A DNA stretch of 61,564 nucleotides, counting the filler. It is 3 parts of 3 records of this genome, joined end to end, with 100 filler letters (N's around TTAATTAATTAA, not from the genome) between each part and the next. Parts side by side here need not be neighbours in the genome. Positions count along the whole stretch, not along the records: positions 18,429 to 42,390 come from SRR31156797_8201; 2 more parts are not named here. One strand, written 5' to 3'. Below the pieces are notes generated by a model. The model was not told where the DNA came from and did no database searches. It was given only the letters and a program-made list of their open reading frames with translations. The position numbers and the translations under genes were made by a program. Shown one piece after another: positions 1 to 61,564 of the stretch. Position 1 is the stretch's first letter. Each line of letters begins with the position of its first letter.

Positions 1-141
1 CAAGGTTTTTTATTCGTGCGTCAGTACTGTGAATACTGAAAGAAATTATGGTTTTTTTTTATTTGTGTGTTATTGTATTAAGTTACTTATTTGAATTGGT
101 GAAAGAAATCTTAAAGGAAGTATCCCCTGACGGAAAATAAT

Positions 142-1035
142 GTGGCGAGGGTGATGATGAAGATACTCATTCTGGGAGGTACGGGTGGTCTGGGAAGCGA
201 TTGCAGAAAAGTGCTGGGGCGGGAGCATGAGGTGCTCTGCCCGGGTAAGGAGGATGTCGATGTTGTCAGTTGGGATGTGGTCATTGAGGCTTTTGACTCA
301 TTATCCCCGGATATTGTACTGAACTGTGTTGGATTAACGGATCTGGAGGCGTGTGAAGCAGATGCCTTTACCGTAAGAAAGATCAACGTGGAGGGCCCCA
401 GGAATCTGGCGCAGTCCTCAGCCAGGTTTGGTTGTAAAATTGTACATGTGTCCTGCGGACACGTGTTTGACGGGCGAAAGGGGATGCCGCAGCCGTATTT
501 TGAAGATGATGCGCCAAACCCGCTTTCCGCCTATGGCAGAAGTAAGTTGGAGAGTGAGACGGCCGTTCGCGGAAACTCGCCCAACTATATCATTGTTCGC
601 TCCAGTTGGTTATACGGCATTCATGGCAATAATCCCATCAAAACCGTTTTACGACATGCGGTACGGGGCGGTTCAACACCCATGCAGCTGCCCGATGACC
701 GGTTTGGTGCGCCCACCTGGAGCCACCGGCTGGCATTGCAGATCAGGGAATTGCTGAACAAGGACGGCAGGGGGTCATATCATGCCACATCTTACGGGTA
801 TTGCAGTCCCTTTGAACTGGCACAGCATGTTTTGAAAAAACTGAAGCTGAATGCACCCATTAAGCCTTGCAGCGTTAAAGACTTAAGTATTGGACACCTG
901 TTGCCGGTCAATTGCGTGCTTGAAAACAGGCTTTCGAAGAAACAGGGCGTCAATGTGATGGCCGATTGGGAAAAGGATCTGGACACGTTTCTTGAACAGT
1001 TTGGGGATCAGCTTATTGAAGAAGCCGGACGATGA
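142..1035 (+). CDS. rfbD: dTDP-4-dehydrorhamnose reductase (RmlD)-like SDR
   Basis: Rossmann GGTGGLG motif, VFDG, YGRSK catalytic YxxxK, IIVRSSWLYG, GAPT. True start may be ATG 154 or 157. Confidence 0.8.
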   Translation: MARVMMKILILGGTGGLGSDCRKVLGREHEVLCPGKEDVDVVSWDVVIEAFDSLSPDIVLNCVGLTDLEACEADAFTVRKINVEGPRNLAQSSARFGCKIVHVSCGHVFDGRKGMPQPYFEDDAPNPLSAYGRSKLESETAVRGNSPNYIIVRSSWLYGIHGNNPIKTVLRHAVRGGSTPMQLPDDRFGAPTWSHRLALQIRELLNKDGRGSYHATSYGYCSPFELAQHVLKKLKLNAPIKPCSVKDLSIGHLLPVNCVLENRLSKKQGVNVMADWEKDLDTFLEQFGDQLIEEAGR

Positions 1036-1478
1036 TGAAAGTATTGCTGTCGATCCTGGGGCTTTCCTATCTGGTGAGTCCCTACGACCTTTTCCCCGAC
1101 TTCTTTGTGGGTGTGGGGTGGTTGGATGACCTGATTGTCCTGGGTCTGCTTTGGTGGTATCTCTATGTTTATAGGCGCAGGCAATTGGGTTTTCAAAGCG
1201 ACCGTCGAGACCCTGATCAACAGCAGGCCCGTGCATCCCGTAACGGGGATTCGGATTCAAAAGATGAAAAAGCCGCCTTCAACCGGCACAAGGACCCTTA
1301 TACCGTACTGAATGTGGACAGGAAGGCATCCCAGAAAGAAATAAGGGAGGCTTATCTGGGGCTCGTCAATCAGTACCACCCGGACAAGGTGGTACACCTG
1401 GGAGAGGAATTCAGAGCATTGGCTGAAAATCGTTTTAAGGAAATCCAGAGTGCCTATGAGGCTTTAAAAATCAAATAG
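1032..1478 (+). CDS. DUF1232/YkvA membrane segment fused to C-terminal J-domain
   Basis: YLVSPYDLFPDF..GWLDD motif; DPYTVL...YHPDKV J-domain; start overlaps the upstream stop. Confidence 0.8.
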   Translation: MMKVLLSILGLSYLVSPYDLFPDFFVGVGWLDDLIVLGLLWWYLYVYRRRQLGFQSDRRDPDQQQARASRNGDSDSKDEKAAFNRHKDPYTVLNVDRKASQKEIREAYLGLVNQYHPDKVVHLGEEFRALAENRFKEIQSAYEALKIK

Positions 1479-3387
1479 ATCGGCCCAGCATCCCACCCTC
1501 ATAAATCGCCGCCTTGGCGCTTCTGGGTTCAAGGCAGTCGCCGATGCGGTGAATTTCATACCCCATGGTTTTGATCTGATTAAAAAGGGTGTCATCCGGT
1601 CGGTTTCCGATGGTAAAGACCACCTGATCCGCCGGAAGAACAGTCTGTTCGCCGTTCTTTTCAGCAATCACAACCCCATTTTCTTCAACACGGATTAGTT
1701 TGGCGTTGGTCTTGAAGGTGACACGGTTTTCCTTGAGTTTCCGAAGCAGTATTTTTTTGGTCATGCTTTCCAGTTGAGACCCCAGTTTGGGAAGCATTTC
1801 CACGATGGTTACCGGGTAACCCTTCTCTGAGAGATGAAGGGCAATTTCGCAACCGGTGGGGCCGCCCCCCACCACGACGGTTTTTCCTTCCGCCCGTTTG
1901 TGTCCGTTCAAAGCTTCATCTATGGAAATGACAAGGGCGTTGTCGATCCCCTCCACCTGCGGATAGGCCGGCGATGATCCGGTGGCCAGAATGACCACGT
2001 CGGGAGCATGGTCTTTCAGGGTGTCGGGTGTCACCTCCCGGTTCAGATGGCATGTCACCCCGAATCGCTCCATCTGCTTTTTCTGGAATCGGATCAGCTT
2101 CCGAAGTTCTTTTTTGTAGTGGGTGGTGCTTCCCAGTGTCAGTTGTCCGCCCACATAAGATTGCCTCTCAAACAGGTGCACATGGTGCCCGCGTCTGGCG
2201 GCTACCCATGCCACATTCAAACCGCCGGGCCCGGCCCCCACCACCAAGACTTTTTTTGTGGTTTCGGCAGGGTGAAAGGCCATTTCCTTTTCTCGTCCCA
2301 GGGTCGGGTTGACCAGGCACTCCACCCGGCCTCTTCTGAAAATAGATTGCATGCAGGTGTTGCAGGCAATACAGGTCCTGATATCGTCCAGTCGACCTTC
2401 CCTGGCTTTGTTGGGCATTGCCGGATCCGCCAGCAATCCCCGGCCGATGCAGACAAGGTCGGCCTTTCCGGTTTTAATAATGTCTTCCGCCAGCAGTGGT
2501 TCATTGATTCTTCCCACCGCCATGATGGGAACGCTCAGCTCTTTTTTGATGGCGGCGGCAAAATCGGTCAGGCATGCTTTTTCCATGAACATGGGTTGGC
2601 TTATCCATTCCGGTGTGGCGTCGTTGCCGGCGGATACCTGTATGACATCAACCCCTTCATTTACAAGGATCTTCAGGATTTCAAGGCTTTCTTCCACATT
2701 GAGGCCGTCTTTAACGAATTCCACGGCACTGATCTTGAAGGAGATGGGGAATTCGTCCCCGACCCGGTTCCGAATTTCCCGGACAATCTCCCGGGCAAAC
2801 CGTGATCGACCCGGGATGTCGCCTCCGTAGATGTCCTGCCGGATATTGGAAAACCTGGAGAGGAATTGATTGATTAGATATCCGTGAGCACCGTGAATCT
2901 CGATGAGTTCAAATCCCGCCTGCAGGGCACGTTCGGCCGCATCACCGAATTTTTTTACCAGTTCCCGGATGGCGCTCACAGTGAGAGGCGTTACGTCCCC
3001 TCGGATGGACGGGCAGGGTAGCGGTGAGGGGGCCACCGGTAGTCCATGAATGACCTTGGCGGAGGTCTGTCTTCCGCCATGGTGAAGTTGAACCGCGGGA
3101 ACAGCCCCTTCCGTCTTCATGGATCGGGCGATCTTCGAAAGCCCTTCCACAAATCGATCATCATAAATTCTCGCCTGATGGGGGGAAACAATTCCTTCCG
3201 GCGAGACGGCGCATGCTTCCATAATGACCATGGCAGGACCGCCGGCCGCTCTGAGGCGATAATGTTCAATGGCTTTTGGAGGAATGGAACCATCATCTTC
3301 TATTAAAAACGAAGCCAGGCCGGGCATGACGATTCTGTTTTTGAGTTTACACCCTTTGATTGAATACGTGGAAAAAAGATGTTTCAT
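1471..3387 (-). CDS. NADH:flavin oxidoreductase (OYE TIM barrel + Fe-S + FAD domain; 2,4-dienoyl-CoA reductase/BaiCD-like)
   Basis: LKNRIVM, EIHGAHGYLINQFLS, CIACNTC..C, GAGPGG, GGGPTG; GGAGAG RBS before ATG 3387. Confidence 0.9.
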   Translation of the reverse strand: MKHLFSTYSIKGCKLKNRIVMPGLASFLIEDDGSIPPKAIEHYRLRAAGGPAMVIMEACAVSPEGIVSPHQARIYDDRFVEGLSKIARSMKTEGAVPAVQLHHGGRQTSAKVIHGLPVAPSPLPCPSIRGDVTPLTVSAIRELVKKFGDAAERALQAGFELIEIHGAHGYLINQFLSRFSNIRQDIYGGDIPGRSRFAREIVREIRNRVGDEFPISFKISAVEFVKDGLNVEESLEILKILVNEGVDVIQVSAGNDATPEWISQPMFMEKACLTDFAAAIKKELSVPIMAVGRINEPLLAEDIIKTGKADLVCIGRGLLADPAMPNKAREGRLDDIRTCIACNTCMQSIFRRGRVECLVNPTLGREKEMAFHPAETTKKVLVVGAGPGGLNVAWVAARRGHHVHLFERQSYVGGQLTLGSTTHYKKELRKLIRFQKKQMERFGVTCHLNREVTPDTLKDHAPDVVILATGSSPAYPQVEGIDNALVISIDEALNGHKRAEGKTVVVGGGPTGCEIALHLSEKGYPVTIVEMLPKLGSQLESMTKKILLRKLKENRVTFKTNAKLIRVEENGVVIAEKNGEQTVLPADQVVFTIGNRPDDTLFNQIKTMGYEIHRIGDCLEPRSAKAAIYEGGMLGRSI

Positions 3388-3531
3388 ATGAGGTCTCTCC
3401 TCCTTGAGTGACATGCTCTACGATAAAAAGATATAAACTATGAGCAGGATTTGTCAAACAAAAACCCGAAATGCCGGCAATTGGGGTTTCGGCCTGAAGT
3501 CCCTGGGTATCGGGTGTTTTTTCCATGATAA

Positions 3532-4551
3532 CTATCTTTGCCACAGGGGCGGTGAACCGGGTCTTTGGGTTATCAATGTTTCCGCGTTCCAGGGAGTGGT
3601 GTCGGTTTCCTTTTTCCTTCTCAGTTCGCAGTCATACTGGCGGCACACCGGACAGTCGGGATCAGCGCATGGATCCAGATGGACCAGAACGTTCGCCCTC
3701 CCTTCAAAATAGCCCTCAATGACCGCCTCTACTTCCTCTGCTTCCATGTGCGCCTCTTCCAGAGAGAATATCCTCGGCAGGATCAGGTGAAGGCTTATGT
3801 TCAGGATGCTGCCTGAACGAAATGCTCTTAATTTGTGTATGCCCACCCAGTTGTCTTTTCGGTGCTTTTGCAGAAGTGACGAAATCTCTTCGAGAAGGGC
3901 CGGTTCGGCCCTGTCCATGAGGCCGGCGGAAGATTCTTTTATCAGGATGATGCCGGTATGGAGGATGCTGAAGCCCACCATGCAGGCGATGGCGCCATCC
4001 AGCCAGTAGAGTCCTGTCAGGTGTACCAGCAAGAGGCCAAGAAAAACCCCTGCAGACGTAATCACATCGGTCAGGACATGTTTGCCGTCGGCGGTAATGG
4101 CAAGTGAATGGGTCTTTTTGCCGGTTCGAACCAGGATGAGACCTAGCCCTAGGTTTATGAGCCCTGTCCCCAGGAGTATGGTAAGACCGTCGGTCAGGTT
4201 TGGAAGGGGTTGTGGTCGAATGATGTGGGCCAATCCGCTTTTGAAAATGCCGATGGCGGCAATGATGATCAGAGCCCCTTCAAATCCGGCGGAGAAGTAT
4301 TCCACTTTTCCATGACCGTAGGGATGGCTTTTATCCGGGGGCTTGGCAGCCAGCACAATGCTCACCAGGGCAAACGCGCTTGCCACCACATTGATGATGG
4401 ATTCAAGTGCGTCCGAGAAAACGGCTGAAGAACGGGTGAGGTGAAATGCGTAGAATTTGGCACACATCAACATTACGCCGATGGTGAATGACAGACTGAT
4501 GGCGATCAGGCGGGTTTTGAGTTGGTTTTTTGCTGGTTTTTTCGTTTTCAA
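3532..4551 (-). CDS. Cation diffusion facilitator (CDF/FieF-like) transporter
   Basis: SDALES, HPYGHGKVEY, ADGKHVLTD, multiple TM helices, C-terminal HLDPC...CPVC. Confidence 0.9.
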   Translation of the reverse strand: MKTKKPAKNQLKTRLIAISLSFTIGVMLMCAKFYAFHLTRSSAVFSDALESIINVVASAFALVSIVLAAKPPDKSHPYGHGKVEYFSAGFEGALIIIAAIGIFKSGLAHIIRPQPLPNLTDGLTILLGTGLINLGLGLILVRTGKKTHSLAITADGKHVLTDVITSAGVFLGLLLVHLTGLYWLDGAIACMVGFSILHTGIILIKESSAGLMDRAEPALLEEISSLLQKHRKDNWVGIHKLRAFRSGSILNISLHLILPRIFSLEEAHMEAEEVEAVIEGYFEGRANVLVHLDPCADPDCPVCRQYDCELRRKKETDTTPWNAETLITQRPGSPPLWQR

Positions 4552-4600
4552 TTCCCAGTCCGGACATACCGGCGACGTTGAAAGTTCAAGTTATCGTAAA

Positions 4601-5047
4601 TTAATGGCCCGCAAAATAAAACTGATGAAACTGTTTTACCAAACCTCTTAATTTGGCTGCATTTTCGGGATCCGTTGTCTGTTTGCATTTCATGCTGTAA
4701 ACAAGCATCTGCTGCAGCAGCGCAAGCTTCTGATGGTAATCCTTGATCCCCTGTTTGATTCTCTGAGTCATGAAATACTGCGCGACGATGGTTTGGATTT
4801 CAGTGGCGTGGTGTTCCTTATTCATGATCCATCGAACCATCTGATTGAAATTGGGGCTTTTTTCTTGTTCCAGGTGTTTGATCTGCTTCATTGATTTTTC
4901 AATGGTCGTGATATGTTCAAGAATCATGTTGATCCTGGCTTGATCGTCGTAAATTCCGCAGGGGATTTCACAATGGGCGGATACGGTGCTCACCAGAACA
5001 GCAAAACAGATTGTACCGACAAAAGATTGGAAAAAACGCTTTTTCAT
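4601..5047 (-). CDS. sodN: Nickel superoxide dismutase precursor
   Basis: Signal peptide ending VSA, followed directly by the nickel-hook HCEIPCGIYD; KEHHA; YFMTQRIK. Confidence 0.9.
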   Translation of the reverse strand: MKKRFFQSFVGTICFAVLVSTVSAHCEIPCGIYDDQARINMILEHITTIEKSMKQIKHLEQEKSPNFNQMVRWIMNKEHHATEIQTIVAQYFMTQRIKQGIKDYHQKLALLQQMLVYSMKCKQTTDPENAAKLRGLVKQFHQFYFAGH

Positions 5048-5367
5048 AACGACCTCCCGTATCCTTGCATGCTATTGAATTGTTATTTGATGATTCGTCA
5101 TGGAATGGTTTTTCAATCTCATATCATCCAGATCTTGTCAAGCCCGGCGGATGTGGCGGTTTTCTTTTTAGAAACCGGTGAAAAAAAATTTTATTGACAA
5201 ATATGATCAAAAAATATAGAAGGGAAAGTTGTTTTCCATCTTTATGATTGCAAGATTGTAATGTTACTGAAAGGTTTAGGTAAGGTTCGGCAGGTATTCT
5301 CCTGACTGAGGCCAGCGTTTTTGCCGGCGCCTGAAGTTTTGGAATAAGTTCCCTGAAAGGAGATATC

Positions 5368-5526
5368 ATGTCGAAGAAAAGAGTTATAGCCGAAGAGGTC
5401 TTTGATGCCATGCTGGATCAGGCCATTGAAGAGTTAAAACTGAGTGGGCTGGATGCCGGAGAAGTCTTTTCCATTGTGGAAGAGAATTTCGGTGTTGCCT
5501 ATGCCCGCAGGTTTTGCAGTAAATGA
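5368..5526 (+). CDS. Small hypothetical protein (52 aa), not in ORF track
   Basis: AAAGGAGA RBS just before ATG 5368; open frame MSKKRVIAEEVFDAMLDQAIEELKLSGLDAGEVFSIVEENFGVAYARRFCSK to TGA 5524-5526. Confidence 0.6.
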   Translation: MSKKRVIAEEVFDAMLDQAIEELKLSGLDAGEVFSIVEENFGVAYARRFCSK

Positions 5527-5572
5527 TTCATAGCCCGAAAGCGTCTGTTTTTTGCGGGTGAAGGAAATCTCT

Positions 5573-6199
5573 ATGCCTTCCTCCCTTCCAACCCTTGAAA
5601 TCTTTACCGATTGCACATGCCCATGGTGTTATTTCATGTCCGGGCGGATCGCCCGGCTTAAAAAAGAGTATAACGTTCAAATCCGACGTAGAATGTTTCC
5701 ATTTCGATCGGATACTCCGGAGGCCGGTCTTTCGCTGAATGCCTGTTTTTCCGACGACCCCCTGGTGGTCAAAGAAAGAATGCGCAACCTGAAGGAAACA
5801 GCCGAAGGTTTGGGACTCCCTTTCGGTTCCCCTGAAATGATCTATAACAGTCGTTCGGCCCAGGAACTGGGCCTCTGGGCTGAATCGAAGGGGAAGGGCG
5901 ATGCTTTTCTTCAAGCTCTGTACGTCGCTTATTTTGTGGATTCAAGAAATATTGCGAAATCTTCCGTGCTATCCGAGGTTGCGGCTTCGGTGGGTCTCCC
6001 GGCCGAGGAAGTTGATGCAGTTCTCAAAACCGGGGTTTTTAAAGAACCTGTGGATCGGGATTGGGCCATGGCAGAGGAGATGAATATTCTGGTATTGCCC
6101 ACCTTCGTGCTGAACCGACTTCGCCTGGTTGGGGCTCAGCCATATCATAAGCTTCAGCGGCTGATGGAGAAAAGCGGTGCCGTAACGAAAAGAGGATGA
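5573..6199 (+). CDS. DsbA/FrnE-family thiol oxidoreductase
   Basis: IFTDCTCPWCYF CxxC, NSRSAQEL, LPTFV, LVGAQPY. Confidence 0.85.
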   Translation: MPSSLPTLEIFTDCTCPWCYFMSGRIARLKKEYNVQIRRRMFPFRSDTPEAGLSLNACFSDDPLVVKERMRNLKETAEGLGLPFGSPEMIYNSRSAQELGLWAESKGKGDAFLQALYVAYFVDSRNIAKSSVLSEVAASVGLPAEEVDAVLKTGVFKEPVDRDWAMAEEMNILVLPTFVLNRLRLVGAQPYHKLQRLMEKSGAVTKRG

Positions 6200-6984
6200 C
6201 TGATTTTTCCGAACACGGTTTTATCAAGCGATGGCATCATTTCCTGTTGGATCTTTCGGTCACCCTGGTTCTGTGGTCTTATTATACGCTGGGTTTTGTC
6301 CTTTTTTTTGCACCGTTCTATTTCCTGGCGTACATCTTTGCCAAAAATCGACAAGCCGCATTTCAAAGACTAAACCATATCTTCTACAAGGGATTTTTCG
6401 GCATCATAAAACGGTTGATCCCCGCGTGCCGGTGGCAGATCCCCCAGGAAGTGCGGGAAATTCGATCGTCCGTTATTGTATGTAACCATCGTTCCTATAT
6501 TGATCCCATTTTACTGATTTCCATCTATGCCCAAGCTACGACCATTGCCAAAGCCCGTCTTTTTCGCATCCCGGTTTTCGGTGCAATGCTATCCCTGTCA
6601 GGATACATTCCGTCGGAAGTCGGGGGCCGTTTTGCGGCGCTCATGCTGGATCTCATGGAGCGTATGGGCGGGTTCATCGCTTCGGGTGGAAACGTATTTA
6701 TCTTTCCGGAAGGGACCCGGAGTCGGGACGGCCGCATCGGCAGATTAAACAAGGGGGCCTTTAAGATTGCCAGAATATGCAAAGCGCCCGTGACGGTCCT
6801 ATTTATCGAGAATACGGACAAGCTGTTTCCACCCGGAAAGTTTCTGTTTAATGCCCATGGCCCCAATACCGTAATTGTAACGAGGGTTCTGACCATAAAT
6901 CCGGATTACCGGTCTGATCGGTTTTCGATCAACGGTTTAATGGCTGATGTCCATGCGCTTCTGGAGGGACAAAATATTGCTTGA
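6196..6984 (+). CDS. PlsC-family lysophospholipid acyltransferase
   Basis: NHRSYID (NHxxxxD) and FPEGTRS motifs; N-terminal TM; ATGA overlap with the dsbA-like stop. Confidence 0.9.
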   Translation: MTDFSEHGFIKRWHHFLLDLSVTLVLWSYYTLGFVLFFAPFYFLAYIFAKNRQAAFQRLNHIFYKGFFGIIKRLIPACRWQIPQEVREIRSSVIVCNHRSYIDPILLISIYAQATTIAKARLFRIPVFGAMLSLSGYIPSEVGGRFAALMLDLMERMGGFIASGGNVFIFPEGTRSRDGRIGRLNKGAFKIARICKAPVTVLFIENTDKLFPPGKFLFNAHGPNTVIVTRVLTINPDYRSDRFSINGLMADVHALLEGQNIA

Positions 6985-7008
6985 TTGGCACTTTTCTTTG
7001 GAGAGAAT

Positions 7009-8499
7009 ATGAAAATTGTTTTGATTTCAATGCCGGATGCGGCGCCTGTGATCATGCACGAATCGGCCTTTCATATGCCGAACTTAGGCCTTGCCAGCAT
7101 CGGTGCCAATGTTGATGAAAACAATAAGGTTTTCATCATTGACCTGATCCGCAAGCGGCGAAAAGTCCGGCGTTATCTCACCCGTGTTCTGCTTAAAATT
7201 CAACCCGACCTGGTGGGTCTTTCGGCCATGACCTGGCAGTACGCAACGTGCTTGAAGCTGATGAAGCTGATCAAGACACTCCTTCCACGCGTGAACGTGG
7301 TGCTGGGCGGTTATCATGCAAGTCTCATGTATGAAGAAATTACCGCCCATGGGGAATCGTGTCGGTTTGATTATCTGATTCGGGGTGAGGGTGAAGAAGC
7401 CTTTAAACGGCTGGTCAGGGCATTGGCCGGGGAAGATCGCATTGAGTCCATACCGTCTTTGTCTTACCGAAAAGACGGCGAATTTATCCACAACCCTAAA
7501 GGCGAACTCCTTGATTTGTCCCATTTGAAGCTTCCCCTCCGCGACAAACGGCGCTTGACCTGGGGCTACCATATCATGAACCACAAATCCGAAGTCATGG
7601 AGACATCCAGGGGTTGCACGGGGAACTGCAATTTTTGCAGCATTCGGCATATGTATGGCCGTTCCTTCAGGCCCTTTCCCATAAAACGGGTTTTGGCGGA
7701 TGTGGATGATATTTATTTCAAACGGAAAGCCCGATGGATATTTGTCTCCGATGACAACTTCGTGCTGGATCCCCAACGGGTGATAGCACTTTGCGATGCC
7801 ATTATTGCAAGGGGGTATCGGAATCTGTACTTTGTTGTCCAGGCTGACTGCGTTACCATGTCGAGAAACGAGGAAATGGTGGAAAAGATGGCCCTGGCAG
7901 GGTTCAAATCCGTGTTCCTGGGCATGGAAAATGCTTCTAAAAAGAATCTTAAGGCCGCACGCAAAGGGGATATTCTGGATGCGTCCCGAAGGGCCGTCCG
8001 CAACTGCCATAAATACGGCATCATGGTTGTGGGGGGCATGATCTTCGGTTTTCCCGATGACGGTGAAGCGGAAATTATTGAAAATTACCGTTTTCTCAAA
8101 TCCACGGGCGCCGATACCGCCTATTGCCAGATCCTGACACCGTATCCCAAAACGGAGATACGGCAGCAACTACTGGATCAGGGTTTGGTGACAAACCCTT
8201 TGGACTACACCCGTTACAACGGCATGTGGGCGAATGTGAAAACCCGAAAACTGGATGCCGAGACCCTTCAATATCTGTTCTGGCGCCATGAGCAGACGGT
8301 TATGGGGTGGTGGGAGCCGTCGGATAGAATTCGGGAGCAGGGACGATTCTGGACGGGGACCTGGATCCATTTCCTCAAACCCGTCATGAAGATTTTAGTC
8401 CGTCGTTCCCAGAAAAAATATGGATGGCGGGGCCGATTTCAAAGGGACATGAAGCATCGGGCTTCCGTAAACCGGTTCAGGGATCTTGAGGGGTTGTAA
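7009..8499 (+). CDS. Cobalamin-binding radical SAM protein (BchE/HpnP-like architecture)
   Basis: N-terminal B12-binding domain (PNLGLASI, PDLVGLS, GGYHAS, GEGE); ETSRGCTGNCNFC CxxxCxxC; DDNF; TPYPKT; GGAG RBS. Confidence 0.9.
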   Translation: MKIVLISMPDAAPVIMHESAFHMPNLGLASIGANVDENNKVFIIDLIRKRRKVRRYLTRVLLKIQPDLVGLSAMTWQYATCLKLMKLIKTLLPRVNVVLGGYHASLMYEEITAHGESCRFDYLIRGEGEEAFKRLVRALAGEDRIESIPSLSYRKDGEFIHNPKGELLDLSHLKLPLRDKRRLTWGYHIMNHKSEVMETSRGCTGNCNFCSIRHMYGRSFRPFPIKRVLADVDDIYFKRKARWIFVSDDNFVLDPQRVIALCDAIIARGYRNLYFVVQADCVTMSRNEEMVEKMALAGFKSVFLGMENASKKNLKAARKGDILDASRRAVRNCHKYGIMVVGGMIFGFPDDGEAEIIENYRFLKSTGADTAYCQILTPYPKTEIRQQLLDQGLVTNPLDYTRYNGMWANVKTRKLDAETLQYLFWRHEQTVMGWWEPSDRIREQGRFWTGTWIHFLKPVMKILVRRSQKKYGWRGRFQRDMKHRASVNRFRDLEGL

Positions 8500-8603
8500 T
8501 TTATAGGGTGAATGTTTACGGTTTACTATTATCGGCTCATGGTTGAGAAAAATGTGAACCGTAAACTGACAACCGTAAATGGGTTATCGTAGGCAGAGGT
8601 CCA

Positions 8604-9422
8604 ATGGAGCAGCAGGATTATTACAAGGTATTGCGGGTGGAAACATCCGCAAGCCAGCAGCAAATCAAAGAATCCTATCGAAAACTGGCATTTGAATATC
8701 ATCCGGATCGGAATCGGGACGATACGGCGGCGGCGCAGATGAAAGCCATCAATGAATCCTACGCCGTTTTGTCCGATCCTCAAAAACGAAGCCGGTACGA
8801 CACGCTGAGGCAAACTTATGGCGATGCCGCCCATGATCGCTTCAAGCAATCCTATACCGAGCAGGATATCTTCAGGGGAAGCGATATCCATCAGATTTTT
8901 GAGGAATTCAGCCGCGCCTTCGGGCTCAGGGGGTTTGACGAAATTTTCAAGGACTTCTACGGACCCGGATACCGATCCTTTGAATTCAGGAGGCCCAACG
9001 CTTTCGGCAGGGTTTTCGTGGGGACACAGGGCCGGGGAAATGGCCCGGGACCAGGGTTCCCCTTGGGCGGACAACTGGGACGTTTAATCAAGTACGGGCT
9101 TAAGAAAAAGTGGGGCATTGAGTTACCCGAAAAAGGAAAAGATATCCAGGATATGATTGCGGTTTCATCGGAAATGCTTAAAGCTGGGGGCAAAATCAAC
9201 TATCTGTGCCGAAAAAACCGGAAGGAACTGCTGGTGAGCATTCCCCCCGGCATGAGGGCAGGGCAGAAGATCCGATTGAAGGGGATGGGTGAATCGGGAA
9301 AAGGAGGCGCCGAACCGGGCGATCTCTATGTTGAGGTGCAGAGGCGGGATCCGCTGCTCCGGAAAATCGGCAAATCGGCCAAAGGGATCCTCTCTTCCTT
9401 GAAAAAGCTGGGGAATCCCTGA
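8604..9422 (+). CDS. DnaJ-domain protein without Zn finger (CbpA-like)
   Basis: DYYKVL..YHPDRN J-domain, G/F-rich linker, IPPGMRAGQKIRLKGMG..GDLYV. Confidence 0.85.
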   Translation: MEQQDYYKVLRVETSASQQQIKESYRKLAFEYHPDRNRDDTAAAQMKAINESYAVLSDPQKRSRYDTLRQTYGDAAHDRFKQSYTEQDIFRGSDIHQIFEEFSRAFGLRGFDEIFKDFYGPGYRSFEFRRPNAFGRVFVGTQGRGNGPGPGFPLGGQLGRLIKYGLKKKWGIELPEKGKDIQDMIAVSSEMLKAGGKINYLCRKNRKELLVSIPPGMRAGQKIRLKGMGESGKGGAEPGDLYVEVQRRDPLLRKIGKSAKGILSSLKKLGNP

Positions 9423-9476
9423 CCACGGCGCCGCCACCACCGCAAAAGGTCTTCCGCCCTTACCCCATCCAACGGT

Positions 9477-10202
9477 TCAGGAGAGATACGGCCCCCACTG
9501 TTCGGCGGTTTGTCGGATATACCCTTCCGGTACATTGGCCATGATCCGATTGTGTCCCGGCAGAAGGATGCTCACTTCCAGGTCCGCCAGTGCCAGGAGG
9601 GAATCCCTGAGCTGCGGGCCGCTGGCCCCGTGAAGGTCGAACCGACCGATGGCTTGATCCGCATAAACCGTATCCCCGGGGATCAGGATTTTGTCCCGGG
9701 GATGATAAAGGGCGATGCTGCCGGAAGAATGCCCCGGAATATGCAGAACCTCCCATGTTCTCCCACCGATTTCAAGCGTCTCTCCACCCGCCAGTTTTCG
9801 GTCCACGGGAAAACAGAAATCACCCGGCTTGATCCCGTATTGGGCCTGGCACATGCTCTCGAACATGTCCATGCCGTAAACCGTTTTTTCATCCCCATTT
9901 TCCAGGGGAACCGCTTCCTTTTCGTGAATCCACAACTCCGCATGGGGTATGGCTTCCCGGATTTCACCCAGGCACCCGATGTGATCCAGGTGGGTGTGGG
10001 TCATGATCACCCGTTTAATGCTTGAAAGAGAAACGCCATCATCCCGGATGGATTTGATTTTATAGCCCCCCTTGCCCATCAGTCCCGCATCCACCAGACT
10101 CAAATCATCGGAATCGGGGTCCCCGAGCAGGTATACATGCGAATCCGGGATCATCTCATCCTGCCCCGGAATAAAAAAGACACCCTCTGCAATCTGTTTC
10201 AT
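9477..10202 (-). CDS. MBL-fold metallo-hydrolase
   Basis: THTHLDHIG (HxHxDH), PGHSSG, GDT, PGH. Confidence 0.9.
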   Translation of the reverse strand: MKQIAEGVFFIPGQDEMIPDSHVYLLGDPDSDDLSLVDAGLMGKGGYKIKSIRDDGVSLSSIKRVIMTHTHLDHIGCLGEIREAIPHAELWIHEKEAVPLENGDEKTVYGMDMFESMCQAQYGIKPGDFCFPVDRKLAGGETLEIGGRTWEVLHIPGHSSGSIALYHPRDKILIPGDTVYADQAIGRFDLHGASGPQLRDSLLALADLEVSILLPGHNRIMANVPEGYIRQTAEQWGPYLS

Positions 10203-10466
10203 AAGGTTCTCCTCATCAAGAATTTTGTCCTACCATACCTGAAGAGAACCAGATTTTCAAGAACTCCCAAGTCCGGATTCGGAGGACTTTCCTCTAACCT
10301 GTTTAACCCCCTTTTTGCAGCCTCTGTTGCGATACCTTATCAAATTCAAGGCTATCATTGTCGCCACAACCGGAATATGTCAGTGAATATGAGACCGGTT
10401 CAATCCAATCAACAAAATCAACAGTCAATTGCAACCGGGATCGGAGTATTTGCCGCCATATTCCAA

Positions 10467-12725
10467 TTACCCACATCCCAGCATGTCATCCACGGTTTTC
10501 GCCTTGACGTACTGGGCGGGATGCTCGTCCACGGCCAGTTCCGCAAAGTGTTTTTTGGCGCATTTTATTTTGGCGCCCTCAACATGACGAAGATCGTCCC
10601 ACCACATGCTCCCCTTGGTTTCCACAACGAAATATAGCTTTTCCTGACCGTCAACCGAGACCAGTACCGCCCAGTCCGGGTTGTATTTACCCAGGGGAGT
10701 TGGAACCGTAAACCATGGGGGCAATTTGGCGTACACCTTGACTGCTTCATTCTTCTCCAGGTCTTCGGCAAACCGTCGCTCCACACCGGCGGAATCATAC
10801 ACCACGTGCTGATATACGGATTTCTGTGTTTTCAGCGTGTTTTTAAGGTATCCGGTCAACTCTTCTTTTTCAAACAGCTCCTGGGCATAAAAGATATCGT
10901 TGCCAATGCGCTGGTAGCGGATACCATCCACCAGAACAAGCCGTTTGGTTTTGTTGATGGCCTGGGCCGCCAGATCGATGAACTCCTGGGGGTTGCGGGT
11001 AAAATCGTTCAGCCGCCTGCTCTGGATAAGGATTTCCACCAGGCTTTTTCGTGTCAGGTGGGTTTTGTCCTGAAGGTCGGTCAACAGGTCCGGCAGCTCG
11101 ATATCCGTCTCCTGGAGCGCCGTAAAGCCGGATGTGGCGGTTTCACTGGCCATTACCCCGCCCTTGCCGATGGCGATATCGGCTTTTCGGAACTGCGCCC
11201 TTGTTTTGGCGATGGGAGGGCCTTCCTGAATGGCTATGGCACTTTCCTCGATCAATTTTTCGTTGTCAAAATCCACCCGATACGTGGTCTTGTGCTTGAT
11301 CCGGTCCCACAATGCCTTAAATTCTTCGCTTTCCAAAACCGCCTGTCGGGTTCTTATGGGGATGCGTTCATCGGCATTTTTGATGCCCTTAGTTTCATTG
11401 GAAAATTCCCAAGGGAGTTTCAATTTGTCTTCCTTGAGAGCTGTTCGAAGGATGTCCTGAACTTTTCCGTTCTTGTCCACAAATCCGTTTTCGTTCAGGA
11501 ATTTCCAGATTTGTTCCGATTTTTCCACCCCAAGCAGTTGGGCCTCACCGTTATCATCGGTGGTAACCAGGGAGGCGAACTGATGTTTTTCAACAATGCC
11601 GAACCGAATCCCCGTATCTTTTTCAATTTCCTTTTGAAGGTTGTCCGCGAACTGCTGGTAGCTTTCGGTGGCAATCACGGTGAGGGTGTTTATATCAAAC
11701 CCACGGAGGCGTTGCCCTTCCTGATTGACACAGAGCCTTAAGCCCCGGCCGATGGTCTGTCGGCGTTCCCGTTCGGTTCCCATGTTCCGAAGCGCGCATA
11801 TTTGAAACACATTCGGGTTGTCCCAGCCTTCCCGCAAGGCGGAGTGGGAGAAGATGAACTTCAACTTGGAATCAAAACTCAGGAGGGTTTCCTTCTCCTT
11901 CATGATCAAATTGTAGGCACGTTCCGCATTGTCGCGGTTGGCCTGGTTGTTTTCGGCGGTTTCCGTCCATCCGCCTTTTTTGTCGATGGAAAAGTACCCG
12001 TTATGGATTTGTCCCACGTCCGTATCCAGATCGATCTGTTGAAAAAGGGTCTGGTAGTCCGACCGCTTTGCCAGCTTTTTGTATTCCTCCTCAAACATCA
12101 GGGCATATTTGCCTTTGACCTCGTTTCCCGCTTCATCATACCGGCGGTAATATTTTACGCTGTCGATGAAAAACAGGCTCAGCACCTTGACTTGGCGCTT
12201 TTGGGCCATGAAGCGCATTTCCTTGTCCAGATGTTCCTTGATGGTGCGGCGGATCATGAGGCGCTTGATATCGTCCGGGTTGACACCGCCCACCTCTTCT
12301 CCGGGGTGGAGGGTATACTCACCTCCCGGCACGCTGATTTCCATGGATTCGTTCTTTTTCCCGCAGGTGATGGTGCCGATGCGGCAGTTTTCGTAAATTC
12401 CCCGGCCCGTCTCCTGCTCCAAGTCATCCCCGTCTTCCACGGTCATCACTTCACGCCGAACCTTACCGCCTCTCGCCACATCGATTTCAACTTTTGCCGT
12501 GATGGACCCCCGCTTATTGTGGGTGGATAGAAGCTTTACATATGCCTTATTGTGGGCGCCTTCCACTTCAAGGGAAGCCACTTCAATCTGTTTCACCAGC
12601 TCCCGTTCATAAGCGTCCACGGCATCCAGGCGGTAAAGCATGTGGTGTTTGTCCACATGGGTGGCCGAATACCGCAGGGTGCAGAGGGGGTTCATTTTTT
12701 CCAGGGCCTTTTTTCCCTGTCCTTT
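10467..12725 (-). pseudogene. res: Type III restriction endonuclease Res, N-terminally truncated
   Basis: LRYSATH, LVKQIEV, KVLSLFFID, SALREGWDNPNVFQIC, QTIGRGLRL, YNPDWA..VETKG (PD-ExK). Walker A and DExx motifs are absent and there is no RBS or canonical start. Confidence 0.8.
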
Positions 12726-13281
12726 GAAGAAAGCTTTTTGCAAGCTTCAACCTCGGATACATCATATTCAGCCAGTTCGTATGATACCGTCCCGAACTTT
12801 CCGTATTGCTCGAAAACTTGAACCCCTCATCGCTTTTCTGCCCCGTATATCTTAGATACGTGTCCAGATTATCTTGGAATTTGTCCGGATAAATAAACTC
12901 TTTTCCCGTGTTGTACGGCGGATCGATATAGATCATCTTGACCTTGTTGGCGTAGCTTTTCTGCAGGAGCTTCAACACTTCCAGGTTGTCCCCTTCGATG
13001 AACAGGTTTTGGGTGGTGTCCCAGTCCACACTTTCTTCCGGGCAGGGGCGGAGCGTTCCCAGAGAAGGGTTCAGGGCAATCTGGCGGGCCTTCTTTTTGC
13101 CGTACCAGGTGAGACCATATTTTTCATCCCCTTCCGCCAACTTGTCCCCCAGCAGTTGTCTGAGGACTTCAAAATCGATCCCGTCTTCGGTAAAAGCTTC
13201 CGGGAAAATGGTTTTGAGGGCTTGCAGGTTTTCATCGATCAGGTCGAGGCTTTTTCCATCCTGTTCCGTGAGTTCTTTCAT
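12726..13281 (-). pseudogene. mod: Type III R-M methyltransferase Mod, C-terminally truncated
   Basis: EKYGLTWYGK, NLFIEGDNLEVLKLL, IYIDPPYNTG, WLNMMYPRLKLA; reading then runs out of frame into res, with no FxGxG motif. GGAG RBS before ATG 13281. Confidence 0.8.
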
Positions 13282-13431
13282 TTCAGTCTCCGGTTTAGCG
13301 CTATTGCATTTCCTATTGCATGGTTTTATTGCGCCATTTAGCATTGCCGATGTAATAGGAACGCAATTATTTTCTTTTTTATCAGTTGGTTATCATTATT
13401 TAATTGCGCCATGATTGCGCCAAGTGTTTTT

Positions 13432-15066
13432 TTACGGCGTAATAATTTCCGTTTCTGCGGGATACCAAAGGGCGCCCTTTGTCACGCCGGTTTTGTAGAT
13501 TTTCCCTTCTTTTTTGAGTTCCGCAACCAGCTTCTGAATCTGATTTTTCGACAGGAAGGGAAGCACCTGGACAAATTCTTTCAAACCACTCCCTTTGTCG
13601 CTGTTCTCGACGATATGTTTCATCAACAGGGTCTTGTTGGCCTCACGATCCAACCCTTTCCGTCGGGTGTAAACCCCTTCCTCACCCACCATTTTGTAAT
13701 AACGGCGGCTGAGGATATACTTGACCCCTCGGCCCCGGCCATGCCGCTCAATGACCCCCTTGTCCACCAGGGGTTGCAGCCTGTGCTTCAAGTGATCCGG
13801 CACCTTCCGTTCCCGGTTGATATGGTCCAGCAGCAGGAAATCAGCGGTGCTGAAAAGCGCTACGGTCTCCTGACCTACCTTTTCAAGAAATTGGAGAAAA
13901 CGGGGGTCCTGTACTTCACCGTTTAGATGAAGAAACACCTGGTAAGGGTCCGTACCGATGAAATCGGGGGTTGGTTTGCTCTCCTGAATGCTTAATTCAA
14001 ACATCAGATTCATGCCCTGGCCGGAGCGCTCCACCAGGCCGCACTTGGCAAAAATATCGGCAATGCGGCGGTTGCGGGTCAACTGTCGATCCAGGATATT
14101 TTCCGGAGTAATGCCCAAGGGGAACCCACCGGGACTTTCAATGGTCAGCCTGCGGGGATACTGCCGAATGAAGATATTGCCGCCAAGCAGATAATCCCGA
14201 TGGCTGATGGCATTCAAAATGGCTTCTCGAACGACCCGCTCCGAAAAGGTGGGAATATCCAGGACAAACAGGCCGGATTGAAAATGCTGGGTATCATTTC
14301 TGAGATTGATCAACTCCCACAGCGCATCATAAAAACCGAAAAACCCCTGCCGGAATTCGACTCTTTTCTGGGGTGGACCCGATACGTCCGATGAACGGTA
14401 TTCAAATATCACCTCGGCTTGCGCCAGATGTCGCCCAAGGGCCTTTCGGGTGCCGAACAGTACAAGGGCCGCATGGGTGACGTTGCCATCCATCAGGGCT
14501 TCGGCATCGCTCAGAAGCTGTTCCGGGGCAAGGGTTTTGAGGCCCTGGTTGCCGGATTTCCGAATCCACCGGGCGCGAAAATCCTCAATGGCCAACGGGT
14601 CCAGATCATCCAGCGTTGCGGGGGGACAGATATCAGCCGAAAAATCATGCCCCGTTTCCGCAAAAACAGTACGAAGCCGGTCATCCGCCATGGGGACAAG
14701 ACTGTCGCCGGACCGCTCCCAGTAAACGCCCTTGTACTTTACCGGATTGCCGATGGGTCGCGTGGGGACATGGAAAATCAGCACCCGGCCATTGGGGTGA
14801 TGGATGATGCTGAAGTCGATTCGAAGGTGCAACTGCTCCATGAGACCGGCGCGGGTCCGTTCCGGTTGTTGGAAAGCCTTGGAACCGACAACGCGCCTGG
14901 GGCGTTTGTCCGTAACCCCGAAAACCATTTTCCCGCCGCCTTCGTTGGCCAGGGCTGTGCAGTATTTTCCGAGGTCTTCAAAGTGGAATCTGTTTTTGGC
15001 TTCCTTGAATTCCAGATGTTCCCCCTCTTTGGAAGCCAGAATTTTTTCTAATTCCTCAAGTGTCAT
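13432..15066 (-). CDS. Schlafen/AlbA_2 + HATPase-like + HTH ATP-binding protein
   Basis: EGEHLEFKE, ALANEGGG..FGV, REAILNAISHRDY, IESPGGFP, RNRRIA, VERSGQG. Confidence 0.85.
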   Translation of the reverse strand: MTLEELEKILASKEGEHLEFKEAKNRFHFEDLGKYCTALANEGGGKMVFGVTDKRPRRVVGSKAFQQPERTRAGLMEQLHLRIDFSIIHHPNGRVLIFHVPTRPIGNPVKYKGVYWERSGDSLVPMADDRLRTVFAETGHDFSADICPPATLDDLDPLAIEDFRARWIRKSGNQGLKTLAPEQLLSDAEALMDGNVTHAALVLFGTRKALGRHLAQAEVIFEYRSSDVSGPPQKRVEFRQGFFGFYDALWELINLRNDTQHFQSGLFVLDIPTFSERVVREAILNAISHRDYLLGGNIFIRQYPRRLTIESPGGFPLGITPENILDRQLTRNRRIADIFAKCGLVERSGQGMNLMFELSIQESKPTPDFIGTDPYQVFLHLNGEVQDPRFLQFLEKVGQETVALFSTADFLLLDHINRERKVPDHLKHRLQPLVDKGVIERHGRGRGVKYILSRRYYKMVGEEGVYTRRKGLDREANKTLLMKHIVENSDKGSGLKEFVQVLPFLSKNQIQKLVAELKKEGKIYKTGVTKGALWYPAETEIITP

Positions 15067-15093
15067 TTCACAACCCTTATGTTTGGTTTTCCA

Positions 15094-15876
15094 TCACAAC
15101 CGGCTCTTAAGGGCCTCGATGCGGTCCCGAATGTGTTTTCTCTCCGTGTTCAGTTGAACCTGATCGCCCAGGTTTTTTTCACCACAAAGCTTGTTTTGAA
15201 TTTCAGATTTTTCCTGTTCCAGCTTATCGATTTCCTGGAGAAGATCAAAGCGGTTTTTTATTGAAACGCCTTTCCCGTCTCCAAGGCTGAAAACGCCGGT
15301 ATGATCCGAACAGGCCAACGCAATCACCCTCTCCATGGCGGCCTGGTAAAAGGCAAGAAAATGGGTGTGGGGCCAGGTGGAAACATCCAGGCTTTTCAAG
15401 AAACCCTTCTGGTTTTCCATTGTATCTTCCAAATCAAGCCATGGGGTAGCCACAAAATCTTCGGCAACAATCGCCTCCCGGTCCGCATGGGAGAATCGTT
15501 TGTTTGCAAGGCTGATAAGGGATTTCTGTTTTTTGATGTTAGATTCTTGATCTGAAAAACAAAAGATCAGAATCATGGGGTACGGAATGGCCCGATGGAT
15601 CATTTCAGAAAGGGGGTCCACCCGCTTTTCTTTTTTCAGGTTCACCTCTAAAAGCGCCACCTCATGGTATTCCCGAATGTCATCCTCATACGGTTGTATG
15701 GGGATGGTTGTGGGCTTGAAGGTGTACTGCCAGAGGATGCTTTCCACATCATTTTGAAGCGCATTCTTATGGCTTGTGGTCAATTTGGCGTTTTCAAGGA
15801 AAAGTTTTTTGTAAACCTTCTTTCCGAGTTTGCAGGCGCCGGGGATCCTCATTTTTTCATAGAGCATTTCAATCAT
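15094..15876 (-). CDS. DUF4391-family protein
   Basis: KVYKKLF, IHRAIPYP, C-terminal coiled coil with QVQLN; typical position next to SNF2 and type III R-M genes. Confidence 0.7.
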   Translation of the reverse strand: MIEMLYEKMRIPGACKLGKKVYKKLFLENAKLTTSHKNALQNDVESILWQYTFKPTTIPIQPYEDDIREYHEVALLEVNLKKEKRVDPLSEMIHRAIPYPMILIFCFSDQESNIKKQKSLISLANKRFSHADREAIVAEDFVATPWLDLEDTMENQKGFLKSLDVSTWPHTHFLAFYQAAMERVIALACSDHTGVFSLGDGKGVSIKNRFDLLQEIDKLEQEKSEIQNKLCGEKNLGDQVQLNTERKHIRDRIEALKSRL

Positions 15877-16151
15877 GGATGGAACCCTTCCGATTGAATT
15901 ACCAGATAGGAGATCACTTCAAAGTCATTCATGCCCCTGAAAGTGCCTTGGGTCAATGCTGTCCCCCCACGATGAAACAGGCTTTCAACCCCCTTTTCTT
16001 CGGCCTTGCCGGTAATGGCCGCCACTGCTCGGGACAGTAGATTCTGGTACAGGCTCATGTCGGCACCGTTTCGGGTGGCGACGTTAAAACGCTCAAATGC
16101 TTTCGGGTCGGAATTTTCGCGACCCAGGGAAAACTTTTTCCATAAGTCCAT
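15873..16151 (-). pseudogene. C-terminal fragment of the SNF2 helicase, split off by a stop and frameshift
   Basis: Starts 12 nt after the helicase TAG; ends DFEVISYLVI, the kind of terminus seen in this helicase family; couples to the DUF4391 start. Confidence 0.65.
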
Positions 16152-16162
16152 GGTTTTTTTGC

Positions 16163-18328
16163 CTAGGAAATATTCAAGGGGATTTCTCCGTTTTCAGACA
16201 CATGGACCAGATAATGGGGTGAAAGGGCATAGCTGTCTTCGGTCCGGACATTCGGATTGACGCTCTTGAGGCAAAAAAGCACGCCTGGGTGCATTTCATT
16301 TTCCAGCAGAGTGTCTCCATCGGTTACCGAAAAGGCGCCAGGCGCCATTTGATCCAGCCTTTCCTGGAATTCCTTCATGTAATTGGATAAATCCATACGA
16401 AAATCATTGAGCGTCAGATCGGTTATGGAGATGCCGCTACCCAGGTCTTCAATGTCCACCACTTCATTTTGGAGCCGCTCCAGTTGCCTGCGGCGGTATT
16501 CCAGATCGTTCATTTTCCCGGCATCGGAAAATTCAATGATGTTTTCCTCGCCCGTGGCGGAAATATCCAACAGAACCATCCGCCCGGAAACCCTGGCTTC
16601 CAGATTGATGTATTCGTCAAGTTCCATGCTGGGCCAGAAATTGACCAGTTGAATGGTGGTGTTGATCGATCCCAGCCGGTCAATGCGGCCGAAGCGCTGG
16701 ATGATCCTGACGGGGTTCCAGTGGATATCGTAATTAACCAGGTAATCGCAGTCCTGAAGATTCTGGCCTTCGGAAATACAGTCCGTCGCAATGAGGATAT
16801 CGATTTCTTCCACAAGGGAGGGATCAACCTTTTTCCGTTCCTTGGATATGGGTGAAAAGGACGTGATGATGGATGCCATATCCTTTCGGATACCCTTTAG
16901 GGTGGTCTTGTTGGCGCCCGTGCCACCGGTGACCATGGCCGCGTGCAATCCAAGATTTTGCCGCGCCCATTCGGCCAAATGGGTGTATAGGTATTCAGCG
17001 GTTTGCGCGAAGGCTGTAAACACGATCACCTTCCGGTTGCCGGGATTTTGGGGAGATGTTGCTTTATCCGAAATGATTTCCTTGAGCCTGCGGAGTTTTT
17101 TATCCCTTGCAGGCGTTACGTCACGGGCCTGGTGCAGCATTTTAACCAGCCGATCCTCATCCTCTTTCAATTCCTGTTTCAACCGGATACGGTCCACATC
17201 CTGGATCAGCACCTTGATTTTATTACCGATGAGGAAAGGCTCCAATTCTTCAGAATCGATTTCAACCTCTTCAATGTTCAATTCCTCAAGGTCCATGTCC
17301 TCATGGGAATCAATTCGGGTGATGATGTGTTGCACACCCTGAAGCAATTTTTCCAGGGTCCGGGCAAAACTGCTGATGGAACTCTCCATTCGCTTGAGGA
17401 GGTTGACCCGCATCAGGTGGATCAGGCTTTCTTCACGGTCAATCTGCTTGAAAACAGAACCTCCCGCCACCTGCATATCGTATTTTCTGCTGTACTCCGT
17501 CAGTTTTTCCGCAAGCACATACTTCAAGGGCGCATACGCACTGAGGTTCAACCGCCGAATGTCCCGGTTGATTTCCTTAAGCGGTGGAAAAAGGTTTTCC
17601 GTATCGATGTCCGCCTTGGTGTTGATGGGCCTGGCCCGTTCCGGGAAATCTCCGATTTCAGCCATGTCGTAATATTTCTGGATGTGTTTCCGTGAACGGG
17701 CAATGGTGAGGAGGTCCAGGAGCTTGAAATAATCAAAATTAAGGCTTTCAAGCAAAGATTCCGTGGTCCGCCTGGCCTCGGAAAGTTTCAGCCACCGATT
17801 GAAACGGGTCTGGGCCTTCTTGAGGGTTTGTTCGATGCTGATGAGCCCCGAACCCGCCAGGGCATCATCAATGCCTTCGGTAATGAAGGCAACCTGGTTT
17901 TTTAAATCGTTCATTCGGCTGTTCACCGGGGTGGCCGACAGCATGAGAACCTTTGTCTTAACGCCTGTTTTGATAATATCCCGCATCAATCGGGAGTAGC
18001 GGGTCATTCCGTCTTTTCGGGGCGGGTTGTTTCTAAAATTGAGGGATTCGTCTATAACCACCAGATCGTAGTTGCCCCAGTTGAGGGTTTCCAGGTTCAA
18101 CTCACCGGAGTACCCTTTCAGCCGTGTGAGGTCGGTATGGTTGAGGACATCGTAGTTAAACCGGTCATCCGCGAAAAGGTTTCGCTTATCGTTGACCGTA
18201 AAAATGGTCCAGTTTTCCCGAATTTTCTTAGGGCAAAGCACCAGAGCACGATCATTTCGCAATTCGTAGTATTTAATAATGGCCAGGGCCTCAAATGTTT
18301 TTCCGAGCCCCACGCTGTCGGCCAGGAC
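16163..18328 (-). CDS. SNF2-related helicase (5' end cut by gap; probably disrupted)
   Basis: LADSVGLGKT Walker A, VVIDESLNFRN, MLSATPVN, TDCISEGQNLQD, WNPVRIIQRFGRIDRLG. Confidence 0.85.
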   Translation of the reverse strand, partial: VLADSVGLGKTFEALAIIKYYELRNDRALVLCPKKIRENWTIFTVNDKRNLFADDRFNYDVLNHTDLTRLKGYSGELNLETLNWGNYDLVVIDESLNFRNNPPRKDGMTRYSRLMRDIIKTGVKTKVLMLSATPVNSRMNDLKNQVAFITEGIDDALAGSGLISIEQTLKKAQTRFNRWLKLSEARRTTESLLESLNFDYFKLLDLLTIARSRKHIQKYYDMAEIGDFPERARPINTKADIDTENLFPPLKEINRDIRRLNLSAYAPLKYVLAEKLTEYSRKYDMQVAGGSVFKQIDREESLIHLMRVNLLKRMESSISSFARTLEKLLQGVQHIITRIDSHEDMDLEELNIEEVEIDSEELEPFLIGNKIKVLIQDVDRIRLKQELKEDEDRLVKMLHQARDVTPARDKKLRRLKEIISDKATSPQNPGNRKVIVFTAFAQTAEYLYTHLAEWARQNLGLHAAMVTGGTGANKTTLKGIRKDMASIITSFSPISKERKKVDPSLVEEIDILIATDCISEGQNLQDCDYLVNYDIHWNPVRIIQRFGRIDRLGSINTTIQLVNFWPSMELDEYINLEARVSGRMVLLDISATGEENIIEFSDAGKMNDLEYRRRQLERLQNEVVDIEDLGSGISITDLTLNDFRMDLSNYMKEFQERLDQMAPGAFSVTDGDTLLENEMHPGVLFCLKSVNPNVRTEDSYALSPHYLVHVSENGEIPLNIS

Positions 18329-18428
18329 NNNNNNNNNNNNNNNNNNNNNNNNNNNNNNNNNNNNNNNNNNNNTTAATTAATTAANNNNNNNNNNNNNNNN
18401 NNNNNNNNNNNNNNNNNNNNNNNNNNNN
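18329..18428. other. Artificial contig linker N44-TTAATTAATTAA-N44
   Basis: 100 nt with an all-frame stop 12-mer at 18373-18384; abrupt change in composition and gene type across it. Confidence 0.97.
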
Positions 18429-18532
18429 CAACTTGATAAAGCAACAAAAACAATAAACTCTAGGCGGTTTTGATAAGGCGGTGGTTGTAGATCACTCACT
18501 AATTTCAACAAGATCGTCACATCAAACTAAAA

Positions 18533-18895
18533 ATGAAAGAAAAATTTTACCAACGAAAAGGATTCCTTCCTACCCTATTTACAACTGTATTAATTATCAC
18601 AGTTGCTGTAATAACTGATCACTACAAAACACTTTTTGTACACGAAACTGGGAACATTAAAATCTTTGGAGGTTTAGGAATATTATTGGCTTTCGGGCTT
18701 TTATTAAGATGGAAGTACGTAAGGCAAATTTTAGGTGTATTTTCGCTTATAGCAACCACTGGAATAACATTTCATATTTTTAATGTTGACAAAGAATTTA
18801 TCTTATCTACATTCATTTTATTAGGAGGATTAATATTGATCTCTTATTTTTTGATTGTCTCAAAATCAATTAAATCTTATATCGGAGGGAAATGA
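18533..18895 (+). CDS. Small integral membrane hypothetical protein (~4 TM)
   Basis: 120-aa ORF with four hydrophobic segments; AT-rich. Confidence 0.7.
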   Translation: MKEKFYQRKGFLPTLFTTVLIITVAVITDHYKTLFVHETGNIKIFGGLGILLAFGLLLRWKYVRQILGVFSLIATTGITFHIFNVDKEFILSTFILLGGLILISYFLIVSKSIKSYIGGK

Positions 18896-18935
18896 TATTT
18901 CAATTTAATTCATCATTGCTAGCAACAAATTACAC

Positions 18936-19208
18936 ATGAAAAATTGGCTTATATCAATATTATTAGGAGTAATTACCCTTTTATTTAATTCATATTTAGA
19001 ATATCAAATTGAACAGGCTTACAAATCAATTGGAGAATTAAGAATGATTGTAGATTTTGGCTACAGTGCGATAAATGAAACAATCCTAATTATATTGATG
19101 GTGTTATCTTTAATTTTCTCCTTACTATCCATTTTATGGAAAAAAGAAAAACTTGGATTTGTTGGTCTAAGTTTATTTGTACTAAATACGTTTTTGTACC
19201 TATTCTAA
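18936..19208 (+). CDS. Small membrane hypothetical protein (~3 TM)
   Basis: 90-aa hydrophobic ORF, co-directional with the previous one. Confidence 0.6.
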   Translation: MKNWLISILLGVITLLFNSYLEYQIEQAYKSIGELRMIVDFGYSAINETILIILMVLSLIFSLLSILWKKEKLGFVGLSLFVLNTFLYLF

Positions 19209-19234
19209 TTCTTTTTTAACACCCATAAGTTCTG

Positions 19235-19501
19235 CTTCCGTGACAGCAGATACCCCTTCCGAGACAAGAGAAAGTTCTTCCGTGACAAGCACCTAGCCTT
19301 CCGTGACATCAGTTTGGTCTTCCGTGATAAGGGGTTAGCCTTTCCGTGACAGAGGTTTCTTCTTCCGTGACATACGGAAAGACAAATTTGTGTCACGGAA
19401 GTTCACAAGTCGGTAGCGGAAATGATCCCAGATGTAACTGATGAAGGGAAATTTGTCACGGAACAAGTTTCAACAGATGCAGAAAGGCTAACTCTTATTA
19501 C
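19235..19501. repeat. 21-bp-period repeat array (core CTTCCGTGACA) in two inverted arms
   Basis: Direct cores at 19235, 19256, 19277, 19298, 19319, 19341, 19362. Inverted cores at 19370 (partial), 19391, 19412, 19433, 19454, with weaker phase continuing to ~19501. Spacers ~10 nt and variable. Confidence 0.9.
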
Positions 19502-19507
19502 AAACAA

Positions 19508-19987
19508 TCAACTATTTCGCAAAGCATTCCTCGAAGCACGATCCACCAAAGTAAAAAAGCGATCGATACCATCTTTATCAAGGGACCTTTTGTGTCCTTT
19601 AATCTTCACAAAGCTGCATTGTATCCTATCGGTAAGTTTGTAGAATTCCTGATACAATTGCGCATTGGCAATTTGTTTGCCATTCTTCGAGATGTAATTG
19701 TTTTTCTCAAATCGCATACGCCTGCCAGGCAAGCCAATGATATTCTGGGAATCGGTGTAAACAATTACCTCACCCGCGACTGCATCCAACTTAGCAAGAG
19801 TCCACAAAAGCGTTTGCAATTCGAGCTTAGACGAAGAAGTGTTTTCAAATCGAACTGTTTCCACTAATTCCTTTGCCTCAGGTAATGAAATATCCAGATC
19901 AGAAATCAACAGAAAAGCCCCGAAACCAACTTTCGATTGCGGATTTACACTGCCATCGGTAAACAGATGGTATTTAGCAGACATCAT
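19508..19987 (-). CDS. rnhA: Ribonuclease HI
   Basis: LFTDGS, SSKLELQ, VYTDSQ, KIKGH, VDRAS: the D-E-D-D pattern of RNase H. Confidence 0.8.
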   Translation of the reverse strand: MMSAKYHLFTDGSVNPQSKVGFGAFLLISDLDISLPEAKELVETVRFENTSSSKLELQTLLWTLAKLDAVAGEVIVYTDSQNIIGLPGRRMRFEKNNYISKNGKQIANAQLYQEFYKLTDRIQCSFVKIKGHKRSLDKDGIDRFFTLVDRASRNALRNS

Positions 19988-20741
19988 CCTTTTTTAATCC
20001 CTTCGGATATTCAATCTCAGCCAAGAACAAAGCATGTCCCGGAACCGATGAACCTGCATTCGAACGATTTTTACTTTCAATCACCTGACGAAACTCATCA
20101 AGATTCATTTTTCCTCGCCCTACTTCCACCAAAGTTCCCACTATAGCTCGAACCATATTGCGAAGAAAACGATCCGCTTTCACTACAAACACCAACTCAT
20201 CTCCCTTATCTTCCCAAATGGCTTGATAAATTTTGCAATTGTTGGTTTTCACATCGGTATGCAGTTTACTAAAGCTGGTAAAATCTTCGAACTCAAAAAG
20301 GATCTTAGCCGCTTCGTTCATCTTTTCCACATCCAACTCGTAAGGAATTTTCCAGTGCGATTCCTTTCTAAAAGGATTCTTCTCTTTGGTAATTAAATAA
20401 TGATAGGTTCGCGAAATAGGATCGAAACGAGCGTGAGCATCATCCTTCACTTGAAACGTTTGTTTAATGGCAATATCATGCGGAAGAAAACGATTCAAAC
20501 GAAAGCTCAATTTCTCACAATCAATTTGCAGTTCTTGCTCTACATCAAAATGAGCATAAAAGTCGCTGGCATGCACGCCGGTATCGGTTCTACCACAGCC
20601 CACCACATTAATCTCACAATTTAAAATGGTAGACAATGCCTTGTTTAAAACCTCCTGCACACTAATAGCGTTGGGCTGTATTTGCCATCCATGGTAATTC
20701 GTGCCCTTATAACTTAACCTGATAAAATATCGCTTGTTCAA
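19974..20741 (-). CDS. truA: tRNA pseudouridine(38-40) synthase
   Basis: YKGTNYHGWQIQP, GRTDTGVHA, HARFD, FLRNMVRAIVG. Confidence 0.95.
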   Translation of the reverse strand: MNKRYFIRLSYKGTNYHGWQIQPNAISVQEVLNKALSTILNCEINVVGCGRTDTGVHASDFYAHFDVEQELQIDCEKLSFRLNRFLPHDIAIKQTFQVKDDAHARFDPISRTYHYLITKEKNPFRKESHWKIPYELDVEKMNEAAKILFEFEDFTSFSKLHTDVKTNNCKIYQAIWEDKGDELVFVVKADRFLRNMVRAIVGTLVEVGRGKMNLDEFRQVIESKNRSNAGSSVPGHALFLAEIEYPKGLKKDDVC

Positions 20742-20767
20742 ATCCTAATCGTTTTCTAAATTCTCCA

Positions 20768-20775
20768 CAAAAATA
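20768..20775 (-). promoter_or_regulatory. Bacteroidota -7 promoter element (TAttTTTG) for truA
   Basis: Exact match to the TAnnTTTG consensus upstream of truA. Confidence 0.55.
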
Positions 20776-20993
20776 CACAATTTAATAAATGTACAACCGT
20801 ACGGATGCAAGTTCATTCATTTCTACTCAAACTAACAAAACTATGAACCGTACGAACGTAAGATCTTACGTACCTACCATATTTTGTACATGGAACACTC
20901 TTTTACTTGGAGCTTGTAGCTTGATCACTTGTGGCTTTAATCAGTCTTAACACTTTTTAACGGCGCTGCACTTTCATAAAAGCATCAAAAATT

Positions 20994-21001
20994 TATCTTT
21001 G
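20994..21001 (+). promoter_or_regulatory. Bacteroidota -7 promoter element (TAtcTTTG) for the moxR-bat operon
   Basis: Exact TAnnTTTG match about 60 nt upstream of ATG 21065. Confidence 0.6.
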
Positions 21002-21064
21002 TAGAGGTTTTTCGGGATTCCGATGACTTTTTATGTAAAAATTAAAGCAATAAATAATATTTCT

Positions 21065-22060
21065 ATGATCCAAACAGTTGATATCAAAGAGCTAAATGAG
21101 CGTATCCAAAGGGAAAGTTCCTTTGTTGATATGATTTCTATGGAAATGAACAAGGTAATTGTTGGTCAGAAACACCTGGTTGAAAGTTTATTAATTGGTA
21201 TGTTATCCAACGGACACATTCTTTTAGAAGGGGTTCCTGGTTTGGCAAAAACACTTGCTATTAACACACTAGCTACAACTATAGATGCTGATTTCAGTAG
21301 AATTCAGTTTACTCCCGATCTTTTACCTGCCGACCTTTTAGGTACAATGATTTACAGCCAGAAGAAAGAAGAATTCGTGGTGAAGAAAGGACCTATTTTT
21401 GCAAACTTTATATTGGCCGATGAGATCAACCGTGCTCCAGCAAAAGTTCAGGCTGCTTTGCTTGAAGCAATGCAGGAACGTCAGGTTACCATTGGCGATC
21501 ACACCTATAAATTAGAGGAACCGTTCTTGGTAATGGCGACTCAAAATCCGATTGAGCAAGAAGGTACCTATCCGCTACCTGAAGCACAGGTCGACCGTTT
21601 TATGCTAAAAGTAGTAATCAACTACCCTAAGAAAGAAGAAGAGCAAATCATCATGCGCCAGAATCTTTTGAAAGCATTCCCGGTAGCATCTCAAATCTTA
21701 AAGCCAGAAGATATTCTTAAAGCTCGCGAAGTAGTTAAGGATGTTTATATGGACGAAAAGATTGAAAAATATATTGTTGACATTGTTTTCGCAACTCGTT
21801 TCCCTGCTGATTACGGATTAGATCAGTTCAAAGATATGATTTCATGCGGTGCTTCGCCACGTGCAAGTATTTCTTTGGCATCGGCGGCAAAAGCATTTGC
21901 ATTTATTAAGCGAAGAGGTTACGTAATTCCTGAGGATATTCGTGCAGTTTGTCACGAAGTACTTCGTCACAGAATTGGATTAACCTACGAAGCCGAAGCT
22001 AACAATATCACCAGCGAAAATATCATTAGCGAAATTCTGAATACTGTTGAAGTACCATAG
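21065..22060 (+). CDS. moxR: MoxR-family AAA+ ATPase
   Basis: LEGVPGLAKT, RIQFTPDLLPAD, DEINRAPAKVQ, ATQNPIEQEGTYPLPEAQ. Confidence 0.95.
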   Translation: MIQTVDIKELNERIQRESSFVDMISMEMNKVIVGQKHLVESLLIGMLSNGHILLEGVPGLAKTLAINTLATTIDADFSRIQFTPDLLPADLLGTMIYSQKKEEFVVKKGPIFANFILADEINRAPAKVQAALLEAMQERQVTIGDHTYKLEEPFLVMATQNPIEQEGTYPLPEAQVDRFMLKVVINYPKKEEEQIIMRQNLLKAFPVASQILKPEDILKAREVVKDVYMDEKIEKYIVDIVFATRFPADYGLDQFKDMISCGASPRASISLASAAKAFAFIKRRGYVIPEDIRAVCHEVLRHRIGLTYEAEANNITSENIISEILNTVEVP

Positions 22061-22076
22061 GAATTATGAATTAGTG

Positions 22077-22160
22077 CTTCGACTCTGCTCAGCAACCTGG
22101 TTGTACCGTGAAGGAGTCGATTACTTTTTTTGTACTTGATACTTTGTACTTGATACTTTA
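22077..22160. repeat. REP-like hairpin followed by heptamer tandem repeats
   Basis: TCGACTC (22079) pairs with GAGTCGA (22114); inner CAAC/GTTG stem; TACTTGA-TACTTTG-TACTTGA-TACTTTA at 22133-22160. Confidence 0.55.
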
Positions 22161-22164
22161 ACAA

Positions 22165-23031
22165 ATGGAGACTAGTGAATTATTAAAACGCGTTAGGCAA
22201 ATCGAGATTAAAACCAGAGGTCTTTCCCGCAATATTTTTGCTGGAGAGTATCATTCTGCGTTTAAAGGTCGAGGTATGACTTTCAGCGAGGTTCGCGAAT
22301 ATCAGTACGGCGACGACATCCGAAACATCGATTGGAATGTTACTGCACGCTACAATCATCCCTACGTTAAGCTGTTCGAAGAGGAACGTGAGCTTACCGT
22401 TATGCTGATGATTGATGTGAGTGGTAGCCGCGAGTTTGGTACCATGTCGAAACTGAAGAAGAACCAAATAACGGAAATTGCAGCTGTTTTGGCTTTCTCA
22501 GCCATTCAGAATAACGATAAAATTGGAGTGATTTTCTTTTCGGATACCATCGAAAAGTTCATTCCTCCTAAAAAGGGAAAATCTCATATTCTTAGAATCA
22601 TTCGTGAATTAATCGATTTTCAGCCGGAACACAGAAGTACCAACATCAGTAATGCATTGAAATATTTAACCAATGCCATTAAAAAGCGATGTACCACTTT
22701 CGTGATATCCGACTTTATCGATACTAATTATGAGAATGCTTTAACCATCGCAAACAAAAAGCATGATGTTGTGGCACTTAAAATATTTGATCAACGCGAG
22801 CAGGAGCTTCCTTCTATTGGCTTGATTAAAATTAAAGATGCAGAAACCGGGGAATATTCCTGGGTAGATACATCGAACAAAAAAGTGCGTAACGAATATG
22901 CAGCCTGGTGGCGCAAAATGGAAGCAGAAAACACCGAAGTATTTAAACGTTCGGGTGTTGATGTTGCAAATATTAGAACCGATCAGGATTATGTGAGATC
23001 CCTAATCGCTTTATTTAAACGTAGAGGATAA
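22165..23031 (+). CDS. DUF58 (vWA-like) protein
   Basis: GEYHSAFKGRG, REYQYGDDIRNIDWNVTAR, EERE, IDVSGS. Confidence 0.95.
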   Translation: METSELLKRVRQIEIKTRGLSRNIFAGEYHSAFKGRGMTFSEVREYQYGDDIRNIDWNVTARYNHPYVKLFEEERELTVMLMIDVSGSREFGTMSKLKKNQITEIAAVLAFSAIQNNDKIGVIFFSDTIEKFIPPKKGKSHILRIIRELIDFQPEHRSTNISNALKYLTNAIKKRCTTFVISDFIDTNYENALTIANKKHDVVALKIFDQREQELPSIGLIKIKDAETGEYSWVDTSNKKVRNEYAAWWRKMEAENTEVFKRSGVDVANIRTDQDYVRSLIALFKRRG

Positions 23032-23049
23032 ATCAGGAAACTGAAAACT

Positions 23050-24072
23050 ATGGCAAATAAAATACAAACACATAAAAATTTCTTGATTAAGACAGTTACA
23101 ACTTTTGCGTTGATGTTCTTTTGTGTGCTTACTTTCTCGAAATCATCATTTGCACAAAATGATGGAGGAATTAACTACAGCGTACAACTCGACACCAATG
23201 TAATTGTAATTGGAGATCAAATTAACTTGAAACTTTCGGTAGAACAGCCAAAGGAATTAAAAATTGGCTTTCCCGTTTTCTCGGATAGTATTGTCAATGG
23301 AGTTGAAATTATCAATCAAACTCCTCAGGATACAACCCAACTCGAAAATGGAATTATTAAAGTTGACAAGAACTTTTTGATTACTTCTTTCGATGGTGGT
23401 GTATACAAATTGAAACCTTTCGAGCTTCAGGTTTACGATGCAAATTCCATTAGGGTATTGCGTAGCGACACCATGCTATTAGGTGTTCAAACCATGCAAA
23501 TTGACACGACTAAGGCAAACTTTGACATTATAATGCCAATTCAAACTCCGGTTTCCTTTGCCGAAATTGCTCCCTGGTTGTTAGGTGGATTAATCTTTAT
23601 TGCACTTGTGGTATTCCTGATTTGGTATTTCCGCTTCCGTAAAAAAGATCAACCTCTGTTTACAATTGCGAAACCCGACGAGCCTGCTCACGTTATTGCA
23701 CTTCGAAAGTTAGATGAATTGAAACAGGAAAAGCTTTGGCAGACAGGTAAAATAAAGCAGTTCCATTCCCAACTTACAGATACCATTCGTGAGTATCTTG
23801 ATGAGCGATACAATTTGTCTACATTGGAATCGACTACTGATGAAATTCTTCAAGAAGTGAATTCTGTAGAGGTAAACAACGATTGGCATTGCAATTTGAG
23901 AGAGATTTTGGAACGCGCTGATTTGGCAAAATTTGCGAAATTCCAACCTCTGCCCGACGATAATGAGCGAAGTTTGAAATATGCTTATCAGATTGTTGAA
24001 AACACAATTCTTATTGACAAAGATAGTGTAGAAGAGACAACAGAGACTGAAGAAACTGAGGACAATAAATAA
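23050..24072 (+). CDS. Conserved membrane protein of the Bat operon
   Basis: Signal peptide, IGDQI, TM segment, LESTTDE, ADLAKFAK; lies between DUF58 and batA. Confidence 0.8.
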   Translation: MANKIQTHKNFLIKTVTTFALMFFCVLTFSKSSFAQNDGGINYSVQLDTNVIVIGDQINLKLSVEQPKELKIGFPVFSDSIVNGVEIINQTPQDTTQLENGIIKVDKNFLITSFDGGVYKLKPFELQVYDANSIRVLRSDTMLLGVQTMQIDTTKANFDIIMPIQTPVSFAEIAPWLLGGLIFIALVVFLIWYFRFRKKDQPLFTIAKPDEPAHVIALRKLDELKQEKLWQTGKIKQFHSQLTDTIREYLDERYNLSTLESTTDEILQEVNSVEVNNDWHCNLREILERADLAKFAKFQPLPDDNERSLKYAYQIVENTILIDKDSVEETTETEETEDNK

Positions 24073-24090
24073 ACATTGAAAACCCACAGT

Positions 24091-25083
24091 ATGAGTTCAA
24101 TTGAATTTGCAAACCCAGAATATTTTTACTTTTTATTACTTCTGATTCCATTTATTTTATGGTACATCCTGAAGGATAAAAATGCACATGCAAGTATTCA
24201 GGTTTCAACCGTAAAAAGTTTTAATGCAGCACCAAAAACTTACAAGTACTATTTGCGTCATGCGCTGATTGTATTTCGAGTGTTGGCAATTGCATTCCTA
24301 ATAACAGCATTGGCACGACCACAATCGAGTAATAAATTTGAAAACACAACTACCGAAGGTATCGACATTGTAATGTCGCTGGATATTTCGAGTAGTATGT
24401 TAGCACGCGATTTTGAGCCAGACAGATTAGAGGCAGCCAAAGACGTTGCCACTCAATTTATCACTGGACGTCCAGAAGATAAAATCGGCTTGGTAATTTT
24501 TAGTGGCGAGAGTTTCACTCAATGTCCACTAACTACCGATCATGCCGTATTAATCAACCTTTTTCAGGATATCCAATCAGGAATGATTGAAGATGGAACC
24601 GCAATTGGTTTGGGATTGGCTAACGCTGTAAATCGTTTAAAAGACAGTCAGGCAAAATCGAAAGTGGTGATTCTATTGACCGATGGTGTAAACAATCAGG
24701 GAGATATTGCTCCCGTAACGGCAGCAGAATTAGCCAGCACATTCGGAATTAGAGTTTATACTGTTGGAATTGGAACCATGGGAGAAGCTCCCTACCCGGT
24801 TCAAACCGCATTTGGTATTAGCATGAGAAACATGCCGGTTAAAATCGATGAAGACGTATTAAGAGAAATTGCCAACATGACAGGTGGGCAATACTTTCGT
24901 GCAACTGACAATAACAAATTGAAAGCGATTTATGCCGAAATCGATAAGTTAGAGAAAAGCAAAATAGAAGTGAGACAATACAGTACAAAAAGCGAAGAGT
25001 TTTTACTATTTGCACTATTCGGTGCCTTACTACTTCTATTGGAAATTGCATTGCGCAATTCAATCTTGCGGAACATTCCGTAA
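24091..25083 (+). CDS. batA: BatA vWA protein
   Basis: FANPEY, ALARPQ, DISSSM MIDAS, QCPLTTD, GTAIG, LLTDG, TGGQYFRA. Confidence 0.9.
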   Translation: MSSIEFANPEYFYFLLLLIPFILWYILKDKNAHASIQVSTVKSFNAAPKTYKYYLRHALIVFRVLAIAFLITALARPQSSNKFENTTTEGIDIVMSLDISSSMLARDFEPDRLEAAKDVATQFITGRPEDKIGLVIFSGESFTQCPLTTDHAVLINLFQDIQSGMIEDGTAIGLGLANAVNRLKDSQAKSKVVILLTDGVNNQGDIAPVTAAELASTFGIRVYTVGIGTMGEAPYPVQTAFGISMRNMPVKIDEDVLREIANMTGGQYFRATDNNKLKAIYAEIDKLEKSKIEVRQYSTKSEEFLLFALFGALLLLLEIALRNSILRNIP

Positions 25084-25118
25084 TTGTAAATTATTGAATA
25101 ACTGAAAATCATTGTACA

Positions 25119-26156
25119 ATGGATCAATTACGTTTCGATCATCCAGAATATTTATACCTCTTCCTACTCATTCCCATCTTGGTGGTTTTGTATTGGGTGA
25201 GTCATGTAATCAAGAAAAAAGCCTTGCAAAAGTTTGGCGATATGAGTATCATTTCTCAATTGATGCCTTATGCCTCTTTTACAAGACCAATTTATAAATT
25301 CATCATTCTAATTTTATCCTTAAGCTTTATCATTATTGGTGTAGCTGGTCCACAATTCGGATCTAAACTCAAAAAAATAAAGCGAAAAGGTGTAGAAGTG
25401 GTCATCGCTCTCGATGTTTCCAACTCGATGATGGCTCAGGATATTCAACCTAATAGATTGGAGCGTGCAAAACGTGCCATCTCGAAAATGGTTGACAAAC
25501 TGAACAATGATAAAATTGGTTTGATTGTGTTTGCTGGTGAAGCCTACACACAATTGCCAATTACAACAGATTATGCATCTGCAAAATTGTTTTTATCTTC
25601 CATTAGCACTGATATCGTTCCTATTCAAGGAACTGCTATTGGATCGGCAATAAATTTGGCAACAAAGAGTTTTACTCCTGATAGCGAAGCCAGCAAAGCA
25701 ATTATTGTAATTACCGATGGTGAAAACCACGAGGATGATGCTGTAGCTGCAGCAGAAATGGCTCAATCTTTGGGGATAACTGTTCATACCATTGCTATGG
25801 GATTACCCGAAGGTGCTCCAATACCTGTTCGTGCCGGATCGAGTGATTTTAGAAGAGACGAGGAAGGAAATGTTGTGATCTCGAAATTAGATCAGAAAAT
25901 GGTGGAAGAAATTGCTGTTGCTGGTGGAGGAAAACCAGTAATTGCGAATAATACAACCACTGGTTTGAACGTTTTATTCAAAGAGATCAATAAAATGAAC
26001 AAAACAGAATTGGAAGCTAAAGTTTACGCCGCTTACGATGAGAAATTTCAAATTTTTCTAGCAATTGGTGTATTACTCTTATTCCTTGAAATGTTTGTTT
26101 TGGAACGTAAGAACCGACATTTAAAAGACATTGATTTATTTAAAGAATCGAAATAG
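25119..26156 (+). CDS. batB: BatB vWA protein
   Basis: PQFG, DVSNSM, PNRLERAK, LPITTD, ITDGENHE. Confidence 0.9.
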   Translation: MDQLRFDHPEYLYLFLLIPILVVLYWVSHVIKKKALQKFGDMSIISQLMPYASFTRPIYKFIILILSLSFIIIGVAGPQFGSKLKKIKRKGVEVVIALDVSNSMMAQDIQPNRLERAKRAISKMVDKLNNDKIGLIVFAGEAYTQLPITTDYASAKLFLSSISTDIVPIQGTAIGSAINLATKSFTPDSEASKAIIVITDGENHEDDAVAAAEMAQSLGITVHTIAMGLPEGAPIPVRAGSSDFRRDEEGNVVISKLDQKMVEEIAVAGGGKPVIANNTTTGLNVLFKEINKMNKTELEAKVYAAYDEKFQIFLAIGVLLLFLEMFVLERKNRHLKDIDLFKESK

Positions 26157-26177
26157 AAACAGACAAAGAGAGCAATT

Positions 26178-26960
26178 ATGAAAAAATATATAATACTGTT
26201 CATGAGCATGATTTGTCTTCTAAGTGTGGAGGCTAATGCCCAAAAAGAGAGAAAATTTATTCGTTCCGGAAATGACCTTTTCGAAGGAGATAAATTTGAA
26301 AACTCAGAAGTGGAATACCGTAAGGCTTTGGATAAAAAAGTAAATTCTTACGAAGCTGGCTTCAATTTAGGCGATGCTTTGTACAAGCAGAAAAAATACG
26401 ATGAAGCTTTAAAACAATTTCAGGCTTTGGCTCTTACCGAAAAAGACAATCAGAAACTGGGGCATCTTTATCACAATATGGGTAACACCTTATTGGAAAA
26501 TAAAAAAATTGATGAAAGTATAGAGGCATACAAGCAGTCGCTTCGTTATTTCCCTGATTCGAAGGAAACCAAATACAATTTGGAATACGCTCGCCAAATG
26601 AAGAAAAAACAGGAAGAGCAACAGAAAAAAGACCAACAAAACAAGGATCAGAACAAAGATCAAGACAAGAAGGATCAGGATAAAAAAGACCAAGACAAGA
26701 AAGATCAAGACAAAAAGGATCAGAATAAAAAGAAAGACCAGAAAGATAAAGACAAGCAGAAGCAAAATCAGAAAGACAAACAAGGCGATCAGGATAAAAA
26801 GAAACAAGATCAGCAACAGCAAAATAAGATTTCGAAACAAGACGCTCAACGTTTGCTAGAAGCATTGGAAAACGACGAGAAGAAAGTTCAGGAGAAGGTT
26901 CAGAAGGCAAAAGCGAAAACGCAAAAAGCCAAGAAAACCAAAATCAAAAAGGATTGGTAA
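26178..26960 (+). CDS. batC: BatC TPR protein with KDQDK low-complexity tract
   Basis: TPR motifs (YRKAL, FNLGDALY, YHNMGN), Q/D/K-rich tract, C-terminal KDW. Confidence 0.9.
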   Translation: MKKYIILFMSMICLLSVEANAQKERKFIRSGNDLFEGDKFENSEVEYRKALDKKVNSYEAGFNLGDALYKQKKYDEALKQFQALALTEKDNQKLGHLYHNMGNTLLENKKIDESIEAYKQSLRYFPDSKETKYNLEYARQMKKKQEEQQKKDQQNKDQNKDQDKKDQDKKDQDKKDQDKKDQNKKKDQKDKDKQKQNQKDKQGDQDKKKQDQQQQNKISKQDAQRLLEALENDEKKVQEKVQKAKAKTQKAKKTKIKKDW

Positions 26961-26999
26961 TTGGCATCGCCCACTTGATTTTTACTGATTATTTATCAG

Positions 27000-27007
27000 T
27001 ACATTTG
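27000..27007 (+). promoter_or_regulatory. Internal -7 promoter element (TAcaTTTG) upstream of batD
   Basis: TAnnTTTG match in the ~100-nt batC-batD gap. Confidence 0.5.
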
Positions 27008-27063
27008 TGCGAAACATCATTTACTGACATTTTAAAGAACATCTGAAAAACTATTATATACGG

Positions 27064-28872
27064 ATGAAGAAATTATTTTTCTTACTATTAGCAACAATTT
27101 TCATTAGCGCTTCGGCTATAGCCGAGGAGGTTAAATTTACAGCAGCAGCTCCTAAAGTAGTTGAAGCTGGTGAACAATTTAGACTTGTGTACAGTGTAAA
27201 TCAAAAAGGGAAAGAATTAAAAATGCCTTCTCTTGCTGGTTTTCGAGTATTAGCGGGACCATCAACGTCCAGAAGTTCGAATTCGCAATACATAAATGGG
27301 AAATGGTCTTCTGCCACATCCTACACATATACTTATGTCTTGTTAGCAGAAAAAGAAGGAAAGTATACAATTAATCCAGCCAAAATAAAGGTGAAAGATT
27401 ATGAGTTTACATCCAACTCTTTAAATGTTGAAGTTGTTAAAGCAAATGAAAAACCGCAAGGGACTCAAGGGTCTCAGCAGCAAAATCAGGCTAGTGCAAC
27501 CAAAATTACTCAGGCAAACCTATTTGTTAAGGTTGATGTAGACCGTAAAAGTGTTTATATGGGTGAGCACGTTGTTGCTACAATTAAAGTATACACAAGG
27601 CTTAATATTGCCGGATTTGGAGATTCTAAATTTCCATCGTTCAATGGTTTTTTAAGTCAGGAAATCCCAACTTCAGGTCAGATATCTTTACAGAGAGAGA
27701 ATGTGAATGGAACGATTTACAATGCAGGTGTGATCAGAAAATTAATTTTGTTCCCGCAACATACTGGTAACATCACTATCGATCCATTCGAACTGGAATG
27801 TATCATTCGTCAACGACGTTCAAGTGGAAATAGAGGTTTCTTCGATGATTTCTTTGATAACCATCAGGACATTCGTGTTCCTCGAAAAAGTAAACCACTT
27901 ACGATTCGTGTGAAAGATTTTCCATCAAACAAGCCAGCCAGTTTCGATGGCGCTGTTGGTAAATTCAAACTTTCAGCTACTATTGATAAGGATTCTGTTC
28001 AGGCAAACGATGCTGTTACTTTAAAAGTAAAAGTTTCAGGTAATGGAAATTTAAAATTGATTAATCCTCCTGAATTTGATTTCCCCGCAGATTTTGAAGT
28101 TTACGATCCAAAAACAAATCAGAACCTTAAAAACACAGCCAAAGGAACATCAGGCTCTACCACTTTCGAATATTTAATTATTCCTAGGCATGCTGGTAAT
28201 TATGAAATTCCTCCAGTAGATTTTAGCTATTTCGATCCGAAAGCAAAAATTTATAGAACCAGATCTACTCCTAAATTCAACATTAAAGTTGGTAAAGGAA
28301 GTGGAGATGCTTCGGCAACTGTGATTAGTTCTTTCTCGAAAGAAGATGTAAAGTTTATTGGTAAGGATATCAGATTTATTAAAACCAATGTATTTACACC
28401 TAGAATTAAAGGTGAAGTATTCTTTGGAACCATGAATTTCTATCTTGGCTATATCATTCCATTTGTGCTATTTATTTTAGCATTTGTTTTCAACCGAAAA
28501 CGAATTAAAGAGAATGCAGATGTAGCAAGAGTGAAAAACAAACGTGCTAATCGCGTTGCTATGAAACGCTTAAAAGCTGCTTCGGCAAGCTTAAAAGCTA
28601 AGCAGAAAGAGCAATTCTACGATGAGATTTTAAAAGCCCTTTGGGGATATACTTCGGACAAACTGAATTTGCCTCTGTCTGACCTTAATAAAGAAAACAT
28701 TACCGAAATCCTTCAAGGAAAAGCAGTAAAACAAGAATTAACAGATGAATTCCTTAGCATTTTGGACACTTGTGAGTTCGCAAGATATGCTCCTTCATCC
28801 GGTTCATCAGAAATGGATGAGTTGTATTCTAAAACAATGGAAACCATTACAAAATTAGAAAAGAGCATCTAG
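27064..28872 (+). CDS. batD: BatD protein
   Basis: Signal peptide, GPS, LFPQHTG, GAVGKF, GNGNL, CEFARYAP. Confidence 0.9.
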   Translation: MKKLFFLLLATIFISASAIAEEVKFTAAAPKVVEAGEQFRLVYSVNQKGKELKMPSLAGFRVLAGPSTSRSSNSQYINGKWSSATSYTYTYVLLAEKEGKYTINPAKIKVKDYEFTSNSLNVEVVKANEKPQGTQGSQQQNQASATKITQANLFVKVDVDRKSVYMGEHVVATIKVYTRLNIAGFGDSKFPSFNGFLSQEIPTSGQISLQRENVNGTIYNAGVIRKLILFPQHTGNITIDPFELECIIRQRRSSGNRGFFDDFFDNHQDIRVPRKSKPLTIRVKDFPSNKPASFDGAVGKFKLSATIDKDSVQANDAVTLKVKVSGNGNLKLINPPEFDFPADFEVYDPKTNQNLKNTAKGTSGSTTFEYLIIPRHAGNYEIPPVDFSYFDPKAKIYRTRSTPKFNIKVGKGSGDASATVISSFSKEDVKFIGKDIRFIKTNVFTPRIKGEVFFGTMNFYLGYIIPFVLFILAFVFNRKRIKENADVARVKNKRANRVAMKRLKAASASLKAKQKEQFYDEILKALWGYTSDKLNLPLSDLNKENITEILQGKAVKQELTDEFLSILDTCEFARYAPSSGSSEMDELYSKTMETITKLEKSI

Positions 28873-28888
28873 TTTAATTTTAAGAAAA

Positions 28889-29638
28889 ATGAAGAAACTT
28901 TTATATATCGTAATCGCTTTATTGTGTGTAAGTCAGATTCAGGCACAGGAAACACCTATTAGCGAAGCAAATGATTTTTATCAGAAGGGAGAATATGAGA
29001 AAGCAATCAAATCCTACGAATTTGTATTGGAAACTCATTTAGAATCTCCTGAGATTTATTTCAATTTAGCCAATGCCTATTACAAAACCGGACAGATTGC
29101 TCCCGCAATTTTAAATTACGAGAGAGCCAAACTTTTATCTCCTGAAGATAAAGATGTTCAGTACAATTTACAATTGGCACAGGCGCACGTTTTAGATAAA
29201 TTAGAGGTACTTCCAGAATTGATTGTTAGCAAATGGTACGCTGGGATCAGAAATGCATTTTCGGCCAAATTATGGTCCTACTTTTCAATGGGATTTTTCT
29301 TTATCTGTTTGATATTTGCTAGCTTCTACCTTTATAGTAACAAAAGTGGCTTAAAAAAGATTGGTTTCTTACTGGCTGTTCTTTGCTTCGGATTTAGCAT
29401 TTTGTTCTATTCCTTTGCATCACAGAAAACAAAAGAAATCACCATACGTGAATATGCAATCATCTTTAGTCCAAGTGTTACCATTAAAGGATCTCCTGAT
29501 CAGAGTGGTACTGAATTGTTCTTACTACACGAAGGAACTAAAGTGAAGGTTATAGATGAACTTGGCGATTGGAGAAACATTCAGTTAAGTGATGGAAACG
29601 AAGGTTGGTTGAAAAAAGAAGACATCGAAAAAATTTAA
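28889..29638 (+). CDS. batE: BatE TPR + SH3 protein
   Basis: YFNLANAYYK, AILNYERA, two TMs, LHEGTKV...GNEGW. Confidence 0.9.
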   Translation: MKKLLYIVIALLCVSQIQAQETPISEANDFYQKGEYEKAIKSYEFVLETHLESPEIYFNLANAYYKTGQIAPAILNYERAKLLSPEDKDVQYNLQLAQAHVLDKLEVLPELIVSKWYAGIRNAFSAKLWSYFSMGFFFICLIFASFYLYSNKSGLKKIGFLLAVLCFGFSILFYSFASQKTKEITIREYAIIFSPSVTIKGSPDQSGTELFLLHEGTKVKVIDELGDWRNIQLSDGNEGWLKKEDIEKI

Positions 29639-29661
29639 ACCATCTTTTAAATTAAGATATT

Positions 29662-29690
29662 AGCTGCTAGTTTTACTAGCAGCTTTTTTT
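29662..29690 (+). terminator. Intrinsic terminator of the bat operon
   Basis: AGCTGCTAG-TTTTA-CTAGCAGCT followed by a T run. Confidence 0.8.
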
Positions 29691-29704
29691 ATAAAATTCA
29701 GAAA

Positions 29705-30583
29705 ATGAAACACAGCATACAAAACGACACATTACAAGTAAGTGTTAAAGAAACCGGAGCGGAACTCTGCAGCATAAAGTCAATTAGCAGTAATCAGGAA
29801 TTTATCTGGCAAGCTAATCCTGATATTTGGGGAAGTCATGCTCCAAACCTATTCCCTGTTATTGGATGCCTAAAAGATAATGGTTTTATACATGAAGGGA
29901 AAGAATATGCTATGCCTAAACATGGTTTTATTCGTAATAATTCGGATATAAGATTACTCGAAAAAGCAGAAAACAGATTGAGTTTTATACAGAAATCAAA
30001 TGATAATACAAGAATGGTTTATCCTTTCGAATTTGAGTTCAAAATTCACTTTATTTTGGAAGCAAATCAACTAAGAGTAGTTCATGAAATCACCAATACC
30101 GGAGATGGAGAAATGCTTTTCAACTTAGGTGGACATCCAGCATTCAATTGTCAGATACAGGATGATGAAGCCTACTCCGATTACTATTTGGAATTTGAAG
30201 AAAAGGAAACTTTGAATACATGGAATTTAGCAGAAGGAGGACTAATTAAATGTGAAGGAAGGCAAGTTGTAGAGAATGAAAAACAAATAAACTTGCATCC
30301 CGAAATATTTGCCAACGATGCATTAATCTTTAAAAATTTAAAATCATCAGCTGTAAGTCTTAAGTGTAAGAAATCAGATTTTGAGTTAAAAGTAAACTTT
30401 GGTGATTTTCCTTATTTGGGATTATGGGCGAAGCCACATGCCCCCTATGTTTGCATAGAACCATGGATTGGAATTGCCGATTCCGCAAATACCAATCGTG
30501 AATTCAACACCAAAGAATTGATACAAAAATTACCTTCTTCAGAATCATTCTCAGCCGAATATTCTATTGAAATAAAGGAATAA
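29705..30583 (+). CDS. Aldose 1-epimerase family (LacX-like)
   Basis: GAELCSI, WGSHAPNLFP, KHGF, GGHPAF, YVCIEPW. Confidence 0.9.
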   Translation: MKHSIQNDTLQVSVKETGAELCSIKSISSNQEFIWQANPDIWGSHAPNLFPVIGCLKDNGFIHEGKEYAMPKHGFIRNNSDIRLLEKAENRLSFIQKSNDNTRMVYPFEFEFKIHFILEANQLRVVHEITNTGDGEMLFNLGGHPAFNCQIQDDEAYSDYYLEFEEKETLNTWNLAEGGLIKCEGRQVVENEKQINLHPEIFANDALIFKNLKSSAVSLKCKKSDFELKVNFGDFPYLGLWAKPHAPYVCIEPWIGIADSANTNREFNTKELIQKLPSSESFSAEYSIEIKE

Positions 30584-30586
30584 ACC

Positions 30587-30622
30587 AAAACCGCAGCAAA
30601 AATAAGTTTGCTGCGGTTTTTT
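30587..30622. terminator. Bidirectional intrinsic terminator
   Basis: AAAACCGCAGCAAA / TTTGCTGCGGTTTT between convergent genes. Confidence 0.85.
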
Positions 30623-30625
30623 ATA

Positions 30626-31708
30626 TTATTTCAATGCCGGATAATCAGTGTAACCAACTTCGTTCCCACCATAAAAGGTTTCCTGATTAGCTGTATTCAA
30701 TTCCGCATTCACTTCAAATCGTTTCTCTAAGTCCGGATTAGCCAAATAAGGAACCCCAAAAGAAACCAATTCAGTTACACCATTCTCAATTGCATTATTT
30801 CCGGAATCTTTGGTAAATCCTCCGTTTATCATCCGTACACCATTATAAAGTTTTCCATAATAAGATGAAACATCTTTAATCAATTGTGGATGCTCATCAA
30901 CTGGCATTAAAGGTTCAATTAAATGAAGATAAGACAACTTATAAGCATTTAACTTTTCGATAACATATTTGAAAATTTCTGTTGGATTTGAATCTCCCAT
31001 ATCATTAAACAAACCACTAGGAGAAAGTCGTACTCCTACTCTATCATTTGACCAAACTTCACTTACAGCATCTACTACCTCAAACAAAAAACGTGCTCTG
31101 TTCTCAATACTGCCACCATATTTATCCTTACGGTGATTGGTTTTATCTACTAAAAACTGATCGATTAAATAGCCATTGGCTGCATGAATTTCGATTCCAT
31201 CAAATCCTGCTTCCATTGCATTTTTAGCAGCATTTTTAAAATCTTCGACAATGTCTTTAATTTCTGAAAGTTCTAACTCTCGTGGCTCAACAAAATCTTT
31301 TAATCCTTCGTAGGTAAAAGCTTGACCAGCTGGTTTTATTGCCGATGGAGCAACAGGCAAATCACCCTCATGAAAATCAGGATGAGATATACGTCCAACA
31401 TGCCAAAGTTGAATGAAAATTTTACCACCGGCATTATGAACTTTATCCGTCACTTTTTTCCAACCTTTAACCTGCTCCTGATTATAAATTCCTGGCGTAG
31501 CAGGATATCCCATTCCTTGTGGTGAGATTTGACTTGCTTCGGTAATAATTAGTCCGGCGCCCGATCTTTGCTCATAATAATTTGCCATCAAATCTGTTGG
31601 CACATTTCCCTCTCCAGCTCTGTTTCTGGTCATAGGTGCCATTACCATTCTATTTTTCAAGTCCAAATCAGTAATTGAAAAGGTACTTAGAAGTGTATTT
31701 TTTGTCAT
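30626..31708 (-). CDS. Old yellow enzyme alkene reductase (NemA-like)
   Basis: NRMVMAPMTR, QLWHVGR, EIHAANGYLIDQF, VRLSP, GYTDYP. Confidence 0.9.
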   Translation of the reverse strand: MTKNTLLSTFSITDLDLKNRMVMAPMTRNRAGEGNVPTDLMANYYEQRSGAGLIITEASQISPQGMGYPATPGIYNQEQVKGWKKVTDKVHNAGGKIFIQLWHVGRISHPDFHEGDLPVAPSAIKPAGQAFTYEGLKDFVEPRELELSEIKDIVEDFKNAAKNAMEAGFDGIEIHAANGYLIDQFLVDKTNHRKDKYGGSIENRARFLFEVVDAVSEVWSNDRVGVRLSPSGLFNDMGDSNPTEIFKYVIEKLNAYKLSYLHLIEPLMPVDEHPQLIKDVSSYYGKLYNGVRMINGGFTKDSGNNAIENGVTELVSFGVPYLANPDLEKRFEVNAELNTANQETFYGGNEVGYTDYPALK

Positions 31709-31895
31709 CGTACTTTTTTATTATTTTTATTTATACAAGATATAAATAAGATCTCATATCTTGAAAAAAGAATTTTTTGAGCATCCTATAAATGAATTTA
31801 TAAGATCAAATGAAAAGGCTAGATCAAAATTAAGAGTGACTTGAACCTAAAGGTCTCGACATTGCTTTGTATCTTCGCCTCAAATTAGCTTTAAC

Positions 31896-33716
31896 ATGAA
31901 CAAAATAGAACTATTAGCTCCGGCTAAAAATCTGGAAACAGGTATAGCAGCCATTAATTATGGAGCTGATGCCGTATATATTGGAGCTCCTAAATTTGGG
32001 GCTCGCTCTGCAGCTGGAAATACCTTGGAAGACATAGCCGAACTAATTGACTATGCTCACCGGTATTGGGCAAAGGTATTTATTACCATGAATACCATTC
32101 TTTATGATAATGAATTAAAGGAAGCCGAAGAGCTAATTCATCAATTGTATGAATTAGGAGCGGATGCTTTAATTGTACAGGATATGGGAATTCTGGAAAT
32201 GAACCTGCCTCCTATCGAACTGCATGCAAGTACTCAAACTCACAATTACGATCTAGAAAGAATTCAGTTTCTTGAAAAAGTAGGTTTCAAACGTATTATT
32301 CTGGCTCGGGAATTATCTCTTGATCAAATTCAAAACATTAGAAAGCATACCAATGTAGAATTGGAATATTTCGTTCATGGTGCTCTTTGTGTCTCACTCA
32401 GTGGACAATGTTATTTTTCGCATGCAGTTGGTGGGCGATCTGCTAACAGAGGAGAATGCAGCCAGGCTTGTCGAATGAAATACGATCTAGTCGATGAAGA
32501 AGGTAAAGTAATCGCAAAAGATAAACATCTTCTTTCGCTTAAAGATTTGAATCTTTCAGATCATTTGGAAGAGATAATTGAGAATGGAATTTGTTCCTTG
32601 AAAATTGAGGGCAGATTAAAAGACAGCTCTTACCTTAAAAATGTAACCAGCTATTACAGACAAAATCTGGATTCTATTTTTGATAAGAAACGCGAATTCG
32701 AAGCAGCTTCATCCGGTCAAATTAATCCTGGTTTTACACCTGATCCTGAGAAAACTTTTAACCGTGGATATACTAATTATTTCTTTACCGGGCGAGTACC
32801 TGAAATTGCCAATTTCCACACTCCAAAATCAATGGGAAAAGAAATTGGAAAAATTGTTGAAATCAAAAAGGATTACTTTATTGTTGAAAGCAAATTTGAA
32901 TTAAACAATGGGGATGGTTTATGTTTCTTTAATAAAAACAAGCTTCTTAAAGGATTTCAGGTAAATGGCGTTAAAGGGGATAAAATTTATCCTAACGAAA
33001 TGAGCATGCTTCAAAAAGATGCTGTGTTGTATCGTAATAATGATCATGAATTTGCCAAGGTTCTGAAAAGAGATAATTCTGTTCGTAAAATATCGCTTGA
33101 GTTTTTCTTGAATATTTTTGATGGCACTTTGAATCTAACAGCAATTGATGAAGATGAAATTTCTGCGAACATTGAGCTAAAAGCAGATTTTGAAACTGCC
33201 CGTAACGAAGAAATGGCTTTGTCTAATATAAAAAAACAATTGAAAAAAACGGGAGATTCAATTTTTCAGGTTAGCAATATTGAAACTGAATACGACAATG
33301 TTCCATTTATTCAAGCCAAATTGTTAAATGAGCTTCGTAGAGATTGTCTAGAGCAATTGAGCCAAAATAGACTTGACGCGGCAAAACCAATAGAATCAAG
33401 GCCCTTGATTTCACATCCTCAATATCCTACAAAGGAATTGACTTATATGGGAAATGTTGCCAATTGTAACGCCGAAGAGTTTTATCACAAATGTGGTGTA
33501 GAGAAAATCGAAAAAGGATTTGAATTACAGGAAAATTACTCCGGTAAAACCATAATGACCACAAGACACTGTTTACGTCACGAATTTGGAATGTGCCATA
33601 AGGAGACAAAAACTAGTAAAAGTGAGAATACACCTTTGTTTTTAGTAGATAATAAAAACAGATACAAATTAGAATTCAATTGTCAGCGTTGTGAAATGAA
33701 GATTGTTTTCGGGTAA
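31896..33716 (+). CDS. Peptidase U32 family (RlhA-like RNA hydroxylase, long form)
   Basis: ELLAPA, GADAVYIG, HASTQ, HGALCVSLSGQC, NRGECSQACR, KIEGRLK. Confidence 0.9.
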   Translation: MNKIELLAPAKNLETGIAAINYGADAVYIGAPKFGARSAAGNTLEDIAELIDYAHRYWAKVFITMNTILYDNELKEAEELIHQLYELGADALIVQDMGILEMNLPPIELHASTQTHNYDLERIQFLEKVGFKRIILARELSLDQIQNIRKHTNVELEYFVHGALCVSLSGQCYFSHAVGGRSANRGECSQACRMKYDLVDEEGKVIAKDKHLLSLKDLNLSDHLEEIIENGICSLKIEGRLKDSSYLKNVTSYYRQNLDSIFDKKREFEAASSGQINPGFTPDPEKTFNRGYTNYFFTGRVPEIANFHTPKSMGKEIGKIVEIKKDYFIVESKFELNNGDGLCFFNKNKLLKGFQVNGVKGDKIYPNEMSMLQKDAVLYRNNDHEFAKVLKRDNSVRKISLEFFLNIFDGTLNLTAIDEDEISANIELKADFETARNEEMALSNIKKQLKKTGDSIFQVSNIETEYDNVPFIQAKLLNELRRDCLEQLSQNRLDAAKPIESRPLISHPQYPTKELTYMGNVANCNAEEFYHKCGVEKIEKGFELQENYSGKTIMTTRHCLRHEFGMCHKETKTSKSENTPLFLVDNKNRYKLEFNCQRCEMKIVFG

Positions 33717-33763
33717 ATACAATTTATTATGCAATAAGATTACGAACCGTTAAAGTATTAGTT

Positions 33764-34411
33764 ATGGTTCATTATATAGAGAAACTAATTCGCGAAGGAG
33801 AACATCAGCAACAGGATTTTAAATTTTGCATTACCGATTCCAAAAAGATTGCAAAATCATTGTCTGCCTTCGCGAACACTGATGGTGGGAAACTACTTAT
33901 TGGAGTAAAAGACAATGGAAAAATTGCCGGAGCACAAATAGATGAAGAATTTCATATGGTTCAAGCTGCAGCAGAAATATATAGTCGTCCTAAAATTACT
34001 TTTGAAAGTAAAGTGTGGAGCATTAATGGTAAGAATGTACTGGAAATTACTGTTGCTCCATCGGACGAAATGCCTCACTATGCTCAAAATGAAGATGGAA
34101 AATGGTTGGCTTACGTTCGTAAATTTGATGAAAACAAATTAGCCAACCGTATCATGCTTGAAGTGTGGAAACGTAAATCGAAACCAACCGGCACTTATTT
34201 AGAATATACAGAAACTGAGAGTTTACTGCTGGATTATCTGAAAACCAAACCTGACATTAGTTTAAATAAGTATTGTCGATTGGCAAAAATAAGCCGATAC
34301 AAAGCCGAAAGAATTCTCGTGAAACTAATTTGCTGGGATGTAATTGAACCTGAATTTGGGGAATTTGGAACGAGCTATAAGATCAAGCAAATCAAAAACA
34401 ATTCTTTCTAA
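33764..34411 (+). CDS. Schlafen/AlbA_2 domain protein
   Basis: GEHQQQDFK, IAKSLSAFANTDGGKLLIGVKDNG. Confidence 0.85.
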   Translation: MVHYIEKLIREGEHQQQDFKFCITDSKKIAKSLSAFANTDGGKLLIGVKDNGKIAGAQIDEEFHMVQAAAEIYSRPKITFESKVWSINGKNVLEITVAPSDEMPHYAQNEDGKWLAYVRKFDENKLANRIMLEVWKRKSKPTGTYLEYTETESLLLDYLKTKPDISLNKYCRLAKISRYKAERILVKLICWDVIEPEFGEFGTSYKIKQIKNNSF

Positions 34412-34431
34412 ATCTGTTCATAATAAAGCAC

Positions 34432-34610
34432 AAAAAAACCGCATTAATTATTGGGATTTTAAACTCCTGTATGACAGGATTTGAGTGCCTGCTTGGTCAA
34501 GTTTCCCCTGTGCCGAAACAACCCGAAGGTTGGGGCCTGCTTTTACAAGCATGTTGCTTTCTCGGTATGTGATAACTGTTGAGTTTAACAATCGCTAATT
34601 AATGCGGTAT
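34432..34610 (-). ncRNA. ssrS: Probable 6S RNA (Bacteroidota type)
   Basis: ~170-nt rod: 13-bp terminal stem ACCGCATTAATTA/TAATTAATGCGGT, inner TTAAACTC/GAGTTTAA stem, C(UUCG)G hairpin on the minus strand (34519-34532), U-tail on the minus strand. AAACTCAACA...AGGAGTTTA motifs match my recollection of Bacteroidota 6S RNAs. Confidence 0.65.
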
Positions 34611-34843
34611 GTCTTTATCTTGTATGTAAAAGAACGTTCTTTCTCTAAAACAAAGTAAGTAAGAATATCCCCATAAAACAAGGGATACAGTGTTTTTTTC
34701 CTTTATTTTTGACGAATAAGACAAGAGATATTTCACAACGATCAAACAATGAATTTTTTAGAAACGTCCGTGCAAAATTGAAAATAAATGGAAATTTGCG
34801 CTCTATATCAATATTTGTATTTTTACGATCTAATTTTTCAATA

Positions 34844-35512
34844 ATGTCAGCAGTTCCATATATCGATATTCATACACATACCACGTATTCTAAAGGGAAT
34901 ACCGTGGCTATTGTTAATATATCATATTCAGATCAGCCGAACAATTTGAACTGTGATTCACTATACTCTATTGGTCTGCATCCTTGGAATATAGCTAAAG
35001 TGGAACTATTCAATTTAAGCAAAGAATTAGCTCAACAAGCAGTCAATTTAAACGCCATAGCTATAGGCGAAATTGGTTTGGATAAAATCATAGATACAGA
35101 TTTTAAGAAGCAGGAAGAAATTTTCAAATCTCAGCTTATTGTAGCCAAACAATTACAAAAGCCTGTAATTATACACTGCGTGAAAGCTTTTTCAGATCTT
35201 ATTCGAATAAAAAAAAGTAATGATACCCTTACTCCATGGATTATTCATGGTTATCAAAAAAATATCGAAATAGCTAACAACCTGCTAAATGTCGGTTGTT
35301 ATTTATCCTTTGGAAAGGCTCTGCTAAATAACGATAAACTTCAAAAGATTTTCCAAAATATACCTGAAGGTAAATTCTTTTTGGAAACCGATGATAGCAA
35401 TATCTCCATTGAAGATATTTATTTGAAAGCGGCTATACTTAAGAATAAAAGTGTAGACGATATAAAAACACAGATAATTAAAAATTACAATACCTGTTTT
35501 AAAAAATTATGA
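34844..35512 (+). CDS. TatD-family DNase/hydrolase
   Basis: DIHTH, GLHPW, IGEIGLD, IIHCVKA, IIHG, LETD. Confidence 0.9.
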   Translation: MSAVPYIDIHTHTTYSKGNTVAIVNISYSDQPNNLNCDSLYSIGLHPWNIAKVELFNLSKELAQQAVNLNAIAIGEIGLDKIIDTDFKKQEEIFKSQLIVAKQLQKPVIIHCVKAFSDLIRIKKSNDTLTPWIIHGYQKNIEIANNLLNVGCYLSFGKALLNNDKLQKIFQNIPEGKFFLETDDSNISIEDIYLKAAILKNKSVDDIKTQIIKNYNTCFKKL

Positions 35513-36231
35513 GTGAAGAATGGTTGAGCCGAACAAATTTATTGTTGGGTGAAGAGAAACTGAACATTTTAAAAAACTCCCATGTTTTAATTGTTGGATT
35601 GGGAGGAGTCGGAGCATATGCTGCCGAACAAATTTGCCGTGCAGGAGTAGGCAAAATGACGATTGTTGATGGAGATAGAATTGATACCTCAAATATTAAT
35701 AGACAGTTACCCGCAACCACCTCAAATGTAAATAAAGATAAGGCTGAGGTTATGGGGGCAAGACTTTTAGATATCAATCCAAATCTAGATCTGAAAATAA
35801 AAAATGAATATTTACGAGAGGAAAGAATAGGTGAAGTACTGGTAGAAGAGAAGTACGATTACGTGGTTGATGCCATTGATACTTTAGCACCTAAAATTTT
35901 TCTGATATACCGTAGTTTACAAAACAACCTTAAAATTGTTTCGGCAATGGGTGCAGGTGGTAAAACCGATCCCTCTAAAATTCAAATTGCAGATATCTCG
36001 GAAACCTACAATTGCAAATTAGCAAGAATGTTACGCAAGAAACTTCATAAGTTGGATGTTTATGAAGGAGTCAAAGTAGTTTTTTCTCCCGAAGATGTAT
36101 CTAAAGATGCAGTTATTTTGGATGAAAGCAGAAACAAAAAATCAAATGTAGGTACCATTTCTTACATGCCTCCTTTGTTTGGTTGTTTTATTTCATCTGT
36201 TGTTATCAAAGGCTTATTGCCAGATGAGTAA
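35509..36231 (+). CDS. tcdA: tRNA threonylcarbamoyladenosine dehydratase
   Basis: GLGGVG, SNINRQL, VVDAID, SAMGAG, GTISYMP. Confidence 0.9.
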   Translation: MSEEWLSRTNLLLGEEKLNILKNSHVLIVGLGGVGAYAAEQICRAGVGKMTIVDGDRIDTSNINRQLPATTSNVNKDKAEVMGARLLDINPNLDLKIKNEYLREERIGEVLVEEKYDYVVDAIDTLAPKIFLIYRSLQNNLKIVSAMGAGGKTDPSKIQIADISETYNCKLARMLRKKLHKLDVYEGVKVVFSPEDVSKDAVILDESRNKKSNVGTISYMPPLFGCFISSVVIKGLLPDE

Positions 36232-36256
36232 ATCACGATAAATTCTATTCATTTCT

Positions 36257-36763
36257 ATGTTCTATTACGATATTATATCAACTCCAATTGGTCAACTCTT
36301 ACTATTATCAAGTGATGAAGGATTAAAAAAGATACTATTTGAGAATCAGTTTGACACTTCGAGCATTGATTCGAATTGGTTACATGATTCTTCGAAATTA
36401 ATATTGGTGAGAGAACAATTGAAAGCTTATTTCTCAAAAGAATTAACTCATTTTAATTTGAAATTGGCTCCTGAAGGAACAGTTTTTCAAAAACAGATTT
36501 GGGATGAATTGCAACAAATTCCTTATGGGGAATTAAGATCTTATCAAGATATTGCCAATGCCATTAATAAACCAACAGCATGCCGCGCTGTTGGTATGGC
36601 AAACTCACAAAACCCAATTCCAATTGTAATACCCTGTCACCGGGTTATTGGCAAAAATGGTAAACTTACCGGCTATGCAGGAGGTTTAGAAAACAAATCC
36701 AAACTTTTACAGATTGAAAACATTGATTTAAAAGGTAATGCAAAACAATATCAATTGTTCTAG
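36257..36763 (+). CDS. ogt: Methylated-DNA-protein-cysteine methyltransferase
   Basis: GTVFQ, IPYG, RAVG, IPCHRV active site, LTGYAGG. Confidence 0.95.
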   Translation: MFYYDIISTPIGQLLLLSSDEGLKKILFENQFDTSSIDSNWLHDSSKLILVREQLKAYFSKELTHFNLKLAPEGTVFQKQIWDELQQIPYGELRSYQDIANAINKPTACRAVGMANSQNPIPIVIPCHRVIGKNGKLTGYAGGLENKSKLLQIENIDLKGNAKQYQLF

Positions 36764-36964
36764 GTTTTCATATTATTTGTCTTGAAAATTCTATCCAAAA
36801 CACTTATTAAAGCTTAAGCATCTTAAGCTTTAATATACTGCAAATAAGTGCATTTTATCTTTGATTTAAGAGCTAATTCTTCTAACTTGCCCTCCGTTTG
36901 AGTTTTAAGTGTTAATAGCACTAAAACACGAACTGAATTATTTCATAAATCAATAAACAATTTC

Positions 36965-38758
36965 ATGAGTAAAATTCTAGGACATAGTTTTCACATTCCG
37001 GTTATGGGTACTGGTTTTACTGTGGATACTCCTGTAAAAGTGGCTCATTTGGGGATTTCATCAGTGGTTTCTATTGTTGATGATATTCTTGTTGAAAAGA
37101 TGAGAGAAATGTACTGTAAAAAGTTAAGTCTCCCCTTTAAGCCTATAACAGAAAAAACCAAAGATTTTCGTGCTGAGAGAATTACTTCCTATCTGAATTT
37201 ATTGGATAGTATGGTAAAAGAAAAGTTCGATAATCTAAAAGATTCCATTCAAGATAAAGGTAAAGAACTAGAGGAATATCTGGATATGCTGCCTGATTTT
37301 TCAGAAGTAAAACAGGAATTCAAAGAGAAATTTGCTGACAATCCTTACGTTAAGGAAGCTAAAGAATGGTTAAGTAACCATTTGCCTCTTGGGTCGATTG
37401 ATGTAAATATCATGACCAAATTAGACAAAGGAAACCGTTACGAAGGTGAAGATTTACCTGTAGAATTCAATGATGCCCATGCAGCTCTTCGTGGATTTGC
37501 GATGAGTAACCTGGAGAGCTCCATGGTCCTTTCTGCTGGAATGAACCCACGCTTGTATGGTTACCTTGAGCAGTTCGAAGATTTTTATCCTGATAGCTCT
37601 GGCTATATCAAGAAAAAAATCGTTCTGAAAGTAAGCGACTACAGGTCGGCTTTAATCCAGGGGCGATATCTTGCAAAAAAGGGAATTTGGATCTCTGAAT
37701 ACAGAATAGAATCTGGTTTAAATTGTGGCGGTCATGCTTTTGCAACCGACGGCTTTTTAATGGGACCTATTTTGCAGGAATTCAAAGAAAAAAGAGCTGA
37801 TCTGAAAGACAGTTTACAACAGGTATTAGTTCAGGCATTAACAGAGAAGAACAAACCAGTTCCTGCTAATCTTGAATTAAAAGTAACAGCACAAGGTGGA
37901 GTTGGAACTGCCGAAGAACACGAGTTCTTAATTAAGGAGTACAATTTGGACTCTATTGGTTGGGGATCTCCATTCTTGATGGTTCCTGAAGCTTGTGATG
38001 TTGATGAGAAAACTCTATCCCTTCTGGAAACTGCTGATGAAAAAGATCTTTCATTAAGTCATGCTTCTCCTTTGGGTGTTCGTTTTAATAATCTTAACGC
38101 AAACACCAGGGATGCGGATAAATGGGATCGTTTGGAAAAGAATCAGCCAGGTAGTGCGTGTACTAAAAAGTATATGATCGCTAATACTGAATTTACTAAG
38201 GAACCTATTTGTACAGCTTCAAGACAATATCAGAAATTAAAATTGGCTCATTTAAAAGAGCAAAATCTTCCAAGAGAAGAATACCAAAAAGAATTTAATC
38301 TTTTAATGGAGAAAACTTGTCTTTGTAAAGGATTGTCTGCGGCTTCTTATCTTGTAAATGATATTGATACCAAGCGCGATGGTGATGGAGTTTCCATTTG
38401 CCCTGGTCCAAACTTGGCATATTTTACCAAGAAAGTAAAGCTAAAGGAGATGATTGATCACATCTACAGCAGAACAAATCTTATTGATCGTACAGACAGA
38501 CCGCACATGTTTATCAAAGAATTGAATCTGTATTACGATTACCTTAAGGAGCAAGTAGGTGAATTAAAGAATCCTATTCCAAAACAGGTTAAATCGCTTG
38601 AAGGTTTTAAAAAGAATTTGCTGAATGGTGTAGACTATTATAAAAACCTTTCGCAAAAAGTCTCAGACAAATTCAACGATATGAAATCTCAAGTCGAAAA
38701 AGACCTCGAAAAACTAGAAGGAGAAATTAAAAATATCCTGATAAAAACAGATTCTTAG
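36965..38758 (+). CDS. Conserved hypothetical protein, probable FMN TIM-barrel (NMO/FabK/FabX-like) with Cys cluster
   Basis: SAGMNP, IESGLNCGGHA, AQGGVG, GWGSPFL, SPLGV, CTKK, CTAS, CLCKGL, CPGPN. Confidence 0.55.
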   Translation: MSKILGHSFHIPVMGTGFTVDTPVKVAHLGISSVVSIVDDILVEKMREMYCKKLSLPFKPITEKTKDFRAERITSYLNLLDSMVKEKFDNLKDSIQDKGKELEEYLDMLPDFSEVKQEFKEKFADNPYVKEAKEWLSNHLPLGSIDVNIMTKLDKGNRYEGEDLPVEFNDAHAALRGFAMSNLESSMVLSAGMNPRLYGYLEQFEDFYPDSSGYIKKKIVLKVSDYRSALIQGRYLAKKGIWISEYRIESGLNCGGHAFATDGFLMGPILQEFKEKRADLKDSLQQVLVQALTEKNKPVPANLELKVTAQGGVGTAEEHEFLIKEYNLDSIGWGSPFLMVPEACDVDEKTLSLLETADEKDLSLSHASPLGVRFNNLNANTRDADKWDRLEKNQPGSACTKKYMIANTEFTKEPICTASRQYQKLKLAHLKEQNLPREEYQKEFNLLMEKTCLCKGLSAASYLVNDIDTKRDGDGVSICPGPNLAYFTKKVKLKEMIDHIYSRTNLIDRTDRPHMFIKELNLYYDYLKEQVGELKNPIPKQVKSLEGFKKNLLNGVDYYKNLSQKVSDKFNDMKSQVEKDLEKLEGEIKNILIKTDS

Positions 38759-38763
38759 ATATC

Positions 38764-38796
38764 GAGAGCCAACCTTTAAAGGTTGGCTCTTTTTTT
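38764..38796 (+). terminator. Intrinsic terminator
   Basis: GAGCCAACC-TTTAAA-GGTTGGCTC plus T run, right after stop 38758. Confidence 0.85.
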
Positions 38797-39126
38797 CATA
38801 CAACACTGTACAACACTAAAGTACCTTACCATTTATGTTTCTATTGGCGTAAAATACCTATCCTATTTTGGGTGTATCGTTTTATCAATTTGGGTAAATG
38901 CCTTTAATATTTTCAAAAAAAAAGCATGCATATTTGTAAGGTGTTTGGGAGGTAACAACATTAAAGTGTTGTGAGTGACGAAAGAGTAGTTAATTTTCAA
39001 CTGCAATTAATATTTCAAATCCTACGTGAGGTTTAGGTTAGGGTTAGAATTGTGAGTAGGATTTGAAGTATTTATTTTAAAATGAAATTATTGGAACTTT
39101 TCCAAATTGTTAGTTTTTGCTTCAAA

Positions 39127-39168
39127 GCTGTAAGAAGGTCTTCACCAACCTTTTTGCAGTTTTTTTTT
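39127..39168 (+). terminator. Plus-strand terminator with no adjacent plus-strand gene
   Basis: 13-bp stem using G-U pairs that form only on the + strand, followed by a T run. Confidence 0.65.
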
Positions 39169-39173
39169 ATGGC

Positions 39174-39211
39174 AAAAAAACTGAATCCGATAATCGAACT
39201 CAGCTCTTTTT
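39174..39211 (-). terminator. Terminator of citrate synthase
   Basis: Minus strand GCTGAGTTCGA-TTA-TCGGATTCAGT plus T run. Confidence 0.7.
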
Positions 39212-39225
39212 TGACTTATAATTGT

Positions 39226-40560
39226 TTAGCTTTTCTCTGTTTCAACAATTTCCTTTTTTATGCCAGCAATTTTTTCCAGCATATCCGTAGTAATCGATTT
39301 TGGTCTTTCCAAAGGATAACCTAAAGCTCTATCCCAAATAATATTGGCACAAATACCAATTGATCTACCAATACCAAACAATACAGTATAGAAATCGTAC
39401 TCGGTAACTCCATAGTGCCACTGAATTACTCCTGATTGAGCATCGACATTTGGCCATGGATTTTTCGCTTTACCATGCTTTTGCAAAATTGGAGGAACCA
39501 CTTTGTAAAGCAAATCAGCATACTTAAAAATTGGATCTTCTGGCAAATGCTCTAAACTAAACTCACGTTGTAGCATATATCTTGGATCCGTTTTACGCAA
39601 TACTGCGTGACCAAAACCAGGAATCACCTGACCCGAATTTAAGGTATCCCAAACAAACTGTTGCATTTCTTCTTCAGTCGGCACTCGATTCCCCATTTTA
39701 TCCATAACTTCCTGCAACCATCTTAATACTTCCTGATTTGCCAATCCATGTAAAGGACCTGCTAAACCATTAATCATTGCTGAGATAGAAAGATAAATAT
39801 CCGATAAGGAACTTGCAACCAAGTGTCCTGTATGCGCACTCACGTTACCACTTTCGTGATCACTATGAATGATGAAATGCAATCGGGATACATCATCGTA
39901 AGGTTTAGCAATTCCCATCATGTGAGCAAAATTCCCGCCCATATCCAAATTAGGATCTGATTGAATTCTTGGTCCCTGTCGATATAACTTATTATAGATA
40001 TAAGAAGCAATCTCAGGTAGTTTAGCAAGCAAATTCAACGAATCCTCGTAAGTTGCTTCCCAATAATCCTTTTTATTTAATCCTGCGTGGTATTGTCTGT
40101 TAAAAACTGATTCTCTGTTTAAGGTTAAAATGGCCGTTGAAAATATTGCCATTGGATGGCTACAGCAAGGGAAAGAATCAATCACTTCATAGACATACCT
40201 AGGAACAATTCTTCTTTTACTAAACTCATCAACAACCTGCATTACCTCTTCCTGATTTGGGAAATCACCTGTTAAAAGAAGATAAAATAATCCTTCCACA
40301 TAAGGCATATCTCCACCTTTTGGTTTTGGCAAATGCTTAATAACCTCTCCAAGCGTATAACCTCGGTATCTGATACCTTCTTCAGGATCAAGATAAGAAA
40401 TATCAGTAACCAGTGATTTCAACCCCCTCATACCACCAATAACCTGAGATATAGTTACATTATCGACAACTACATCCCCGTATTCTTTCAATAATTTTGA
40501 TGTTCTTGGTCTTTGTTCTTCAATTTTTTCGAATAAGGTTTGTTTTAGTGTTTTTTTCAT
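39226..40560 (-). CDS. gltA: Citrate (Si)-synthase, eukaryote-like type
   Basis: GGMRG, LDPEEGIRYRG, HSDHESGNVSAH, GLAGPLHGLANQEV, PGFGHAVLRKTDPRY, NPWPNVDA. Confidence 0.92.
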   Translation of the reverse strand: MKKTLKQTLFEKIEEQRPRTSKLLKEYGDVVVDNVTISQVIGGMRGLKSLVTDISYLDPEEGIRYRGYTLGEVIKHLPKPKGGDMPYVEGLFYLLLTGDFPNQEEVMQVVDEFSKRRIVPRYVYEVIDSFPCCSHPMAIFSTAILTLNRESVFNRQYHAGLNKKDYWEATYEDSLNLLAKLPEIASYIYNKLYRQGPRIQSDPNLDMGGNFAHMMGIAKPYDDVSRLHFIIHSDHESGNVSAHTGHLVASSLSDIYLSISAMINGLAGPLHGLANQEVLRWLQEVMDKMGNRVPTEEEMQQFVWDTLNSGQVIPGFGHAVLRKTDPRYMLQREFSLEHLPEDPIFKYADLLYKVVPPILQKHGKAKNPWPNVDAQSGVIQWHYGVTEYDFYTVLFGIGRSIGICANIIWDRALGYPLERPKSITTDMLEKIAGIKKEIVETEKS

Positions 40561-40631
40561 ATGGTCTAAACTTTTAAAATCTGAAACCACGCGGGGTAAT
40601 TGGTTTCATAGTTATGTAATGTTTATTGTTT

Positions 40632-42390
40632 TTAGCTATTCTGTTTTCTAATTAAATTTAAAGCACTACCAGCTTTAAACCACTCAATCTGCACATCATT
40701 GTACGAATGGTTCACTACAACTTTATCAGTTGTACCATCTTCATGAGTTAATTTTAGACTTAATGATTTTCCTGCTTGAAAATCCGTTAAACCAAGAATA
40801 TCAATTTTGTCTTTTTCCTGAATTTTATCGTAATCAGCTTTATCTGCAAATGTTAGAGCCAATACACCTTGCTTTTTAAGGTTGGTTTCATGAATACGAG
40901 CAAATGAACGTACAATGACTGCCTTCACACCTAAATGACGTGGTTCCATTGCTGCATGCTCTCTTGATGATCCTTCGCCATAATTTTCGTCTCCTACAAC
41001 TATAGATCCGATTCCACTTGCTTTTAAAGCTCGTGCCGTTACAGGAACTTCGTTGTACTCTTTCGATACCGGATTGTAAATTGAGTTGGTTTCCTCGTTA
41101 TAGAAGTTCACCGCTCCAATTAACATGTTATTCGAAATATTATCTAAGTGTCCACGGAAACGCAACCAAGGTCCAGCCATTGAGATATGATCGGTTGTAC
41201 ATTTTCCTTTTGCTTTTATAAGCAGATTCAATCCTTCATAGTTCTTGCCATTCCAATTTTCAAAAGGAGCTAACAATTGTAATCTCTCAGAATCCTCATT
41301 CACCTCAATAACAACACCTGATCCATTTTCATTCGGAGCCAAATATCCCGAATCTTTCATATCAAATCCGTTTGGAGGAAATTCAAATCCTTTAGGCTCA
41401 TCCAACTTCACCTCTACTCCATCTTCATTAATCAGAGTATCTGTCATTGGATTAAAACATAAATCACCTGCAATTGCCATTGCCGTTACAAGTTCTGGTG
41501 ATGCTACAAATCCGTGAGTATTTGGATTCCCATCATTTCTCTTTGCAAAATTTCTGTTGAAAGAAGTAATTATTGAATTTTTCCTTGTAGGATCATCCGT
41601 ATGACGTTTCCATTGCCCGATACATGGACCGCAGGCATTCGCCATAATAACCCCACCAATATCTTCAAATTCCTTTAAAATACCATCTCTTTCGGTAGTA
41701 TAGCGAACCAACTCAGAACCTGGTGTCACAACAAATTCCGCTTTTACTTTCAACTTCTTATCTTTTGCTTGCTTTGCTAAAGATGCTGCTCTTGATAAAT
41801 CTTCATAGGAAGAATTTGTACAGGACCCAATCAAACCAACTTCAAGAGTTTGTGGATAATCATTTTTTTTAACCGCATTGGCAAAATTACTTAGGTCATG
41901 AGCCAAATCAGGTGTAAACGGACCGTTAATATATGGCTGTAATTCTGATAAATTAATCTCAATTACTTGGTCGTAATATTGCTCAGGATTCGCAAATACT
42001 TCTCCATCAGCACGAAGATGTTCCATTACTTCATCAGCTAAATCTGCAACTTTCTCGCGTTCGGTATGACGTAAATAATTACTCATATTCTGATCGTAAG
42101 CAAAAATAGAAGTAGTTGCACCAATTTCAGCTCCCATATTACAAATTGTTCCTTTACCTGTACATGACATGGCATCGGCACCTTCTCCAAAATATTCTAC
42201 AATTGCACCAGTTCCTCCTTTTACGGTAAGAATTCCTGCAACTTTCAAAATCACATCTTTAGGCGATACCCAACCACTTAATTTCCCAGTTAGTTTAACC
42301 CCAATTAATTTAGGCATTTTTAGTTCCCAAGGCATACCAGCCATTACATCTACAGCATCTGCACCACCAACACCAATGGCAACCATTCCC
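40632..42390 (-). CDS. acnA: Aconitate hydratase, mitochondrial-like type (5' end truncated by gap)
   Basis: [64 protein letters not shown]. Confidence 0.92.
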
Positions 42391-42490
42391 NNNNNNNNNN
42401 NNNNNNNNNNNNNNNNNNNNNNNNNNNNNNNNNNTTAATTAATTAANNNNNNNNNNNNNNNNNNNNNNNNNNNNNNNNNNNNNNNNNNNN
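42391..42490. other. Artificial contig linker N44-TTAATTAATTAA-N44
   Basis: Same design as the first linker; 12-mer at 42435-42446. Confidence 0.97.
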
Positions 42491-42706
<216 letters not shown>

Positions 42707-42750
42707 TTATATTCTCCTGATCTGGAAAAAATTAATTTATTAAGGGGATA

Positions 42751-43023
42751 TTACTCGACAATTGCGAGGATTTCGTCTTCGCGCATGATGATGAATTCGT
42801 CAGCGTCGATTTTCAGTTCGTTACCGGCGTATTTGGCGAAGAGAACTACGTCGCCGGCTTTAACGGTCATGGGGTTGTTGTCTTTACCGGGACCGGCAGC
42901 AACAACTTCACCTTTCATGGGCTTTTCTTTTGCGGAATCGGGGATGATGATGCCGCTGGCGGTCTTCTGTTCAGATTCTACACGCTTGATGAGTACACGA
43001 TCCTGTAAAGGCTTGAGATTCAT
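42751..43023 (-). CDS. groES: Co-chaperonin GroES
   Basis: [37 protein letters not shown]. Confidence 0.97.
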
Positions 43024-43505
43024 GGTTCCTCCAGAATAAATAAACTTTTTAGATAAGATAAGTAATCCGCGAAGTTAAGGCGGATCATACTTTTAAATTT
43101 CAAAGCCTGCGTATCTCAGCAGGCCGGATGCTTCCGCAGAAGCTGAAATAAATTAAGACAGCCTGCGAATATGTCAACACCGTGGGCCGAAAAAAAGTGA
43201 TGCTTTTTTTTAGCAGTTTCAGATTATGAGACTTGAATCAATTTTGAGACCATTCCGTTCTTTTGGCTCAATCTGCTTGACATTCCTTCGTAAATGCCTG
43301 TAAGCCGCCCATTCCGCCCTGATTTTTCGGGCCCGCTGCACCGGCGAAAAGTTTCTCTTTTGTGCTTTCCACTGAATATAATTACTTCTCAGGTTAAGAT
43401 TCGCTTTTCGCTATGGCTTTTTCTAAATTTCTGGTGTAGTGGGCTTTAAGGGGTACGGACATCCGCAGCCTGAGTGCGGGAAAAATACTTTTGAAGGAGT
43501 TAACT

Positions 43506-43778
43506 ATGAGTAAAACTGTTCTTGTTAAGAAAATCCGGGAAAAACTGGAGCTGAGTGCAAAAGACGCATCTGCCGCACTGGACGGCGTTCTCGGCGCAAT
43601 CGAAGACGGCCTCAAAGAAGAAGGCAATGTTACCCTTACAGGTTTCGGTACATTTAAGACTGTAGAGCGTTCCGCACGCACCGGACGCAACCCCCAGACC
43701 GGCGAAGCTATCCAGATCCCCGCTTCCCGTGGCGTTAAATTCACTCCCGGAAAATTCCTCAAGGACGCAGTTAAATAA
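43506..43778 (+). CDS. hup: HU family DNA-binding protein
   Basis: GFGTF, ARTGRNPQTG, KFTPGK; AAGGAG RBS. Confidence 0.95.
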   Translation: MSKTVLVKKIREKLELSAKDASAALDGVLGAIEDGLKEEGNVTLTGFGTFKTVERSARTGRNPQTGEAIQIPASRGVKFTPGKFLKDAVK

Positions 43779-43799
43779 TTCTGGTTCTGACGAAGCTTT

Positions 43800-43837
43800 A
43801 AAGCCGTTTCCGGGTAACACCGGAAACGGCTTTTTTT
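43800..43837 (+). terminator. Intrinsic terminator after hup
   Basis: AAGCCGTTTCCGG / CCGGAAACGGCTT plus T run. Confidence 0.9.
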
Positions 43838-43969
43838 ATGTGTACAATAAAAAAGATTACTCATAGCCTTCCTCTCGCTCCACTGCGCTTCCGGTTGAAG
43901 ATGATAAAAAATGTCATGCGCTAATTAATTAAAATATCTAGCTGAGTTTCAAGCTATTGGAGTTGATAT

Positions 43970-45340
43970 ATGAAATCGTTATGGAATAAACCCTTCGGTT
44001 ATAAGCATGTGCTTGATATAAGTATGCCCCTTGCTGTGAGTATGGCTTCCACCACCATAATGCAGGTCACAGACCGCATTTTTCTTGGACGTTATTCCAT
44101 GGAGGCTATTGCTGCTGCACTGCCTGCGGGGATCATGTCCTTTCTGTTTATTTCGTTTTTTATGGGAGTGGCCAGTTATATTAATGTATTTATCGCCCAG
44201 TACACCGGAGCAGCAAAACCGGAACGGGTGGCATCAAGTCTCTGGCAGGGCATATATTTTGCGCTTGGAGCTTGGGTGATTCTTGGCGTCATGGGCTTTT
44301 GGCTGACGCCGCTTTTGGAAAGCGGCGGCCATCCCCCTGAAGTGTTGGAGCTTGAGATTCAATACTTCCGAATTCTTATGCTCGGCGCAGGGCTGCCTGT
44401 GCTCGATACCGCTCTTTCCGGTTTTTTTGCCGGCCGCGGCCTGACCCGCACGGTCATGGTGGTCAATATGATCGGTGCGGCCGTGAATATCCCCTTGGAC
44501 TATGCGCTCATCAATGGATTCTGGTTTATTCCTGAAATGGGCATCCGTGGAGCAGCCATAGCCACGCTCACTGCCGGGGCGGTAATTGTGAGCATCTACA
44601 TTCCGCTTATCTTTAGCAGGGACAATGAAAAAGCTTTCAAGACCCGCAGTAACTTTCGTTTTGAGCCGGAACTTTTCAGGAGGTTCATCTCGTTCGGTCT
44701 TTCCAATGGTATGCAGTTCTTTCTTGATATATTCGCGATCACCTTTTTTGTGTACATGGTCGGGCGGCTGGGAACCGTTATCCTCGCGGCCAGCAATATT
44801 GTCCTTTCCATTGATGGGGTCTCATTTTTTCCGGCATACGGGATTGCGGTGGGGGTGAGTACGCTGGTTGGTCAGGCTATTGGGCAGGGCAGGCCGGATT
44901 ATGCCAGACGGGCTACTAAATGCGCTATGCATATTACAACTGTCTGGATGCTTTTCATGGGGTTGATTTATCTGGTTTTCCCGGAATTGCTATTGTCCCT
45001 GTTCCGTCCAGACAATATTACTGATGCAGTATTTGCTGATGTGCTGGATTACGGAACTCATTTTCTGCTCTTTACCGCAGCATATATTCTTTTCGACGGA
45101 ACAGCACTTGTCTATTCCGGTGCTCTTAAGGGAGCCGGTGATGTTGTCTATGTCATGAAGAGCGTAGGCTTATGCTGTATAGCGGTGATGGTTGTTCCAT
45201 GCTACATGGGAGTAGAGGTATATCCTTCCGGGCCGTACTTCCTGTGGGCGATCTTTACCCTGTATGTAATCGTTCTGGCAGCAGCCTTCTATTGGCGCTT
45301 TCAGGGCGGAAAATGGGAGAGTATGCGGGTTATTGAATAG
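43970..45340 (+). CDS. MATE family efflux transporter
   Basis: About 12 TMs, TDRIFLG, NIPLDY, GIRGAAIAT, LVGQAIG, GALKGAGD. Confidence 0.9.
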   Translation: MKSLWNKPFGYKHVLDISMPLAVSMASTTIMQVTDRIFLGRYSMEAIAAALPAGIMSFLFISFFMGVASYINVFIAQYTGAAKPERVASSLWQGIYFALGAWVILGVMGFWLTPLLESGGHPPEVLELEIQYFRILMLGAGLPVLDTALSGFFAGRGLTRTVMVVNMIGAAVNIPLDYALINGFWFIPEMGIRGAAIATLTAGAVIVSIYIPLIFSRDNEKAFKTRSNFRFEPELFRRFISFGLSNGMQFFLDIFAITFFVYMVGRLGTVILAASNIVLSIDGVSFFPAYGIAVGVSTLVGQAIGQGRPDYARRATKCAMHITTVWMLFMGLIYLVFPELLLSLFRPDNITDAVFADVLDYGTHFLLFTAAYILFDGTALVYSGALKGAGDVVYVMKSVGLCCIAVMVVPCYMGVEVYPSGPYFLWAIFTLYVIVLAAAFYWRFQGGKWESMRVIE

Positions 45341-45366
45341 CATAACACTATATTCTTAATGTTAGG

Positions 45367-45398
45367 AGCGGATCAGGAAAACTGATCCGCTTTTTTTT
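45367..45398 (+). terminator. Intrinsic terminator
   Basis: AGCGGATCAG / CTGATCCGCT plus T run. Confidence 0.85.
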
Positions 45399-45488
45399 AG
45401 TATTAGTTTTATTGTTAGTTTTGCTTTAACTGGATATCCTTGATCTATTGTTTAAGGGTTGGTAGTTATGTTCATTCAATTGTAGGGG

Positions 45489-47003
45489 GTGAATTTAATG
45501 GGGAGGAAAGAATTGTTTAGAGAGTTTATATTGGTATTAATGGTTGCTTTGCTGGTTATGCTTTTTGCGTTTCCTGTTTGTGCCGAAGATTTATATATCG
45601 CGGATCATTCAGATGGATCTATTACTGTTATTGATTCTGAGGACCACCCCGTTTCCGGTGCTCCTGTTTCAAAGCAGCATATCTCCGGAGGGAAGACAGG
45701 ACTTTCCGGGCAAGATGTATTTGGGCTTTTAGTTTACAATAATGAGCTGTTTGCAACCAATGATGGTAGTGGGGCACCTGTCGCTTTACTCGTGTTTGAT
45801 GCTGCAGCTACGGGCAATGTTGAACCTAAACGTAAAATTACAAGTCTCAACACTCCCCGTGGAGTGGCTGCTGCAGGGTCAGAGTTATTTGTCGGCGATA
45901 TCGATGGTAGAGGTTTTGTAAAAGTTTTTAATATTAATGATTCAGGTGATACTGCCCCCAAAAGGATCATAAGCAGTGACACACTTAACACCGTATGGAA
46001 GTTGGCTGTGTCAGGCTCAGAGGTGTTTGTTAGTTCTGGTAGTAAAATTTATGTTTTTGATAAAACAGCCAATTCAAAGGTTGAGCCTAAACGGGTTATT
46101 GAGCATAAGACTGTCGCTTTTAACAATGCTATAGGCTTAGCTGTTGAAGGCGGTTTTGTTTATGTGGGGGACGCCCATGGTAGAATTATGGTCTTTCCTG
46201 TTTCGTCCAATGGAAAAGTGGAGCCCATAGCGACAATTAGTGGTGGGTTGACCGGAATTGCTGATCCTTTCGGGATAGTAGTTAAGAATGGTTATATTTA
46301 TGCTTCCGAGTATAGTCATAACAAGATTAACGTATTTAAGACTACCGATAGTGGTAATGTAGCCCCGCAATGGAAATATTCCAGTGCTGACTTTCCTAGA
46401 CCATTGACGCTTGCAATGGTTGCCAACGGCTACGTGCGTCCCTCAGAGCATCAGCAGAGCGGGGTGAACGTATCACTAATTACTGACACTGAAAATGCGA
46501 CCAGTGATACCGTTTTGCAGGATGCTTACCATATCCCACCTAATTTTGAGTTGCGTGCTCCGGTTGGGGCTTTTACTGCTACAGTAGATAGTAACGGTGC
46601 TAATGGAGTCTTCCGTTTCAATTCGACAAGTCTGAATGGAACTACTGGTGATGTTCGCCTGTATAAGTGCTTTGATACCAATGGAACCAGCATGGTTTTT
46701 GGAGCCTATTCCACGGCCATTGACCCTGACACCGAAGGGGCGTGGTGGCTTGAAGATAATGATGGCAACTATATCGATTCTGGTTCTACTCTAATTCAAG
46801 GTACTAATTACTGGGTCAACTACGTTGTGAAAGACAACGGCATTTATGACGAAGACCGGACTTTGGGTTCAATTAAAGATCCTGCTGCGTTGGGGGCTGT
46901 AAATGGTGGAGGAGGGTGTGTTATGAATCCCGCAGCCGGATTCGGTCTGGAGTGGGTGTTGCTGGCTTTTGCTACCGTAATCGGACTGGTTACTCGAAGG
47001 TAA
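45489..47003 (+). CDS. Secreted beta-propeller repeat protein with C-terminal Gly-Cys/TM/RR sorting signal
   Basis: Signal peptide; five GNVEPKR-like repeats; DNGIYDED..GSIKDP; GGGGCVMNP + hydrophobic helix + RR. Confidence 0.7.
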   Translation: MNLMGRKELFREFILVLMVALLVMLFAFPVCAEDLYIADHSDGSITVIDSEDHPVSGAPVSKQHISGGKTGLSGQDVFGLLVYNNELFATNDGSGAPVALLVFDAAATGNVEPKRKITSLNTPRGVAAAGSELFVGDIDGRGFVKVFNINDSGDTAPKRIISSDTLNTVWKLAVSGSEVFVSSGSKIYVFDKTANSKVEPKRVIEHKTVAFNNAIGLAVEGGFVYVGDAHGRIMVFPVSSNGKVEPIATISGGLTGIADPFGIVVKNGYIYASEYSHNKINVFKTTDSGNVAPQWKYSSADFPRPLTLAMVANGYVRPSEHQQSGVNVSLITDTENATSDTVLQDAYHIPPNFELRAPVGAFTATVDSNGANGVFRFNSTSLNGTTGDVRLYKCFDTNGTSMVFGAYSTAIDPDTEGAWWLEDNDGNYIDSGSTLIQGTNYWVNYVVKDNGIYDEDRTLGSIKDPAALGAVNGGGGCVMNPAAGFGLEWVLLAFATVIGLVTRR

Positions 47004-47054
47004 GTTTTGATTGCTCTTTTGCAGTTGATATCTGTTTTAGTGCAAATATCTAAC

Positions 47055-47090
47055 AAAAAAGGCCGGGTTGATTGAATTCAACCCGGCCTT
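47055..47090. terminator. Terminator between convergent genes
   Basis: AAGGCCGGGTTGA / TCAACCCGGCCTT with an A run on the left. Confidence 0.8.
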
Positions 47091-47112
47091 ATCTTTTTAT
47101 GCAAAAGGGATA

Positions 47113-47721
47113 TTATGTTTCCTGTATGGCAAGTAGCATTTCTGGTCTGACTTTTTGCAGGAAGCCATAGGCAGATGCACAGATGCAGCCTTCGATGACC
47201 ATGATGGGAATGTGTCCGTAGACGATCATTTGTGCTGCTGAAGCAAAGCTTTCATCAGTAAATGATAGGGCCAGAGCGGTCAGGAGTGCGGAAAGGGCTA
47301 TGGATACGGCCCCGCAAAGGAAGGCTCCGAGACTCATGCTGAAGACATTCTTATTGAGCAGCGGGCGAAATATGTAATGACATGCCACTGCGGGCAGAGC
47401 CATGGTCGCGGTATTTACACCAATTACAGTCAGCCCGCCGTATTGAAAAAGGACCGCCTGCAGCAGTAATCCGGTCAGGATTGCCGGAAAAGCCGCCCAG
47501 CCGAGCAGGAGTCCCATAAGGCCGCTGAGGATCAGGTGTGCACTGGAAGGTCCAATGGGGATGTGGATCAGGGAGGCGATAAAAAAGACTGACGAAAGCA
47601 GGGCCACGGAAACAAGTTTTTCCGAATCAAGCTTTCTCAGGCCGATCATGGTTCCTGTTGCCGCTATAACTGCACCGCTGGCAAGCACCGGCAGTGAAAG
47701 AACTCCTTCCGATATGTGCAT
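47113..47721 (-). CDS. cbiM: CbiM/NikM ECF-type Co/Ni transporter substrate-binding component
   Basis: N-terminal MHISEG metal motif, PSSAHL, QAVLFQYGG, IGVN. Confidence 0.9.
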   Translation of the reverse strand: MHISEGVLSLPVLASGAVIAATGTMIGLRKLDSEKLVSVALLSSVFFIASLIHIPIGPSSAHLILSGLMGLLLGWAAFPAILTGLLLQAVLFQYGGLTVIGVNTATMALPAVACHYIFRPLLNKNVFSMSLGAFLCGAVSIALSALLTALALSFTDESFASAAQMIVYGHIPIMVIEGCICASAYGFLQKVRPEMLLAIQET

Positions 47722-47869
47722 ACTCTTATTCCTTATTAATAATGAGTAGGGCATACTTAGTCCTCTTTTTAAATATGTGAGGTCTGAGCTGCATACTTTT
47801 TTTGAAAGTATAGCACAGGAGAGGGCGTGTCAAGCAGGGGCCGTGGATTCTTTGTTCTATGAAGTTTTT

Positions 47870-49495
47870 TTAGCGGAATTTATTCAGCATTTTCAGTAGT
47901 TTTTTATTTTCAATAGGTTTAGCAAGGTAGTCGTTCATCCCTGAATCAAGGAACTTTTCCCGGTCGCCTTTCATGGCATAGGCAGTCATGGCGATGATCG
48001 GGATGTCTTTGTTGTTTTTGCCTGCCTCGCCATTTCTAATAGCCTTAGTGGCGGCAATTCCGTCCATGATTGGCATCTGAATGTCCATCATTATTATATG
48101 GAACTCTTCTTCAGCTGCGGTGTCCACGGCCAGCTGTCCATTTTCGACCGCAATTACTTCACATCCGGCCAGTTCCATTTGGCGTTTAGCCGCCAGTCTG
48201 TTGATGGCTTCGTCTTCGACCAAAAGAATTTTAAGTTTGTTTTTTGAGTCCTTGGGCTTGTAAATATCTGCTGGTGTAGTTTTACTTGATGCGGGGAGTC
48301 CAAAGGGGACACAGAAATATACCGTTGTCCCAATGCCCAGTTCGCTCTCAATTGCTATATTGCCGCCCATGAGTTCCACAAGCTGTTTGCATATTGTCAA
48401 ACCAAGTCCAGCACCTTGATGATTTCGTTGATAACCCTTACTGAGCTGGATAAAAGGCGAGAATAGTTCTTCCATTTTGCTGTCAGGGATGCCCGGACCC
48501 GTATCACTGACGCTGAACAGGATTTTAGTTGTTTCTGTTGCGGCATGAGGGAGGGGAGATGTTTCAACCCTGATGATTCCATTATTTGTAAACTTAATTG
48601 CGTTGCCTATAATGTTGGTCAATACCTGCTGCAGCCGGGAAGAGTCGCCAGTCATTTTCTGTATAATTGTCGGGTGAATGGCTAGCTCTATTCTCAGTCC
48701 TTTTTGCCGGGCAGATGGGCGGTAGAGATCAACTAAGTTTTGCATTAATTCCGGTAGGTCAAAAGGAGCAGGGTCAACAGCGAGTTTACCAGCTTCGACC
48801 CGGGAAAGGTCAAGAATATCCGAGAGCAGAGTAGTAAGCCTTTTGGCACCCATAACTGCTAGATCAATGTATTCAAGTTGTTCTTTGCCTTGCAGAGTTG
48901 ATTTGAGCAATTGCAGCATGCCCAGCACTCCGTTTAGCGGGGTGCGTATTTCGTGACTCATATTTGCGAGGAATTCGCTTTTCGCCCTGCTGGCGGATTC
49001 TGCCTGTTCCTTGGCCCGGATTAGCTGACGGTGTGCTTTTTTTATTTCAGTAAGATCTACATCAATACAGTACATGTATTTTGATCCATCCGGGTTTTCC
49101 TGCATGACGTGGGCGGAGTATACAGGCACAGTGCTGCCATCTTTGCGAATCAAGTCCAGTTCCCCGGCTGGGATGTGGATTCCTTTTTCGTGCCAGTCCT
49201 GGATATGGCTGATCACTCCTTCACGCATGTATTCAGGGATGATCAGGTCTTCAAGTTTTTCGCCCAGAGCTTCTTCCTGCGAGTATCCATAGAGTTTTTC
49301 GCTGGCTTTATTCCAGAAAACAACCTTGCGATTCTTGTCATATCCCTGAACAGAAACCATCTCGACATGGTCGATTAGTTTCCTGAATCGTTCTTCAAGA
49401 TACTTATCTGTCCCGTAAAGCTGATCCTCAAGTTTAGCTATGCGTTTGTCTCTTAGCTTTAATTCTTTAATCAACTGTTCTTTGCTCATATCCAT
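47870..49495 (-). CDS. PAS-domain hybrid sensor histidine kinase/response regulator
   Basis: PAS (FWNKASEKLYGYS), FLANMSHEIRTPLNG, NAIKFT, DTGPG, GAGLGL, REC (MDIQMP, LAKP). Confidence 0.95.
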   Translation of the reverse strand: MDMSKEQLIKELKLRDKRIAKLEDQLYGTDKYLEERFRKLIDHVEMVSVQGYDKNRKVVFWNKASEKLYGYSQEEALGEKLEDLIIPEYMREGVISHIQDWHEKGIHIPAGELDLIRKDGSTVPVYSAHVMQENPDGSKYMYCIDVDLTEIKKAHRQLIRAKEQAESASRAKSEFLANMSHEIRTPLNGVLGMLQLLKSTLQGKEQLEYIDLAVMGAKRLTTLLSDILDLSRVEAGKLAVDPAPFDLPELMQNLVDLYRPSARQKGLRIELAIHPTIIQKMTGDSSRLQQVLTNIIGNAIKFTNNGIIRVETSPLPHAATETTKILFSVSDTGPGIPDSKMEELFSPFIQLSKGYQRNHQGAGLGLTICKQLVELMGGNIAIESELGIGTTVYFCVPFGLPASSKTTPADIYKPKDSKNKLKILLVEDEAINRLAAKRQMELAGCEVIAVENGQLAVDTAAEEEFHIIMMDIQMPIMDGIAATKAIRNGEAGKNNKDIPIIAMTAYAMKGDREKFLDSGMNDYLAKPIENKKLLKMLNKFR

Positions 49496-49975
49496 AGTAT
49501 ATATCCCAAGGTTTTCATGAAGATTCCTATAAATATGCCATATTGCTCTGCTCATGCACAAGGTTGATTTGATTTTTGTGGAAGAAAGTTCCTGCCAATT
49601 TTATGACCAGATGTTTGTGAGGTGTGTATAGGTTGGATTGTGTGTTATTCTAGCGAGTTGTGTGCTTTATGGTTCTTAGTGTTCATTGGTATACATGTTG
49701 CTTCCTCTGGTGCAGGAGGTAAGAAATGCGTAAAAAATTATTTTCTGAGAAAGCCATACCCGTTTTATTTGATGTAGTGGTTTGGGGAGGGTTTGCAGCT
49801 TTTTTGTTTGCGACTTACATCGCTTGCCAGACATTTTTGGAGAGGTTCTCCGGTCCGGTGAATAAAATTTTGAGTATGTTTCAGGACTTTGTGGCTTGAT
49901 CGTAGTGCTTGTTTCTTTGAGTTGATCCCGGCATCAGGTCTCTGCTGAATCAGGCAGGTGATTTTCCGATTAGGG

Positions 49976-50029
49976 TTGACTTCATTCTAATCAGGGTTAC
50001 ATTAAGAAGTGAAAATGAAATCCCCTATC
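49976..50029 (+). promoter_or_regulatory. Putative sigma70 promoter with Fur-like box
   Basis: TTGACT-N16-TACATT, then GTGAAAATGAAATCCCCTATC just upstream of a small Cys-rich gene. Confidence 0.4.
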
Positions 50030-50042
50030 AATGGAGTCTTTG

Positions 50043-50219
50043 ATGGAAAATTTAATAGTCTTCGGTGCTATTGGAATAGCTGTAGTCTATCTGGCCAGAA
50101 AATGGTTTGGTAAAGGTGGGGGCGGTTGTGGCTGTGGTTGCGACTGTTCAGCGTCTAAAGGTGGAGCAGGATGTTGCGGGGAAGGGAATGATTGCATCGA
50201 TGATCTTCGACAAAAGTAG
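50043..50219 (+). CDS. Small Cys-rich membrane protein (FeoB-associated type)
   Basis: Single TM then GGGGCGCGCDC..GCC..C; GGAG RBS before ATG 50043; terminator downstream. Confidence 0.7.
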   Translation: MENLIVFGAIGIAVVYLARKWFGKGGGGCGCGCDCSASKGGAGCCGEGNDCIDDLRQK

Positions 50220-50305
50220 TAATAGTGAATAAATATATGTTTTTTCAAGTGGTTAGAAGTTCTTTTGCCTGTGTTTAGATTTGAAGTGATAGTATTAACA
50301 TACTT

Positions 50306-50337
50306 GGCCGTCCGCGTTTAGCGGGCGGCTTTTTTTT
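50306..50337 (+). terminator. Intrinsic terminator
   Basis: GCCGTCCGC / GCGGGCGGC plus T run. Confidence 0.75.
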
Positions 50338-50932
50338 GTTCTGACAGGCACACACGTATAAATGAATGCTATTTTCATAATTAGCTACTTAGGCAGTAGG
50401 TTTTCAGGTAAAAAGAAGCTTTTTAGATGTGCAGAAACAAAAATGTAAATCGCATTGTGAAAAAATGTTCAAATATGTTGTTTTTCGGCTGAAATTGGGT
50501 TCGATAGTGAACTTTTACACCGTCAATAATAAGGGGGAATGAAAATGAGATTGCACATTTGATAAAGGGTGCCGTAAGGGGGAAGGAATTTTTGAAAAGA
50601 AAAAAAACAATTAAAATTAGTGACTTGAATGTGTAAAGAGTTGTTGTTTGTTTTTGCATGAGAGCGAAAAAGAGTCTCATGGAAAGGCAACTTTATAACT
50701 TACTCACTAAATTTTTTTTTAGCTACTCTTTTTTGCTGAAATTGTCAGAGGATTGTGTTAAGTACATGTTACTTTCAGCTCGTCTCATTGCCACATTTTA
50801 TTTCAGGCTAGACGAATTCGTTCTCGTAAATTACTGGTTTCCTTTAAAAAATTTGGGTTTAACAAGAATGTGTATCCGCATGCTCCCCCGCTTGCGGCGA
50901 TGTGTTCCATTCTCAAACCATAGGGAGGGGAA

Positions 50933-52756
50933 GTGGCCAAGAAGAAGATTAGGTTCATGTGTACAGCCTTTCGTGACGGTTTTCAGTCCGTTTACGGGGC
51001 CAGAGTTAAGACCGATGATTTCCTGCCAGCCGTAGAAGCGGCAAAGGAAGCAGGTATCGACTGGTTTGAAGCTGGCGGAGGCGCACGGTTCCAGGCCCTC
51101 TACTTTTATTCCAATGAATGTGCCTTTGATATGATGGACAGGTTCAGGGAGACCGCAGGTCCCGACGCCGACCTTCAGACACTCGCTCGCGGTGTCAACG
51201 TTGTCGGACTTGAATCCCAGCCTAGCGATGTCATCAAAGCCCATGCCGACCTTTTTGCCAAGCACGGCATCACCACCATCCGTAACTTCGACGCTCTCAA
51301 CGACGTCAACAACCTGATCTACAGCGGTCAGTGTATTGCCAATGCCGGACTGAAACACCAGGTTGTAGTTTCCATGATGGAACTGCCTCCGGGATGTTCC
51401 GGTGCGCATGATGCCGCTTTTTACGAGAAGACCCTGCGTCAGATTCTTGATGCGGATATTCCTTTTGATTCTGTTTGTTTTAAAGACGCTTCCGGAACAT
51501 CTACCCCGTCCAAGGTTTATGAAACCATCAAGGCGGCTAAAAAGATGTTGCCCGAGGATGTCCTGCTTCATTTTCATACCCATGAAACAGCAGGGATCGG
51601 TGGACTTTGTTATCACTCGGCTATCGAAGCCGGCGCAGATGCCATTGACCTGTCCATGGCTCCCGCTTCAGGTGGAACTTGTCAGACAGATATCATTACC
51701 ATGTGGCACATTCTGCGTGGTACTGATTATACTATTGATGTTGATATTGATAAGATCATCGAGGCTGAAGACGTTTTCCGTGATTGCATGAAGGATTACT
51801 TTCTGCCCCCGGAAGCAACTCAGGTCGATCCCATGATTCCCTTCAGCCCCATGCCCGGTGGCGCATTGACTGCGAATACCCAGATGCTCAGGGATAACGG
51901 TCTCATGGATAAATATCCCGAAATCATTCGTGCAATGAGTGAAGTTGTGCGCAAGGGTGGATTCGGTACTTCCGTTACTCCTGTTTCCCAGTTTTACTTC
52001 CAGCAGGCTTTCAATAACGTAATGTTCGGGCCTTGGAAGAAGTTTGCTGACGGTTACGGCAAGATGGTACTGGGGTACTTCGGTAAGACTCCGGTCGAGC
52101 CTGATGCGGAAATTGTCAAGCTCGCATCCGAGCAGATGGAGCTTGAACCGACCAAGAAGACTCCGCTTGAAATCAACGACGCGGATTCGTCTAAAGGTCT
52201 CGCTCCTGCACGTGAAACCTGTGAAAAAGAAGGTTTCGAGCTTACCGATGAGAATGTGTTCATCGTGGCAACTTGCAAAGACAAGGGTGTCAGCTATCTC
52301 AAAGGTGAAGCCCGTGTCGGTGTTCGTTATAAGAAGGATGTCGAAGCAGAGCAGCTTAAAAAGCTGGGTGCTACCGTTGGCGGCGGTTCCGGTTCCGGAA
52401 CAGTTAACGTCACCGTGGATGGTCAGGCCTACACTGTAAATGTGGACGGTTCCACTGCCACAGTGAACGGCAAGTCCTTCAATATCGGTGCCGGTGATGC
52501 TCCCGCAGGCGGTGCGGCTCCCGCTGCTCCAGCTGGTGCAACTGAACCTGTTGCTGCTCCCATGCCCGGTCTGATTATCAGGATGGCTGTTGAGCCCGGA
52601 ACTCAGGTTCAGGAAGGGCAGACAATCATCGTCATGGAAGCCATGAAGATGGAAATGGAAGTCAAGGCGCACAAGGCCGGTACTGTCACCTCCTTCGCCG
52701 TCACCGCCGGTGATCAGGTGCAGCAGGGACAGCCCCTCGCCCAGATGACCATATAA
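50933..52756 (+). CDS. oadA: Oxaloacetate decarboxylase alpha / pyruvate carboxylase B-type carboxyltransferase with biotin domain
   Basis: RDGFQS, GGGARF, FDALND, FKD, HTH, MPGG, VTPVSQ, EAMKM biotinylation motif. Confidence 0.85.
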   Translation: MAKKKIRFMCTAFRDGFQSVYGARVKTDDFLPAVEAAKEAGIDWFEAGGGARFQALYFYSNECAFDMMDRFRETAGPDADLQTLARGVNVVGLESQPSDVIKAHADLFAKHGITTIRNFDALNDVNNLIYSGQCIANAGLKHQVVVSMMELPPGCSGAHDAAFYEKTLRQILDADIPFDSVCFKDASGTSTPSKVYETIKAAKKMLPEDVLLHFHTHETAGIGGLCYHSAIEAGADAIDLSMAPASGGTCQTDIITMWHILRGTDYTIDVDIDKIIEAEDVFRDCMKDYFLPPEATQVDPMIPFSPMPGGALTANTQMLRDNGLMDKYPEIIRAMSEVVRKGGFGTSVTPVSQFYFQQAFNNVMFGPWKKFADGYGKMVLGYFGKTPVEPDAEIVKLASEQMELEPTKKTPLEINDADSSKGLAPARETCEKEGFELTDENVFIVATCKDKGVSYLKGEARVGVRYKKDVEAEQLKKLGATVGGGSGSGTVNVTVDGQAYTVNVDGSTATVNGKSFNIGAGDAPAGGAAPAAPAGATEPVAAPMPGLIIRMAVEPGTQVQEGQTIIVMEAMKMEMEVKAHKAGTVTSFAVTAGDQVQQGQPLAQMTI

Positions 52757-52786
52757 TCTCCTGACCTCTAATTAAATAAGGAGATA

Positions 52787-53068
52787 ATGATGCAACAAAT
52801 GTTGTTCAGTTGGGACAACGTGGTCGCGGGTAACGGCGTAGCACTTTCTATCACAGGCATGAGCATCGTGTTCGTAGCCCTGATTCTGGTAAGTACTTAT
52901 ATTGCGCTGCTCCCCAAGATCGCTGCGTTCTGCAATAAGATTATACCGCCAGCAGCCCATCACAGCGGGCCTGTGGCCAATGCTCCGGCGCCGAATATTA
53001 AAACCGGCTCCTCAGAAGCAGAGGTTGTGGCTGCTGCCGTGGCGTATCTGCATAAAAACAAGGGCTAG
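52787..53068 (+). CDS. oadG: Na+-decarboxylase gamma subunit (OadG family)
   Basis: GMSIVF TM, Pro/Ala linker, EVVAAAVA. Confidence 0.85.
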   Translation: MMQQMLFSWDNVVAGNGVALSITGMSIVFVALILVSTYIALLPKIAAFCNKIIPPAAHHSGPVANAPAPNIKTGSSEAEVVAAAVAYLHKNKG

Positions 53069-53077
53069 ATAGACGTT

Positions 53078-54205
53078 ATGGATATACTTCTGCACTTTAT
53101 AAGTACTACGGGCTTTGCAGAGATGACTCCCGGTAACTTCATCATGATCGTCATCGGAGCCATATTCATTGCCCTTGCTATTATTAAGGACTACGAGCCA
53201 CTGCTGCTCCTGCCCATCGGGTTTGGTGCCATCGTGGGTAACATCCCGTCTATCGCCGGGATGCCGCTCAGTGTTTATGATGAAGGCAGTGTGCTTTACT
53301 ATATCTACTTCGGGGTCAGCGCAGGGATCTTTCCTCCGTTGATCTTCCTCGGCATCGGAGCCATGACCGATTTTTCGTGCATGCTCTCCAACCCGAGGCT
53401 GGTGCTGCTCGGCGCAGCAGCCCAGATGGGTATTTTTGCAACCCTCATCGGAGCCATGTACATGGGCTTCACTCCCAGTGAGGCCGGTGCTATCGGTATT
53501 ATTGGCGGGGCGGACGGGCCTACGGCTATCTTCCTCTCTTCTAAGCTGGCACCGCATCTCCTAGGGGCAATTGCCATTGCCGCGTATTCATACATGGCAC
53601 TGGTCCCGGTCATCCAGCCTCCGATTATGAAGCTGATGACCTCCAAGAAAGAGCGACTCATCCGCATGAGCGCGCCCCGTGAAGTTTCCACCCGTGAAAA
53701 GATTCTTTTCCCCGTTGGTGGATTCATCATCACCGCACTTATCGCTCCGGGGTCACTTGCTCTGGTCGGTATGCTCTTCTTCGGTAACCTGCTTAAAGAA
53801 TCCGGCGTTACAGAGCGTCTGGCTGAGACTGCGCGTACTGCGCTTATTGACTCAGTTACCATCCTGCTCGGTTTCTCCGTTGGTGCATCCACTCAGGCTC
53901 AGACCTTCCTGACTCCTGACAGCCTGCTCATCTTCGGGCTGGGTGCTGCCTCCTTCTGCGTTGCTACTGCCAGTGGTCTTGCCTTTGCTAAACTCATGAA
54001 CTTGGTTTGCAAGGACAAGATCAACCCGCTGATCGGAGCTGCAGGCGTATCCGCTGTTCCTGACTCTGCTCGAGTCGTACAGATGGTTGCTCGTGACGAA
54101 GATCCGCATAACTTCCTGCTCATGCATGCCATGGCCCCCAACGTAGCCGGGGTTCTCGGTTCCGCAGTTGGTGCAGGTGTTCTCTGGTCCGTTCTGGCAA
54201 TGTAG
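53078..54205 (+). CDS. oadB: Na+-translocating decarboxylase beta subunit
   Basis: EPLLLLPIGFG, GIGAMTDF, IGIIGGADGPT, AYSYMALVP, GVSAVP, HAMAPN. Confidence 0.95.
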   Translation: MDILLHFISTTGFAEMTPGNFIMIVIGAIFIALAIIKDYEPLLLLPIGFGAIVGNIPSIAGMPLSVYDEGSVLYYIYFGVSAGIFPPLIFLGIGAMTDFSCMLSNPRLVLLGAAAQMGIFATLIGAMYMGFTPSEAGAIGIIGGADGPTAIFLSSKLAPHLLGAIAIAAYSYMALVPVIQPPIMKLMTSKKERLIRMSAPREVSTREKILFPVGGFIITALIAPGSLALVGMLFFGNLLKESGVTERLAETARTALIDSVTILLGFSVGASTQAQTFLTPDSLLIFGLGAASFCVATASGLAFAKLMNLVCKDKINPLIGAAGVSAVPDSARVVQMVARDEDPHNFLLMHAMAPNVAGVLGSAVGAGVLWSVLAM

Positions 54206-54216
54206 GAGAAATCAGG

Positions 54217-54324
54217 ATGAATAAGCTTTCCAAACAAACTGTGATGACCAAACGCAAGCGTAAGCTTGCGGCTGTGAATACCGGAAAACCGGAAAGCAAG
54301 CTGGAAACAGCAGGTCGAAACTGA
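54217..54324 (+). CDS. Putative small basic protein (35 aa), not in ORF track
   Basis: AGGAG overlapping the oadB stop; MNKLSKQTVMTKRKRKLAAVNTGKPESKLETAGRN; ends just before the terminator. Confidence 0.45.
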   Translation: MNKLSKQTVMTKRKRKLAAVNTGKPESKLETAGRN

Positions 54325-54332
54325 CCGAATAC

Positions 54333-54365
54333 AAGGCGCATTCCCGAGCAGGGAATGCGCCTTTT
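54333..54365 (+). terminator. Intrinsic terminator of the oad operon
   Basis: AAGGCGCATTCCC / GGGAATGCGCCTT plus TT. Confidence 0.8.
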
Positions 54366-54566
54366 CATTTGTGATACCCCGGCAGGGGGAAGTGTGAACA
54401 TTATTGGTCTAATTGTGTAAAAATTTGCGAAGCCGAACAGGGAAGCTGTTCATTAGGGAAAACTTATTAATTTTAAGTGAATGAACAGTGGCAATTTATC
54501 GCAAATGGCGTTAATGGCGACTTCCAGAAGTCGTGACGACTTACATTTTCTTTGGAGGAAAAAACA

Positions 54567-56309
54567 GTGGCTAGTCAGTCAACCTATGAGTTTTACAAAG
54601 ATGACCTTTCCAAGATTCCGCCTCTCCGGGCGATTGCGGAAACTCTGCTTGCAGATAAACGGGTAAGAAAAGTTAATGCGGCAGAAGCCTATGAGCTTGC
54701 CCGCAAGCAGTGGGATGTAATGGAAACAGATCATCCTATTTATCCTGAAGCGGCAAAAAGACTCGGCCTGCCCGAGGGAGCAAAATTGCTCAACCATTGC
54801 CACGGAAAGATTGTCGGCCGTACCGCCATGGCCCGCCGTTTTTACAACCGTCTGAACGGACCGGACCAGCGCAAGGTTCTCGGAGATTTACGGGAAGCTA
54901 TCTCCGACATGCAGGAACGTCCGCTCATCAAGGCCGAAGCTATCGTCGGTCTGGATCAGGACCTGATGATCAGGGCTACCATTCTCGGCGGCGAAGACGA
55001 TGCTGCCAATATTTTTAACTGGCTGGTCAATTTCACCCCTTTTGATGAACTCGCAAAAGAGTACGCCAAGAGCGCGAAACTGCCCATTCAGGATATCATC
55101 ATTATCGGAGACAACCTCTGGCGTAATGATGATACCTTCTACCACAATCAGGGTAACCCGCAGTTGGCTCTTGTGGATGAAGATTGCAACGTTATTTTTA
55201 ACTTCGGCATGCGTTATTTCGGTGAGCGCAAGAAGGGTACTCTTACTCTCGCATGGACATCCGGTATCCGTGTAGGCATGGCTGCCTGCCATGGCGGTAT
55301 TAAGGAAATTGATTTCGCCAATTGCCCGGAAAAAGACATCAAAGCACTGGGTAAGAAGTCCATCGCTTTCTTTGGTCTGTCCGGTACCGGTAAATCATCC
55401 CATACCAACTCTCATGATAATGGCGGAACCCTGCCTAAAGGATTTGCCAAGAAAGTCCTGCATGACGATGCTTTCCAGATTGATATTGAAAACCGCGTCT
55501 GTCGCGCATGGGAACCGACTCTTTTCGACAAGACCGACTCCCGTCCCTTGGGACATCCAGACTGGAAATACATGATTTCCGTAATGAACCACGCCATGCT
55601 GGAAATCGACGGTAAGGTCATGCCCCTCGGTGAAGATATCCGTAATCCTAACGGCCGTGCGCTCATCGACCGCGATGTTATCGGTGATCATGTCAACCGT
55701 TGCACCTTCCCGGATTCTCTGTGCTGGCTCATGAAGGATACCTGTCTGCCACCGATCATTCGCTTCACAGATACCTATCTTGCTGTTGCAATGGGTGCGG
55801 CGTTGATGACCAAGCGTAACCTTGCGGAAAACGTTTCCGAGGAAGAGCTTAAGAAGCTGGTCTTCATTCCTTACGCTAACCCTTTCCGTGTTTACGAGCT
55901 CTGGAAAGACGTTGAAGCATTCGCCCACGTTTTTGACAGTGGCGCACATGGCTACAGCTTCAACTCCGTAGGTTTTTGGCGTTCTTCCGATACCGATCTT
56001 AATCCCATTCCCCTGCAGACTTCATTGACCCTGCAGACCATGATTCTGACTGACGAACTGGAATGGGAAGATTGGGAGTTGCTGCCTGGTGCGCAGATTC
56101 CAAAGCGTAATTGTATGGAAAAAATTCTGCCTGGTTTCTACGATACCTACAATCCCGCTAACGTGGAGCACAGAGCCGAGTACTTCCAGACTCTTAAGGA
56201 CCGCTTTGCGCAGCGCAGGCATTTCCTTGAGCAGACCGAAGACCTCAATTGCAAGCCTGAATTGCTCGCTAAGCTGACCAATGCTTTGCATATTAAAGGC
56301 TGGTTTTAG
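54567..56309 (+). CDS. pckA: Phosphoenolpyruvate carboxykinase (ATP)-family protein, divergent
   Basis: YFGERKKG, CHGG, FFGLSGTGKS P-loop, LHDD, NGRA; GGAGG RBS before GTG 54567. Confidence 0.8.
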   Translation: MASQSTYEFYKDDLSKIPPLRAIAETLLADKRVRKVNAAEAYELARKQWDVMETDHPIYPEAAKRLGLPEGAKLLNHCHGKIVGRTAMARRFYNRLNGPDQRKVLGDLREAISDMQERPLIKAEAIVGLDQDLMIRATILGGEDDAANIFNWLVNFTPFDELAKEYAKSAKLPIQDIIIIGDNLWRNDDTFYHNQGNPQLALVDEDCNVIFNFGMRYFGERKKGTLTLAWTSGIRVGMAACHGGIKEIDFANCPEKDIKALGKKSIAFFGLSGTGKSSHTNSHDNGGTLPKGFAKKVLHDDAFQIDIENRVCRAWEPTLFDKTDSRPLGHPDWKYMISVMNHAMLEIDGKVMPLGEDIRNPNGRALIDRDVIGDHVNRCTFPDSLCWLMKDTCLPPIIRFTDTYLAVAMGAALMTKRNLAENVSEEELKKLVFIPYANPFRVYELWKDVEAFAHVFDSGAHGYSFNSVGFWRSSDTDLNPIPLQTSLTLQTMILTDELEWEDWELLPGAQIPKRNCMEKILPGFYDTYNPANVEHRAEYFQTLKDRFAQRRHFLEQTEDLNCKPELLAKLTNALHIKGWF

Positions 56310-56331
56310 TATTAAAAGCTAAAATAGATTT

Positions 56332-56368
56332 AAAACGCCCCGCAAACTGATGTTTGCGGGGCGTTTTT
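56332..56368 (+). terminator. Intrinsic terminator
   Basis: AAAACGCCCCGCAAA / TTTGCGGGGCGTTTT. Confidence 0.85.
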
Positions 56369-56489
56369 GGTTTTGGGCTTTTTTTGTTGTTATTGAGCTT
56401 GGGTGGTGCGCTTGACCACAATCCTCATCTTCGCTAGCGTTTTAAATCTATTATATTGCAGGGGGAAGGGATTTCTTGATGGGGGGTAA

Positions 56490-57272
56490 ATGTTCAGAGT
56501 TTTTATTTTGATAGTGGTAATAGTTTTTTTTGTGCCCGTTAGCGCTTTATGTGAAAAATTTATAGTTATTACAGAGAATAATCCTCCATTCAGCTATGAG
56601 GAGAATCAAATTGTTAAAGGTCTTGCAACTGATATTCTTATAGAATTGATGGAGTTGTCAGATATTCCACTAGAGAGAAGTGATATTAAAGTTTGGCCAT
56701 GGATGAGAGGTTTTAAAACCCTCAAGAGTCAGGAGGATGTGTTGCTTTACACGGTTGCAAGAACTCCAGAAAGAGAAAATATGTTTCAGTGGGTCGGGCC
56801 TATCTACGAGGTGAAACAATGTATCATGGCTTTGGGTGACTGTGAGATAGCTGATTTTACCTTTAACGATTTTTCGAAAATACGGATTGGCACGCTAAGA
56901 GGAAGCTCTTCCGAAACATTGCTTTTTGATTCAGGTATTCGTTTAGGCACTGTCGAAAGTCTTCATGATCCCGAATTGAATATAAAGAAAATGCTGAAAG
57001 GGCGCCTTGATGCCGTAGCATTCAGTGAAATAGCAGCACGTCACATGCTCGTATCTTTAGGGTATGATCCTGATAAATTAAAGATTTTATACCAATATGG
57101 CTCGGTTGAGTATTACATCGGTTTGAATATCAAAGCTGCCCCGAAAGTTGTTGAGCGGTTGCAGGAGTCTTTGGATTATCTCAAAACAAATGGCAGGGTT
57201 GATGATATAATCAATGGATATATGAATAAGGAGGAGAGACTTAGTGTGCTCCCCTCCCAAAATGCACACTAA
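56490..57272 (+). CDS. Periplasmic substrate-binding protein (SBP family 3), orphan
   Basis: Signal peptide, TENNPPFSY, PWMRG, RTPERE..WVGP, GRLDA. Confidence 0.85.
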   Translation: MFRVFILIVVIVFFVPVSALCEKFIVITENNPPFSYEENQIVKGLATDILIELMELSDIPLERSDIKVWPWMRGFKTLKSQEDVLLYTVARTPERENMFQWVGPIYEVKQCIMALGDCEIADFTFNDFSKIRIGTLRGSSSETLLFDSGIRLGTVESLHDPELNIKKMLKGRLDAVAFSEIAARHMLVSLGYDPDKLKILYQYGSVEYYIGLNIKAAPKVVERLQESLDYLKTNGRVDDIINGYMNKEERLSVLPSQNAH

Positions 57273-58618
57273 CAATTGGGCACAGATACAGCCAGTCCTC
57301 CCAACGAAGTTTCTTTATACTTTGAATTCATATCCTTCCCGGTTTCAGCCATAGCTTTAACAACCTCATCAAAACTGACTTTGTGGAAGTTCTCATTTTC
57401 CACGGAGGCGATGAGATATGCATTGTAGGATCGGACCACGCCCATGGCATTGCGTTCAATGCATGGTATCTGCACATAACCGCCCACAGGGTCGCAGGTG
57501 AGTCCTAGATGGTGCTCGAGAGCGGATTCAGCGGCATTCTCAGTGCGCCAGAAACGGTGTCCGTTGGCGTAAGCGATCAGGCCGGCAGCCATAGATGATG
57601 CAACCCCAATTTCTCCCTGACAGCCCACTTCAGCCCCGGCAATACTGGCGTTATGTTTGGCAATGAAGCCCAGAGCTGCAGCGACAAGCATCCCCTCGCG
57701 CACTTTCTCGCGGCTGATGCCTAAGTCCTCTTCAAGGGCATAGACTGCAGCGGGGATGACTCCTGCGGATCCTGACGTTGGTGCTGTAACAACTATATGT
57801 CCCGCAGCGTTCTCTTCGGATGCGGCAAAACCGTATGCATTCAGGCGAAGCAGGAAGCCATCTGCGCAGTTAGGTCGGGCGCTGTTCTCAAAAAGACGTC
57901 TTGCCTTGCGGTGTAAGCCGATAGGGCCGGGCAGGGGTCCTTCTTTATCAAGACCATTACGCACTGCCTGCTTCATGGCATCAAGGATGGCGTCTAACTT
58001 TTCATATATTTCCTCTTCTGAAATTCCACTGATAGCGGTCTCGTTAGCAAGAATTGCCTGATGCATACGTAGTTCATTTTTAGTAAGGATTGCTTTAAGT
58101 TCATCCATGTTGGAATACTGATGCGGAGGAACCCGTGGAACTTCAGGTTGTTGGCCTTTCCATTTAATAAAGCCGCCGCCGATAGAGTAGTATTCTTGTT
58201 CAAAAAGAATTTCTTCACCTTTACGTAGTCGCAGGAGTAGAGTGTTTGCATAGGGAAAATTATTTTTCACTTCGGCAAAGACAACGTCTTTCACGCTCAG
58301 GGGCAGCGAAACCTGACCAATTTCAAACTGGTGAGCAGCCCCGTTTGCTAGAGAGTCAAGAAAATAGCATTCAACATTATCCGGTCTGAAGCCGAGAAGG
58401 CCGGCGACCACAGCCCGGTCAGTTCCGTGGCCTTTCCCAGTGGCGCTGAGACTACCGTAAAGGCGTACTTCAATGTTGTCAGGCTGTTTATCAAAGGAAA
58501 GATCAGCTATAGCCTGATTAAAATTGTACCCGGCTTTCATGGGGCCTATGGTATGGGAGCTGGAAGGGCCGGGGCCGATTTTAAAAAGTTCGAAAACAGA
58601 TGTGGTAATGGCGGTCAT
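57269..58618 (-). CDS. sdaA: L-serine ammonia-lyase (Fe-S, single chain)
   Basis: FKIGPGPSSSHTIGPM, GSLSATGKGH, EENAAG..VTAPT, GAEVGCQGE, HHLGLTCDP, YKETSLGGL. Confidence 0.95.
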   Translation of the reverse strand: MTAITTSVFELFKIGPGPSSSHTIGPMKAGYNFNQAIADLSFDKQPDNIEVRLYGSLSATGKGHGTDRAVVAGLLGFRPDNVECYFLDSLANGAAHQFEIGQVSLPLSVKDVVFAEVKNNFPYANTLLLRLRKGEEILFEQEYYSIGGGFIKWKGQQPEVPRVPPHQYSNMDELKAILTKNELRMHQAILANETAISGISEEEIYEKLDAILDAMKQAVRNGLDKEGPLPGPIGLHRKARRLFENSARPNCADGFLLRLNAYGFAASEENAAGHIVVTAPTSGSAGVIPAAVYALEEDLGISREKVREGMLVAAALGFIAKHNASIAGAEVGCQGEIGVASSMAAGLIAYANGHRFWRTENAAESALEHHLGLTCDPVGGYVQIPCIERNAMGVVRSYNAYLIASVENENFHKVSFDEVVKAMAETGKDMNSKYKETSLGGLAVSVPNC

Positions 58619-58714
58619 AACTCCTCCTTGACCGTGGAAATTGTTTATGAAAATTATCATTAGCACAATGCATAAAACCTAACAACGCAGATCCGTTTTC
58701 CGGAGGTTACACGT

Positions 58715-59119
58715 ATGTATATAGTAAGCGGCTGTCTGGCCGGTCTTTGTTGCCGTTATGACGGCGGGGACAATGCAGATGAAAAGGTCATGAAATTGGT
58801 GGCTGAGGGCAAGGCCATTCCGGTCTGTCCGGAACAATTGGGTGGACTGACCACCCCGCGTCCTCCCTGTGAAATAGTGGAGGGAAAAGTGGTTAGTGAT
58901 AAGGGTGTAGATGTAACGGAAAATTTTAGACGCGGAGCAGAAGAGGCCTTCAAGCTGGCAAAACTTGTGGGTAGTAAAAAGGCAATTCTCAAAGCCCGTT
59001 CTCCATCCTGCGGAATCAGTAAGATTTATGACGGATCTTTCAAAGGAAATCTTATCAATGGCGATGGCTTGTTCGCCGCGATGCTCCGAAAAGAAGGCTT
59101 TGATTTGGAAACAGAATAA
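58715..59119 (+). CDS. DUF523 / 2-thiouracil desulfurase family protein
   Basis: VSGCL, CRYDG, VCPEQLGGL, KARSPSCG. Confidence 0.9.
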   Translation: MYIVSGCLAGLCCRYDGGDNADEKVMKLVAEGKAIPVCPEQLGGLTTPRPPCEIVEGKVVSDKGVDVTENFRRGAEEAFKLAKLVGSKKAILKARSPSCGISKIYDGSFKGNLINGDGLFAAMLRKEGFDLETE

Positions 59120-59160
59120 AAATATCCCGGAAATTCAAAAAATTTCCGGGATATTTTTTT
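59118..59160. terminator. Bidirectional terminator
   Basis: AAAAATATCCCGGAAATT / AATTTCCGGGATATTTTT. Confidence 0.8.
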
Positions 59161-59236
59161 ACGCAAGATTTGCCCTGTAGTGTGGCGAAGCCGCCGTAGG
59201 CAAATTCATTTTATCAAAAGCGCGGAGCGCATCAAA

Positions 59237-59506
59237 CTAATGCGTAATTCTATCTTCTTTAATAAGCTGCTGGGCCACGTTGATATCGTAAAGTGCCAGT
59301 GGGTTGCGGTCGGTGCCGCGTTTCTTGTATTCTTCAGCGGCTTCCATGATTACGTCATAAGGCAGCCATTCATGTTTTTCCCAGATAACGGGGTTGTCGT
59401 TTGACCAGAGTCTGAACTCAATAGAACCTTCAGTTTCCCGCACATACATTTTGGTGTCACGAGTTTGCAGGGAAGGATAGTAATAAAGTCCGCGTTCGTC
59501 TTTCAT
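59237..59506 (-). CDS. Conserved hypothetical protein (89 aa)
   Basis: AAGGA RBS; co-directional with the upstream YkgJ-like gene; plausible composition. Confidence 0.7.
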   Translation of the reverse strand: MKDERGLYYYPSLQTRDTKMYVRETEGSIEFRLWSNDNPVIWEKHEWLPYDVIMEAAEEYKKRGTDRNPLALYDINVAQQLIKEDRITH

Positions 59507-59517
59507 TATATAAGTCC

Positions 59518-60174
59518 TTAAAGTTTGCGCAGTGAAAAGGATTTTCCGTTGGGAGTGGCGATAATGCCGTACCCTTTAATAAGAATGCTCATGGGTCTGC
59601 CGAAGAAAAAATCCATGGATTCCTCGGGAAGGCCGGCTTTCTCCATAACCAGTTCACGAACAGAACCGTCGAAAATCAGCATTTCACGCAGATCTGCCTG
59701 AATTTTTTCGCTATTCTCCCAGTTTTCAATAGCCTCAGCTGCCAGCTCGGACATCTTAATAGGATCACATTTTTTGTCGTGATCCTCGATGATCTCGAGT
59801 ACCGGATGACCTGCGGGGAGAACATCTTTTCTGGAAATTCTGTCTTTGCTGTAAATTTCCATCAGAGGTTCCGGGTCTTCGCAAAAAAGTTTCTGACATT
59901 CAAGAGGACGATTTTTGTAAATTCGACAGACCTGACTGGAAAGAGCAAGGAATTTGCATGTCCATTCACCGCCAGCCCCTTTAATCTTGAGGATTTCTTC
60001 ATCAAGAGGGATTACCGCGCCAACTGGCTGATCATAGGCCAGTTCACCTTTGCGAAGGGTCACGATATCTGTAAGGTCAATGCCGTCTGTTTCTCTGAGC
60101 AGAGGCAGGTCCTGAGTGTGTAGTGCCGGGCCGCCTTTACGGCAGCATGTTCCGCATTGCTTGCATTCATTCAT
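59518..60174 (-). CDS. YkgJ/FliB-like cysteine cluster protein
   Basis: CKQCGTCC...CKFL...CRIYKNRPLECQKLFC. Confidence 0.85.
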   Translation of the reverse strand: MNECKQCGTCCRKGGPALHTQDLPLLRETDGIDLTDIVTLRKGELAYDQPVGAVIPLDEEILKIKGAGGEWTCKFLALSSQVCRIYKNRPLECQKLFCEDPEPLMEIYSKDRISRKDVLPAGHPVLEIIEDHDKKCDPIKMSELAAEAIENWENSEKIQADLREMLIFDGSVRELVMEKAGLPEESMDFFFGRPMSILIKGYGIIATPNGKSFSLRKL

Positions 60175-60335
60175 ATTCTAAGAATCACTTTTTCAAGTTT
60201 ATGTTGCTGGTTATCGAAAATTTTTGTAGGAAATATCTGCTACTGACGCACCTTGTGTCCGGGATGAGTAAATACGCTGAATCCTGCTAGCTTGGCAAGT
60301 CCGAGTTTATCAATCGTGATAATTTGAATCATGTA

Positions 60336-60402
60336 TTGACAATGGGCGTGTTCGGCGTGTTAGTTAATTATCCAGCACTATAGGTTGTGTTTTTTTTCAC
60401 TT
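60336..60402 (+). promoter_or_regulatory. Putative dsrA promoter (-35 TTGACA) and Rex-like operator
   Basis: TTGACA at 60336-60341; TTGTG-N8-CACTT at 60385-60402 resembles the Rex box. The -10 element is ambiguous. Confidence 0.5.
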
Positions 60403-60560
60403 AAGGGTATCTTTCCCTCCCCTTGCATCGTAATGATTAGGGGGTCTCGCACTAAGAGAGGAAAGCAACCGGGCCAAAGTCGGTTTATCCGTCTGACGTA
60501 CCGGATGCCTAATTTGTATTGGTAGGTATATCTTATTAAACTTTATGGAGGTTTAAGGGA

Positions 60561-61564
60561 ATGGCGAAACACAAAACTCCCTTGTTGGACCAGCTTGAAA
60601 GTGGGCCTTGGCCTAGCTTCGTGTCCGACGTTAAACAAGAAGCCGAAGTTAGAGCTAAAAACGAGAAGGACGTGAATTATCAGATTCCCGTTGAAGTCTG
60701 CGAAGACCTTCTCGGTGTTCTCGAGCTGTCTTACACTGATGGTGAAACTCACTGGAAACACGGCGGTATCGTTGGCGTTTTCGGTTACGGCGGCGGCGTT
60801 ATCGGTCGTTACTGTGACCAGCCCGAAATGTTCCCCGGCGTAGCACACTTTCACACTGTTCGTGTTGCTCAGCCTACTGCTAAGTACTACACCACCGAAT
60901 TCCTGCGTCAGATCATTGACATCTGGGACATGCGTGGTTCCGGTCTTACCAACATGCACGGTTCCACCGGTGACATCGTCTTCCTTGGAACAACCACACC
61001 TCAGCTCGAAGAAATTTTCTACGAACTGACTCATGAAGCAGACGTTGACCTTGGTGGCTCCGGCTCCAACCTGCGTACTCCTGCAGCATGTCTCGGTATG
61101 TCTCGTTGTGAGTATGCATGTTACGACGCGCAGGCTCTCTGCTACGACATGACCATGGAATTCCAGGACGAACTTCACCGTCCTGCTTTCCCCTACAAGT
61201 TCAAGTTTAAGTTTGACGCTTGCCCGAACAGCTGTGTTTGTGCTCTCGCTCGTTCTGACTTCTCCGTTGTAGGTATGTGGCGTGATGAAATCCGCATTGA
61301 CCAGGAAGCTGTTGCAGCTTACGTCGGCGGTGAATTCGCTCCTAACGCTGGTGCTCACTCCGGTCGTGACTGGGGTAAGTTTGACATCCAGAAAGAAGTT
61401 GTTGATCTCTGCCCCGGTAAGTGCATCAAGTACGCTGACGGCAAACTCGAAATCAACGATAAAGAATGTATGCACTGCATGCATTGTATCAACACCATGC
61501 CTCGTGCACTGATGATCGGTAACGATCGTGGCGCTTCCATCCTTTGTGGTGCAAAAGCTCCGAT
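60561..61564 (+). CDS. dsrA: Dissimilatory sulfite reductase alpha subunit (3' end truncated by window)
   Basis: MAKHKTPLLDQLESGPWPSFV, THWKHGGIVGVFGYGGGVIGRY, NMHGSTGD, RPAFPYKFKFKF, CMHCMHCIN; GGAGG upstream. Confidence 0.97.
   Translation, partial: MAKHKTPLLDQLESGPWPSFVSDVKQEAEVRAKNEKDVNYQIPVEVCEDLLGVLELSYTDGETHWKHGGIVGVFGYGGGVIGRYCDQPEMFPGVAHFHTVRVAQPTAKYYTTEFLRQIIDIWDMRGSGLTNMHGSTGDIVFLGTTTPQLEEIFYELTHEADVDLGGSGSNLRTPAACLGMSRCEYACYDAQALCYDMTMEFQDELHRPAFPYKFKFKFDACPNSCVCALARSDFSVVGMWRDEIRIDQEAVAAYVGGEFAPNAGAHSGRDWGKFDIQKEVVDLCPGKCIKYADGKLEINDKECMHCMHCINTMPRALMIGNDRGASILCGAKAP

Follow-up and report, generated by a model that had tools for sequence, protein, structure and literature searches.

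The window, that is, the whole stretch of DNA analysed (61,564 nucleotides), harbors an array of short phased repeats situated between convergent genes, with two small ORFs on one side and the rnhA-truA pair on the other (Table 1). The array fills this gap as the earlier note had stated, but the DNA to the left of position 18430 is attached only through a contig-joining linker, and the SNF2-type gene located beyond this linker is therefore not a true neighbour. The repeat at the start of the contig, referred to below as the cassette repeat, is found between a 143-aa ORF and the 120-aa ORF in the closest genome examined (G421), which was used as a stand-in for the genome of the window. The 143-aa ORF, as seen in G421, and the 120-aa and 90-aa ORFs make up a three-ORF cassette-like cluster which is closed by the array, the three small ORFs being separated by the cassette repeat.

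Table 1. Features of the array locus (positions count along the whole window; a point marks features given without a strand).
Feature	Position	Strand	Description
Contig-joining linker	18329..18429	.	N run with central TTAATTAATTAA
Cassette repeat	18429..18529	+	~115-nt hairpin-forming repeat, cut by the contig start
120-aa ORF	18533-18895	+	Small, AT-rich, membrane-type; no Pfam family
90-aa ORF	18936-19208	+	Small, AT-rich, membrane-type; no Pfam family
Left junction	19209..19234	+	Separates the stop codon of the 90-aa ORF from the first core; reads TTCTTTTTTAACACCCATAAGTT / AACACCCATAAGTT, each followed by CTG
Left arm	19235..19372	+	Seven direct units of CTTCCGTGACA plus a 10-11-nt semi-conserved half
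Dyad (pivot)	19363..19379	.	TTCCGT (19363-19368), GACAT, ACGGAA (19374-19379)
Right arm	19374..19505	+	Inverted ACGGAA-type half cores in strict 21-nt register, decaying outward
rnhA	19508..19987	-	RNase H gene converging on the array; neighbour only, outside the element

The seven direct cores with a period of 21 nt and a single step of 22 nt, as reported in the earlier note, were confirmed by motif positions and by Tandem Repeats Finder, which assigns a period of 21 to 19235-19372. The 11-nt cores start at 19235, 19256, 19277, 19298, 19319, 19341 and 19362, with steps of 21, 21, 21, 21, 22 and 21 nt. Exact copies of TTCCGTGAC are located at 19236, 19278, 19299, 19342 and 19363, and copies with one mismatch at 19257 and 19320. 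The window as a whole contains 24 matches to TTCCGTGAC with at most one mismatch, nine of which fall within 19236-19463, against 10.4 ± 3.4 in shuffled sequence (24 reached in 0/100 shuffles). The repeat boxes of the array read CCGTGACAT. At the point where the orientation flips, the small hairpin TTCCGT-GACAT-ACGGAA that had been pointed out is indeed present, and the inverted cores said to continue and decay at 21-nt steps hold their register from 19374 to 19500. The right-arm hexamers at 19374, 19395, 19416, 19437, 19458, 19479 and 19500 match ACGGAA at 6/6, 6/6, 5/6, 3/6, 6/6, 4/6 and 3/6 positions, respectively, with full exact inverted cores restricted to 19392-19400 and 19455-19463.

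The left junction contains an AAC...AAGTT box. Short motifs suggest a likeness of this box to the beginning of the cassette repeat (AACAAAAGTT) and to the AAGTT with which the array module opens in Marinifilum sp. RC60d5 (G001). Association with rnhA is not a general property of the arrays, RNase H adjoining them only in the window and in G421. The rnhA-truA pair is present without an adjoining array in two further genomes, G418 and G439, and the nearest RC60d5 array is ~4.5 kb from rnhA. An RC60d5 copy located between a Porph_ging gene and rnhA is a candidate orthologue of the window copy, which it matches in neighbourhood, in orientation and in the sequence just past the dyad; its remaining sequence does not align with the window, and in G418, where the gene order is identical, the Porph_ging-rnhA locus is devoid of an array.

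A dispersed, strain-variable repeat family

G421 shares 96% identity with the window over 18430-20800, and its array is that of the window minus exactly unit 1, plus one SNP. The same 21-nt deletion (unit 1) is found in a metagenome contig of run X2, which covers the whole 1.8-kb stretch as one contig, while in a metagenome contig of run X5 unit 3 (at 19277) is missing and 33 nt have been added near unit 5 (19319-19327). Whole units are gained and lost, with three alleles among the four strains. Only five SNPs separate the window from G421 over 18430-19630. Low divergence as the sign of a mobile segment was considered and rejected, the low SNP density being shared by the whole neighbourhood and rnhA-truA (19630-20730) being instead unusually divergent.

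Inverted repeats are able to cause fold-back artefacts, and the earlier note had allowed that the array might be dismissed if the sequence proved to be a local fold-back or assembly chimera at 19371. The same dyad is, however, carried by G421, by the contigs of runs X2 and X5 (the latter extending across 19319-19573) and by seven RC60d5 loci with different flanks. Because independent assemblies cross and carry the dyad, this explanation is refuted, its remaining probability being negligible.

The array is one copy of a multi-copy, dispersed, strain-variable and intergenic repeat family in Marinifilum-type Bacteroidales. The search of related genomes for cores phased at 21 nt, as proposed in the earlier note, recovered this family together with the turnover of whole units between strains. 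Nine loci of 2-12 units each are present in RC60d5 (locus L019 included), two in G418, two in G421 and one in G439, and they share a grammar of leader, a variable number of units, dyad and decayed inverted arm, with one RC60d5 copy collapsed to two units. The shared leader of the copies ends in AAGTTATTTTAGGAGAAGTCA, while the dyad is kept as TTCCGTGACATACGGAA in seven RC60d5 copies, with one inverted core 28 nt further on. The shared tail is ~110 nt in length; in the RC60d5 copies it is homologous to, and aligns with, the right arm of the window array in 21-nt register, and ends in GATACGGAAAGCCTRCC, where the window has GATGCAGAAAGGCTAAC. One locus in G418 (L152) and one in RC60d5 (L049) represent a second subfamily; its dyad reads TTCCGTGACAAACGGAA / TTCCGTGACAAACGGAAG, and it contains phased AACGGAA half cores, six to seven in number. 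One locus is common to two species and consists of 12 units and one inverted core in RC60d5 versus eight and four in G418, with the leader on the opposite side.

Among 61 genomes sampled at the family level, the two-core pattern occurs in six, with none for a reversed-pattern control. Four of these six genomes contain arrays, accounting for 53 (RC60d5), 19 (G418), three (G421) and three (G439) pattern matches. The dyad pattern was found in nine of 401 genomes order-wide, with several matches (eight) in RC60d5 only; single dyad matches, observed in eight genomes, are at the level of the control (reversed pattern: nine genomes). When one genome per species was scanned for pairs of cores spaced 20-22 nt apart, at least 120 loci across many phyla were returned, where by our own estimate ~50 loci are expected by chance (18 fixed bases in 596 Gb). 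Most of these loci are chance-level single matches or uniform tandem repeats in other phyla, from which the Marinifilum loci stood out. The arrays of Verrucomicrobia, Myxococcota, spirochaetes and others were judged unrelated, being plain tandem repeats with uniform units and without a dyad. A metagenome scan for three cores yielded 33 loci in ~10 families, including four Marinifilum-like loci (L198, L217, L221 and L224), and most of the others were judged unrelated (11-nt satellites, high-GC clusters and others). Two gut Prevotella-like families show a similar grammar of direct units and a terminal inverted half-core, and are located beside unrelated housekeeping genes.

Cores, spacers and coding tests

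For comparison of the units, 77 were taken from 11 arrays, with a core of at most two mismatches required. This requirement favours conserved cores; the left arms nonetheless contain no skipped units. Unit length is 21 nt in 60/77 and 22 nt in 17/77, and never falls outside 21-22 nt. Among the 45 distinct units, five of the 450 cells at positions 2-11 (TTCCGTGACA) deviate; positions 12-21 are mixed and show no more than weak preferences. The exact 10-mer lies in or beside arrays in 65/67 occurrences in RC60d5, 23/23 in G418, 8/10 in G421 and 4/6 in G439. Given its near-exclusive occurrence in arrays, it is unlikely to mark a host regulon made up of single sites. The cores of the right arm decay, so constraint is not uniform across the element.

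All six spacers of the window array differ from each other, as had been stated in the earlier note, but they do not vary freely and resemble the spacers in the arrays of other genomes. Their summed edit distance to the latter is 16, against 27.3 ± 2.2 for shuffled spacers (0/2000 shuffles as good), and the last window spacer, GAGGTTTCTT, is identical to the last spacer of one RC60d5 array. The units are therefore homologous between genera in which the rnhA-truA DNA is 71-75% identical. Few spacer types are present among the RC60d5 copies, and these are reshuffled among them.

These data bear on whether the array could be a miniature guide-RNA array of the CRISPR or TIGR type, in line with the miniature repeat-spacer RNA listed in the earlier note. 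The alternation of conserved and variable segments is as such an array would show, and one RC60d5 copy is located 550 nt upstream of cas9. This is, however, the only array locus with cas genes among the neighbours scanned, genes for a Nop-domain protein (PF01798) are present in 0/4 genomes (with a positive control in four archaea), and the spacers, which are of few types and homologous between arrays and genera, were not acquired. As the note itself had recognised, the units, with a repeat of 11 nt and spacers of 10-11 nt, are also too short for CRISPR, which requires repeats of at least 23 nt, unique acquired spacers and a cas operon, and a guide-RNA array is considered highly improbable.

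A relic of a gene coding for a protein of xxxxVTE heptads was likewise proposed, and 21 nt do correspond to seven codons, with the minus strand of the left arm open for 63 codons. The VTE heptads are simply what GTCACGGAA encodes in one frame, and this frame is broken by a 22-nt unit and contains a stop. Because 17/77 units are 22 nt long, shifting the frame within every long array, no reading frame survives a long array. Both arms would furthermore need to be coding on opposite strands, five of five ORFs drawn through arrays matched no Pfam family, and all copies examined lie between called ORFs at unrelated loci. A coding origin is thus scarcely credible.

The array may also be a functionless minisatellite, selfish or neutral, maintained by slippage, unequal exchange and gene conversion, with the uniform core as a by-product of copying. 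The gain and loss of whole units between near-identical strains, the few spacer types shuffled among the RC60d5 copies and the collapse of one copy to two units would all be expected of such an element, as would a freely decaying right arm and the lack of an associated gene among the neighbouring ORFs scanned. A precedent for minisatellite repeats in the same order is described in BrickBuilt (PMC4596501). Homogenisation should, however, affect whole units, yet ten positions are near-invariant while the other 10-11 differ across loci and genera, and unit length never leaves 21-22 nt. Pure neutrality accounts for the turnover of units but leaves the contrast between core and spacer unexplained, and we regard such a minisatellite as possible, though rather unlikely.

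Neighbouring genes and the cassette setting

Thirty-six of the 67 ORFs located within 4.5 kb of arrays were scanned, and no recurring family was found among them, nor a DNA-binding or transposase family common to the array neighbours. The orientation of the arrays relative to neighbouring genes is inconsistent. Both an IstB (IS21) gene adjoining a single G418 copy and a DUF772 transposase fragment adjoining a single RC60d5 copy were judged coincidental. Serine recombinase (Resolvase) genes are distant from the arrays, and none is present in G418, which has two arrays.

The REP/BIME-like dispersed element listed in the earlier note proved right in kind, as the arrays constitute a dispersed, strain-variable family, but it fails the tests for a REP/RAYT system. 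The family resembles REP, BIME and REPIN elements in being short, dispersed, intergenic, foldable and clustered in arrays, while differing from REP/BIME/REPIN-RAYT systems in that its units are direct rather than palindromic and no Y1 gene is adjacent to the arrays. There are three to five Y1 genes per genome, the nearest being 3.5 kb from the G439 array, with none elsewhere within ~56 kb or on the same contig.

Iterons of theta plasmids and of P1 incA are direct repeats of ~21-22 bp in five to nine or more copies, with inverted half-sites nearby, and the grammar of theta-plasmid origins consists of 5-12 direct repeats at 21-22 bp and a pair of inverted half-sites. The array shares this grammar and could represent an orphan origin or incompatibility site that derives from, or is directed at, a plasmid, phage or integrative element with an initiator binding TTCCGTGACA. 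The arrays of RC60d5 are located in variable defence and cassette regions, and in a gut Prevotella-like family, itself judged unrelated to the window array, the same core adjoins DnaA boxes (TTATCCA/TGGATAA) and an AT-rich stretch. Apart from the alike 21-22-bp direct repeats, the family nevertheless differs from iterons in its many chromosomal copies, up to nine in one genome, and in that neither an initiator gene nor a plasmid or phage carrier was found. Genes of the Rep_3 family (PF01051) are present in 0/4 genomes, there is no replication gene among the 36 neighbouring ORFs scanned, the 72,556 plasmid records contain no match, and viral contigs yielded only three unrelated high-GC or single matches. 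The Prevotella copies are also dispersed beside unrelated genes. An iteron-type array is accordingly very unlikely.

The ~115-nt cassette repeat occurs in at least 14 places in G421 and recurs in RC60d5 at 86% identity. On one G421 contig (C15) it separates small ORFs, four to five in number and all in one direction, including a member of the SUKH-1 immunity family. It can be folded into three stems; its classification as a classical attC was rejected, with compensatory change in 0/25 pairs and the GTT/AAC boxes in the opposite order.

A module of 378 nt, distinct from the ~115-nt repeat, follows five of the nine RC60d5 arrays. Its end, GGTTACTGAATAGTT, is also found directly after the stop codon of a tyrosine recombinase in RC60d5 and G418. 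This recombinase (481-548 aa) contains Phage_integrase and SAM-like domains, and its TIGR02249 score (115+92 bits) is below the IntI cut-off of 265. Twelve junctions end in GGTTACTGAATAGTT, with the sequence diverging right past the GTT at each, and in 11 of the 12 an ORF of at least 60 aa begins 22-105 nt further on. The cargo at 100-141 kb of contig C1 of RC60d5 includes SMODS and S_4TM, Fic, DUF4062, reverse transcriptase, AbiGi and Bro-N. Five of the nine RC60d5 arrays are thus located in the non-coding 3′ part of integron- or rAID-like cassettes. The combination of recombinase, conserved site and co-directional cassettes is found in the genomes and is absent at the window locus.

Judged by short motifs, the left boundary of the module appears to lie at AAGTT in both RC60d5 leader types and in the window, and the right boundary at the cassette site in five of the nine RC60d5 copies; no excision product was seen. 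The ends of the ~800-nt RC60d5 composite (CCCATTGCTGG... and ...GGTTACTGAATAGTT) are sharp, but they are not inverted repeats and their flanks show no target duplication. The recombinase-proximal site lacks TTCCGTGACA, and the tyrosine recombinase is therefore not an obvious binder of the arrays. The link to cassettes is drawn from RC60d5 and the window; four RC60d5 copies and the copies of G418 and G439 have no such context.

The array itself may be cassette cargo. A more far-reaching conjecture, which we consider very improbable, is that it constitutes a protein-free, DNA-only cassette of an integron- or rAID-like Bacteroidales system, a set of mobile decoy sites which would soak up the sequence-specific DNA-binding protein of an invading replicon (an initiator, partition protein or repressor) and so serve in defence or incompatibility while being shuffled with immunity and anti-phage genes.

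Possible function and relation to known repeat systems

Folding of the region, as suggested in the earlier note, showed both strands to be more stable than shuffled sequence (z-scores of -3.4 and -3.5 as RNA and -4.5 as DNA; 0/200 shuffles as good in each case). The array could act as RNA, either as the 3′ UTR of convergent genes, between which the window element lies, or as a leader-driven transcript, with the cores and the inverted arm base-paired to each other as a long hairpin with interruptions. In the manner of REP elements, such a structure could lead to transcript stabilisation or termination; it could also act as a sponge for an RNA-binding protein. On the 1.8-kb stretch, two RNA libraries contributed four records, all of them within 19138-19714, but these are 151-nt contigs of depth ~3 from one study, with possible DNA carry-over, and are too thin to count as expression. 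The predicted stems are 6-11 bp long, with intervening loops of ~10 × 10 nt, and the helices are the cores themselves, leaving no covariation to test. Where the left arm has 10-12 units and there is one good inverted core, most units are, moreover, left without a pairing partner. Rfam returned a single sub-threshold match to a miRNA model for the window array (23 bits versus a gathering score of 88) and nothing for one RC60d5 copy, and the inconsistent orientation relative to neighbouring genes likewise speaks against such a role. A role as RNA keeps some weight through the folding and through the RNA-library records, which lie over the array, and we regard it as possible, though rather unlikely.

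The reading that we favour, tentatively and with somewhat less than even confidence, is that of a non-coding, dispersed fold-back minisatellite module, in which the cores are putative helically phased protein sites, unit number turns over by slippage and the module spreads by hitch-hiking. The module comprises a leader with a terminal AAGTT box, 21/22-bp units in variable number, the dyad and an older inverted arm which decays outward, with each unit made up of the near-invariant TTCCGTGACA and a drifting half of 10-11 bp. Selection would retain the core as a DNA site recognised by its sequence. At 21.2 bp, the mean step corresponds to two turns of B-DNA, and all cores would therefore share one helix face, from which a trans-acting protein might bind cooperatively along the whole array, the dyad being a putative dimer site. 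Replication slippage or unequal exchange would alter the unit number, and spread would depend not on a dedicated transposase but on hitch-hiking, with cassettes and other small repeat modules acting as carriers. The family, its variability, the constraint on the core, the spacing and the restriction of the motif to arrays are observed; the protein binding and the mode of spread are inferred. The phased protein-binding or recombination array named among the options of the earlier note fared best in mechanistic terms, given the invariant 10-nt core, the 21/22-nt unit length and the near-absence of the motif elsewhere, although no binder was found among the neighbours. Helically phased protein-binding sites on a hitch-hiking repeat are thus the most likely interpretation.

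The closest published analogue, compared by description, is the BrickBuilt element of Porphyromonas gingivalis (Klein et al. 2015; PMC4596501), which belongs to the same order and is likewise intergenic, multi-copy and host-restricted. BrickBuilt is described as a minisatellite MITE with a leader, 23-nt tandem units and a tail, in which one to more than 20 units occur, each unit combines a conserved with a variable half, and partial copies lack the leader or the tail (PMC4596501). On this description, it has in common with the Marinifilum family a leader and tail around tandem units of about two helical turns, a variable unit number and a half-conserved unit. The Marinifilum family differs in lacking the IS5-like terminal inverted repeats at definable boundaries ascribed to BrickBuilt. 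Peculiar to the Marinifilum family, as against the published account of BrickBuilt in the parts compared, are the dyad, the inverted second arm, a core that is near-invariant across genera and the link to cassette junctions. We know of no function or movement for dispersed repeats of ~21-bp units in Bacteroidota, BrickBuilt among them.

Further parallels are found in mobile elements. The ends of IS607-family elements carry phased 9-bp direct motifs, ~10-11 bp apart and about four per end, which are described as nucleating a protein filament (Chen et al. 2018; PMC6188088). The family shares with these ends, as described, helically phased direct motifs and the absence of terminal inverted repeats and target duplications (PMC6188088), but it has a step of 21-22 bp and up to 12 units, and no serine recombinase gene is located near the arrays. 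The rAID-1 system of Bacteroidales is described as comprising a XerD-type tyrosine recombinase, co-directional small low-GC ORFs and repetitive intergenic sequences (Ross et al., bioRxiv 10.1101/471110), and by this description the surrounding cassette system resembles it in its recombinase, small co-directional ORFs and intergenic repeats. In contrast to rAID-1 as described, the phased array and the cassette repeat are separate entities and the cluster in the window has no adjoining recombinase. A published description of the element was not apparent in the titles and abstract openings of those papers that were listed for Marinifilum and repeats. The element is a real one, ordinary in kind and an apparently undescribed variant.

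The invariant 10-bp word, occurring almost only in arrays, and the strict two-turn spacing provide a handle by which the family can be recognized, while the rapid turnover of units between strains can be used as a strain marker. In RC60d5, arrays are located in the non-coding part of recombinase-driven cassettes which carry defence and immunity genes. If a binding protein exists, the core could be used as bait for it, and the role of such arrays in the order could thereby come to light. Should the arrays travel as cassettes, the integron-like systems of Bacteroidales would carry non-coding cargo too.

Contig joins and a divergent rnhA-truA stretch

The window is a concatenated draft, with a run of N's linking the contigs, and an SNF2-type helicase ORF on the minus strand (16163-18313) is cut off by the contig end. 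In comparison with G421, the closest to the window among the genomes compared, positions 19630-20730, comprising the 5′ part of rnhA and truA, show 78 SNPs across 1100 nt; divergence in the flanks on either side stays below 1%. The rnhA-truA stretch likely represents a recombination import.

Coordinates of the observed features (window positions, or positions local to each locus extract, L)
Feature	Location	Details
Contig linker	window 18329-18429	N run with central TTAATTAATTAA, a six-frame-stop sequence
A-rich tandem repeat	window 26614-26755	AAGATCAAGACAAAA; period 15 nt (45 and 72 nt too); within ORF 26178-26960
~115-nt hairpin-forming repeat	window 18429-18529	
~115-nt hairpin-forming repeat	L179 1467-1600	
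~115-nt hairpin-forming repeat	L230 3841-3956, 4659-4775, 5230-5325, 5882-5986	four copies
~115-nt hairpin-forming repeat	L019 2207-2325	
Cas9 gene	L044 282-4451 (G001:C10)	1389 aa; RuvC_III, HNH_4, Cas9_a
Leader-flanked insert	L125 1000-1500 (G001:C9)	21-nt leader end AAGTTATTTTAGGAGAAGTCA on either side of ~415 nt
Tyrosine recombinase and conserved site	L235 871-2405 (G001:C9)	
Tyrosine recombinase and conserved site	L233 670-2405 (G418:C1)	
Gut Prevotella-like arrays, first group	L199, L201, L202, L206, L209, L213, L225, L229	
Gut Prevotella-like arrays, second group	L207, L210, L211, L222, L227	
Gut Prevotella-like arrays, third group	L028, L045, L081, L011, L003	

Possibly related arrays and other repeats

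Dispersed 21-nt arrays with the TTCCGTGACA core found in Marinifilum arrays are also present in gut Prevotella-like genomes, where they terminate in a TTCCGTGTCACGGAA palindrome; one such family is flanked by TTATCCA/TGGATAA boxes, four or five in number, and by AT-rich sequence. One array copy of Marinifilum sp. RC60d5 (G001) is located 550 nt from the Cas9 gene. The leader-flanked insert in this genome codes for the C-terminal portion of a transposase of the rve type (IS3-like). The A-rich tandem repeat in the window is probably a K/D-rich coding repeat.

Recombinase-associated junctions and a possible cassette repeat

A conserved site ending in GGTTACTGAATAGTT follows a tyrosine recombinase (481-548 aa) in both G001 and G418, which carries two array loci. 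GGTTACTGAATAGTT also terminates a 378-nt module located 22-105 nt ahead of diverse genes (12 junctions, from L019, L192, L193 and L129), which in G001 (C1:100-141 kb) include the defence genes SMODS plus S_4TM, AbiGi, reverse transcriptase and Fic.

Small co-directional ORFs, one of which belongs to the SUKH-1 immunity family, are separated by the ~115-nt repeat, which occurs no fewer than 14 times in G421 and shares 86% identity between genera. This element resembles a cassette repeat of the integron/rAID-like type.
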